DNA of 64,000 nt. It comes from Eledone cirrhosa. Its lineage: Eukaryota. The DNA lies in the NCBI GenBank assembly GCA_964016885.1, contig OZ024744.1, positions 52,638,001 through 52,702,000 on the forward strand, given 5' to 3'. This document shows, piece by piece, positions 1 through 64,000 of the stretch. A program made the translations under genes and the position numbers. The notes beneath the pieces are model-generated. The model was not told the origin of the DNA. It did not search any database and saw only the letters and a list, made by a program, of their open reading frames with translations. Each line of letters opens with the position of its first letter. Position 1 is the first letter of the stretch.

Positions 1-575
1 TTTGTCCAAGTCCACATTGGCACATTCGGGAAATCCAATCGGTACCTGTCAGACAGTTCAAAACGCCTGAGCAGGTTGGTGAGGCTCTTGCACCCTCCAC
101 CCCTATCCGCTAATCCCACACAGTCCCAGCGTGCATCTAAGATCCCGTTCCAGTCGCCCACTAACACTAAAGAGCGGGACGTTCCAAGAAAGGTCTCCAG
201 ACGCCGGAAGAAATCAGGCCGCCCTGCTCCTGTCGGGGCATAGACAGCCACTAGCCTGAAAGCTTGCCCGTCTCCGCTGGTCACGTCCAGCACCACCAGC
301 TTACCCTCTGGGTCCAGGAAGATGGCCCGTATGGCGAGATCCAAACCTCTCCGAAAAAGCACAGCAACTCCTCCACCCGATCCAGGACGGCTGGGAGATG
401 CGTACACATCGTAGCCGCCGAAGATCGGTACGAAGGCCCGTGCTTCGGAGATTCTGGTCTCGCTGATGGCCACTACATCTATGTTTAGTGACCTGAGGTC
501 GTTGAGCAGGTGACCCTGCTTCCATGACGACCCCAAGCCACGCGCATTTATGCTGCCTGTTCTGAGTGAGGTCAT
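1..575 (-). CDS. ORF2 N-terminus, AP-like endonuclease of Tx1-type LINE (partial)
   Basis: Manual translation from ATG at 575: MTSLRTGSINARGLG...DVVAISETRI...GGGVAVLF...LVAVYAPTG...LVLVGDWN...DRYRLDFPNVPMWTWT. These are canonical APE motifs, and the frame is open to the window edge. Confidence 0.9.
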   Translation of the reverse strand, partial: MTSLRTGSINARGLGSSWKQGHLLNDLRSLNIDVVAISETRISEARAFVPIFGGYDVYASPSRPGSGGGVAVLFRRGLDLAIRAIFLDPEGKLVVLDVTSGDGQAFRLVAVYAPTGAGRPDFFRRLETFLGTSRSLVLVGDWNGILDARWDCVGLADRGGGCKSLTNLLRRFELSDRYRLDFPNVPMWTWT

Positions 576-610
576 GTTTAAAATAGAGTGGAAAAGATGG
601 GAAAGACCAC

Positions 611-2708
611 TTACCGTACTTTTGGTAGAGGAGGGATGGTTTTTACATCCCTTTTCACTTGATCGTCTGGTGAAGGGACCGTTGAATCGTCCCTTCGGCT
701 GGTCGTCGGCTCTTCTAAGAGAATGTCTGAGTATACTCTTCGATTGATGGTTCCTCCTAGGTCCCTGAAATCACCAACTGCGTTGGGGAATTTCGTTTTA
801 ATGTTTGTGTATTGTTTCTGTGCTATTTTTAGCAGTCTTATGTTAGTTGGCGTTTTGATTGGTGCTGGTATTATGTAGTCCTGTTGTGAAATGTCTGTGT
901 GTTCAATTATGTAAGTCATTAGTTTCTTGTTGTGTGTATTTATTGCCGTGCATTTGTTTTTCTGGGGGTGGGGTGTGGTTCTGCTATTTTCTTGTCGTTG
1001 TTGCTGGGTCTGTGTGTTTTGTTGTTGTGTTTGCGATGTTGGTGCTTGTGGTGGTGGTGTTGAAGGTGTTGTTGGCGGTGGGGTTGTCGCCGGTGGTGAT
1101 GGTGGTGCTAGTGTGGGTGGTGATGGTGTTGGTGTTGTTGCTGCTGTGGGTCTCTTTGCAGTAGACTTTACCCTTTTCTCATTTCTTTCCTCCCTTTTCA
1201 AAGGCGACGATGCGCTGCTTCTGCGTTTGTGCCTTCTTGCGACCTTTTGCCATCCCTCTCCCACCTCACACTCCATGTCTGATTCTGTGAGGTCGGGGAG
1301 GGGTACCAGCTCCACTCTTTCACTTGTTGTTGTTGGTGATGTTTGCACTGGAGTCTCTGTTGCAGCTGCATTTGGTATTGCTGTTGTTGTTGTTAATATT
1401 TCCACTGCTGCTGCTGTCTTTGATTTCCGTGGAGTGGGTATGGGTGCCACGGACCTATCGTTCCTGGTTGCCGCTTGTCCTGTTGCTGGTAGCCGTGGAG
1501 CCGGATTCGGAAGGAGGGGGGTTTTCTCCTTTCTCAGGGTCTTCTCGTTGCAGAAGGCCCTGAGGTGAGTCTTCGATCCACAGCGAAAGCATTTCGGGCG
1601 TTTGCCCTCAACACTTATGGGCAGTTGAGTGCCGTTATCGAAGTCTATCACATCCGGGATAGCTTCGATGCACTCCTGGTTGGTTTGGATTAGCATCTCA
1701 ATGGAGGAGCCGACCCAATCTTCTCTTACTTTTTTCTGTACTTGCAGTACAGTTGTTTTGTCCTCGATTCCGACGAGGACAGACGCGGCCAGCCAAGAAG
1801 GGGTCATTCCGGGGGGGGACGTGGGTCAGTTTGACCCTCACAATTTTTTGCCCGCAGTAGGAGGGCACCAACACCATTTCCTCGCTCCTTAGGGTCACTA
1901 CTGATTGGGCCTTTGCCTCCTGGGGTGTGGCAAAAAGTACGTCTACGGTGGCGTATTTTTTGCCTCGGGTGATGTGCGTTTTCCTCTGCCACACAGACCC
2001 CAAGGCTTTTTGTATTTGGGCCTCTGTGGCTCTTTCCACCCTACGGGATTTTGTACTTACTGTACGGTACGTGACCGTACAGTGCTCTTGGGTTTCGAAA
2101 AAATTTTTCGCTGCCTTGCAGATTGCTCGGTGTCCGTTCTTTGTCACCATCTTCTTCGCTTCCTCTAATTCCTCATTTGTTATGAGGATTGTTTCCAGGT
2201 TTTTCGCAATACCTGCAAATGAGATTGGTTTTTCTCTGCTGTTGTTGTTGTCGTCAGAGCTGCTGGTACTTTTGTTGTTGCTGCAGGTACTACGACTACT
2301 GCCTCCGCCGCTGTTGCTGTGGTTGTTGTTGGTGTTGCTGCTGCTAATGCTGTTGTTGTTTATGCTGCTGGTGATGCTGTTGCGGCTGCTACTGTTGTTT
2401 TCATTGTCACTGTTGCTGTTGTTATTACGGCTGCTACTGCTATTATTCCTGACGTCAGACGAATGAACTGGGTTTTCGTATTTCCCGCACACCTGTTTCG
2501 TCGCTGTCGTCGTCGTCGTGGAGAAACCTTGCACGCTTTGCACGAGACTTTTCTTTTCTTTCGTCGCTTGCGAAAGAGAAGGGAGGGAGAGAGACACATT
2601 TAAAGAAGGGAGGGAGAGAGACAATCTTCTCTCTGCTGTAGTGATGATTGAGGAAGAAGAAGACGGAATGAGTGGGAGTGACGTATGAAATTTCTTTTTC
2701 GTAGCCAT
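611..2708 (-). pseudogene. ORF1 (gag-like, zinc knuckle) of Tx1 copy A, split by one frameshift
   Basis: ORFs 1698..2708 and 611..1807 join at the G-run near 1811-1818 (VPP|GMTPSW expected). Contains the CFRCGSKTHLRAFC knuckle and low-complexity N/S/T and P/T/Q tracts. Confidence 0.8.
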
Positions 2709-2910
2709 GTTTTTTGTTTAAAATGAAATTTTGGGTACAAAACCCCAATAACTGGTTATTTAACCCCGAAGGGCCAAATAACGGACACAAAGACCCCTCT
2801 CACGAGGAGGAGGGTGTCTTTATCAACAATTTGGTTCAAGTTTTAAACAATTTACAATTCTTTTAACGGTTAAAAATTACTATACTTACAGAGCCGAGCC
2901 TCCGTCAACC

Positions 2911-2919
2911 ATGGCATTC

Positions 2920-2964
<45 letters not shown>

Positions 2965-5900
2965 GAAATGAATGAGAATGAACTTGCCAACTTGAAGGAT
3001 GAAATTATGATCGAATGGATGAAAATGAAAGAATCTGACATGGGGGAACGAGACACCCTCCCTAAGATCCAGAACTCCAAACAGAACCAAAAGATAATAC
3101 ACAAGACTAACATAATTCTCAAAAACATTATCATCACAAACAAAATAAACATTACTGACTTAAATCATCTCTATTATGCATCGGCTAAAGTCACCACTCA
3201 CTTATGTGGAGTGAAGATGAAAAAACAAAGGAATTCCCACAAGAAATCTACTTGGCAAGATAACATCAATCGCCAAATAAACCTTCTCCGATCTGACATA
3301 GAAATTTTAACAAACTATAAAGTAGGTGAACATGTTAAACAAACTAAACTTAGAAAATTGAAAAAAAAGTACAGTATAAGATCAACATGTGACATAGACA
3401 TGCTGATAGAAACAATCAAGCAAAAAGTGTCGGCCAAAGCTGCTCGTATAAGGCGCTTTGAAAAACGATCTAGATTCTATAAGGACAATAATATGTTCAA
3501 AAACAACCAAAGAAACTTCTACAGAAAAATTGGTAAGTCAACAATAACTGCTAAATCAATACCACCCAAGGAGGAAGTGCAAGAATTCTGGGAAAAGATC
3601 TGGGCCGAAGAAAAAGTTCATAACATACATGCCCCATGGATAGACAGACAAATGAAAGAAACAGCTCACCTTGAAGAACAAACATGGGAAAATATGACAG
3701 TTGAACAGCTGCGCTTGGCTCTAAGAAAAACCAGCAAATGGAAATCCCCAGGAAAAGACAAAATACAAAACTTTTGGATAAATGCCTTCACAGAGTCTCA
3801 TGAGCTGTTAGCCCAACTTTACAATGAAATAGTTAAGGAGCCAGAAAAGATACCATCATGGCTAGTTAACGGCATTACATTCCTGCTACCGAAGAATGAT
3901 GAGACAAACAATCCCAAAAATTACAGACCGATAACCTGCTTGACCACAATGTATAAAATGTTAACATCAGTCCTAACTGAATACACATATGACCACCTGA
4001 TAACAAATGACCTATTTCCATTGAGCAGAAAGGGTGTAAACGAGGCTCATATGGCTGTAAGGATCAGCTTCTGGTTAACAAAATGATACTGGAAGATTGT
4101 CATAATAGACACAAAAATCTATCGATTGCTTGGATAGATTATAAAAAAGCATTCGATAGTTTGCCACACAGTTGTATTGAAAAATGTTTAGAGATTTTCA
4201 AAATATCCCCCGTTGTCAGGAGGTTTTTGTCATTCAGTATGAGGACATGGAGAACGACACTCCTTTTGAATAGTGAAACAAAATCACTGGAAGCTGGAGA
4301 AGTTAACATTAATTGTGGAATTTTTCAGGGTGACTCTTTATCACCGCTTTTATTCTGCATCGCACTTATACCATTAAGTAAAATGCTCAATGAAACAAAA
4401 CATGGATATAGAGTCTATGACAAAACCATTAATCACCTGTTCTACATGGATGACCTGAAACTATTCGCAAAAAATGATGAACAATTGCAAGGGCTATTAT
4501 CCACTGTGAAGCAGTTCAGTGATGACATTAAAATGGAGTTTGGACTGGATAAATGCGCCAAAGCAACGTTCACCAGAGGAAAGCTGCTGAAGAGTTCAGA
4601 CATTAATCTTGATCGGGGGAACGTGATAAGAGAGCTTGATCAAGAACAAACTTACAAATATCTAGGTGTTTGTGAAGGAGACGGAATCAAGCACTCGACA
4701 ATGAGGGAAAGGATAAGGAAGGAATGTTACCGCAGAGTCAGAGCAATCTTAAGAACGGAATTGAATGCAAGGAATAGGATCGATGCCATAAACACGCTTG
4801 CCATACCAGTAGTAACCTACAGTTACAATGTCATCAACTGGTCAAGCACAGAGATCCGTAGGCTCGATACAAAAATCCGAAAATTCTTAACCATGCACAG
4901 AATGCATCACCCTAAGGCAGACATAGATAGAATATATCTCCCTAGGAAAGAAGGAGGACGTGGGTTAATCCAGTTAGACATTGCGTTGAAAACTGCAACA
5001 ATTGGATTATCCACATATCTAAGGGAATCACATGATTGGATGATCAAACTCGTTTTGAAACACGAAAGCACCAAAAGATCATATTCCATTACAAAAGATG
5101 CACAAAGATACAGTAATGGACTACAAATTTCAGAAGTCCCATTTACTGCTGAAATGGAAAACACAGAAAAAGCAAAGCAGGTAAAAGTAACTGCAAAGGA
5201 AGAACTGCTACAGAAACTGGCTAAGAAATGGCAAGAAAAGCCTCTGTATGGAAAATACCCAGAGCGAGCTAACAATCCTGATGTTGACAAAACTTTAACC
5301 CATCAGTGGTTGGCATCCTCTGGACTGAAATCGGAGACTGAAGGACTGATTATATCGGCACAAGATCAGTGTCTGCCAACAAAAAATTACCAAGCCAACA
5401 TAATAAAAAATGGGTGCAGCCCATTATGCCGTGTATGCAAAAAACAACCAGAGCCCATTGACCATATAATTTCAATGTGCAGTCCTATAGCTCCAACCGA
5501 ATACCTAAACAGGCATGACAGAGCTGCACAATACATACATTGGATAATGTGTAAGCATTTTGACCTGCCCCATCAAAAGAATTGGTGGGAGCATCAACCA
5601 CCTCCCATACTTGAAAAAGATCACATCTCAATCTTGTGGAACTTTAGCATCCAAACAGACCGAAAAATAGATGCAAATAGACCTGATATAATATTGAAGG
5701 ACTTTCAAAGGAGGGTATGCCTGCTAATTGATATGTCTGTTCCAATAGACAAGAATGTATCTATAAAAACATTTGAAAAATTGAGCAAGTATAAGGACCT
5801 GGAGATAGAAATTGGAAAAATGTGGAAATTGAGAACTAAAACAATACCAGTGGTTGTAGGCGCTCTGGGAATGATACCTAAGGGATCTAACGACTACTTA

Positions 5901-5993
5901 TCGCAAATCCCAGGAAACCCGCGTATAGGAGAAATACAAAAGATAGTACTAATGGGAACTGCCCATATACTAAGGAAGATCCTGTCAATATAA
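2911..5993 (+). pseudogene. RT-RLE ORF of Dong-like copy 1 (ORFs 2911..4086 + 4083..5993)
   Basis: Restoring one base at about 4021 gives ...[30 protein letters not shown]..., a conserved RT segment, and fuses the two ORFs. Confidence 0.85.
2920..2962 (+). repeat. (AAT)n microsatellite, target of the R4/Dong insertion
   Basis: Pure AAT repeat. The same repeat recurs at 6137-6177 and 8082-8101. Confidence 0.95.
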
Positions 5994-6135
5994 GTACATC
6001 ACAAGTCTAAACACTAAGGATGCATGTGTGAATATGTGTGTTCTTTCTTGAACATGGCGGACCTTGTTGTCTCTTGAGGTCACTGGTTGTGACTTGGTGA
6101 TAACTCGTATAAACATAAAGCAAGATAAATGCAAA
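2961..6135 (+). mobile_element. R4/Dong-clade RLE non-LTR retrotransposon, copy 1 (probably 5'-truncated, one frameshift near 4021)
   Basis: RT motifs [34 protein letters not shown] and FYMDD. C-terminal CRVC..HIISMC, RHD, PDIILKD and K..KY restriction-like endonuclease motifs. Flanked by (AAT)n, as known for Dong elements. Confidence 0.9.
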
Positions 6136-6177
6136 AAATAATAATAATAATAATAATAGTAATAGTAATAATAATAA

Positions 6178-8081
6178 TTCAGTATGAAGACATGGAAAAC
6201 GGCACTCCTTTTGAATAGTGAAACAAAATCAATGGAAGCTGGAGAAGTTAATATTAATTGTGGAATTTTTCAGGGGACTCTTTATCACCGCTTTTATTCT
6301 GCATCGCACTTATACCATTAAGTAAAATGCTCAATGAAACAAAACATGGATATAAAGTCTATGACAAAACCATTAATCACCTGTTCTACATGGATGACCT
6401 GAAATTATTTGCAAAAAATGATGAACAATTGCAAGGGCTATTATCCACTATGAAGCAGTTCAGTGATGACATTAAAATGGAGTTTGGACTAGATAAATGC
6501 GCCAAAGCAACGTTCACCAGAGGAAAGCTACTGAAGAGTTCAGACATTAATCTTGATCGGGGGAACGTGATAAGAGAACTTGATCAAGAAAAAACTTACA
6601 AATATCTAGGTGTTTGTGAAGGAGACGGAATCAAGCACTGGACAATGAGGGAAAGGATAAGGAAGGAATGTTACCGCAGAGTAAGAGCAAACTTAAGAAC
6701 GGAATTGAATGCAAGGAATAGGATCGATGCCATAAACACGCTTGCCATACCAGTAGTAACCTACAGTTACAATGTCATCAACTGGTCAAGCACAGAGATC
6801 CGTAGGCTCGATACAAAAATTCGAAAATTCTTAACCATGCACAGAATGCATCACCCTAAGGCAGATATAGATAGAATATATCTCCCTAGAAAAGAAGGAG
6901 GACGTGGGTTAATCCAGTTAGACATTGCGTTGAAAACTGCAACAATTGGATTATCTACATATCTAAGGGAATCACATGATTGGATGATCAAACTCGTTTT
7001 GAAACACGAAAGCATCAAAAGATCATATTCCATTACAAAAGATGCACAAAGATACAGTAATGGACTACAAATTTCAGAAGTCCCATTTACTTCTGAAATG
7101 GAAAACACAGAAAAAGCAAAGCAGGTAAAAGTAACTGCAAAGAAAGAACTGCTACAGAAACTGGCTAAGAAATGGCAAGAAAAGCCTCTGTATGGAAAAT
7201 ACCCAGAGCGAGCTAACAATCCTGATGTTGACAAAACTTCAACCCATCAGTGGTTGGCATGCTCTGGACTGAAATCGGAGACTGAAGGACTGATTATATC
7301 GGCACCAGATCAGTGTCTGCCAACAAAAAATTACCAAGCCAACATAATAAAAAATGGGTGCAGCCCATTATGCCGTGTATGCAAAAAACAACCAGAGACC
7401 ATTGACCATATAATTTCAATGTGCAGTCCTATAGCTCCAACCGAATACCTAAACAGGCATGACAGAGCTGCACAATACATACATTGGATAATGTGTAAGC
7501 ATTTTGACCTGCCCCATCAAAAGAATTGGTGGGAGCATCAACCACCTCCCATACTTGAAAAAGATCACATCTCAATCTTGTGGAACTTTAGCATCCAAAC
7601 AGACCGAAAAATAGATGCAAACAGACCTGATATAATATTGAAAGACTTTCAAAAGAGGGTATGCCTGCTAATTGATATGTCTGTTCCAATAGACAAGAAT
7701 GTATCTATAAAAACATTTGAAAAATTGAGCAAGTATAAGGACCTGGAGATAGAAATTGGAAAAATGTGGAAATTGAGAACTAAAACAATACCAGTGGTTG
7801 TAGGCGCTCTGGGAATGATACCTAAGGGGTCTAATGATTACATATCGCAAATCCCAGGAAACCCGCGTATAGGAGAAATACAAAAGATAGTACTAATGGG
7901 AACTGCCCATATACTAAGGAAGATTCTGTCAATATAAGTACATCACAAGTCTAAACACTAAAGATGCATGTGTGAATATGTATGTTCTTTCTTGAACATG
8001 GCGGACCTTGTTGTCTCTTGAGGTCACTGGTTGTGACTTGGTGATAACTCGTATGAACATAAAGCAAGATAAATGCAACTG
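6178..8081 (+). mobile_element. R4/Dong-like copy 2, 5'-truncated tandem copy
   Basis: Near-identical to about 4233-6135, with a 1-bp deletion at about 6275 (CAGGGGACTC versus CAGGGTGACTC). ORF 6258..7937 carries RT and RLE motifs. Bounded by (AAT)n on both sides. Confidence 0.9.
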
Positions 8082-8100
8082 TAATAATAATAATAATAAT

Positions 8101-11100
8101 TTCATTATTGGCCACAAGGGCTGACATCAAGAAAAACATTAGAGACAGCAGAGGACGGTACAGGACGTTACGATCTGGGTTTTGTGCGTGTAAATATTTT
8201 TATTATTTATATAAGAAAAGAAAAAAAGACATAGAAACATATATATATATAAACAATAAAAATGAAAATTGAAACAATGAAAAATTCCCCAATAGGGGGG
8301 AAACCTCCGAGGGTTACTCGTGGCGAAAACCACACAAAAGACCACGGCCACCCTAACCACCAGGGCAAGCGCACTCTCTCAATTTTTCTATCTCTCAAAC
8401 TACAGACGTTTATTCAGAGCGGTCCCATTCACTCGGACCATTCTCGCTACATTCACCCACCTTTCAACAAACTTGCTAGAAGGCAGCACTTGCCTCTCCA
8501 CCCTGATTTTCCTCTTCAAGTGAAACTTGAAAAAGTTAATTAGGGATTCGCCGAAGAGGAAAGTGTCTGTCTTTAACCCTTTCAACCTTGTCCACCACAC
8601 AATCTCTTTCGCCATGACCACAAGGCAGATGAAAACCCCCTGCCCCTCCTCCTCGAAGGAAGACGGCGAGACCATCTGCACAATGGACTCAGTCGATAAC
8701 CGCATCAATCCTACACGCGGCAGCAACTGTTCGACATAGCTCCACAAGTCAGCTTTGGTTCCCTCGTTTCTCAGCGCACGCGCCTTGGCTCTCACAATGC
8801 AACCTTCGTGTTTCGCATTGAAGAAATGGTCTAATGCCATTCTCGCCGCTAGCACGTCAGGTGCAATGCCACTACGAATAGCCTCGTCTAAACTATCTAC
8901 CTGCTCCCTCTCCTATCTATTTTTCTCTAACGCTAGTTCTTTGCTGAACTCTATCGAAGTTACTCTAATCTCTCTTTTGAGAGCCACCCATCATCTGTTG
9001 TTGATGATCCCCCCTGTCAACTTTTGCTTTACTAAATTGTTGACTCGGTCCCTGTAAGCCTTACGTGCCGGAAATGACATATTCAGATTCCAGTATCCCG
9101 GTCCCAACCTACGCGTTTTATCTAGGTCGACTAAACAGATCACAAATTTGTGATCTGAATAGGCGACCGTTTTAAAAATTGGGCAGCCTACATTATTTCT
9201 ATCTATTTTCTTAATAAAGATCCTGTCTATATACGATCTAGATAACCCTATGCGCTTGGTCCACGTCCACACTGGCGCATTGGGGGGAAGTCTAGTCGAA
9301 CCTGTCAGACAGTTTGGACTGGCTGATTAGGTGTTTGAGGCTTTTGCACCCCCCGCTCCTATCAGCTACTCCCACACAATCCCAGCGTGCGTCTAAGATG
9401 CCGTTCCAGTCCCCCGCTAACATTAGAGGACGAGACGTACCCAGAAAGGTTTCCAGGCGCCTGAAGAAGTCCGGTCATCTGGCCCCAGTAGGGGCGTAGA
9501 CGGCCAGCAGTCTAAAAGTACCACCTTCGCTACTGCTCACATCCAGGATAACCAACTTACCGTATGGTTCCCGGAAGATCGACCTTACCTCGAGATCCAG
9601 ATCTTTCCTAAACAGCACCTCCACCCCACCTCCCATTCCCGGCCTACCAACAGATGTGAAGATCTGACAGTCGTCGAAAATGAGGGCTAGTGCGCGCGTG
9701 TCGGAAATCCTGGTCTCGCTGACGGCAATCACATTCATTTCCAGAGACCTGAGGTCGTTGAATAGGTGACCCTGATTCCAGTGAGATCCCAGGCCGAGAA
9801 CATTTAAACTCCTACTCTGAATATGGCCATATTGGCAAGCTAAAAGAGAAAAGAAAGGTTTACTTACCTCCCGGGTACTTGTAAAGGTCGGGTGGTTCGA
9901 CCTCCATAGTTGGTGGTGTTTCTTTTGGGAACCCCTTTAAAAGTCTTGATGTGGGTTTTACGTTCGGGGTTCCCACGTCTCGAAGAAAGCTCTCTCGAAT
10001 TTCTTTGTAGGAATTGAGCGACGTTCACACCAGAAGCAAATCTTGTAGCACGCAAAATGTGTTCAATCTCAAAGATCTCTCCCTCTGTTTGGATGTCCTC
10101 GCTTCGTGCTAAGAGGACCATCAACTTAACGTTGGCCCTTCTGACAAGCACGAAGTTTTAAATTTTTGTTGGTATGGTTTTATTTGTTTTCGTTTTGGTG
10201 ACTGTGGTGGTGATGGTTTTGGTGGTGTTGTTTCGGGTATGTCTGTGTTTGTTGTAGGTGTGGTGTCTGCAATTTCAGGTGTCTGTGTTTATTTGTTCTT
10301 GTGTTTGTTTAGGTTGTTTGCGTTTCGGAGATTGTGGGGGTGATGTTGATGTTGGTGTTGATGTTATTGAGGAAGTGTTTGCGTTAGTGGTGTATTTTTT
10401 GTTGTGTATATTTTTGTGTTTTGTTGGGGCTTTTTTTTTTGTGAGTTTTCTCTTTTGTTTTTTAGGCACTTTTGGGTTTCCTTCATCTTCACTGCTGGAA
10501 GACAAAGGGTCTCTGGCTGAGAGTGTATCTGTGCCTGTGTGTGCATTTATTGTTTTGTCTATGTATATAATTGGAGGCGTAGGGGCAGTGGGAGAGCTTT
10601 CCTCGTTTTCCCCTTGGATTGCTTTCGGTGCTGGTGGTGGTTCGACTGTTTTTGATGTTGGTGGGGTTACCCGTGTTATTGTTAGTGCTGTTTTTGGAGG
10701 TGGTGGTGCAGCTTTCCGTGCTGACACTGTTGTTGGCAACAAAGGAGGTTTGCGACCCCCTGCATTTTTTAGCTGAGGGCAGTAGGCTTGCAGATGCGTT
10801 GCTTCCCCGCAGACGAAGCAGTGCGGCCTTCCTCCCTCAGCGATTAATTGGATTGTTGTCCCGTCCTGCAGGCGGGCAAAACCGGTATGTTGTTGATGCC
10901 CTCTGGTTTGATTTGGAGAGAAATCTCTAAATCCATTCCGGACCAGTCTTCTCTCTCTGTCCTTTTGATATCCAGGAGGGTAGTGTCTGTCCCCTCCTCG
11001 ATTACGCATCCCAGGAGCCACCATATCTTCATTCCTGGTGGGATCCTGGGAAAGCGGACCTTTACTGTCCTTTTGCCCATGTAGGACAGGTGCATGAAAA

Positions 11101-11936
11101 CGGGTGCATGAAAATGCGTTCCGTTCTGCAGGGTGTCACTGAGTTGTTATTAGCAAGGGCCTCGGAAATGCATCGAAATTACACCGTCCTCCTTTGCATG
11201 GCCGCTATTGCCCCGTCCGGGATGGTCAGGTTTTCCCACGACTTCTCCCGTTTAATTAGCCTGCACGCCTGGGCCAACTGTTCGTCTTTAACTCTAATAT
11301 CAATATTCAATAAGCGCTTTGTTTTCGCTGCCGCCGCTGCAAAGGTGGAACCTCTGTTGTTCTTGTTTTTGGTGTTGTCGTTCTTGCTGTTGTTGTTGGT
11401 GTTGTTGTTGTCTTGTTGGTTGTTGCTGTTACCACCGCCATCCGTGTTTACATTGAGGCTGTCGGTGTTATTGTCGTTGTTGTTCTTACTTGTTGTTGTG
11501 GTGGTGGTGGTGATGTCGTTTTCGGATGATACTGCTGCTAACACAGAAGGGAGCGGTTGTGGTGGTAACTTTTGAGTTTTGCCTTGATATTCAGTGGAAT
11601 GGACGACAGACATGTCTGTAGTAGTCGTAGTTGTGGTGAGATCTACAGTGGCTGCTTTTGAACTTTTGACCTGAACGTTGTTTACCGTTTCAAGGTCGAC
11701 AATTTCCATTTTTTTTTTGGTGGGGAAGCGATTTTTTCGATGTTTTTAAAAATAATTCTGAATATATTCGGGATTAAAACCAGAATATTGAGAGGTCTCT
11801 CTGCCTTGAGACCAACGTGGGTACCTTATGTTTCGTTAACGACAAGAAAATACAAAAAAATGATACTTTAAAACAGCTTAAAGTTACGAACCTTTTCCCC
11901 CGCAGACTTGTGCGTCTTCATACATGTGCGTCCAAA
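8101..11936 (-). mobile_element. Tx1-like LINE copy B, internally deleted (ORF1 + endonuclease + C-terminus, no RT)
   Basis: Fragmented ORF1 from 11709 to about 9860 with CFVCGEATHLQAYC. Degraded APE from ATG at 9830 (VSETRI, VYAPTG, YIDRIF, YSDH, GYWNLN). At about 8752 the ORF jumps directly to the C-terminal DLWSYVEQLL..INFFKFHLKRK segment. The 3' tail reads GCCCTTGTGGCCAATAATGAAATT. Confidence 0.85.
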
Positions 11937-13622
11937 TTTCGTTTATTGGCCATAAGGGCCGACATGTAGGGTACAATACAAAGACAGAGACAGTGGGGGT
12001 TTCCAATAAGGTCGAGTAAAATTGCACAATGGCAAGACTAATTTAACAATGAAGATATAAAAATATAAAATAAACTATGCATAAATATAACAAAATAAAT
12101 TCCCCTATATGGGGTGGACGACCCAGGGGTGACTCAGGTACCCCACCAATCCTGAACCACCCTGCGCTTCTAGGGCACGCAGGAGAGCACCCCTCTCCTC
12201 AAATTAGCTAGCCTATAGGCGCGTGGTCAGAGTAGGTCCATTCACACGGGCCATTCTCGCCACATTCACCCACCTTTTAGCAAATGTACATGGGGGGGGG
12301 CATCACTTCTCTCTCCACCCTCACCTTCCTTTCCTAGTGAAACTTGAAGAAGTTGATGAGGGATTGGCCGAAGAGAAAAGTGTCTGTCTTCAGTCCTTTT
12401 ATTCTGGTCCACCATATAACATCTTTCGCAACTGCCACCAGACAGAGGAAAATTTCCTGCTCTTCCTGGCCAAATGAAGGCGGCAGGTCGATCTTCACTC
12501 TGGACTCGGCCGATAGCCGGATCCGCTCCACACGTGACAGTAGCTGTTCGACATAACTCCACAAGTCAGTAATGCACGGACATTGGACAAGTGCATGCAG
12601 AACGCTTTCGTCGTTCTGTGGGCATCTCGGGCATGTCCGTCTGACAGCACTTCCGTGCCTGTAGAGTTTTTCCCGAACCAGCAGTGCTCCCCGGCAGCAC
12701 TGCCAAGCGAGGGATTTCTGGAAATTGTCCATCGTCCCCGGCTCGAAATTATTCCGGAACAGACTGGTTAGTTCGACTTCATCGAGGCACAACGCTTCTC
12801 CGAGTTCGTCATCGCACTTGCCCACCACTAATCCTCTATAGAACTCGAGAGTGGAATTTCCACTGATCGCATTGCCCGCTTGGTAGAGGGCAGTGAGTGC
12901 CTGGCAACATTCCAGGTGCCAGTCACCCAGTCTCGGTCTTTTGACCCAGGACTGCAGCCTAGTCAAAGAAATGAGCTGCGGAAGGGTCCGTCTGATAAAC
13001 GCGACCACAGCTGTTCACCGTTTAGGCAGAATATCTGGAGATGTCGCAGCCTCAGCGCATGTCTGCTCATCATTAGCCACGGCATGCCTAGCCCTCCGCG
13101 TAGAGGGTGCTGGCAGCAGATGGACCGCCTCACCGACGGAACTTGTCCTCTCCACAAACATTTGAAGAGGAGCCGTTCCAACTTGGCGAGGCGCGGACGT
13201 CGGCCAGGTCTACGCATTCTCCACATCCGCGCGACCTTTCAGTGATAGCTTCCTCGCAGCCTATTTTTGGATGAGACTACCCTGCTCATTACCTCGTCCC
13301 AATTCTTTTGCACCTGGTCTGGTCCGAACCAAACCCCCAGAAACTTTACCGGCCCGTCCGTCCAGCGCCAGCGCCCCACGACGCTGTTGGACGGCATGGA
13401 CTTGCTTTCCAGGTGGCGAGCTGCAAGCCCACCGACTTTCGGGGTTAAGTTTAGCTCCTGTCAATCTTTCATATTCCTTTCAATAAGTTGCCGACCACCT
13501 CGATTTCCGAGGTGTCCGACACCATCACGGTCATGTCGTCCGCACAAGCCGACACAGCCTTTCCACGTCCCGGTTCGAGCGGGAGGTCCTGCAACAGCTC
13601 AAGCTTTCGTAGTAAAGGCTCA
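11937..13622 (-). mobile_element. Tx1-like LINE copy C, 5'-truncated (RT C-terminal half + cysteine-rich domain + 3' UTR)
   Basis: Motifs VSACADDMTV, TGAKLN, GGLGMP and CPRCPQNDESVLHALVQC. The C-terminus is homologous to copy B, and the 3' tail reads GGCCCTTATGGCCAATAAACGAAATT. Several frameshifts. Confidence 0.85.
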
Positions 13623-13664
13623 ATAATAATAACAAATTATTATTATCTTAATCATCAATGTCTG

Positions 13665-13851
13665 TGGATTGGCAGTATCGGTAGAGGGTCAGACGCCATG
13701 CTTTCCAGCATAGTTACGTCCCTTTACGATCTGAGTTCAAATGCCGCCGAGTTTGACTTTGCCTTTCATCCTTACGGGGTCGATAAAATAAAGTACCAGT
13801 AATGCACTGGGTAATTGCTGGCCTTGTGCCTAACGCAGAAACAATTATTAT
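13665..13851 (+). mobile_element. tRNA-derived SINE with MetaSINE-like core
   Basis: A-box-like TGGCAGTATCGG, B-box GAGTTCAAATGC, core GCCTTTCATCCTTACGGGGTCGATAAAATAAAGTACCAG, and tail GGCCTTGTGCC...GAAACAATTATT. Several copies occur in the window. Confidence 0.75.
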
Positions 13852-13869
13852 CTTAGTCATCGTTTTTAT

Positions 13870-14890
13870 TTCTATTAGTGGTGGTAGTAGTAGCAGCAGC
13901 AGAATAGTTATAAGTAATTACTACTACTACTACTACTACTATCACTAACAGTTCTATCACCCTCATCCTAAGCATCACCAACAGCAACACCAAAAGCGAA
14001 AACAAAAACACTACAACCACCTCCACCAACCACCAACCACCACCACCACCAACACCATTACTACCACTAACAACTCCATGAACCAAACACTACCAGGCCC
14101 AGTACCATTACCAACAACAACCACAACCACGGCAACAACAAACCATAACAACAATACCAATGCCACCATCTCTACCATCACACACACACACACACACACC
14201 ACCACTACCATCACCCCTGTTATCACCACTAACAATAACAATAATACAATCACCATCACACCACAAGCAACACCACGAGCACCGTTAACAACAATACCAT
14301 CCCCACCAGTCCAACCGAACTAACATTACCACCACTACCACCTCTACCATCGCCACCACCATCACCACTAACACCACCACCACCACCACCACCATCACCA
14401 CTACCACCACCACGACCACCTCCACCAACACCACCACCACCACCACCGCAACCTCCACCAACCACCACCACTACCACCAACATCACCACCACCACCAACA
14501 CCAACCACCAACAACCACCACCACAACCACCACCACCTCCAACAACCACCAACCACCGCCACCACCAACCACCACCACTAACACTACCACCAACCACCAC
14601 CACCATAACACCACCACCTCCACCAACCACCAACCACCATCACCACCCACCAACCACCAACCACCACCAACCACCACCACTAACACTACCACCAACCACC
14701 ACCACCACCACTAACACTACCACCAACCACCACCACCATAACACCACCACCTCCACCAACCACCAACAACCACCACCACCACCACCACCAACCACCAACC
14801 ACCGCCACCAACCACCAACCACCACCACTAACACTACTACCAACCACTACCATCATAACACCACCACCTCCACCAACCACCACCACCCTA
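13870..14890. repeat. (ACC/CCA/CAA)n low-complexity region
   Basis: Degenerate trinucleotide repeats with internally duplicated blocks. Confidence 0.9.
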
Positions 14891-15409
14891 ATAACTAAAC
14901 TACAATAATACCGTTATCACAATATATACTACCGTTATTTGGTCGTTTTATTATTTATTCCAGCGATGCTTCACAGCAGCAGTTGTGCCATTCATTTTTT
15001 TTTCGCACTTCCTACAAATTTCTGTACCTGTTGACCTTAAAATCATACGTATTCATCCATCGAGTCGGAGCACCCGATGACCCTTACATTTTTCAGTTTA
15101 AACACACCTATACAGTTCGATCGAGAAAGAATTATCCTATTGCTATATTAATCTAGATTTTTGTTTTTCTATTTTTTTTTGTGTATGGTGTGTTGTGTTT
15201 GTTTTTGTTGTTGTTTCTTGGGGTCTCTTGTTTTATTCTTGTTTTATTCTTGTTTTATTCTTGTTTTCCTTTTTTTTATCATTCATCTTTTTTAATCTGT
15301 TGTAGATAGGTACAATGATGGACTGACCGAAATTCGAATATTGATTCAGCGATATATGAATGTATATATATTGTGCATATATGTTGTGTATATGTTATGT
15401 ATGTATGCA

Positions 15410-15458
<49 letters not shown>

Positions 15459-16463
15459 TTATGTATGTATGTATGTATGTATGTATGTATGTATGTACGT
15501 ACATAAGCATGTATGTGTGTATGTATGTCAAGTCGCTCTCGAGTGCTACTGGTAACATGTAACCCAGTACAACCTGTCTCATGGTCAGGTCGTCGGCGAC
15601 TAAACTGGCAAATCCAAGTTTGCTTGGTGAGGAGGGTGATATTGGACACCCTGTGTGATGAAAAACAAAACCCCACAAAGGGTTGAGGAACTCAGGAGAG
15701 TCATCGGACATCCAATAAAGGTTTTTTTGTGGATCGAGAGATTCCCAATCTTCATTAAGACATCTCTCTAGGAGAAGGTCACTCTGATATAAAACATGTG
15801 ACTTCATTTATCAGTCAGATGTTACACGGTTAATATAATTGGAAAAAACTTTGCATCCAATGATGTAGACTGGTTCTTCTTTTTGGGCAAATATATTCGA
15901 TGATCAGAGAGTGAGATTAGCCTCGTACAAAGCCTTTCCTCGCGTAAAAAAGCTTCAAGCACAGGCATTGCTTGATACGTGACATCCTTTTCATGCATGG
16001 TATTGCTGGCTATAGGAAAGTCCCTAGTAGGAAAAAAAGCCACGTCCGTGATGCTCATGTTTAAGTATGACGCGATGGTATTACTCGAAATCAAGTTGCA
16101 GCCATCATGTATTATGTATGTATGTATGTATGTATGTATGTATGTATGTATGTATGTATGTATGTATGTATGTATGTATGTATGTATGTTTGTATGTATG
16201 TATGTATGTATGTATGTATGTATGTATGTATGTATGTATGTATGTATGTGTGTATGTAGTTACCGATGATGTTGATCTTTTCTTCTTTTCGGGTTATAGC
16301 TACTGTCGCTCAGAGAGTGGGATTGGCTCAGTGCACAGTCTTTCCTCACTTTAAACATTATCTTCACGCACAGGCATTGCAAGATAGAATTAATTAATAA
16401 TTATTAATAATGGTATATCGTGCAATGGCCATACTCGATAACGAGAGGGCAGCCACCATGTAT

Positions 16464-18465
16464 GTATACAGAGGTATATCATTGCTTTCTGTCGTAGGGA
16501 AAGTTTTATGTAGGGTGCTCCTGGACTGTCTGCTCACACACATTGCAGATTGTGTTCTTCCTGAAAGTCAATCTGGTTTTCGTGCTGGACGCGGCACTAC
16601 TGATATGATCTTCTCAGCTAGACAGCCCCAGGAGAAGTGCATGGAACAAGGTTTGGATCTGTATCAGGTTTTGTCGATCTGACAAAAGCTTGCCATACTG
16701 TTAACAGAAATGCATTATGGAAGGTACTACAGAAACTTGGTTGCCCTGATAAGTTCCTTGCTTTAGTTAGGTCTTTCCATGACATGAAGGCTTGGGTTAA
16801 TGTCGAAGGTAACATGTCGGAGCCTATCTCAGTAAAAAATGGAATTAAACAGGGGTATATTCCAGCACCGACCCTGTTTGCCATATACTTTGCAATGGTT
16901 TTCTGTATTGCATTCAGGAATTGCGAGCATGGTGTTTACATCCGATATGGAACCTCAAACAGCATATTTAACATCAGGCGCTTTGCTGCAAAAACAAAAG
17001 TATTTACATCAATCATAAGAGACCTCTTGATTGCGATCTTGTAGCACACACATAGAGTGATATGCAGCACATTTTGAATGCATTTTCTGATGCTTGCACT
17101 GCCCTAGGATTGACTGTCAGTCTCAAGAAAACCGTCGTCATGTACCAACCTGCCCCTGGCTAGCTGTACAGTGCACCAAAATTATATGTGGATGGTAAAC
17201 AACTTGGAGTGATTTATCAGTTTGTCTACCTGGGAAGCACTGTCAATCGATACAGCAACCTAGATAGTGAAATCCCACTCAGGATTTGGAAAGCAAGTGA
17301 TGCCTTCGGAAAGCTAGACAGGCGACTCTGGGGTCAGCGAGACATATGCAGGAGGACAAAGGTAAAGGTGTACAAGGCATGTGTGCTCTCTTCTCTTCTT
17401 TATGCCTGTGAGACCTGGGTGACATATCGACACCACCTTACGCAATTGGAGCGTTTCCATCAGATGTGTCTCAGACGGATCCATGGCGTTCACTGGAGGG
17501 ACCACATCAGTGATGTCGAGATTTTGGAAAGCTCTATGTATGACAGTATAGAAGCTCTTGTGCTTAAGCAACGACTCCGTTGGAGTGGTCACCTTGCCAG
17601 GATGAAGGATTCTAGAATACCAAAAACAACTCTTTTATGGAGAGTTGGTTAAAGGAAAACGACCGCCACATAAACCAAAAAAGAGGTATAAGGATTCCTT
17701 GAAAGCCTCTTTGAAAGACGCTAACATCTCTGCTGATACATGGGAAAATGTTGCTGCTGATCGTAATAAATGGAGAAAGACTGTATATGAGGGAAAAGTT
17801 GCCTTTGAGTCATCTCGAATCGCATACGAGAAAGTAAAGCGGGATGTGAGGAAGGGCATTGCTGTTGCACTTCCAGACGGCGAGGGTCCTCCTATGGTGC
17901 TGACATGCAGCGTCTGTGCGAGACTCTGCCTAAGCACAGCTGGACTCGAAAGTCATCTTCGCAGTCATAAATTGAGACCAGTGGTTGACTACCAGGCTGC
18001 TGTTGGAGATGCTACTCATCATGCTTGCTAGAGAATGTAAATCAGCAGGAGGGCTCAAGCGACATGCAAAAGTACATGAACTCCAACTACAGCCGGCTAT
18101 TCCCAGTGAATGTTTTGGTTGCCGACTCTGTGCAAGACATTTTAGATCATTGGCTGGGCTAAAAAGCCACATTCGATCGCAGCACCGTTAATTGCTATCG
18201 TGTGTATGTGTGTGTATAGATATGTTTATGTGTGTGTGTGTGTATATATATATGTGTATATTTTATTATTGTTGTTGTTGTCGTTATTATTATTGTTGTT
18301 ATTATTATTATTATTGTTATTATTATGTTTTTTTTTCTCGTGCAATGGCCATACTCGATAACGAGGGGCAGCCATTATGTATGTATGTATGTATGTATGT
18401 ATGTATGTATGTATGTATGTATGTATGTATGTATGTATGTATGTATGTATGTATGTATGTATGTA
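16464..18465 (+). mobile_element. RTE-clade LINE, 5'-truncated and frameshifted, with C-terminal C2H2 fingers and (TATG)n tail
   Basis: Motifs YRGISLLS, LPESQSGFRAGRGTTDMIF, FVDLTKA, FVYLGS, LLYACETW and LRWSGHLARM. Fingers CSVCARLC..H..SH and CRLCARHF..H..QH. The 3' end is GGCCATACTCGATAACGAGGGGCAGCC followed by (ATGT)n. Confidence 0.9.
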
Positions 18466-18559
18466 TACTCTTCCTTTCTCCTAATTTTGAGTTTACGTTT
18501 GACCGGCCACCTCCTTGTGCCAAGATTGTAAAGAAAAGGAAATTGTTGTCGCCTCTTGT

Positions 18560-19330
18560 GTAAACGTTCATTTCTTTAATCGCAAGAATATTTTATAAAT
18601 TTTGAAGGTTGCAGCTATCGTGATCCTTTGTAGCATTAAGGAGCTTCGTTCTTTCTCCAGAAAGTTCAGTTATACTTTGGGTAAGGTGTGATCAAATAAT
18701 AACATGTAGGAAGTTGAACTTATATCTCGGATACTGGATCTGCAAACTCCTTACCAATGGTCCATAGATATCCTCCTCTTGCATTTTTCTTACCACACTG
18801 ACATCAGCCGGGCAGCTGAATTCTACAACAGAGCATGTTTAATGTGTGATCCCAAACAACAATATCAGACCGGCTGTACTTTAAGTTGATAGCAGTTCCA
18901 CCAGTATTCCTTTGAGCTATAAGTCTCACCATATTTCTTCCTAATTGATTTGATTTTCGTCTACCGTAATGTATTCCAGATTGTTCTAGCTATCACATCA
19001 TGTCTCATGATGGTAATAATGTGGTTAACATCTTCAATGTTTGTTTTGCACAACCAACATGCATGTATTGTTAAATGATCACATTCCTCTTTTGCGCAGT
19101 AGGTAATTGGTGGAGATTTCTTTTTCCTGGATTCCATGGAGATATCCATGTCAGACTTTTAGTATGGTTTATCCCCTCTATAGTCTGTGTTTTGCGTCTC
19201 AAGTACCCATGAATAACCTTCGAAATGAATTGCTCTATTTTTTGTTATTTTGTTCGAGGACTACTTATTTGGGAATTGTAAGATCCTAACGACAGTGTGT
19301 CAAACACTCAATCTTGATTTTGTTTGATCC
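18560..19330 (-). pseudogene. Degraded RLE-type (R4-like) retrotransposon 3' fragment
   Basis: Minus-strand remnants CWLCKTNIEDVNHII, MRHDVIARTIWN, DIVVWDH and YGPLVRSLQIQYP, with many stops. Confidence 0.6.
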
Positions 19331-20304
19331 GTGAATGAAGTTCCCCCATAAAGAAGATGTGCAGCATGAAATCTACGGTCACACGTTCACCCATCCAGAA
19401 ATCACTGCAAATGTTGCAGCGGCAGCCTATGCCTGTGTATCATGAGTCACAGCCTACCGAGACCTCCACACGATGATTGGTAGAAACTGGAAATCCTTCA
19501 GAATCATGGAACGAATCCTTTTCACAAGAAATAATATAGCAAAAGATCTTCCCTAGTAAGTTGAAAATCGGATAAGACACGCCAGTCAGTGGGTAATATA
19601 TGCGTTCACTATCTGTTTGTGAAATTAGTCAATCTAATTGCAATCTCATTCTAATATCTGAACAACTGGAAGTATACTCTGAACCAAACTATAACAGTAC
19701 CTTTAATTCAGCGTCCCAGCAGGACGCTGGTTGGCGTAGAGTTTCCTATCCAATACCAAACCATAAATCCACAGACCTGTTCTGGGTAATACATATTACT
19801 TTGAAGACACCGTATTTCTTCGTTATACCGTCGACCACTGATTTTCGTGGTGAGCGAAACAATGACAACAATTGCTCAAGAACCAAATCTTATTAGTGCA
19901 ATGATGGAGTATATCTCTGATGGGTCGTTATTTGAAAGCTTCGATAGCTTGACAATTAGTATGGCCACAACACAGATGCTGCAGTAAAGTGATCAAGCCT
20001 CTGAAGACAAGATCGGAAAACGATGCACTGAGATCCAGCGAAGGGTATCATTTCCAACCCTATTGCATGTTTTAGATGATTCCAAGTGTGATTGAAGCCA
20101 ATTTTATTACCTAACCTTTCGTCAGACTTAATCTTTCCATTCAACAGTGTATGGGCGGGAAATTGTCAAGGATGCCCTTTTTTGACGTTATTTCACAGTT
20201 CAGCAGCACCAGCATTTAACACAGCTAAAATGTACTTTATCAGTTCCAAACGTCTGCCAAGAAATGGCTGAATAAGTCTGGAATGTATCAATAAGGGTTG
20301 GGAA

Positions 20305-20480
20305 GCAAACCGTTCAATCCCTGGCAGTGGAGACTTCTGGTGTCCTCGGCCCCAGAGCTACCTCCCTACTCACCGCCATAGGCGCTGAGCTGGCCAGCCG
20401 CAGATTTGAACACCGCGAGTTGGAGTGGCTTTTCCAGCGCGTCTCCCTTGCCGTCTTCCGTGGGAACGCCTTCCCTTCTC
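20305..20480 (+). pseudogene. CRE-clade non-LTR retrotransposon C-terminal (RLE) fragment
   Basis: FNPLAVETSGVLGP...LFQRVSLAVFRGNA is the characteristic end of CRE-type endonuclease domains. Confidence 0.7.
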
Positions 20481-20569
20481 CATCCTGTCCGCAGGGGCTT
20501 GGGGCATCGCGTAATCGCGTAACATACCATATTTAGGAATCCAGATTAATGGTTTTTAGGGTATTATAT

Positions 20570-20680
20570 TCAACAAGCGGGTTTGAAGGCTGCACTTTCC
20601 TCTCCACTCTGATTTTCCTCTTCAAATAAAATTTGAAAAAGTTAATCAGCGCCTCACCAAAGAGGAAAGTACTTGAACTG
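20570..20680 (-). pseudogene. Short Tx1-like ORF2 C-terminal fragment
   Basis: TFLFGEALINFFKFYLKRKIRVERK matches copies B and C. Confidence 0.75.
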
Positions 20681-21132
20681 CATCCACAACACATTACATA
20701 CCTATCTGACACAATCATTCACGACCACCTGTATGTCACCGTCTATTATAGTTTCTTCTAACGAGATCAGCTTTAGGTCTTCGAGGTAGATCTTAATGTC
20801 TACCGTCTCCAATCCACAACAATGCCCAAACAACTGAGTAAAGTGCTGGTGGGAAATTACTCACATCTTCAGTCGAATAACACCTACCCGTCTTGGTCCA
20901 TAATGATGACTTATAACGTCTCTGTTTTGTCACTTTAATCATATATAACGGCTTACGCATTATCGTCTCCCAAAGTCTTAACTTCCACAAATCAAAATTC
21001 ATCTTTTACGTCAAGGCATCTCAAACAATGTGCTTCCGTCAGTAACACATCTTTGAAGATATCTTTCTTACTTGATTAGTGCAACCTGTATTCGTTTGTT
21101 TTCTATCGCTCCTTTTTTTGTTTTTTGCACTA

Positions 21133-21326
21133 GGGCGGTGGATTGGCAGTACCGGTAGAGGGTCGGACGCCATGCTTTGACGTATAGAGTTACGGCCCTT
21201 GCCATTCTGAGTTCAAATCCCGCCGAGGTTAACTTTGCCTTTCATCCTTACGGGGTCGATAAAATAAAGTACCAGTAATGCACTAGGTATTTGCTGGCCT
21301 TGTGCCAAAAGTAGAAACAATTAAAT
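21133..21326 (+). mobile_element. tRNA-derived MetaSINE-like SINE (full copy)
   Basis: Near-identical to 13665-13851, with B-box GAGTTCAAATCC. Confidence 0.75.
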
Positions 21327-21329
21327 TAA

Positions 21330-21482
21330 CACCAGCACTTAATTGGTAGTTTATTTTATTGACAAATGGAACGATAAAAATTAAAGTTACCCTCAGTGAG
21401 ATTTGAACTCAGAACGTAAAAACTCAGAGCAAATACCACATAATGTTTAATATCTATGCTTTATCGATTCTACCAATCCATT
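21330..21482 (-). mobile_element. Diverged related SINE, inverted
   Basis: The reverse complement carries TTCTGAGTTCAAATCTC and a degenerate core ending GTCAATAAAATAAACTACC. Confidence 0.55.
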
Positions 21483-22384
21483 ACTCCGACAAGCCAGTAT
21501 AATATTAATCAAAACAGCAATAATAAGAGAAGTAAAACTAAAGAAATATTTAATTGCTGATGAAGTTAGAATGTATAATATATTGAACAAACAATCTATA
21601 TGTCTATATAATGGAGGATATATATGATAGGTTCATATTTCAGTAGACAATGGATGTTATACCATACTACTGTAGACAAAATGGAGTCTATAGCCATTTA
21701 GCTGTTCGAGCACACACACATTCACACGCAAACACATATGCATTCAAAAACACCTAGACACACACCCCTACACACACACACATACACACACATATACACA
21801 ACCACACACATACACACACACATACACACACACACATACACACACACATACACACACAAACAGACTGGTACCTATACACAGACAATATTAAATGCCTGCG
21901 AGAATTTGAGTTTGTTTGCTACAATAGATCTTATTTCAAATTTTACATACGCACACACGAAAAAATCACTGACACAAGCAGACATACCTTCACACACACA
22001 CACAGTCACACACGCACACACACACATACACATACACGCATATATATATATAATTCTTTTACTGGTTTCAGTTAGTCGTGGGCGGCCATGCTGCAGCCAC
22101 CACCATCTTCAAATATTTCAGCTGATGAAATCGACCCCATTACATATTTCTGACTGATTCTGGTATTATTCCATCTCTAAAGGGCCGTAACTCTATGTTG
22201 CAAAACTTTATTAAACCATTTAGTTAATTAAAGGAGTAAGCATAAGAGATATTAAGTGATATATACTGAACACGTCGTTTTTAAATTTGTGTAACTACAA
22301 ACAAAAATATGACCTACAATAATGTAACATTCGTGTCAACCATCCTCCCATCGTAAGAAAGAATGGGCTGTTTGGGGGCACATT

Positions 22385-22755
22385 ATACCTGATGGAGCCG
22401 ATCCTCTCTCGACGTTTGAACACTACTGATTCCTCCAAGGGAGTGGAGAGATAGATAGATAGAGAGGGGAAGGGGATCAACCTCAGTTTTCGACTGGTGC
22501 TGAGAGTTACGTAAGGGTACACGTATCTGTAGAATACTCAACCACTTCCTACTATGATAGAAGATGGACAGAAACTGAGTAATGTAAAGAATCAGACTTA
22601 TTATACACTATTACGTTAAATGTCCATGACCTTTGCGTTAAGACCACACGTGTTTATGAAATACTCAACCACTTAAAGGTTAGTTTCATTAACAGGCCGA
22701 AGAATTGACTGATCAACTAGAACACTCATCGTATAAACCGACGGGGTTCCGTTCT
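22385..22755 (+). mobile_element. Second SINE-like dispersed repeat family
   Basis: Shares blocks (GGAGCCGATCC; AAGGGTACACGT..TGT; CAACT.GAACACTCATCGT) with about 45245-45495 and, inverted, about 47050-47200. Confidence 0.5.
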
Positions 22756-23536
22756 ATTCTATTCGCTAAACTTCATCTGCTTAGCAAACACACAATACTG
22801 GACGCTACAAGTTAATGTCTCGGACGTTTGCTTATATTTTAGTGTGTAACTTGCAATTCCTTTAGTTGGTAGATAAAACCTGGCCTAGTAGCAGTACAAG
22901 GTTGTGATCAGAATAATCTAACCATCTCACACCAAGAGACTTCCAAAGAATTGTCAGCTGTCTCATTTCCCTGCCACAGGTTCTCGACACGTCTTACATT
23001 GAATCGGTTTAAAGTAGCAGGCGCAACGTCAGACATAGTTGAGCTCAGCTCACGAATGCGGTGCCCTGACTGTTGCATCATGTCCCACTTCATGACAAGG
23101 GGGTAACACCCATATATATATATATATGTATATGTATATGTATATATATATATTCGTGTGTGTGTATGTTTGAGTAAATACACACATTCACACACGCTCA
23201 CATATACACAAATACACACACACAACACATATATATGTACACACATATGTATAAAGAAAGGAAGAGAGAGTAAGAGGACTGTAAAGTGTCATTGAGTAGT
23301 CAATAATGGTGTATTAAATTAAAAATAATTTCTAATAAGGAATTAGACAAATATGAGAATAGGCTAGATTGGCGTTTAATACAAAGACGTTTATTGACTG
23401 GCGGCTAGGTGGATTTTGTTTGACTTCATTGTCATTCTATTGGATTGTATATGGACAGAGAGAGAAATAGGGTAGTGAGTGAAGTAGAGAGATGACAGGA
23501 GGTAAATGGTAGTGATAGGGTAGAGAGAGAAGAGAG

Positions 23537-23608
<72 letters not shown>

Positions 23609-25668
23609 CATTGGAGAGAGATTCGGAGATAACTCTTGTCTATTGTTTCAACAACAATGAAATTAACTACAACAACAACAACAGCAGCAGCAGCAACAAT
23701 AACAAAAACAACAATAAAAACACGTAGTGTAAGAACAGCAACAACACTAACAGCAACATGGATGTCGGCAACAATAACTATATCAACAACAAAAGTAACA
23801 ATGACAACACCAGCAACAAAAATAACAACAACGTTAACAATAAATAAAAAACCAATGGAAATATTGTTTCCATGGCCCGATCTGATGACCAACTCCTTTC
23901 TTCAGCGAGGTGTTGCAACCAACATATAGTACCAGCAATGGAGGGACCAGTCGAAACATTCTATTTTGTTTGGCGGCCTGAATGACCAAGGTGTCTGCCT
24001 GTAGCATTCTTCATGTCAAAGATATTTTGAAATTGTCTATACTCCGTAACATGATGTCCCCCAGAAGAACTTCAAACGGAATTTATCGATACTCAGAATT
24101 CTTGTCAGGCTGTCGTCACTCATTCCTACCAGTAACCTCTATAAACGCCAATAAGGCAGTTTCATCTAGTGAGGTTGCGAGTTCGATTCCTCAACTGGGC
24201 GTTACGTCATATCCCTATGCAAAACACTTTATTTCATATTGTTTCTTCTGTCTGCCAGGAGTTGTAACCGGGAGATATTATCAGTAATGGAAAGACCAAT
24301 TAAGAGATTTTTTTTTGTCTGATTTGACGTGATTCATCCAACTCGGTGATCGAATAAGGTCTAGGATATTGTCAATATGTAAGCAAAGCCATCCAGTATA
24401 CGGAAGGTGCGAGTTCGAGTTTAACAGCAACCAGTCCCCAGTTTTCCGTCTCTCAGGGCTGATAAGCACAACTTGTGTGATTATTTTACATAGTCAAAAA
24501 ATTCAAAACATAGGTTTCTAAACACACGACTATAAATACGTATATATAAAGAAAATGTAGAATTGGAAATAGCACGGAAAATATATTTAATGATCGGTGT
24601 TTCTTCTTTGATTCGTCAAAGTAACATCATTGAAAAAACGAAAGGAACAATTCTTTTAAAATAAAGATTTTTATAATGTATATAAAATATATAAAATATA
24701 GTCGGTTTCGATGCATCAGCATGGACCATCTTATCGAATGTTGAATATGACAATTAAAAAAAATTAAAAAGAATAAAAAAGAATTAAAAAAATTTGTCCA
24801 TTTAAAATTAAGTGTTGAAACGGTTGTTCATCTTTCTTGTTGTGAAGACTGGGTTTAAAATGGAGCCCTATATATATAGAGAGAGAGGTGTAGTCATAGT
24901 AATAATAGTGTTGGTAGTTGTGTTTTTCACAGAACAAAATTATTTTTAGAAATAGTGAAAAGTTCAGATGGGGGCGGCGAAGGGGGGAAATGTAAGCTAG
25001 AGACAATTGCTATAGGGGAGAGAGACAAATGAGAGAGGGGAATGGGGTTGTTAAAATAATTTCTATTTGATATATATATATGTGTGGGGGGGGGGGGTAT
25101 GTGTGTATATAAAAGAAAGTAAATCTTGACCACGAAGCCTAACGGTTTCGGCTTATATATCGCTAGGCATCCGGGTCGGGTTTTTATTTTCCTCTACATC
25201 TACTCTGATTCTTCCCATATATAGAGTACTACCTTGATTTGTGGTCTCCACGTCTCGGTACCGCACACATACCCCCCCCCCATATATATATATATACATA
25301 TATGTGTGTGTGTTAGGACAGGGAGACCTTGTGTGAAATGCTTTCAGATAGAAGGCCAAGAAGAAGTGGATGTATAAATATTTTTTTTCATTACATTTCA
25401 ATCGAAGGAAAATGTACCCCTGGTGAGATTTGAACTCGGAATGGACACGGTACGGCACAACTGCAATATCAACTACATCAATATCAATAGCAACAACAGC
25501 AACGAAATCAATGTTGACACCAATACATTTTTAGAAGATTTTTTGGTTTTGTTTGCAAAGTATTTACGTTGCTTTCGTTATTTCAAATTAATTGTTTAGT
25601 TGGATGCGTAATAATCAGCTGACAAATAAACGAACAAAAAGCATACATACAAACATACATACATTTAT

Positions 25669-25700
<32 letters not shown>

Positions 25701-25704
25701 GTAT

Positions 25705-25741
<37 letters not shown>

Positions 25742-26334
25742 CACACATGCCTGTGGGTGTCTGTGCGTGTGCGAACCTATACACATACCCACACACATAT
25801 ATATATACTTACATGCATACACACACACACACACATTTATATATATATGGGGAGACAGTAATACATTATTTATGCATGTGTAATCTATATCTGTGTATGC
25901 ATTTTGTCTGGGTCTTTATTAATGCATCACAGTTCGTGTATATAGCGTTTATATGTGTGTTTGTAAAAAAATGCATACTCTTGATTGTGTTAATTCAAAT
26001 TATTGCAGTAGAATTAATTATTCAATCAATCTGATTAGACTAAGAATCATAGAGATTAGTGAGGTTAGGTCTTTTTACTACTGGTTGGAAACAACAATTC
26101 ATTGGTCTTTATAATATACGGCTCCTCTCACTCCACAACACACACAATACAATAGAGGGAGATTGTTCAATTATTATTTCATATGGGCTGATAAAAATAC
26201 ATGATTAATATATTCATTCTACAGAATATTTCCCACCATTTCTATATAAAGAATCTCTTTCTCTGTTTCTCTTTCTCTCTCTCCCCCTCTCTCTTTCTTT
26301 ATTTCTCTCTCTGTATATATATATATATATATAT

Positions 26335-26425
<91 letters not shown>

Positions 26426-26646
26426 CAGAGTAATAGAAGCATTATAAACTCTATATCACAGTAAAGCAATCAACTAACTGGCAAACACATATATAATGTA
26501 TGTTTATGCATTGTACATGCGTATATATATATATATGTATACATATTCTATTGTACGCTTATGCATTTGTATACATGAATAGTAACATATGTATATAGAA
26601 CATACGGTATTTACATACATAATAAATAATTTCTTCTATTTGTTAG

Positions 26647-26723
26647 TCTGTGACAAACAAAGCAAGAGTGGTATCTGGGGTCTCTTTAACGGCCACTTCG
26701 ACTGGGCTATTGATTACTGCCAG
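26647..26723 (+). CDS. Weak candidate host exon (unassigned)
   Basis: Acceptor TTTCTTCTATTTGTTAG and donor CAG|GTGAAA flank an open frame CDKQSKSGIWGLFNGHFDWAIDYCQ in locally higher-GC unique sequence. No family recognised. Confidence 0.2.
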
Positions 26724-27436
26724 GTGAAATTGGTGCAGTTAATGATTTTTATCCGCCATTACTTTAAGCATGTAACATATCTTTGTGATTTATATTCTCC
26801 TTCAACAATCTCTGTCTTTAGATAACATGTCTGTCATAGAATTTAGTTTCATGCATGTAAATATATCTTCATATCGTATATCATAATACTAAGTAATAAA
26901 TAAAGTAAAACTAAAATAACGGCCATCACTCGCAATCGAGTATGACTTTGTAACATGCACTATACTTTCACTAAGGGTTTTAGGAATCCATGTAGTCGCG
27001 TTACAAATATAAGAAACGGGGAGCTGCACCATCACTAGGCTGGTACTTCACCAAAAAGTTGAAAAGCAAAGTGAGTTTCAGTGGAATTTGTATCATACCG
27101 ATGCTCATAATATTCACTAATACATGCACACATAGTTATAGTAACACCAGCGTAAACATAACTTGCTTTAAAAGTTAAGTTACATTCCAAATTATGTTAA
27201 ATCCTGTGATACCTTAAGTAACTGTTTCAACCATGGTCTTGAAACATCCAAATATTTTGGGCGAAATTTGGTGGAGAGAAAGTTTGTCAGTCCATGGTGT
27301 GTGTGTGTGTGCATATGCACACACATGCACTTCACATACATATAAAGCTATTTAGGTAAACCTATCTGTTAGGCTATGACTGGTTTCGGGGTGCATGTTT
27401 TGCTCACCGGCACCCGATATTTTTCCTGCCTAAAGC

Positions 27437-27626
27437 ACCAGTAATACACTGGATAATTGCTGGCCTTGTGCCAAAAGTAGAAACAATTATTATCAGTATC
27501 GATAGAGGGCCGGATGCCATGCTTTGATGCATCGAGTTACGGCCGTTGACATTCTGAGTTTAAATCCCGCCGAGCTTAACTTTGCCTTTCATCCTTACCG
27601 GGTTGATAAAGTAATGTACCAGTAAT
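27437..27626 (+). mobile_element. MetaSINE-like SINE pieces in permuted/tandem order (tail then head+core)
   Basis: The tail CCAGTAATACACTGG..GGCCTTGTGCCAAAAGTAGAAACAATTATT precedes the head/core CAGTATCGATAGAGGGCCGG..GCCTTTCATCC. Confidence 0.65.
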
Positions 27627-28840
27627 GTGGAAATAATTATTGTCTAGTCGTTATTAAAAGAAACACACGAATAATAAAATAGAAACGAAAACAAAACAAA
27701 ACAACAAATTCGTTCGAGGAAAAGGAATCGATAAAATGATACCAGATTTACTAAAATAAGTATTCAGGTCGCCGTGATCAACTAAACCCCTTCAGTATGG
27801 CATCAGTTTAATGTCTGAAGCCAGTAAAAGATGCATATTTTCCTATCTTATTATCTAAACTATTTGAATGAACAAGGGTCATGTAACGTGGTTACGTCAC
27901 CTGTCAGAAATAGCTGCCAAATCCCCCTCAAATCACACTATGTCATATTTTTACAATTCTTTTAATACTCTTTATCAATTCTTTTAATACCCTGTATCAA
28001 TTAAGCAGATAATATCTAAAACTGTGTTTGTTAATTCAACTACTTGCAAGATATTTACTAGTTAACACATTGTTGTGAAAATTTGCAGTTTTAGAGTAAA
28101 GGCTGTAAGATTTAATCTCATGAAGGTACAATTCTGTTTTGAAGCACATTGTCTTGCTAATGGGGTTCATGTGGTACAGGATGTTAAGTTTTAAGAATAT
28201 CTTGAACATATCTTTCATGGTGTAGTTATAGATATAATATGGTTGAATAAAAAGTGGGATACTCACGACTGCAAGTTATTTGAGCATATGACTGCGTGGT
28301 TTGAGTTAACATAGAGATGAACAATAACAACAAAAATAACTAAAGCACAATACTAATGCTACTTATGTCGATCAACGACCGAAATGCTACCTCAGCTTAC
28401 ATTTCTAAATGACTTTTTGTTATTGTTTTGGTCATTGTCGTTTTATTTTTATTTATATTTTAAAACTTTTCTAAGTTTAAGTCTTCTTAACGACACTTTA
28501 TTGAAAATCGATACTGTTATAGGTTATCAGAATAGGTAAATAAGATTTTATTTATTCAAGTATTATTTGGTCTGTCAGCTATATTTTTTTCCTGGCTCAA
28601 TAGCCCACATCAAGCACAAGCTTACAAGTTCATTAATGTTCCTTGTTTCAAAAGCAACACAATCACGATAAATACTCTCACATATTTGTTTTACTCTGAA
28701 CAGTCACTGCCATTCCACATTAACATAGCTTTCTCTTTTTCATTTCGCTTTTGGTTTTAATATATTTTCTTTTATTTTTTCCCAAATTTCGATTTTGCCT
28801 ATTTTATTTGATCATTTTTTTTGTAATTTATTATCATTAC

Positions 28841-28884
<44 letters not shown>

Positions 28885-29075
28885 GTGTTTTTACGTTATT
28901 TTCATTTTATTATCTCTTTCTTCCATTTTATTTATTTATTTTCGGTCAGTAAATCTTCCTTTGCAACCGATAACATCTCTTTCGCATCAATAGACTTCCA
29001 TGATTCACAATTAGATCTATGTTTCAATATAGTATTTTAATTATATCTCTTTACCTTTGCTCTCGCTCTCTGTTT

Positions 29076-29198
<123 letters not shown>

Positions 29199-29250
29199 AT
29201 ATATATATATATACACATACACACACACACACACATATATATATACACAT

Positions 29251-29291
<41 letters not shown>

Positions 29292-29368
29292 ACGAAGGAA
29301 ATGTGGTAAGGAACCAGGTGGACCATAACGCACCAAAGTACTCAATACTTGAGGTAGTAGAGTGGGTA

Positions 29369-29408
29369 ATAGGAACCAGTAAGACCCCGGGGTCTTACTG
29401 GTTCCTAT
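29369..29408. repeat. Perfect 40-bp palindrome
   Basis: ATAGGAACCAGTAAGACCCC|GGGGTCTTACTGGTTCCTAT. Confidence 0.95.
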
Positions 29409-29470
29409 ATATATATTTATATATATATATAAATATATATGTAAATAAATATATATAAATATATATATAA

Positions 29471-29529
<59 letters not shown>

Positions 29530-29562
29530 ATGAATATTTTCGAAACAGCGAGCGGGTTTGAA

Positions 29563-29775
29563 ATTAGAAATATAAACTATCGCCGTATTTTGACTAAAGA
29601 AATCAAAGAAATTATGTAGCCTGATAAAGAGGTTAAGAACCCTCGGAGAGATGGAAAAAGATGAGTATTGACGTATATACTCATCTTTTTTCCATTTCTC
29701 CGAGGGTTCTTAGCCCCACTATGAGGCTAAATAATTTCTTTAATTTCTTTAGTCAAAATACGGCGATAGCTTATA

Positions 29776-29782
<7 letters not shown>
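29563..29782. repeat. ~220-bp fold-back built from a SINE-body sequence
   Basis: Arms TTAGAAATATAAACTATCGCCGTATTTTGACTAAAG... and ...CTTTAGTCAAAATACGGCGATAGCTTATATTTCTAA. The arm is homologous to 41660-41750 and 55720-55810. Confidence 0.85.
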
Positions 29783-29829
<47 letters not shown>

Positions 29830-29836
<7 letters not shown>

Positions 29837-30368
29837 ATAACAGGAGGCTGGACTGGTATAAATCCTTGAAAGGTTTAATATACTATGATTATTTCAATGA
29901 CAGGGTTCCATATGAATCCGGTGATATCATCAGGTATTCGAAATATAACAAAGGAATATGCAAAAAGCCATGGGTCCGAAAAATCAGAGACAGAGAGGAC
30001 GACTGACCAACTAGCTGCTTTCCCCTCGGCCAGTCACCCTCAAAATGGTACCACCTAATGTACTACCACCTCTCCGTTGACTGAGAGGTGGTAGTACATT
30101 ATAAGCCTTCGCCCTCTCACCAGATGGTCATTAGTAGAGCGAGTAGCCACCACTTTGAGGGCGACTGGCAGAGGTGAAAGCAGCTAGTTGGTCAGTCGTC
30201 CTCTCTGTCTCTGATTTTTCGGACCCATGGTTTGTTATATATTCCTTTGTTATATTTCGAATACCTGATGATATCACCGGATTCACATGGAACCCGGTCA
30301 TTGAAATGATCATATTATAATAAACTTTTCAAGGATTTATATCAGTCCAGCTTCCTGTTATTATATTT
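29830..30368. mobile_element. Fold-back element with ~230-bp inverted arms, probably PLE pLTR-derived
   Basis: 29830-30055 is inverted at 30145-30368, with an internal hairpin at 30056-30101. The arms carry a degenerate hammerhead-like motif CTGATGA...GAAC CCGGTC. (TA)n lies directly to the left. Confidence 0.65.
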
Positions 30369-30513
30369 ATAATAATTAACTCCGTATTCGCACCACCAAC
30401 TACACAAATGAAGAAGGGTGAACTGCACAACGTTGAGTACTCTCCACAATATTACGCCAAGATTGACCATACTGAATGACCAATTCTATCCAGTGGTGAA
30501 CCAACATACCTAA

Positions 30514-30589
<76 letters not shown>

Positions 30590-30842
30590 TATATATATAT
30601 ATAAACAGAAAAAATGAAACGAAATTTCATTTCCCACTCTTAGTACGGCTGTTACTTAAATATAAGTATGTATAAGTACATACATATATGTTTACAGGTA
30701 TAGTAGTATGTATATATATAAATATAGACATAGAATATTCGAAAATATTCTGTATGTTTATAATAAACATTTTGAAGACCTAATCGCTATAGAATAGAAT
30801 ACGTCACGTATTACAATTAGATTCTCGATAAAAGCAAGGGAA

Positions 30843-30885
30843 GTAATCTACGCGTTTCATTCTCGTTAGAAATCATCAGGACTAC
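30843..30885 (-). ncRNA. Minimal type I hammerhead ribozyme (first of 13 minus-strand copies, period 310)
   Basis: The reverse complement reads GTAGTC-CTGATGA-TTTCTAACGAGAAT-GAAA-CGC-GTA-GATTAC. Confidence 0.8.
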
Positions 30886-33800
30886 ATATCCAGTGCTTTT
30901 ATCGAGAATGACACAGCTAGAGACTTATAGAATACTTAGCTGTGTACAGGAACTGGTTTGAAAGAGCGGTTGCCGGTCCGGCAGAAATTAGAAATTGGAA
31001 TAAATGCTCTGAAATAGCGATATATATGTGAATATAGACATAGAATATTCGAAAATATTCTGTATGTTTATAATAAACATTTTGAAGACCTAATCGCTAT
31101 AGAATAGAATACGTCACGTATTACAATTAGATTCTCGATAAAAGCAAGGGAAGTAATCTACGCGTTTCATTCTCGTTAGAAATCATCAGGACTACATATC
31201 CAGTGCTTTTATCGAGAATGACACAGCTAGAGACTTATAGAATACTTAGCTGTGTACAGGAACTGGTTTGAAAGAGCGGTTGCCGGTCCGGCAGAAATTA
31301 GAAATTGGAATAAATGCTCTGAAATAGCGATATATATGTGAATATAGACATAGAATATTCGAAAATATTCTGTATGTTTATAATAAACATTTTGAAGACC
31401 TAATCGCTATAGAATAGAATACGTCACGTATTACAATTAGATTCTCGATAAAAGCAAGGGAAGTAATCTACGCGTTTCATTCTCGTTAGAAATCATCAGG
31501 ACTACATATCCAGTGCTTTTATCGAGAATGACACAGCTAGAGACTTATAGAATACTTAGCTGTGTACAGGAACTGGTTTGAAAGAGCGGTTGCCGGTCCG
31601 GCAGAAATTAGAAATTGGAATAAATGCTCTGAAATAGCGATATATATGTGAATATAGACATAGAATATTCGAAAATATTCTGTATGTTTATAATAAACAT
31701 TTTGAAGACCTAATCGCTATAGAATAGAATACGTCACGTATTACAATTAGATTCTCGATAAAAGCAAGGGAAGTAATCTACGCGTTTCATTCTCGTTAGA
31801 AATCATCAGGACTACATATCCAGTGCTTTTATCGAGAATGACACAGCTAGAGACTTATAGAATACTTAGCTGTGTACAGGAACTGGTTTGAAAGAGCGGT
31901 TGCCGGTCCGGCAGAAATTAGAAATTGGAATAAATGCTCTGAAATAGCGATATATATGTGAATATAGACATAGAATATTCGAAAATATTCTGTATGTTTA
32001 TAATAAAAATTTTGAAGACCTAATCGCTATAGAATAGAATACGTCACGTATTACAATTAGATTCTCGATAAAAGCAAGGGAAGTAATCTACGCGTTTCAT
32101 TCTCGTTAGAAATCATCAGGACTACATATCCAGTGCTTTTATCGAGAATGACACAGCTAGAGACTTATAGAATACTTAGCTGTGTACAGGAACTGGTTTG
32201 AAAGAGCGGTTGCCGGTCCGGCAGAAATTAGAAATTGGAATAAATGCTCTGAAATAGCGATATATATGTGAATATAGACATAGAATATTCGAAAATATTC
32301 TGTATGTTTATAATAAACATTTTGAAGACCTAATCGCTATAGAATAGAATACGTCACGTATTACAATTAGATTCTCGATAAAAGCAAGGGAAGTAATCTA
32401 CGCGTTTCATTCTCGTTAGAAATCATCAGGACTACATATCCAGTGCTTTTATCGAGAATGACACAGCTAGAGACTTATAGAATACTTAGCTGTGTACAGG
32501 AACTGGTTTGAAAGAGCGGTTGCCGGTCCGGCAGAAATTAGAAATTGGAATAAATGCTCTGAAATAGCGATATATATGTGAATATAGACATAGAATATTC
32601 GAAAATATTCTGTATGTTTATAATAAACATTTTGAAGACCTAATCGCTATAGAATAGAATACGTCACGTATTACAATTAGATTCTCGATAAAAGCAAGGG
32701 AAGTAATCTACGCGTTTCATTCTCGTTAGAAATCATCAGGACTACATATCCAGTGCTTTTATCGAGAATGACACAGCTAGAGACTTATAGAATACTTAGC
32801 TGTGTACAGGAACTGGTTTGAAAGAGCGGTTGCCGGTCCGGCAGAAATTAGAAATTGGAATAAATGCTCTGAAATAGCGATATATATGTGAATATAGACA
32901 TAGAATATTCGAAAATATTCTGTATGTTTATAATAAACATTTTGAAGACCTAATCGCTATAGAATAGAATACGTCACGTATTACAATTAGATTCTCGATA
33001 AAAGCAAGGGAAGTAATCTACGCGTTTCATTCTCGTTAGAAATCATCAGGACTACATATCCAGTGCTTTTATCGAGAATGACACAGCTAGAGACTTATAG
33101 AATACTTAGCTGTGTACAGGAACTGGTTTGAAAGAGCGGTTGCCGGTCCGGCAGAAATTAGAAATTGGAATAAATGCTCTGAAATAGCGATATATATGTG
33201 AATATAGACATAGAATATTCGAAAATATTCTGTATGTTTATAATAAACATTTTGAAGACCTAATCGCTATAGAATAGAATACGTCACGTATTACAATTAG
33301 ATTCTCGATAAAAGCAAGGGAAGTAATCTACGCGTTTCATTCTCGTTAGAAATCATCAGGACTACATATCCAGTGCTTTTATCGAGAATGACACAGCTAG
33401 AGACTTATAGAATACTTAGCTGTGTACAGGAACTGGTTTGAAAGAGCGGTTGCCGGTCCGGCAGAAATTAGAAATTGGAATAAATGCTCTGAAATAGCGA
33501 TATATATGTGAATATAGACATAGAATATTCGAAAATATTCTGTATGTTTATAATAAAAATTTTGAAGACCTAATCGCTATAGAATAGAATACGTCACGTA
33601 TTACAATTAGATTCTCGATAAAAGCAAGGGAAGTAATCTACGCGTTTCATTCTCGTTAGAAATCATCAGGACTACATATCCAGTGCTTTTATCGAGAATG
33701 ACACAGCTAGAGACTTATAGAATACTTAGCTGTGTACAGGAACTGGTTTGAAAGAGCGGTTGCCGGTCCGGCAGAAATTAGAAATTGGAATAAATGCTCT

Positions 33801-34937
33801 GAAATAGCGATATATATGTGAATATAGACATAGAATATTCGAAAATATTCTGTATGTTTATAATAAACATTTTGAAGACCTAATCGCTATAGAATAGAAT
33901 ACGTCACGTATTACAATTAGATTCTCGATAAAAGCAAGGGAAGTAATCTACGCGTTTCATTCTCGTTAGAAATCATCAGGACTACATATCCAGTGCTTTT
34001 ATCGAGAATGACACAGCTAGAGACTTATAGAATACTTAGCTGTGTACAGGAACTGGTTTGAAAGAGCGGTTGCCGGTCCGGCAGAAATTAGAAATTGGAA
34101 TAAATGCTCTGAAATAGCGATATATATGTGAATATAGACATAGAATATTCGAAAATATTCTGTATGTTTATAATAAACATTTTGAAGAACTAATCGCTAT
34201 AGAATAGAATACGTCACGTATTACAATTAGATTCTCGATAAAAGCAAGGGAAGTAATCTACGCGTTTCATTCTCGTTAGAAATCATCAGGACTACATATC
34301 CAGTGCTTTTATCGAGAATGACACAGCTAGAGACTTATAGAATACTTAGCTGTGTACAGGAACTGGTTTGAAAGAGCGGTTGCCGGTCCGGCAGAAATTA
34401 GAAATTGGAATAAATGCTCTGAAATAGCGATATATATGTGAATATAGACATAGAATATTCGAAAATATTCTGTATGTTTATAATAAACATTTTGAAGACC
34501 TAATCGCTATAGAATAGAATACGTCACGTATTACAATTAGATTCTCGATAAAAGCAAGGGAAGTAATCTACGCGTTTCATTCTCGTTAGAAATCATCAGG
34601 ACTACATATCCAGTGCTTTTATCGGGAATGACACAGCTAGAGACTTATAGAATACTTAGCTGTGTACAGGAACTGGTTTGAAAGAGCGGTTGCCGGTCCG
34701 GCAGAAATTAGAAATTGGAATAAATGCTCTGAAATAGCGATATATATGTGAATATAGACATAGAATATTTTCGAATATTCTATGTCTATATTCACATATA
34801 TATCGCTATTTCAGAGCATTTATTCCAATTTCTAATTTCTGCCGGACCGGCAACCGCTCTTTCAAACCAGTTCCTGTACACAGCTAAGTATTCTATAAGT
34901 CTCTAGCTGTGTCATTCTCGATAAAAGCACTGGATAT

Positions 34938-34980
34938 GTAGTCCTGATGATTTCTAACGAGAATGAAACGCGTAGATTAC
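34938..34980 (+). ncRNA. Minimal type I hammerhead ribozyme (first of 6 plus-strand copies: 34938, 35248, 35558, 35868, 36178, 36488)
   Basis: Stem I GTAGTC/GATTAC, core CUGAUGA, stem II TTCT-AACG-AGAA, GAAA, and palindromic ACGCGT stem III. Predicted cleavage is after GUA at 34974. A distal 16-bp stem ATTCTCGATAAAAGCA/TGCTTTTATCGAGAAT extends stem I. Confidence 0.8.
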
Positions 34981-36759
34981 TTCCCTTGCTTTTATCGAGA
35001 ATCTAATTGTAATACGTGACGTATTCTATTCTATAGCGATTAGGTCTTCAAAATGTTTATTATAAACATACAGAATATTTTCGAATATTCTATGTCTATA
35101 TTCACATATATATCGCTATTTCAGAGCATTTATTCCAATTTCTAATTTCTGCCGGACCGGCAACCGCTCTTTCAAACCAGTTCCTGTACACAGCTAAGTA
35201 TTCTATAAGTCTCTAGCTGTGTCATTCTCGATAAAAGCACTGGATATGTAGTCCTGATGATTTCTAACGAGAATGAAACGCGTAGATTACTTCCCTTGCT
35301 TTTATCGAGAATCTAATTGTAATACGTGACGTATTCTATTCTATAGCGATTAGGTCTTCAAAATGTTTATTATAAACATACAGAATATTTTCGAATATTC
35401 TATGTCTATATTCACATATATATCGCTATTTCAGAGCATTTATTCCAATTTCTAATTTCTGCCGGACCGGCAACCGCTCTTTCAAACCAGTTCCTGTACA
35501 CAGCTAAGTATTCTATAAGTCTCTAGCTGTGTCATTCTCGATAAAAGCACTGGATATGTAGTCCTGATGATTTCTAACGAGAATGAAACGCGTAGATTAC
35601 TTCCCTTGCTTTTATCGAGAATCTAATTGTAATACGTGACGTATTCTATTCTATAGCGATTAGGTCTTCAAAATGTTTATTATAAACATACAGAATATTT
35701 TCGAATATTCTATGTCTATATTCACATATATATCGCTATTTCAGAGCATTTATTCCAATTTCTAATTTCTGCCGGACCGGCAACCGCTCTTTCAAACCAG
35801 TTCCTGTACACAGCTAAGTATTCTATAAGTCTCTAGCTGTGTCATTCTCGATAAAAGCACTGGATATGTAGTCCTGATGATTTCTAACGAGAATGAAACG
35901 CGTAGATTACTTCCCTTGCTTTTATCGAGAATCTAATTGTAATACGTGACGTATTCTATTCTATAGCGATTAGGTCTTCAAAATGTTTATTATAAACATA
36001 CAGAATATTTTCGAATATTCTATGTCTATATTCACATATATATCGCTATTTCAGAGCATTTATTCCAATTTCTAATTTCTGCCGGACCGGCAACCGCTCT
36101 TTCAAACCAGTTCCTGTACACAGCTAAGTATTCTATAAGTCTCTAGCTGTGTCATTCTCGATAAAAGCACTGGATATGTAGTCCTGATGATTTCTAACGA
36201 GAATGAAACGCGTAGATTACTTCCCTTGCTTTTATCGAGAATCTAATTGTAATACGTGACGTATTCTATTCTATAGCGATTAGGTCTTCAAAATGTTTAT
36301 TATAAACATACAGAATATTTTCGAATATTCTATGTCTATATTCACATATATATCGCTATTTCAGAGCATTTATTCCAATTTCTAATTTCTGCCGGACCGG
36401 CAACCGCTCTTTCAAACCAGTTCCTGTACACAGCTAAGTATTCTATAAGTCTCTAGCTGTGTCATTCTCGATAAAAGCACTGGATATGTAGTCCTGATGA
36501 TTTCTAACGAGAATGAAACGCGTAGATTACTTCCCTTGCTTTTATCGAGAATCTAATTGTAATACGTGACGTATTCTATTCTATAGCGATTAGGTCTTCA
36601 AAATGTTTATTATAAACATACAGAATATTTTCGAATATTCTATGTCTATATTCACATATATATCGCTATTTCAGAGCATTTATTCCAATTTCTTATGTAT
36701 ATATATATATACATACATGCACACATACATATATGTACGTATGGATTCACCGAACATTT

Positions 36760-37889
<1,130 letters not shown>

Positions 37890-37903
37890 AGAGAGAGAAA
37901 GAC

Positions 37904-39269
37904 TAATGCCAACTTAGTCATGGCATACTTAGAAGTCCAGATTTATGAACAGTCCAAATCAAAATACGGGTTAAACTTCCACAAATATTTATCAGAGAAT
38001 TGGAAACGCTACTTGGATGATTGTCTCATTCTTTGGCCCCACACACTCGACCAACTGAATGATTTCAAAAATTTAATAAACGGTATCAATAAGCACATCC
38101 AATTAACAATGGAATACAGCCAAGATCAACTCCCATTTCTGGACATCTTAATCTTTAAAAAAGACACAAATATTGAAACTGACATACACTATAAACCAAC
38201 AGATTCCAAACAATACCTGCTATTCACCTCCAACCACCCAAAGCACACGAAGACGAACATTCCTTTTAACCTAGCAAGAAGAATTTGCACAATTGTCTCC
38301 AATTATGAAACGCGAAATAAAAGACTTCAAGAATTAAAGGAAATTCTACTCGAAAGACAGTACCCACCACTACTAATAAATAATGGAATAGAAAGGGCTA
38401 AAATAATAGGCATTGATGAATTACGAAAACAGAAACAAATTCAAGGTACGTCCAATTTCTATCATATATCTCAACACACAACCCAAAAAATGCGGAAGCT
38501 TACAACACTATTCACAAGGAAATCCCACTACTGAAACAAGACCCAAGAATGAAAAAAGCCCTTGAAACACCCAAAATAATCAAAAGCAAAAGACAACCGA
38601 AATCACTGAAAAAATTACTCACCAATGCCAAATTACCTACCACAAACCCACAAGTAACTGTCAAAAAATGTGGTCGCTCTAATTGTGGGACCTGCACTCA
38701 CGTCATTGAAGGAAATACGTATACATTTAAATCAGGACAAAATATTGCTGTAAAAAATCACTTCACTTGCTCATCAAAAAATCTAGTTTATTCCAATAAG
38801 TGTAAAGGATGCAATGAAGATTATATAGGACAAACTAAACTCACACTCAGAAATAGAATGAGAGTTTATCGCCAACAATTACGAGATCCAACCACGAGAC
38901 AGATACCACTAAGCGCACATCTAGACATTTGCGCAAGTAATAAGACACCCGAATTCCAAGTGTTCCCATTTTATCCAAGCGCTGACAATACAACAGAACA
39001 AATACGAATAAATAAGGAAAATATGTTTATTCCAAAATATAGACCAGCATTAAATATGGTTTAATATACATTATGTCAACACCATAACATGCTAACCATC
39101 CAAACAGACACCTACACACACACATAACACCTACTTTAGAAAATAAAAACCCGAACTAAATAAACCTTAACATACGTTTGCGCTGACAATACGACAGAAC
39201 AAATATGTTCATTCAAAAATATTCCTACTAACGGAATCATTTTCCTACACACACACACACGCACGCACG

Positions 39270-39341
<72 letters not shown>

Positions 39342-40417
39342 ATATATTCTCTTCATCTTAGCATGCTAACGATACTCATACACACACAACCCCCCCCCCA
39401 CACACACACACGCACACAACTCCCTCCCCCATTTCTACTAATAGAATCACTTTCCTACACACACACACACAAAATATATATTCTCTCCATCTTAGCATAC
39501 TCCCACACACACATAACACCCATATACACACAACTCCCTCCCCCATTTCTACCAATAGAATCATCTTCCTATACACACACACACACACACAAACACACAA
39601 ATAAACATACATATGTCTACTTTCTTTATTTCAATAGAAAATCTGAACTCTGACACCCCAGCGAACTAGCCATATTCACTGAACCAGAACAATTCTCCCA
39701 TCCCATTTCTCTTGACCATTCTTTTGCTTGTCATAAAATTCTCTAAATGGCTACACAATAAATTCCCAAATACGGGCACGGAACTTGTTCACGTGACAGT
39801 CATAATTTCATTTATAACCAATCAAATTGCATTTTATAAAAAAAGCCTTCGTGAGCCACTTTTTTTAGTCATAATATTCTGTAAAAGGCTACAAAACAAA
39901 TTCCCAAATACGGGCGCGAAATTTAATGAACTTGTTCACGTGACAGCCATAATTTCATTCATAACCAATCAAATTACATAAAAAAAATAAAAGCCTTCGT
40001 GAGCCCCTTTTTTTAAGTAAAAAGTAACTTAACACTCCTATATGAAAAAACAACCTGAGCCCCCCCCCTCTTGTTTGAAGAACTTTGTAACGCGAACTGG
40101 CAAAACATTTCTTATACTTATTGACCTAGCAATCAAATTACTTCTCTAAAAACCTGGCGTTTCGAACCACTTTTTTCCTTATAAAACAATTAACATTCAA
40201 AGACCAACCAGCTCTGAGAAAAAGCACAGATCCTCCATCTCAACTCTGCTTTTAAAAAGCAGAAGAACTGCGAAACCGGTAAAGGAACCAAATCAATATA
40301 TATATATTTTTTAAAATAAGACTCCAGTTGTATTTTCGATTTCATCTTTTTTTCTTCTTTATACTTTCACTCGTGTAGGACACCTCGGTTATTTTTCATT
40401 TTGGAAAAAAACCTCAC

Positions 40418-40420
<3 letters not shown>
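37904..40420 (+). mobile_element. Penelope-like element (Neptune-like linker), 5'-truncated: RT C-terminus, GIY-YIG endonuclease, 3' pLTR
   Basis: Motifs ANLVMAYLE, WKRYLDD, LPFLDI, YKPTD and SNHPKH; linker CGRSNCGTC; NLVY..C..C..YIGQT. Frameshift near 38455 between ORFs 37920..38534 and 38549..39064. Begins directly after (TA)n(GA)n. Confidence 0.9.
40249..40284 (+). ncRNA. Degenerate minimal hammerhead in PLE pLTR
   Basis: CTT-TTAAAAA-GCAG AAGAA CTGC-GAAA-CCGGTA-AAG. The sister copy at 37641-37676 has TTGAAAA in the core position. The core deviates from CUGANGA. Confidence 0.45.
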
Positions 40421-40476
<56 letters not shown>

Positions 40477-40479
<3 letters not shown>

Positions 40480-40658
40480 TCACATGGTACCATCGACCCA
40501 GCACTATGTTTCAATAATTGTCACAAGTGTAGTGTTTGTACCAGAGTTTTCAAGTCGCTGGCTGGACTAAAAGGTCCCACTCGTTCGTCGCATCGGTAGG
40601 GGTTCTCCTACATGGATATAAAGTAGTGGCCGTACTCGAAAACGAGTTGACAGCCACC
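40477..40658 (+). mobile_element. RTE-family 3' end fragment
   Basis: CSVCTRVFKSLAGLKG finger remnant, and terminus GGCCGTACTCGAAAACGAGTTGACAGCCACC like 18347-18375. Confidence 0.7.
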
Positions 40659-40787
40659 ATATATATATATATATATACAAATAAAAGGCACAATTAATAA
40701 CACATATTCATACTCTGTAATTAACAAGCTCAACGTAGTATTTCAACCCTCGTAATTTTAGACACACGATTTACTGTGTTTATTACT

Positions 40788-40870
<83 letters not shown>

Positions 40871-40930
40871 TATAAAATAATTAAGTCAAATATGTAAAAT
40901 TTGGCTTCGTTTATTATAAATTATTGATAT

Positions 40931-40985
40931 ACTGCTATATATATTTCGGTGACAGCCATCATTCGCTGTGACCTCTTCAGGCAGT
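40931..40985 (-). ncRNA. Minimal type I hammerhead ribozyme (orphan pLTR-like)
   Basis: The reverse complement reads ACTGC-CTGAAGA-GGTCACAGC GAATGATG GCTGTCACC-GAAA-TATATA-TA-GCAGT. Confidence 0.75.
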
Positions 40986-41032
40986 CCAAATTGGTGTGGG
41001 AAAGATAGGTACACATGTTGTTGAAGTGTGTT

Positions 41033-41173
41033 TTACTCCGTCAATACATCGATATGTCCAGTTCCTGGTTGTGTTGTTATTTCTCTGAGGAACTGGAATA
41101 ATATGATTCCAGTTCCTCAGGGAAATAACAACGCCACCAGGAGCTGGACATATCGGAGTATTGATGGAGTAAA
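41033..41173. repeat. ~140-bp imperfect fold-back adjacent to the hammerhead
   Basis: TTTACTCCGTCAATAC..TGAGGAACTGGAAT / ATTCCAGTTCCTCA..GTATTGATGGAGTAAA. Confidence 0.8.
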
Positions 41174-41747
41174 GTTTATAGTTTAGTATTTACATCATAT
41201 ATTTATTACATAATCATCTATATGTTTTTAAATGGTAACAGTTAAGACCTCATCAGACAGCTATTATGTGAATAAAAATGAGATGCATAAAATGACATGA
41301 GCAAAAATATAAATTACTGTTGCACTTTCCATTCCGTGATATGCCACGGTCGGCTTATTGGTGTTGTGCAATCAAAACCCTTCTGACAGATGGATTATTA
41401 TAAACTACCTCACAATATCACTAGAAATTGTATAAGCAGTACCTAGCCATTGGAGGGAGATACTTCCAACTTTACATCTTCTCAACCTTCTTTAACGCTT
41501 TTGTGGCGTCAAGGTCGGAGATCGACCATTTATTCTGGTATCAGGTATAATCAATTGTCTAACAAATAAATGTGGTTAAATGTATATATATATAGGCAAA
41601 GCAAGATTGTTTTGAAACAGCAAGCCAAGTTAGAAATAAAGTAGGTACATAAGTTTAGACCGTATTTTGACTAAAGTAGTTAACCTAATAGTGGGATATT
41701 TTTAATCCTCTGAATGTAAAAGTATGGGTATTGACGTATCAGAGGAT

Positions 41748-41778
<31 letters not shown>

Positions 41779-41860
41779 AGGTAAACATAAATAACAACAC
41801 AATCGGTACAATATATGGGAGAAATATATTAGGTTAACGCTTGAGATAACAGGAAGAGGG

Positions 41861-41896
41861 TCTTAATGTTTCGGACACTTGTCCTTCATCAGAAGA
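41861..41896 (-). ncRNA. Degenerate minimal hammerhead
   Basis: The reverse complement reads TCTT-CTGATGA-AGGAC AAGT GTCC-GAAAC-ATT-AAGA. Stem III is essentially absent. Confidence 0.45.
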
Positions 41897-42948
41897 AAGA
41901 ATGAGAAATAAGATAGATTGAGGGGACGGGCGGGTTGAAATTGAAAAAAAAATTTCCTTAGATAAAAATAACAGGTCCATTCGTCTGAATGGGACGAATT
42001 ATATGAAAGAAGATGATGCCATTTCGGCGAGTTTAGATGTTTTGCTGAAGAACATATCGGACCGTCCGCTGCAAAACTAAAACACACCATATTATGATCC
42101 TGACTTTAATACCTTTACCTCTAGCTTGCGTGTCTTCATATTTCAAGAAACACTCTTAAAAATACTAATCATATCCTGGATTGATCCATAGATACTTCCT
42201 TTGAAGGGGCCGTATTTATTGTTAGGATTTATTTGTGTTGTGTTGTTGTTTAGCATTTGATCAAATATATTCATGTCATGGCACTCCCGCCTACCTTTTT
42301 ATACTTTCAGGAATCATGTTTCCGAATGTGATTTGAGGAACAGCTATTAGCTGCTATTTCCCGGTGGTCAACTGGTTAGAGTGTCGAATTAAATGTCTTG
42401 CAGTATCTGTTTGAGTTATCTATGCTCTGAGTTCCAATCCCTCCGTGGTAGACTTGGCGGAATTGTTAGAGTATCGGATAGAATGTTTGCAAATCTATTC
42501 CGGCTTTGTGAGTTCCTAGTTCTAATCCCGCCTCATATGAACCCGGAGACATAGGACAAGACACTGCTATTAAAAGTCTAATAATCTTAAAGTTAATAAT
42601 AATTTCACAACGTAAAGACGAGGCTGGATGCCTCTACCATTAATACTAAAAAGAAATTCCTCTGTGAATGTTGCGGATGCTGCCTCATAGGATTTCCCCA
42701 AACTTATGATGGTGAGTCGTACCAACAACATCAAAGACGACGGCAAAGACAGCAACAACAATAAACACCACACTTATGATTTTTTATCCATAGGTTGAAT
42801 AAATGAGGCAAGGCAATTCTGTTTTTAGTTGTTTAATTTGTAATACTTGTTGGTTAAATTACGTATTTTATAAAGAGACGTGTTGCTTATTGTGTCGTCT
42901 GCCGTAGTATTCCGTAGTCTAAGCTGTATAATGATCTGATCAGTCTAA

Positions 42949-43083
42949 TGGGTTAGTGCTAGTGTTAGTGTTAGTGTTAATCTTAGTGTAAGTGTTAGTG
43001 TTAGTGTTAATCTTAGTGTAAGTGTTATGTTAGTGTTAGTGTTAATCTAAGTGTAAGTGTTAGTGTTAGGGTTAGAGTTAGGA
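42949..43083 (+). repeat. (TTAGTG)n telomere-like degenerate hexamer repeat
   Basis: TTAGTG units with TTAGGG, TTAGAG and TTAATC variants. Confidence 0.8.
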
Positions 43084-43926
43084 TAAATGTGAGGATTCAT
43101 TTTGTATTTGAGGAAGACAACGTGTGAACAACCAGGTAAACCAGAACTAAGTGTACAAGAACAGGTAAACCAGACCCAAAGTGTAAATGACCATGTAGGC
43201 CGCACACTAAAGTGGCATTAAATGAGACTTTTTTATGTCCACATAAAACCACTCTGTCTTTAAATAGGGAAGGAAACATTAGAAACTTTAGTTCTATATA
43301 TTCATAAAATGAGATGACGGTAATGACTAGAATATCTTTGTTGATAAGTGTATTCAGTTGGAGGTGACATGGGAGTAAACAACAAACAAAACGATAATGA
43401 CCTTTAATTAGATATACATGAGATCAGCACTTCTCTATCCAGCTTTACGTAACTCGGGTAGATATACACAAAGAAAATAGATGTTTCATTGCCGGGAGAA
43501 CGGACTTCTTTCGTCAGTTTCAAACTCTTTTTTATACGGTAACCAATAGGGATAGAAAAAAAAATGTTTGTATCCTTCTTTGCCAAAGAAAAGCACCAGA
43601 ATATTCTTGAAAGTGGTCTGAGACGTTGGATACGTCTGTTTTGCACAAGAGATAAGACATTCGACATATTTCTACTAATCACCATTTCACAAACTTTGAA
43701 GAGTTGAGCAAAGAAAGAAAGCAAAGAGGCATGTTGCCCAAATCCCTGCCATGTCCAACTGACAGTTATACCGTGAACTGAATAATAATTCACCTTTCTA
43801 TTTGCAATGTGTAGTATCAAACTTGTCTGCTGTTGAGTAGACTAGACACCCAGCTCACCAGATACTTAATGATCAATATTAAACTACTGCAATACTCAAT
43901 GCTGCATGACATGATGTACTCATATA

Positions 43927-43981
<55 letters not shown>

Positions 43982-43998
<17 letters not shown>

Positions 43999-44877
43999 GT
44001 ATGTGTGTGTGTGTGTGTGCCTGTGTGTATGTGTGTCTGTGTGTCTGTGTGTCTGTGTATTACGTATAGGAGTCTACAACTTACGACCGATTTTCATGAA
44101 ATTTTACAGGCTCATAGATTAGTCATCGGGGAGTGTTTTCTATCAATAGGGGGGGGGGGGGTTCACCCTTTTTTAGGTATCGAAAAATAATATTTTTTGC
44201 TGTAGCTCCCACATTTTTAACCAATTTCGTTCAAATTTTAAAGCAAATTAGAATTTATCCTTGCACATCCTGTAAGGCCTTTATATTTTGCATTTGTTGT
44301 TCAGAGACGGCATCGCAGCCGCTTAAATATTCAAAAATACCACTTTTAGACACAAATTTCCACCTTTTCGGCTCTAGCTCCCACATTAATCAACCTACTT
44401 TGATAAAATTTTACACTACGCTAGATCTGATTATGCTACGTCTTAAAGTAGCTTTACATTTTAGATTTTTTTTTATTCAGGAACGGCATGGCAGCTGCTT
44501 AAGTATTCAAAAATACCACCTTTTCGCTCAAATTTCTGCCTTTTCAGCTCTAGCTCCCACATTTTTCAACCGATTTCGTTCAAATTCGAAACATAAATGA
44601 ATTTATTTGGTTCAACTTTTATACTACGATAGAATTTATCATTGTACATCATTTAGTAGCTTTACACTTTGCATTTTTTGTTCAGGGACGGCGTGGCAGT
44701 TCAAAATACGATTTTTTCAACCTCCCACATATTCCATACAACATTTCACACAACATTTCGACACTTGCTACACCTTACGACCGATTTTCAAGAAACTCGC
44801 AGTCGCTAAGATCAACACCTTTTAATCAAACCTGATATTATTTTACCTACCCAGTCAACGCTGGGTACTGCTGCTAG
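43982..44877 (+). mobile_element. Non-autonomous Helitron
   Basis: 5' end TATATATAAAATT followed by (GT)n, and internal repeats with ACCGATTT. 3' hairpin ACCCAGTCAACGCTGGGT followed by CTAG|T. Confidence 0.75.
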
Positions 44878-44906
44878 TATATATCTATATAGGGCGGGTA
44901 AAATTG

Positions 44907-44946
<40 letters not shown>

Positions 44947-44950
<4 letters not shown>

Positions 44951-45020
44951 AAGAATGAAGAGTAACATGGTTGGCTGTACAATAAGGGCTTTATTGAAAG
45001 CACTGACAATTGTTTCGTTG
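44947..45020 (-). mobile_element. pLTR fragment homologous to 63354-63420 (3' half of a hammerhead)
   Basis: The reverse complement GAAACAATTGTCAGTGCTTTCAATAAAGCCCTTATTGTACAGCCAACCATG matches 63354 onward. Confidence 0.65.
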
Positions 45021-45074
45021 ATCAGGTGAATCTAGAGTTCGCTAACTCGATTACCTATAACGATAATTTGTTAT

Positions 45075-45137
<63 letters not shown>

Positions 45138-46816
45138 GTACATTCATACACACATACATGCATACATACATGGCCGAATGGTTAAGAAATTTGCTTCGCA
45201 ATCATTTCTTCCAGTGATCGTTCCCCTAGATCATTTAATATAGACCGGAGCCGATCCATGTCATATAAGAGAAATTGGGTAGGCTGAAACTGCATGGAAT
45301 CCGTTAGAATGACTGTAATCTAATTCAAAAGCTCTGTCTTTTCTTCTCACACACTGTGTAATATTGAATCCTCCAGAGAATACCCATTGTTAAGGCTACA
45401 CGTGACTGTGGAATGTTCACCCACTTACATGCTAATAAGGAGCCTGTTTCGTTAAACGAACAACTGGAACACTCATCGTCGAAACGGATGGAGGTTCATC
45501 GAGCAATCGATACGTTTTCTCCAGCAATATCTTTTAACCATATTTACAGCACGTACTTATCACTATTTTTTTTTAATTTTTATTTTTGCCTGTATATATT
45601 TTTTGTACTTTGCCAAGGAAGGGGAAGAGAGTATTGGATTAATTTCCAAATATGACTTTAAATTACAGTTTTATCCAGCATAAGGGGAAAAATGACTTCG
45701 ATTACAGAAGAAAAAAATGTTTCTAAACATCCTCCAGCAAAGCATATGTACCCCCTTCCCTCACACACAGTCACAGACACAGACACAGACACAGGCACAG
45801 ACACAGGCACAGACATAGACACAAACAATTCTCTTAAAAACGACATGCCATGTGAAAAAAAAAATATATATATATATAAATTGTAATTATGAGTCACAGA
45901 GATTTTATTACGGTATCCATGAAGCGAATACTGCGGATACATAGTCACGAAGCTGGTTTTCTTATGTTTCCTAATACGTGATTTTTTAAGGTGAAGGCCC
46001 CACTCTGATTTCAATAGACGGGCTAATAATTGTGGTATGATGAAAAGCTGAAAACGACGTAAAAAATCAATATCTGAAAGGGAGCCTTGCCAGTCCATAT
46101 CTGGGTAGTAATATAATAAGAGTAATTATCATTCAAAACCGATCTCCATTGCATCAAGCTAGCTGTTAGCGGATATTGGTTCTTTCTTCGACTAATGAGA
46201 TACATTGTTGGTAAAATAACCAACAGTCAATAGAACGGGGTAGAATGTCTGCTTCTGGTGCAAACGGAAAGTCACAAACGTTAGGAATAATCGTAGCGTT
46301 TAGAGACAATAATATTTGGTAATAGGCTTTAGTAGTTTATTGGGTTACCTCCACTAATCTAATCGATAAGCCACTGAAATCTTTTCTCATAGAAATACAA
46401 CTCCCGCGAGACTGCCATTTCTCATTTTGTTAGTTGATCCGTCTATTCAATACAACCTACGTCTGCTGCCTATATTATAAAGAAGTATTTTATATTATTT
46501 TGTTTAATTTTATTTTTTTTATGTTTTACCAATAGAGAATACTACATTTGATCATGGCGGCATGTTAGCGGAAGAACGATAAACTAAAATCCTATGCAAT
46601 ATCCTTTCATGTGCCTTTATAATCTAAGTTCAAATCTCAGTGTGATCAATTTCATCTTTCATGTCTCCGAGACCGATTATATGAGGTACAAGTAGATTTA
46701 AATATATTGATTCTGACAATTACAGCGATTCATGTAAATTTTCTTCATCGCAGGTTCAAGTCATACTATGGTCAACTTCACCTTTCTTGTCTCAAGTATC
46801 GTAGCAGTATATATAT

Positions 46817-46960
<144 letters not shown>

Positions 46961-46975
46961 ATGTATATGTATGTA

Positions 46976-47032
<57 letters not shown>

Positions 47033-47739
47033 GTGTGTGTGCATTGCGCACGCACGTTGGACCTCCACCAATTTCGATGGTGAGTGTTGCAGTTATTTAA
47101 TCACCAATGGTATAACCAGTTCATGAAACTGGGTTACAAGCGGCTGAGCATTCCATAGATACGTTTAATCTTAACGCAATTCTCCGGGAGATCCTGTGAG
47201 ACATTGCATATTCGTTCTTTGAATCTCAGGTTCATTCCATTTCGTATCATAGTTCTAAGGGAGATTCACCATGATACATGGTGTGACAAGGCTGGTCTTT
47301 TGAATTACAGGTATAACTCATTTTTTTTCCAGCTGTGTAGACTGGAGCAACGTGAAATAAATTGTTTTGTTCAATGACACAAAGCAATGCCGTGAATCGT
47401 AAACCTCTTACGGGTGTGTGCGGATGCAGTACTTTTAAGACGACGTGTTGTGGAGGCTGGACTGAGTTGTGGAAGATTAGGTATTGGATTGACACAAATA
47501 ATATGAATGGCTAACCTATAATATTTATGTTTGGTTTGGTGGGGGTAGCTCCTGTATAGTATATAGAATAGTGAACTGCATTGTCAAAAATGTATTTATT
47601 AGAAGTCCTTGAATTGATTATATTAAACATGCTTTTATAAAGATTTGGGGTGGATAGCAGGATTGTATATTAATTTATGAGAGCTTTAAATGCTTTATAA
47701 TTTGCATATATTTGTAACTAATTTACAATATACAAGTTA

Positions 47740-48295
47740 CTTGTGAAGGGGAATTTTAGTCGGGTAAACAGATGATAAGAGAAAGAGGTAGAAGAGAAAA
47801 GGACTGTATTGGATGCGTTGTCTGGTTTACAGTATGAGGTATGACCGTGGAGGAGTGAAAAAAAAAAGAAGCAAAAAAACAAAACAAAACAAAACAACAA
47901 CAGCAAAACACTAAAATCTTCCGGAAACACCAGAATCTTCGTTTCACCGTTCCACTATAGTAGATGAAGATTTCTGTGTTTCCATTGATTCTCTCATATT
48001 CAATCCTACAACTTTGAAACTCTGGGTCTGAGCTTTATGTATGGTCATACCAAAACTGTCTCTAACTGTGAACTGAAGTCTTGAGAATTTGAACGGCAGC
48101 TCAGTAGAGGAAGGAATAAGTGGAATCTTGGGAATAAATGCATTTTCTCTTTGATGATTGCCTCTAAGAATAGTGACTTCTAAGAGATGGTTCATCATCT
48201 TCCTGGCTGTAAAGTGTGTGTAATTGCATAGAAGTAGTAGGTCCACGTTTCTCAAAAGGAGGATGGGTGTTCCAACATTTCATATTATATATAGA
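47740..48295 (-). mobile_element. Helitron derivative carrying a PIF1-type helicase C-terminal fragment
   Basis: ORF 47944..48255 reads LCNYTHF..EVTILRG..IPKIPLIPS..LPFKFSRLQFTVRDSFGMTIHKAQTQSFKVVGL. The 5' end is TCTATATATAATAT. Confidence 0.85.
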
Positions 48296-48297
48296 TA

Positions 48298-48650
48298 CTA
48301 GCTGACGTACCCAGCTTCGCCCGGGTAAACAGATGATAAGAGAAGACAGGTAAGAGAGAAAATGACTGTATTGGATGTTTGTCTGGTTACAGTATGAGGC
48401 GAGTCCGTGGTGTCTGTGTGATACAAAAAACAGTAAAAAAAATTTTCCAGATATACCAGATTCTTCGTTGTACCGTTTGTGCATAGTATATGAACAATTC
48501 TAGGTGCTGCCACCTAGAATAGTGACCTCTAGGAGATGGTTCATCTTCTGCCTGACTGTAAAACGTGTATCATTGCATAGACGTGGTTGTTCCACGTTTC
48601 TCAAAAGAATGATGGAAGTTCCAATCTTTTATATTATATGTAGATATAGA
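48298..48650 (-). mobile_element. Shorter non-autonomous Helitron of the same family, head-to-tail with the previous one
   Basis: 5' end TC..ATAATATAAAAG, 3' hairpin ACCCGGGCGAAGCTGGGT then CAGCTAG|T. Internal homology to 47760-48290. Confidence 0.8.
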
Positions 48651-48659
48651 TATAAATAA

Positions 48660-49160
48660 TTAATATAAAAGATGATGCTCAGCCAGTTCGTCTTCAACCA
48701 TCGCAGCACGCCGTCGCTGCTTGGCTACAGTGGTTTGTTGGCGTTGTTCAGCCAGCTCCTCTTCATACATGGCGGCACGTCTTCGCCTCTGAAGTTCGGC
48801 GTTCCGATGGCGCTGTTCGGCCCGTTTTTCTTCATTCCTGGCTGCACGCCGTCGCCGCTGTAGTTCACTGTTTGATAAAGTCGAATTGCTTTTACTTTCT
48901 GTGGAACGTTGCACTGACGCACACACGCATAAACATACGCGCACGTACATACACACGTACACATGGTAATAGTTACAGCGTTCACTTTGCCTCTCTGTTT
49001 CTTACTCTCCCCTCTCACTCCCTCATTGACATTATGCATATTAATTTAAGTTTGGCGTGGTTGAGGTGGGCGGAGTCGTTTGAAACCGATGAACCAATGA
49101 TAATCGAGAATTTTGACACACGGAATAATGACATTGTTGAAATTAATATATATATAGATA
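48660..49160 (-). mobile_element. Helitron 5' region with a repetitive R/E/A-rich N-terminal ORF fragment
   Basis: Begins TCTATATATATT. ELQRRRRAA...EEELAEQR repeats resemble RepHel N-termini, and it lies inside the Helitron cluster. Confidence 0.5.
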
Positions 49161-49164
49161 GCTA

Positions 49165-50035
49165 ATTATATATGTATGTGTGTATTGTGTGTGTGCGAGT
49201 GTGTGTGTGTGTATGAAGCAGCGTTCAAATTCAAGATGACGCTGGCCGCGAAACACGAGCATCGCTGAAAATGCAGAGAGAATCCCTTATGGTTGTCTCC
49301 CGGCTAAAAATAGCAGTTGGATTGTTTTGCTTTGTTATTGATGCTATAAAATTGGTATCAATAAACAGAAAGAAAGAACAAATAAACAGTAAAAATCTTC
49401 CAGATTCTTCGTTTTACCGTTCAATGGACGGGGTTCCAATCTTTTATATTATATATAGATATAGATAATTATATGTAAATGTGTGTGTGCGTGGGAGTGT
49501 GTGTGTGTGTGTGTGTACGTGCGCGTGAGTGTGTATGTGCGTGCGTACGTATGTGTCTGTGTGTGTGCGTGCATGTATGTGCGTATGTATGTGTGTTTGT
49601 GTGAGCGTGTGTGTGGTTATGTGTGTGTGTTTGTATGAGTGTGAGTGTATGTATGCTTGTGTATGTGTGTGTTTGGTTTTGTGTGTGTTTGTGTGAGTGT
49701 GTGTGTTTGTGTATGTGTGTGTTTGGTTGTGTGTGTGTGTAAACCAGCGTTCGAATCGGAGACTTTGACCGCGAAACACAATCATCACTGAAAACGAAAG
49801 CGCAGAGGGATTTCTTATGATTGTCTCCCAAACTGCTAGAAATAGCAGTCGGGTTGTTCAGCATACTCGGGATATTTTTCTCTTCTTTGATGTTATAACA
49901 TTAATATCCTTCCTAGATATACCCGTATTCCATTGCTATACTTACTTGATGGTCAGCTTTTATATTTGTGTGATGCGTGAAGAAACGAAGCAATCAACCA
50001 ATAAACAAACATCTCCCTTTTATATTATGTATAGA
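49165..50035 (-). mobile_element. Two further Helitron-derived 5' fragments
   Basis: TCTATA..ATAATATAAAAG starts near 49459 and 50035. They share the block CAGCGTTC.AAT..CCGCGAAACAC..CTGAAA..GCAGAG. Confidence 0.6.
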
Positions 50036-50376
50036 TCTTGACAAGCACACCTGCCGCCCGCACAATTGCTTTTACAGAGCGAGTATGTTTTATCTTCGGA
50101 ATATAAAATAAAAAAAAAAGTAGTTGTAATGTGTGCAATATTACAACACATATGTGACCCATGTGGTCCTCGGGGGGACCCTCAGTTTCAAATGTTAATA
50201 GATGTTAATTTGGCGTTTCTGTTATAGCCCATCTATGTTAGTTCGGTGCATGAAAACATTTCAAATAAAACGCCTCAGATAATTTCGACGTGAGTTTTAG
50301 TTTCTCTGATAAACCAGAGACATATTATCTCGTTGGGTTGTACATCCTTGCTGCAATAGTAATATATCTATTTCGA

Positions 50377-50422
<46 letters not shown>

Positions 50423-50458
50423 ATATATATACACACATATATATATATATCATATAAT

Positions 50459-50650
50459 ATAATTGTTTCTATTTTAGGCACAAGGCCAGCAATTAACCAG
50501 TACATTACTGGTATTTTATTTTATCGACCCCGTAAGGATGAAAGGCAAAGTTAACCTCGGCGGGATTTGAACTCAGAATGGCAAGGGCCGTAACTCTATG
50601 CGTCAAAGCATGGCTTCCGACCTCTACTGATACTGCCATTTCACCGCCCT
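50459..50650 (-). mobile_element. tRNA-derived MetaSINE-like SINE (full copy)
   Basis: Reverse complement of 21133-21326. Confidence 0.8.
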
Positions 50651-50732
50651 GTAATATAATAATACATATACTATATAATATAATATAATATAATAATACA
50701 TATAATATAATATAATAATATATATATATATA

Positions 50733-51000
50733 ACCAAAGGTTAAACAAGGTTCATTGATTAATCAATGAATATATTTTTACAATAGATTAGAAGCACTCA
50801 ACAATCGGTTTTCTGTAGTTATTAATATTATATTCCAAGACTGGAAATGAACCATCAGCACAGTTGAGGTATGTCATACATCAATTTATGTATTTTATCT
50901 GATGAGGACGTACTGAAAAAAACAGCACACTACCTCAGAAATATATATAATAAAATATTTTTTGATTAAGTGAATGTCTACATTTATTAATATTTTGAAA
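50733..51000. mobile_element. Rearranged PLE pLTR pieces with a hammerhead at 50891-50957 (+)
   Basis: 50735-50830 is the reverse complement of about 55560-55655, and 50890-51000 matches 55450-55558. Motif TATTTTAT-CTGATGA-GG...CCTCA-GAAA-TATATA-TA-ATAAAATA. Confidence 0.7.
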
Positions 51001-51543
51001 GGCCACCAGCCGTAAGCAACTAATCACATTCTTTCTAACCTAACCGCTGCTACATCACGATTCTTAGCCATTTTTTAATGTATTCTTGGCGCGATCACTT
51101 TGGAAAATTAATTGTCTAAATTTGAGCTAACTCCTGAAGAGACCAGTGCTCTAGATGTCCAATGTTATCGGATATCTTAAAATGCGGACAAAACCATGGT
51201 AGAGGTAACTAAATATGTTCACTTTTCTCCTAGTTTATTTTACACCTAATTCTGTTTAGTTGACTGTATATCTGGACGATTTATACACGCTGTCGAAATA
51301 CTCGATAAATACTCCGTCGCAACCGACACGAAGGGCTGCTTTCGGTTATTTGTCGGAGATTTCTTCATAGAAGCCTTTATTCTTATAGATTGGTCTAATC
51401 GGTTTTTTATATGGTTAATTATGCTAATTGTGAGAGGAAACGGTACATATTTCATCTGATGATTCTATAGACATGCTTTATGATATATAGTTCTGATTAT
51501 TTAATTTATTAACTCTTCATTGAGCCACAAGGTGACCCGTTGC

Positions 51544-51651
<108 letters not shown>

Positions 51652-51679
51652 AGTGGGTGTACGTTGATATGATAAGAGA

Positions 51680-52510
51680 TATGTAAGTGGGTGTACGTTG
51701 AGATGCGTGGTGTGTATAAGATGTATGAGATGTGTAGAATGAAGGGAAGAGTAAAAGAATAAAAATAATAATAACATATAGGCCCATTGTCACAATTCTA
51801 GCGACTGAAAGAAACGTCGGCACGTTACGTATTAAGGAAGCGCTTCTTATCAAACAACTGCAACCGCAAATAAACAACCGATTAGAGAGAAGCGAAATGA
51901 AATGGCTGGTTTAAGTTAACAAGCGATGCAACAACACACAACACACGCACACACACACACACACGCAAACGAGACAACTACACACACACACGCACACACA
52001 CACACAATAGCATTCCACCATACCAACATACTACACTGCCAATACAGATGAACAAGGCAACAACACACGCACACACACACACACACACACACTCAAGCGA
52101 GACAACAACACACGCACACACACACACAGTAACATTTAACAAACAGGCAGAGAATGGACTGACAGCTAGCGCCATCCCACTCCCTCATTCGGCCGCTGAC
52201 CTCTGTACGACCGACCCCATTTCACGCGCACACGCGCTCGGCCGAATACCTCAGATATTCAAATCAACAAACAGCGAAAGACGCGTTCCGAGTTGTCCGA
52301 CAGACAACCTTTTCCCCCACCCCGGAAAAAACCCCAGTTGATGGATGTGAATCCGAAAATATAGGGACTATTAAATCTCTCCCAAGGTAACTCTCTCTCT
52401 TGTGTTGTTATTATTATTTTTATTCTTTTACTCTTCCCTTCATTCTACACATCTCACACATCTTATACACACCACGCATCTCAACGTACACCCACTTACA
52501 TATCTCTCTC
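51680..52510. mobile_element. pLTR-like segment bounded by ~100-bp inverted repeats
   Basis: 51680-51776 is inverted at 52406-52506. A degenerate hammerhead at 52332-52366 reads CCC-CAGTTGA-TGGAT GTGA ATCC-GAAA-ATATA-GGG. Confidence 0.55.
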
Positions 52511-52861
52511 TCCACCACCGGACCTTGTTACCCGGAGATTTACCCATTTGCATTGTCGAGGCTTCCAAACGACTTATAAATATATATATGTGTAAACCTT
52601 TATATATATATATATATATATCGTAATAATAATAATAAACGTGAAGACTAAAATCTAAAGAGGGTTCGATAAGGATAAATATATATCAAATATATAGGAA
52701 CCCTAACGCAAATATATATTAAAATAACAGATTAAATTTTAAGCAAAGAATCCCTGCTTTCACCGTCAACGGGTTGTTTTAATAAATAAATAAATAAATA
52801 AATATATATATATATATTAATTCAAAATATTAACAAAAATAGACATTCGTGTGATCAAGTA

Positions 52862-52928
52862 TATTTTATTATAAATATTTCAGAGGTACTGAGCTATCTT
52901 CAACAGTACGTCCTCATCAGATAAAATA
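52862..52928 (-). ncRNA. Minimal hammerhead in pLTR
   Basis: TATTTTAT-CTGATGA-GGACGTACTG..CAGTACCTCT-GAAA-TATTTA-TA-ATAAAATA. Confidence 0.65.
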
Positions 52929-54879
52929 AGATGATGCCTGACATACCCTGACATATTAGATGGTTAAGATTCAGTCATGGTAGTGAATATGATATGACAA
53001 GACTCAATCTTTATATACGTTAAGATTGAGACATGAAAAAACTTATATGTAATACAGAGGGTGCGTGTGAGAAAGCTTTAAAATACATAATATCAATTTA
53101 CATAACTGTTAGAGATTCAAATAAATTAAGAAAGAAAGAAGAAAGACAGAGAGAAACAGATGCGGAAAAAATATAGTTACTAGAAGTATAGAAAGCAAAA
53201 GAGAATTGATCAAGGATAGAGAGACAAATGGGGAATAATTTTTATAGTATAAAGCATAGATAAATATACATTTGAGCATAGCTTTGTGAAAGAGTAAACT
53301 CGAATCTTTGAATTATCTAGAAGTATCCATCTATCTAAATATTAAATATACCTGGGTGTAAGTATATGAGGGTTTAATTTCGAGTCCTCAATTAATAAGA
53401 AATATACTAACAATTATTTATACACCATATATATCCAAACTTATCCGGCTGACCGTTAAATTTCAAACTCCTTATGTTAGTTCAGAATAATGGATTTCAC
53501 TAAAGGTATAATATTTCAGGCTATAAAAGTTTATAAATGTCTATATTAATATTAAAGTATACTAACATATTTAATTTATAAAATCATATTTAAAGTATTT
53601 TCAAACATGAGAAAGAAACTTAGTAATTTATTCCACACGAAGGTAAACCATATTTAATTATATTATATATTATTTTCCTATTCTAAAATAATTCTCACTA
53701 TATAATTTATAAAATAATTACAGTTATAACTTTAAAAAATTAAAATTAACAATTAGAATGCCCTAAAGCATCTAAAGGCCTTATAATTAAACTTAAAAAA
53801 GTTATTATTAAATTTGATATATGCCTTTGTCCAAATATATACAAAGAGTATATTGTCTAAAGTTCAAGACGATATTAGTCAGTTATACATAACACAATAT
53901 AATATAATAGAATAAATAAGTTACTCTTAATATTGTTACAATTAAGGTTTTATATCAATTATTGTATCTTAGGATCGTATAATACATATATACTATAAAA
54001 TTTCATGAATTATAAGGAAACGAACCAGATTCAAAATAAATAAGTAAATTGTTTGCGATCATATAATTGCCAAATATTTAAGCTATATAATTTAAAATAC
54101 AAGAACATTTTTAAGGATCTATATAGTAGCATAATATCATATTTAAAGTGTCTGCAAACATGAGAAAGAGAAAACTTAAGATTTTCATCGACCCGAAGGT
54201 AACCCGAATTTAATTAAATTAAAAAATAATAATTGTTATATAATTTAGAAAATATTTAACAATTATAACACTAGAATGTCCTTAAGTATCCAGAGTACTT
54301 ATAAATGTAGCTAGAAGTCTGTTATTAAACCAGATATTCACATTTGTCCAAACACATACAGAGTATTCTGTTCGGAACTCAAGACGATATTAGTGATCCA
54401 TATATATATAAATAAATAATAAATAAATAATAAAAACATTGTTAGTAAAGTTATAATTGAAGTTTAACATCAAGTTAAGTGGAAAAAGTTTGTCGACTAG
54501 GATCGTGTACGACGCATATACCATACATATATATAAACAAATATAAATATATAAATCAAACATCTTGAATCTTAAAACTAACATACTTCAATAGAATAAA
54601 TACATAAATACATAAAAGCATGAATTGTTTACGGTTCATTACAACTGTCAACCATATAAGCTATATATTTAAAAAAATACAAGAATCCCAAACAAATTAA
54701 ATGTATCTACACAATAAAAAAATATGCATATTCATCAAGAGATCGTGTTAACAATCTATATGTTAATATATTTATGTAGAACCCTTAATCTAACAATTAT
54801 CATATCATAAATGAGTAAAAAAATTAATATAACATTTTACGCACTCAGTTGATACGAGACGTCAAAAATTAGAACGTAT

Positions 54880-55380
54880 TTATTTAGTGTTTGTTCCTGA
54901 CTTTTTGCGAGGCTTGGAATATAGAGGAAGCTTTATGAAGGCAATTTGAGAATAATTCACTTTTTTGTTAATTAAATTATCATAATTAGTAATTATTAAT
55001 AGGGTCTCCATGGTACAGAGATTGCAGTTAGGTGATATTGACGAATTCGAGTATAGTCGACTATTACACAGATTCGACCAAGAAATCAAGTACTTTAAAT
55101 TTTTGTCTTTTAACGACCATATAAATTGTGATAAAGAAGTCGAAGATTTCCTATTAGGATTCGAAAAAGAGTATTTATGATTCGCAAATCTTAATTTAAA
55201 TGTCGATGAAGTTGCACCAATGTAGTTGTATGTGATCTTATTTGCTTTTACGGTGCATTTATAGACCAGATTGCTATCCAGACAATTATTTTGCAGAGGG
55301 CAATTTGATCTATTTCTACAATTACATTTCGATTTCTTGTTATTATTATAAATTGGACAATTGACATTAATATTGTTAGT
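54880..55380 (-). pseudogene. GIY-YIG endonuclease domain of PLE (no start codon, truncated)
   Basis: Manual translation: CNCRNRSNCPLQNNCLDSNLVYKCTV...YIGATSSTFKLRFANHKYSF...STSLSQFIWSLK...CNLCTMETLLI. Confidence 0.85.
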
Positions 55381-55449
55381 ACTTTGAAGTGTTCTATTGA
55401 TTGTGCTTAGTACTTTGAAGTGTTCTATTGATTGTGCTTAGATCAATGT

Positions 55450-55516
55450 TATTTTATCTGATGAGGACGTACTGTTGAAGATAGTTCAGTACCTCTGAAA
55501 TATGTATAATAAAATA
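55450..55516 (+). ncRNA. Minimal hammerhead in inverted pLTR
   Basis: TATTTTAT-CTGATGA-GGACGTACTG..CAGTACCTCT-GAAA-TATGTA-TA-ATAAAATA. Confidence 0.65.
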
Positions 55517-55801
55517 TACTTGATCACACGAATGTCTATTTTTGTTAATATTTTGAATTAATATTAATAACTTCGGAAAACCATAACTGTTGAGTGCTTC
55601 CAATCAATTGTAAAACTCATTCTTTGATTTATTTATTGAACCTTGTTTAACCTTTAAATATATATATATAGAGACACAAATAGATAGCGAATTTAAAAAT
55701 TAGGTAGTAACCTGTGCTTACGCCGTATTTCACTATATAGAATTAATCTGTTAGTTGGGATTTTTTTAAAAACCCTATGAATGGAGAATTAGGATGAGTA
55801 T

Positions 55802-55872
55802 CGACGTACATGGGACACGAACCCATATCTTTGGTTTGCAGGACCAATGTGTTATCATTACACCAACACGCC
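55802..55872 (-). tRNA. tRNA-like cloverleaf (anticodon TGC, Ala-like), probably the head of a SINE
   Basis: GGCGTGT-TG-GTGT AATGATA ACAC-A-TTGGT CCTGCAA ACCAA-AGAT-ATGGG TTCGTGT CCCAT-GTACGTC. The D, anticodon and T stems pair, while the acceptor stem has three G-U pairs. Downstream sequence is a dispersed repeat. Confidence 0.55.
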
Positions 55873-56526
55873 ACCCATTTATATATATATACGTATACAT
55901 GACATATGATATATATGCATATATGTATATATATATGTGTGTGTGGTGTGTGTGTGTGCGTGTGTGTGATTATATATGTGTGTATGCGTGTGTGTGTGTA
56001 TATACATATGTGTGTGTGCGTGTGTGCAGTTTATGTTTTCCCTCCTTTCCTTTTCGACACTATTTAAGGCAAGCTATTTTAAAATTAATGTAAGATTTAC
56101 AGATAATTGAGAGTTGAAAAAATATATATAATTTTATTGTTTTATTATTTTTATTTTCAAAGACAAATAACGTGGTTTTGGAAGAATAGCCTCTCTTAAA
56201 TGTGTTATGTGCTATTGACATAGTAGTATATTTTAGTATTTCAGAACACCCAGTAGGCAGTGACTAGAAGCTTTACAATGCAACAAACAAAGATGTAAAA
56301 TGTAAAACGCTAAATCACCGGAAATGTTGCCAATGACGTTGAATTTAGAATGAAAATGCTGACACAAGGAATAGTTTTCGGCTGAACGATTTTGTGTCTG
56401 ATGATGCGATGATATTCTGCCAACTTATCTTCTGTGCCTTTGCAATTAACTTAAGATCATATTGTTGATCGACTGGAGAGAGTGAGAACGGGGGAGAGGA
56501 ATAAAGAGAGAAAGAGAAAGAGAGAC

Positions 56527-56608
<82 letters not shown>

Positions 56609-56883
56609 CTGAGTGCGTGAGTAACAGAGAGGCCGTGTGTTAGAGAGAGTGAGTGCGTGGGATATATGTAGAGAGAGATAGGGAGAAATAGATAGAAATA
56701 GAATGAAGAGCGGGGGTGAGAAAAAGAGATAGGCGGATGATGCAGTGTTTACTTTGCAATGACTGATTGCTAGTGGCGCCCATAAGGCTCAGATGAAAAA
56801 CTACCTCGTTTGATTATCGGCTGCTCTCACAGAATAGCTAAAGATAATTCTATGGAATTGCGATTGATGAATATATTTTGTAG

Positions 56884-57128
56884 TTGATCCCAGAGGCCTC
56901 ATAGACTTACAGACTGAAGTCAAAAGATGGAGTTTGCATTATCAGTATTTACTCGTATCTGTCGGAAAAGTAATGCCGTACTATTCAATAACAATCTTTG
57001 CCAACCTTGGAACTTCACTAGATGTTATACTGATAAACATATCGATCTCTGATCTTTTGCCTTACTGCTCTACTGATCTCCGCCAGGTGGAGCCTGTGTC
57101 ACGATCTTTGCTCTATAAGGCAACTTGA
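56884..57128 (+). CDS. Weak candidate host exon
   Basis: Acceptor TTTTGTAG is followed by about 80 open codons (DPRGLIDLQ..ITIFANLGTSLDVILINISISDLLPYCSTD..) in unique sequence. The resemblance to a CUB domain is faint. Confidence 0.2.
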
Positions 57129-57189
57129 TAAATGAATATTTGTCACTAATATAAATGTAACTATTCCTTGCCAAAACCATGCGATATCT

Positions 57190-57261
<72 letters not shown>

Positions 57262-58497
57262 CATATATAACCCTTTGTGTGTGTATATGTGCTCGTGTGC
57301 ATGTGTGCCCACATGCGTGTCCTCAAGTGTGTGTGTGTGTATATCCATGCATTGATGTATCGATAATAATGAAAATAGAAACGAATATACATTTTATATT
57401 TTAAACAACTGCAAAGCATAAAATGGGTGAAAACACGTGACAGAAATTAAAATAATAGTAGTGTGATTGGTTGTAAAACATTGATTCTTTTCAAAGTTCA
57501 GTAGAGTTTGTTCGGTAGCTACTTTAGCACATTCTATTGTAGATGAAGAGGTATGTAATATGGCATACCGTTGGTGCTAAATCTGTTACATTAACTTCCC
57601 CTTTTTTACCTGAAGAAATCAAATGTGATTTTATGATGATCAGCCACGCTTTTTACTTAACGCTTAATGCCCTGCATTGCATGAAACCACATTTACAAGA
57701 CATATTCGAAAAGTAAATTTTAAAAAATCAGTCTTTATTCTAATAATGTAAATTTTCATAACAATCTGTCCACATGTAAAAACATTGGAAAAATTTGAAT
57801 TATCAAATCATATGAAAGCAGATTAGATAGACCCCGCTCAAAATAATAATAATAAAGAAAAAAAAAAAAGAATAACAAGAAAATAACAAACCTAAAACTT
57901 CACCACATTTTACATTGAAGCTTTACTTTAATAGTGCTAAATATCACAACAATCTGTTCACTAATATCTATACTATAAACATTTGAAACCACATCTGCAA
58001 GACGTTCTTATAAGTACAAAAGAGCACTATGTCCGCATCACAATATCTTTACTCGAATACTGCAAATTTTCACTGCGATCTCTACACAACTATAGATACG
58101 AAAAAAAAAATGTGTATTAACAAACCATTGTTAAATTATTCTCTGCTAAATCATTATATGATGTTAAGAGTTAGAGTATAATGACCAGTAAGGATTCTTA
58201 CCATTTCTCAACATTGCAGCCTGTTTGAAACACAATACTCAAAATTTCTTTTCAGTAACGAAACAATTACATTCCTTTACTCTTTTCCTCTTCTACTGGT
58301 TTCAGTTATTAAATCGTAGCTATGCTGGGACAGTGTATTAAAGTGCTTTTAGCTGTTCGTAACGCCGCCAATCTTATTATTTATATGCCTGATACTCATG
58401 AATCGATCCTTATTTGTCAAACCACTATGTTACGGGACATAAATACAGACACATGCACAAACCTAAATACAAACATTGATGCACACACACATTATAC

Positions 58498-58539
<42 letters not shown>

Positions 58540-58885
58540 AATGCGACGGTGCATATCAAGCAGCATGTTTGTATGTACAGTGGGTTTTGTAGGAGTTCAG
58601 TGCAGTGTTGTTGCGTAACCGAGAAGGGAGGGAGAAAAAATGTAGACGCAAAAAGATGATGACGATTATGATGATGAGGAGGATAAGGAGGTAAATCACG
58701 ATGATGATGAGGAGGAGGATGAGATACAGCAGGCTTCTACATTTCTGTCTACGAAATTTTAGTCACAAGTCATTGCTTAAGCGTGACACGTCTACACAGT
58801 AGAATTGAAAACGAAACATCAGAACTTCTCACTAACCTAGGACTTAGCTGAGGCTAAACACTAGCAACACATAATTCCATATATA

Positions 58886-59010
58886 TCTAAGGCGGGTAAA
58901 ATTCCCGAGATCCATGGACGAGTTCTCTCCAGCGGTCTCTGTCCCTCATTATCGCTGCCATGTCCTGCATCTCCAACAGACCAGTGTCTGTCCTTAGGGC
59001 ATCAACATAC
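58886..59010 (-). mobile_element. RTE/RTE-X-like LINE extreme 3' fragment
   Basis: YVDALRTDTGL..MRDRDRWRELV stops just before a (TA)n tail. A tiny matching end lies at about 44890-44908. Confidence 0.6.
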
Positions 59011-59224
59011 GTTATATATATATACGTTATATATATATACGTTATATATATATATATACGTTATATATATATATATATATACGTTATATATATATACGTT
59101 ATATATATACGTTATATATATATACGTTATATATATATATATATACGTTATATATATATACGTTATATATATACGTTATATATATATACGTTATATATAT
59201 ATATATACGTTATATATATATACG

Positions 59225-59262
<38 letters not shown>

Positions 59263-59313
59263 GTTATATATACGTTATATATATACGTTATATATATACG
59301 TTATATATATATA
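59007..59313. repeat. Compound microsatellite [CGT(TA)n]m
   Basis: Repeated ACGTTATATATAT.. units of variable TA length. Confidence 0.95.
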
Positions 59314-60085
59314 TGTGTGTGCAAAATTTGAGATATATAAAATTTGAATTGGTGGTCCACTACATTAATGTATGCATGGGCGACTACTGGTCTTACACAA
59401 ACAACATTGTCCGGACTTGTGTGCCTCAGAAGGAAACATTCTAGGAGCAAATTCCAAGGTCATTCGTGAACAAAGGGGGTCTTTACCCTATATATATATA
59501 TAGATATGTGTGTGTCGGTATATACATATGAGTGTGTATTTTTGTGCACGTGTATGCGTGTGTTTAAGTGTGCGTATGTGCATATATATGTTAGTCTCTG
59601 TCTGCGTTTTCCCCACAGATTCCATCTATCAAATTCCACTCACAACTTATTGGTCATTCTACCACTAGGTTACAATTCATTTTTTCAATGGGCCCTGTTG
59701 CAGGTCTTCCCATTCAATTGAACTTATTAGACCAATAGTAATGTCTCTATCTCTTATTTTGACTTGTTTTTCCTTTTCATAAAATTATCGGGATTTGGGG
59801 CTTTTTAAGAGCTACGGTTCTTATTATATAACAAAAAATAACCGAGACAATATCCTGAAACAAAACCATTCCTCCTCCCAACATCGTGTATACGTAGCGG
59901 ATCTCTCAAACTTTTACAAAACACTGAGGTGTGTTTATACGCTGGCGTGCTATAAAATAGCTTATGAATTTGCAGAGCCGCTGTGGCTTGGGACAAAATG
60001 ACATTCAGTATTTACTTCTACTCTCTGTGCTTTGAGTTTAAATCTCCCTCTAAGTCCAAATTGACTTTGCATACTTCCAGGACTA

Positions 60086-61640
60086 CTACCAGTCTAACGC
60101 GGTGATTGTCGAAATTGTTACAGCATCGAAGAGGAGATACTTTGCAGTATTTATCCTGTCCTTCGAATTTAAATCACGTCCTGGCTTACTCGGGTGACAG
60201 ATATAACGGACGCAGTTTAACATCACCACCTGGTTCTTGAACGCCGTTAACGTAGCTAAAAGTGTTGAAAGCATTCTAATCAGGCCACTGGTTTGGGATT
60301 GCACTTTCCGCTCCCAGACACCTGTTTTGAAGGCCTTGATAGATGGATACAGGGACACAACATCCATACTGCCTATTATGCAGTTTGTTAGGTCCCCAGA
60401 TCGGTTACTCGCGCCGATTCTGCTGAGGAGGTCCTCCGTGCTGTCACATACATCTGGGGACATCTCAATGATGGGGCGTATGATCAGGGAGAGGAAGTAG
60501 GACAGTCTGTAGTTACTAGCAATGTTAGCTCCACAGACTGGCCGTTACTGATTGCGGATTTGGTACGGGTGATGAGAAATGTGTCCCGCATGTGCAACCC
60601 CGAAGAACTAGAGAGACACATACAACACTTCATCCACCGTATGCAGTTCTCTGGCTACAATCAGAGAGATAGAATCAGAGTGTATAGAGGAGCCAGAACC
60701 AAATGGGAAAAAATGGTAAATAATGACATAAATGGGACCTGTCCCTTGTATAGGAGCAAATTTTGGAATAGAATAGAAAGAACTAGGAACAAGGCCAATA
60801 GAATAAACTCATGGTATGATAGCAATAAATACCAGAGTGTAATGTTCATCAATACAACCCCTAGAGGCGAACTAGCCTACAAATTTAGAAGGGCCCTAAA
60901 TAAACATAAACTCAATATTAAGATAGTAGAAAGACCAGGTACCTCCGTAAAAACACTTATTAGCAAGACATACCCGTTCCAAAGACCCTCATGTATAGAT
61001 AAGAAATGTATAACCTGTAAAATAAGCCCCCATATTAACTGTAAAACTAGAAATGTAGTGTATAGCATAAGATGTACTGAAGGACAATGTAGAAACAAAA
61101 ATATAGTGTACATAGGTGAGACAGCTCGTAGTATAGGGGAACGAATAAATGAACACTGGCGAGACCTTCAAGATAATAAAGAATCATCTGTGCTCTACCA
61201 ACATGCTAAGATAGAACACAGGGGTAGATTAGAGAACATAGAAATAAAAATAGAATCCACACACAGAAAAGATGCAATGTTTAGGCAAATTACAGAGGCA
61301 GTAAGCATAAAAGAATTACAACCAAAATTAAATAGAAAATATGAGTGGAACAGCAACATCACAACTTACAATTAAGGACAAAATGAAAACACACACACAC
61401 ATAGAACAAACAACCAACCAACAATAAATAAATAAATAAATAAACAAATAGATAAATGAACACAAACACACACAGACACCCGGATGTGGCGCATGCGCAA
61501 ACTGAGCACACAACACACACACAGAAACAAAATGGCGTAGGATAGAAGAAAGGAAAGGCACAGAAACAAAGAAAGGAATCCCCAGTCACTGAAGAGGTCA
61601 CAGAGTGTGTGACGAAAGGACTATGACTATATATAAACAA
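60086..61640 (+). mobile_element. Penelope-like element with inverted 5' RT segment
   Basis: Minus strand 60545-60330 reads RPVCGA...CIIGSMDVVSLYPSI (RT motif A). Plus-strand ORF 60560..61375 has RMQFSGY, CIDKKCITC, and NVVYSIRC..YIGETARSIGERINEH (GIY-YIG). The pLTR carries a hammerhead. Confidence 0.85.
61584..61628 (+). ncRNA. Minimal type I hammerhead of the upstream PLE
   Basis: AGTCA-CTGAAGA-GGTCAC AGAGTGT GTGAC-GAAA-GGAC-TA-TGACT. Confidence 0.75.
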
Positions 61641-61857
61641 CTATCTGGTTGTGGAACCAACCAACCAACCAGAAATTTATAAGTTTGTAGATTTGTAAAT
61701 TTATAAATTTATAAATATATAATAAATTGAAGTGAAAGCAACTGGTGCGTGTGTTTCTTATTGGCAACATGACCCTCCCAAAGTATAACAATATATATTT
61801 ATACTTATATATATATATATTATGTGTGTGTGTGTGTACATTTGTATATATAAACAC

Positions 61858-63425
61858 ATCACCGTATCACAACCGCAAACGCATACGAGGGCGCCCGCCG
61901 CAACAAAACCTCAATGGGCATGAATCACAACCCACTTATAGCAGTGCACAAAACAGCAATGTTAAAACTGCACGGAATAACACCTCAAACTGCAATTGTC
62001 ACCTACGAGATAGGTGCATTGATTCGAGCCTAGTGTACATGTGTACGGTGAACTCGGGCAACTCCACTTGGCATTACACTGGATCCACCGCGGGTACGTT
62101 TAAAAAAAGATGGTATGTGCACAGACATTCGATGAAGAACCGTGCACTAATAGGTTCTACAACCCTCGCCAAAAAAATCTGGGAACTTAAGGACAATAAC
62201 ATCGACTACAATATCAACTGGTCGAGGTTGTCGGCCACAAGGGCATATAGTACCGGTATGTCCTATTGTAGGCTCTGCGATCTTGAATTACTGTATATCC
62301 TTAGGAACGATAAAAGGCTACTCAACAACAAAATAGAAAGGTCAATTTTCTGCAAACAAGATCGCTACTAAATTCACAAGATTTAAGCCACCGTGATTCG
62401 AACCAACATAACTTAGCCTTCAACATATGAAATCCGCACTCTTACACAGACCACCACAGAACTATAATATTTTTTAAACAGCTTCTAGCCTCCTTAATTC
62501 TATACCACAGTAATGTCTGCAAATATCTTATCAACCCATAAATATATCTCTTCCCGGCTGCGGTCAACACCACCTCATCACATTAGCACTCATAATTTTC
62601 AACAGATGAACTTAATTCTAAGTACATTATTTTACTACTACCACAGTCCTTGAAATATCACCTTCCTCCTGTTGTTATAATGAACACCCCAATGTATCTG
62701 TAATAGTATCCATCATGTTCTCTATATATATCTTGCTTACTTAACCTCTGTATTGTCTTATTGCCTATATTGTTGTTATTGTTATCTTATTCATGCATGA
62801 TTTGTTATTGAAGCTGTGAAAGCTAAACAACCCCCATGATTCGAACTAACAATCCCTACATGTAATATAGACCACTTAAATAATGAATCCACTTTACACC
62901 GCATAAAAATTACCATCCTCACTACGATGAAAATATTTTATCTGTCAGATAATAAATAAATCTTACGGTCAGCAAACCTACAGTAAAGTAAATGGCCCAT
63001 TGTTTCAAGCCCCAGGTTATATCTACACTATATATATTGTACCCCACGACAGTCTTCACATGTCAATTTCATACATCTGTTTCGTATCAGTTCGTTTTAC
63101 ATGCTAAAGTCATCAGTGTACTCTATTTCTTACTTAGATTGATGTGATTATTTTAACTATTTACTATCTAGCTAATTTATTTGAGTATTGTTATTATTGT
63201 CCTGATTTAATGCCACTACTATATATAGAAGCCATGCCTGTGTATATCCTTCATTCTCGCATGCTCTGATGAATAGACTGGTTATAACAAAGTATTGGTG
63301 ATCGATTGACGCAAAAACAGGCGGGTAGCGATCTCTAGACCTACCAGTTCAGAGAAACAATTGTCAGCAACGTGAATAAAGCCCTTATTGTATAGCAAAC
63401 CATATCACTCTTCTTTCTTGATTTA
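61858..63425 (+). mobile_element. 5'-truncated Naiad-like PLE (GIY-YIG variant + long 3' UTR + pLTR)
   Basis: CNC..RCIDSSLVYMCTV..YTGSTAGTFKKRW..H..STTLAKKIWELK..Y..CRLCDLE, stop at 62371. Hammerhead at 63262-63369. Confidence 0.8.
63262..63369 (+). ncRNA. Hammerhead with an enlarged stem-loop II
   Basis: TGCT-CTGATGA-[~80 nt, GACTGGT/ACCAGTT pairing]-GAAAC-AATT-GTC-AGCA. Confidence 0.55.
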
Positions 63426-63737
63426 TTATTACTCCAAGTGTAAACTACATAGAAATTACTGCGTACTCGTAGCATCACTATGGAAACGTCTTGTTGAGTC
63501 AAACTTAGCCAAGCGTTAGTACTATCCACTACTCGGAGTACCCTAACTGGACTACATATAAGTGGACTACCTGTAACAATAACTTGTTATCCTGTATATA
63601 TATAATATATATTTTGAATTGAGTTTGAATTATTTTTCCCACATCTTACGTTAACTATTTTCCCATTTTGACGCTATAGTCACTTATATACTATGGAATA
63701 CTGTTGGCTTCTTGCTACAATACTTTCTATACCTTTC

Positions 63738-63767
<30 letters not shown>

Positions 63768-63768
<1 letters not shown>

Positions 63769-64000
63769 ACCTTAAAATTACTATAGATACGAACCTTACT
63801 AATGCTAACTTTCTTGATATTAATCTTGATCTACTTACTGCCTCTTTTAAACCCTATCATAAACCTAATGAAAATCTTAGGTATATACACAAAGAGTCTT
63901 GCCATCCCCCTATAGTTTTTAATAATCTTATTCCTAACATTAGCCGTAGGATTTCTACCTTATCTTCGTCTATAGACATTTTTAATAAAGCCGCCCCTTA
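63768..64000 (+). mobile_element. PLE (Naiad-like) RT thumb region, 5'-truncated, continues beyond the window
   Basis: NLKITIDTNLTNANFLDINLDL..FKPYHKPNENLRYIHKESCHPPIVFNNLIPNISRRISTLSSS begins directly after (TA)n. Confidence 0.85.

Follow-up and report, generated by a model that had tools for sequence, protein, structure and literature searches.

The array of a 310-bp repeat at positions 30721-36693 of the window (the whole stretch of Eledone cirrhosa DNA that was analysed, 64,000 nucleotides) runs for 13.1 copies in one direction and then for 6.2 copies in the reverse direction, with the two arms head-to-head. It is one young insertion of a non-coding repeat with a hammerhead motif. We suggest, at a probability of about 0.7, that it arose by two-ended insertion, in which a Penelope-like reverse transcriptase (RT) would have started at two sites on one probably circular RNA, and the two resulting cDNAs would have been joined by microhomology. 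The features of the locus are given below; unit positions are counted from the base that follows the predicted ribozyme cut, with 34975 as position 1.

30707-30720, plus strand: left copy of a candidate target-site duplication, 14 bp of impure TA microsatellite (low complexity, so a candidate only)
30721-34769, RNA sense on the minus strand: left arm, 4,049 bp, 13.1 tandem copies, outer end at unit position 128 (S, the short end)
32850-36693: palindromic stretch whose mirrored arms measure 1,920 bp each (32850-34769 versus 34774-36693), with a 4-nt spacer and 3 mismatches
34762-34769: 8-nt microhomology at the inversion joint, formed by the 5' stem of the unit hairpin (unit positions 98-105 in the right arm, 117-110 in the left arm)
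34762-36693, RNA sense on the plus strand: right arm, 1,932 bp, 6.2 identical tandem copies, outer end at unit position 169 (T, the tail end)
34770-34781, plus strand: hairpin loop (4 nt) and 3' stem, borne by the right arm
34938-34980, plus strand: predicted type I hammerhead ribozyme of one unit, which is predicted to cut between 34974 and 34975 (deduced from its sequence and fold)
36654-36693, plus strand: Penelope-type 'tail' of 40 nt (unit positions 130-169), the excess of the right end over the left end
36694-36707, plus strand: candidate target-site duplication, right copy, 14 bp; the identical 14-mer adjoins both array ends

The inversion of the array is a confirmed, real feature of this locus. 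An earlier note on this DNA had placed it at the unit's own hairpin, and the 42-mer that it quoted is indeed found at 34751-34792, where it folds into a perfect 19-bp hairpin with a TTCG loop; the joint uses an internal inverted repeat, as the note had stated, namely the 8-bp stem AGAATATT/AATATTCT that every unit carries. Arms of 1.9 kb on each side, also claimed there, are a correct description of the mirrored part (1,920 bp) but not of the array, which is lopsided (4,049 versus 1,932 bp), while the statement that the two blocks point apart in ribozyme sense is borne out by the hammerhead sense, which diverges from the joint. The units are nearly uniform, with four single-base changes in the left arm and none in the right. 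The three mismatches of the mirrored part are single-unit changes that all lie in the left arm and lack a mirror counterpart. A palindrome of kilobase size per insertion, with a spacer of 4 nt at this locus, is a likely source of local instability.

The unit is 310 bp long, has a GC content of 34% and is non-coding; the array holds no open reading frame (ORF) of 150 amino acids. Sequence and fold together outline a hammerhead motif that consists of stem I, CUGAUGA, stem II, GAAA and a one-pair helix III with a palindromic CGCG loop. A hammerhead was not scored in the unit by an Rfam scan at either gathering or loose thresholds. The fixed variants of the family avoid the hammerhead core, and stems I and II are mostly kept or improved by them (read by hand). 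The one-pair helix III and the palindromic tetraloop are shared with the axolotl ribozyme HHR_Amex1 as it is described in the available text of PMC7229834, according to which a motif of this kind cleaves well, in axolotl, only as a dimer. By its sequence features, the 310-bp repeat files as an animal non-LTR retrozyme with putative cleavage and putative RNA circles. Six loci (L060, L100, L117, L121, L048, L068) carry fixed insertions or changes at unit positions 2-3, right after the predicted cut, which are perhaps marks of circle ligation. The sequencing run X1 yields a 340-nt cyclic contig, a product that tandem DNA would give as well. Two raw Hi-C runs, in which the organism may not be represented, yielded no reads of the unit.

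A pattern search for one ribozyme haplotype found 4,033 exact matches in the 3.0-Gb genome. The first 100 of these matches fall into ten loci on contig C1; nine of them are inverted like the array in the window, with differing turn spacings, and a TA run is present at one or both ends of all ten, which had been chosen by the ribozyme alone. The subsequent census searched for array ends adjoining TA runs (first 100 matches per pattern, C1 up to 134 and 128 Mb), and since these later loci were chosen with a TA requirement, the TA bias is based on the ten ribozyme-picked loci. It showed the repeat to be dispersed: C1, up to 134 Mb, holds 87 insertions. This set leaves out the window itself, four loci that had been picked for the hairpin (L048-L051), and L058, L066 and L105 (overlaps); L052, L047b and L067 are excluded from its joint counts, and of the local duplicate formed by L076 and L077 both members are in the set, with L077 removed from later counts. 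Among the 87 sampled insertions on C1, 14 run in a single direction and 73 are inverted, each of the latter head-to-head (73/73), so that inversion is the rule for this family. Extrapolated from this one contig, with patterns that miss impure flanks, the genome would hold about 1,600 inverted insertions. Putative target-site duplications are difficult to recognise; they were scored at 10 of 67 loci, in comparison with 2.0 in shuffled pairs, although two of the ten are doubtful and the flanks are periodic. The unit is also present at high depth, with the same variants, in the independent short-read run X5, which supports the family, not this particular joint. Four runs labelled as other organisms (X2, X10, X16, X20) contain the unit at low depth; X2 has no listed difference, the other three carry variants of this genome, and the contigs are most simply explained as traces of DNA of the same species. 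Horizontal spread is therefore unsupported, because these low-depth contigs in runs labelled as other organisms carry this genome's own variants (287A, 295A).

The most informative feature of the family, which the earlier note had missed, is that the insertions have two different, fixed outer ends. At all 72 inverted loci for which both ends could be scored, one end lies at unit positions 118-139 (S) and the other at 157-172 (T); the modes are 130 and 139 for S and 165 for T, the window has 128 and 169, and none of the 72 loci carries ends of one kind twice. For most loci one of the two ends had been fixed by the search pattern, so that the other end is the informative one; the ten loci chosen through the ribozyme alone follow the same pattern. 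Of the 14 single-direction insertions, 11 terminate at S and 3 at T, so each of the two sites can serve alone as a 3' end. Five exceptions (L191, L201, L206, L209, L214) occur among 32 further loci that were fetched for joints at inverted repeats, and one of them, L201, has two T ends. The family thereby displays the insertion signature of Penelope-like elements: a head-to-head inverted copy (73/73) and a tail of 30-40 bp at one end only. In the available text of PMC8557442 and PMC3846280, endonuclease-bearing Penelope-like elements are described with an inverted, 5'-truncated copy, a one-sided tail of 30-40 bp and TA targets, and the former calls the mechanism behind such inverted, tailed insertions undefined.

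The joints between the arms are evenly spread round the unit (p=0.51), and so are the offsets between the arms. This does not support the special role in inversion that had been implied for the hairpin, given that other loci invert almost anywhere in the unit. Nor is the predicted ribozyme cut favoured by the joints (3 of 150 ends, in comparison with 7.3 expected), and we consequently reject the joining of linear monomers at this cut as the main route. Two arms overlap or abut at 51 of 64 joints, and the other 13 contain inserts of 1-23 nt, with the unit haplotype of each locus used for its own joint; L040, L075, L088 and L127 are excluded from these microhomology and insert counts. The joints lie on 0-5 nt of microhomology, and an overlap of at least 2 nt is found in 31 of the 51 overlap joints (9.3 expected). 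The six inserts of at least 6 nt each contain 6-13 nt of unit sequence, an observation made without a chance control. An overlap of 8 nt is expected in only about 0.07% of random joints, and the one at the joint in the window is therefore more than chance.

Exact head-to-head joints at the hairpin used in the window number 6 genome-wide, about 20-fold over random joining. Three other inverted repeats of the unit are enriched 23- to 33-fold: a neighbouring 8-bp repeat with 10 such joints genome-wide, a 9-bp repeat with 8, and a 16-bp repeat, whose arms are 57 and 221 nt apart, with 18, two of which represent a local duplicate. Tail-to-tail joints were searched for genome-wide at the 16-bp repeat and at the hairpin and numbered 0 and 0, a polarity of 24 to 0. 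The hairpin accounts for well under 1% of the joints and is no more used than other inverted repeats; it acts as an 8-nt microhomology. The counts (6, as opposed to 8, 10 and 18 elsewhere) lead us to reject it as the cause of inversion. As to the randomness of the breakpoints, which the earlier note had raised, the answer is thus divided, because their spread is even but the hairpin is used about 20-fold more often than random joining would give, as are the other repeats. The hairpin joint in the window is a rare, minority outcome of the probable Penelope-type two-ended insertion practised family-wide; it is a useful special case, not a separate phenomenon. What the locus adds is a test of the hairpin by way of repeat-joint counts, polarity and nesting.

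The two arms of an insertion share their haplotype. Twenty-four haplotypes are found among 74 loci, of which 28 are identical to the unit in the window and thus uninformative in this respect; of the variants that are fixed in one arm, 113 of 116 are also fixed in the other (three are not). Several haplotypes are private to one locus, and their variants occur in every unit of both arms (e.g., 219T in L050 and 232C in L112). Such variants imply a bottleneck of one unit just before each insertion, as would be given by a monomer circle that is copied round and round. Arms longer than one unit make up 89% of the total, and this, together with joints that lie off the ribozyme cut, is as a template without ends would give. 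The template was probably one circular RNA, and the copying of circles by a Penelope-like RT has already been proposed for animal retrozymes in the Discussion of PMC7229834. Some events used multi-unit or mixed templates. At L096 and L113, a one-unit variant is common to both arms in the same template register (compared by hand), a pattern more easily explained by a template of several units than by a monomer circle. At L080 (C1 near 61.29 Mb), 276G is present in all 7 units of one arm but in only the 2 joint-adjacent units of the other, a mixture of haplotypes that reflects a template switch or conversion between the arms. Furthermore, repeated single-unit variants in the long arms of L108 and L064 show that these arms grew after insertion, as possibly did units 4 and 9 of the left arm in the window; post-insertion growth of this kind weakens arguments from arm length.

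These data also bear on a linear alternative, which we consider unlikely, in which the template for priming from both ends would have been a long linear RNA read through from an older array, or in which unequal crossing-over would have enlarged an initially short insert, in either case without an RNA circle. It would accommodate the one-unit variant that L096 and L113 share in register and the later expansion of L108 and L064; local amplification after insertion has been proposed in a recent preprint as far as its available text goes (bioRxiv 10.64898/2026.07.22.740005), and Poseidon, a Penelope-like element, operates in vitro without a need for hammerhead cleavage, with unprocessed RNA as its main substrate (PMC11167929). 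However, locus-private variants that are fixed in all units of both arms would still require a one-unit bottleneck, and any local expansion would have to affect both arms alike.

The geometry of the arms separates priming from both target ends from fold-back self-priming, in which a target-primed cDNA would snap back at a hairpin or microhomology and be copied into the second arm, with the second end resolved at the other site. A copy made by fold-back can neither exceed nor leave its template, the first arm; yet 14 of 66 loci, and 6 of 30 repeat-joint loci, have arms of which neither fits within the other in whatever register, and these non-nested loci argue against a fold-back. This set additionally excludes L108 and L119, together with ten repeat-joint loci that are complex or cut. 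The non-nested arms of L220 measure 61 and 78 nt and, being shorter than one unit, are not explained by later expansion. Of 70 loci, 33 have the longer arm on the S side and 37 on the T side. Under fold-back, the loop-bearing arm would be the first one made; by a hand count over three local hairpins it exceeds its partner at only 13 of 24 loci, and in the window it is the shorter one (1,932 versus 4,049 bp). Joint offsets are even instead of small (5 of 67 within 40 nt), and single-unit variants are rarely found in both arms (7 of 105 types, 71 of which lay in the mirrored span).

Fold-back would, to be sure, produce the same head-to-head polarity and the same shared haplotype, and hairpin joints are enriched. 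Palindromes at the inverted joints of Penelope elements are read as self-priming on an antisense template in the available text of PMC3846280, the one paper that a literature search on this point brought up; L051 has an exact fold-back shape, and L048 has a variant mirrored about its hairpin joint. The lengths of the two arms show a correlation (rho 0.29, p 0.019, n 66), which also fits two enzymes moving together on one RNA, and arms in the same register are found in an excess that is borderline (19 versus 13.4 expected, p 0.053). All 6 joints at the hairpin used in the window have their loop on the T arm; this bias did not hold over three hairpins together, with 15 of 22 (p 0.13). Fold-back self-priming may make some joints, a minority, but as the general explanation it is improbable. 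Of the two routes that the earlier note had offered, the annealing of two cDNAs from the two target ends fits the family data (non-nested arms at 14 of 66 loci, head-to-head arrangement at 73 of 73), and the fold-back template switch is disfavoured by the same non-nested loci. At L208 (C3 near 15.50 Mb), arms of 3,017 and 3,028 bp meet in the same register at a 9-bp hairpin joint, resulting in a near-perfect 6-kb palindrome that has one S and one T end.

Assemblies are known to be at risk of error in palindromes, and an array of this shape could in principle be created from a fold-back chimeric read or through the joining of two unrelated arrays. We consider this very improbable, because the flanks of the array differ and yet share the 14-bp direct repeat, the mirror ends inside the array at the T site, three left-arm variants are unmirrored, one S and one T end are found in 72 of 72 loci, and the polarity at two repeats is 24 to 0. 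A case of this kind may be L191 (C3 near 155.93 Mb), which is mirrored beyond the unit: its units break at position 292, in the loop of stem II, and the same foreign sequence follows on both sides, possibly through another element that inserted into the repeat or through a true fold-back. The later inversion of a plain tandem array by recombination at the unit's internal inverted repeat would put the joint exactly where it is, but is hardly credible, as it needs two joints of opposite polarity where each locus has one, tail-to-tail joints are absent (0) at both repeats tested, and, in RNA sense, a 3' end stands at each outer border.

With two-ended insertion as the preferred reading, the following course of events can be envisioned. 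A Penelope-like RT would cut a TA microsatellite and prime on both strands of the target, starting at two sites, one near position 130 and one near 165, of a single 310-nt RNA that is probably circular. This circle would be copied round and round, yielding the tandem arms, and the annealed 3' ends of the two cDNAs would be joined by microhomology, which in the window would have been provided by the 8-nt stem of the unit hairpin. The hairpin matters in this process only because any inverted repeat in the RNA lets two cDNA ends pair. Biochemical precedents come from the Poseidon protein of the anole, which nicks and extends both strands of AT-rich DNA in vitro, begins copying at two internal RNA sites, the boundaries of the tail, and is a predicted dimer (PMC11167929). 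More tentatively, one can imagine a dimeric, two-headed Penelope RT that would cut both strands of the TA repeat, place one head on each of the two sites 35 nt apart, roll round the circle more or less in step, and leave the cDNA ends to be joined at whatever inverted microhomology they meet. If true, such an enzyme would account for three features of Penelope elements in general, namely the pseudo-LTR in inverted orientation, the tail at one side and the palindromes at joints; it would replace the self-priming model and make rolling-circle reverse transcription the route by which animal retrozymes spread.

The non-coding unit has no ORF for the RT plus GIY-YIG endonuclease of an autonomous Penelope-like element. 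It does not truly resemble any of the 60 loci that represent two Penelope-like families (queried with 54880-55434 and 38420-39061, 30 loci each, in a genome that has young families of this kind and many more than these two) or the window's own fragments; its matches to the two families are AT-rich chance matches only. Because the unit matches none of these 60 loci, the nature of the enzyme is deduced solely from the footprint of the insertions.

The window also contains several other mobile elements. A frameshifted RT-GIY-YIG fragment of the Penelope/Poseidon type lies at 37839-39064 on the plus strand; numerous nearly identical copies of its family have open frames of about 775 codons, so the family looks recently active, and the first 430 nt after the ORF are CA-rich, without a hammerhead core by eye. 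Further Penelope-like fragments are located at 54880-55437 (minus strand), 60392-61375 (plus strand) and 61736-62371 (plus strand), with a GIY-YIG hit for 60392-61375 and recognition by motif for the other two. Hammerhead-like motifs occur at about 61579 (plus strand) and about 41902 (minus strand), and a near-perfect inverted repeat of about 70 bp (41075 on the plus strand, 41130 on the minus strand) matches the hammerhead regular expression on both strands. A non-LTR retrotransposon with an RT domain, whose 3' part is partially duplicated in tandem, occupies 2782-7937 (plus strand), and a tRNA-like sequence at 55802-55872 (minus strand; 52 bits) may be the head of a SINE.

Among known systems, the animal non-LTR retrozymes come closest to the repeat itself. 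As far as the available texts of Cervera and de la Pena (2020; PMC7229834) and of Li, Clavereau and Pollet (2026; bioRxiv 10.64898/2026.07.22.740005) describe them, they are, like the Eledone unit, non-coding, 150-450 bp in length, low in GC and arranged in dispersed tandem arrays with one type I hammerhead per unit; RNA circles and cleavage have been seen there, whereas the motif of the Eledone family is predicted from its sequence. A word search of the main texts on retrozymes found no two-armed inverted arrays, fixed end sites or joint microhomology, though supplements, in particular Fig. S9 of PMC7229834, may show inverted copies. The link between retrozymes and a Penelope enzyme rests on co-occurrence and sequence likeness, the 2026 preprint arguing, in its available text, from co-occurrence and likeness to the pseudo-LTR.

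With endonuclease-bearing Penelope-like elements, as they are portrayed in the available parts of PMC8557442 and PMC3846280, the 310-bp family has in common the head-to-head inversion, the tail at one end, the TA targets and the palindromes at some joints. It differs from them in that it has no ORF and that its arms are tandem runs which can reach tens of units each. The Penelope footprint is thus already known for autonomous elements, and here it is found on a non-coding, retrozyme-type repeat. About 1,600 two-armed insertions of one short unit make end sites, joints, polarity, nesting and haplotypes countable, and the counts favour priming from both ends over the published reading as self-priming: where the available text of PMC3846280 takes joint palindromes as a sign of the latter, the arm geometry of the 310-bp family speaks for the former. 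They also point to a minimal substrate for a reconstitution, namely an RNA of 310 nt whose start sites lie near 130 and 165.

The Poseidon element of the green anole behaves in vitro (Frangieh et al. 2024; PMC11167929) much as we infer here, in that both strands are nicked and extended at AT-rich sites from two internal starts. No difference in start site between its two target strands was seen, however, whereas different sites are used at the two ends in the 310-bp family (72/72); an inverted product or a circular template is not discussed for Poseidon in that study. Among the literature titles listed, none joins Penelope with twin priming as its subject. Twin or dual priming of L1, in the account given by the available text of PMC2837659, resembles the insertions of the 310-bp family in its two cDNAs from two target ends, its head-to-head fragments within one duplication and its joint microhomology. 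In L1, however, the position of the second priming varies and there is no overlap between the fragments, while the 310-bp family has two fixed sites with 35 nt between them, completely overlapping arms, and inversion as its usual outcome (73/87).
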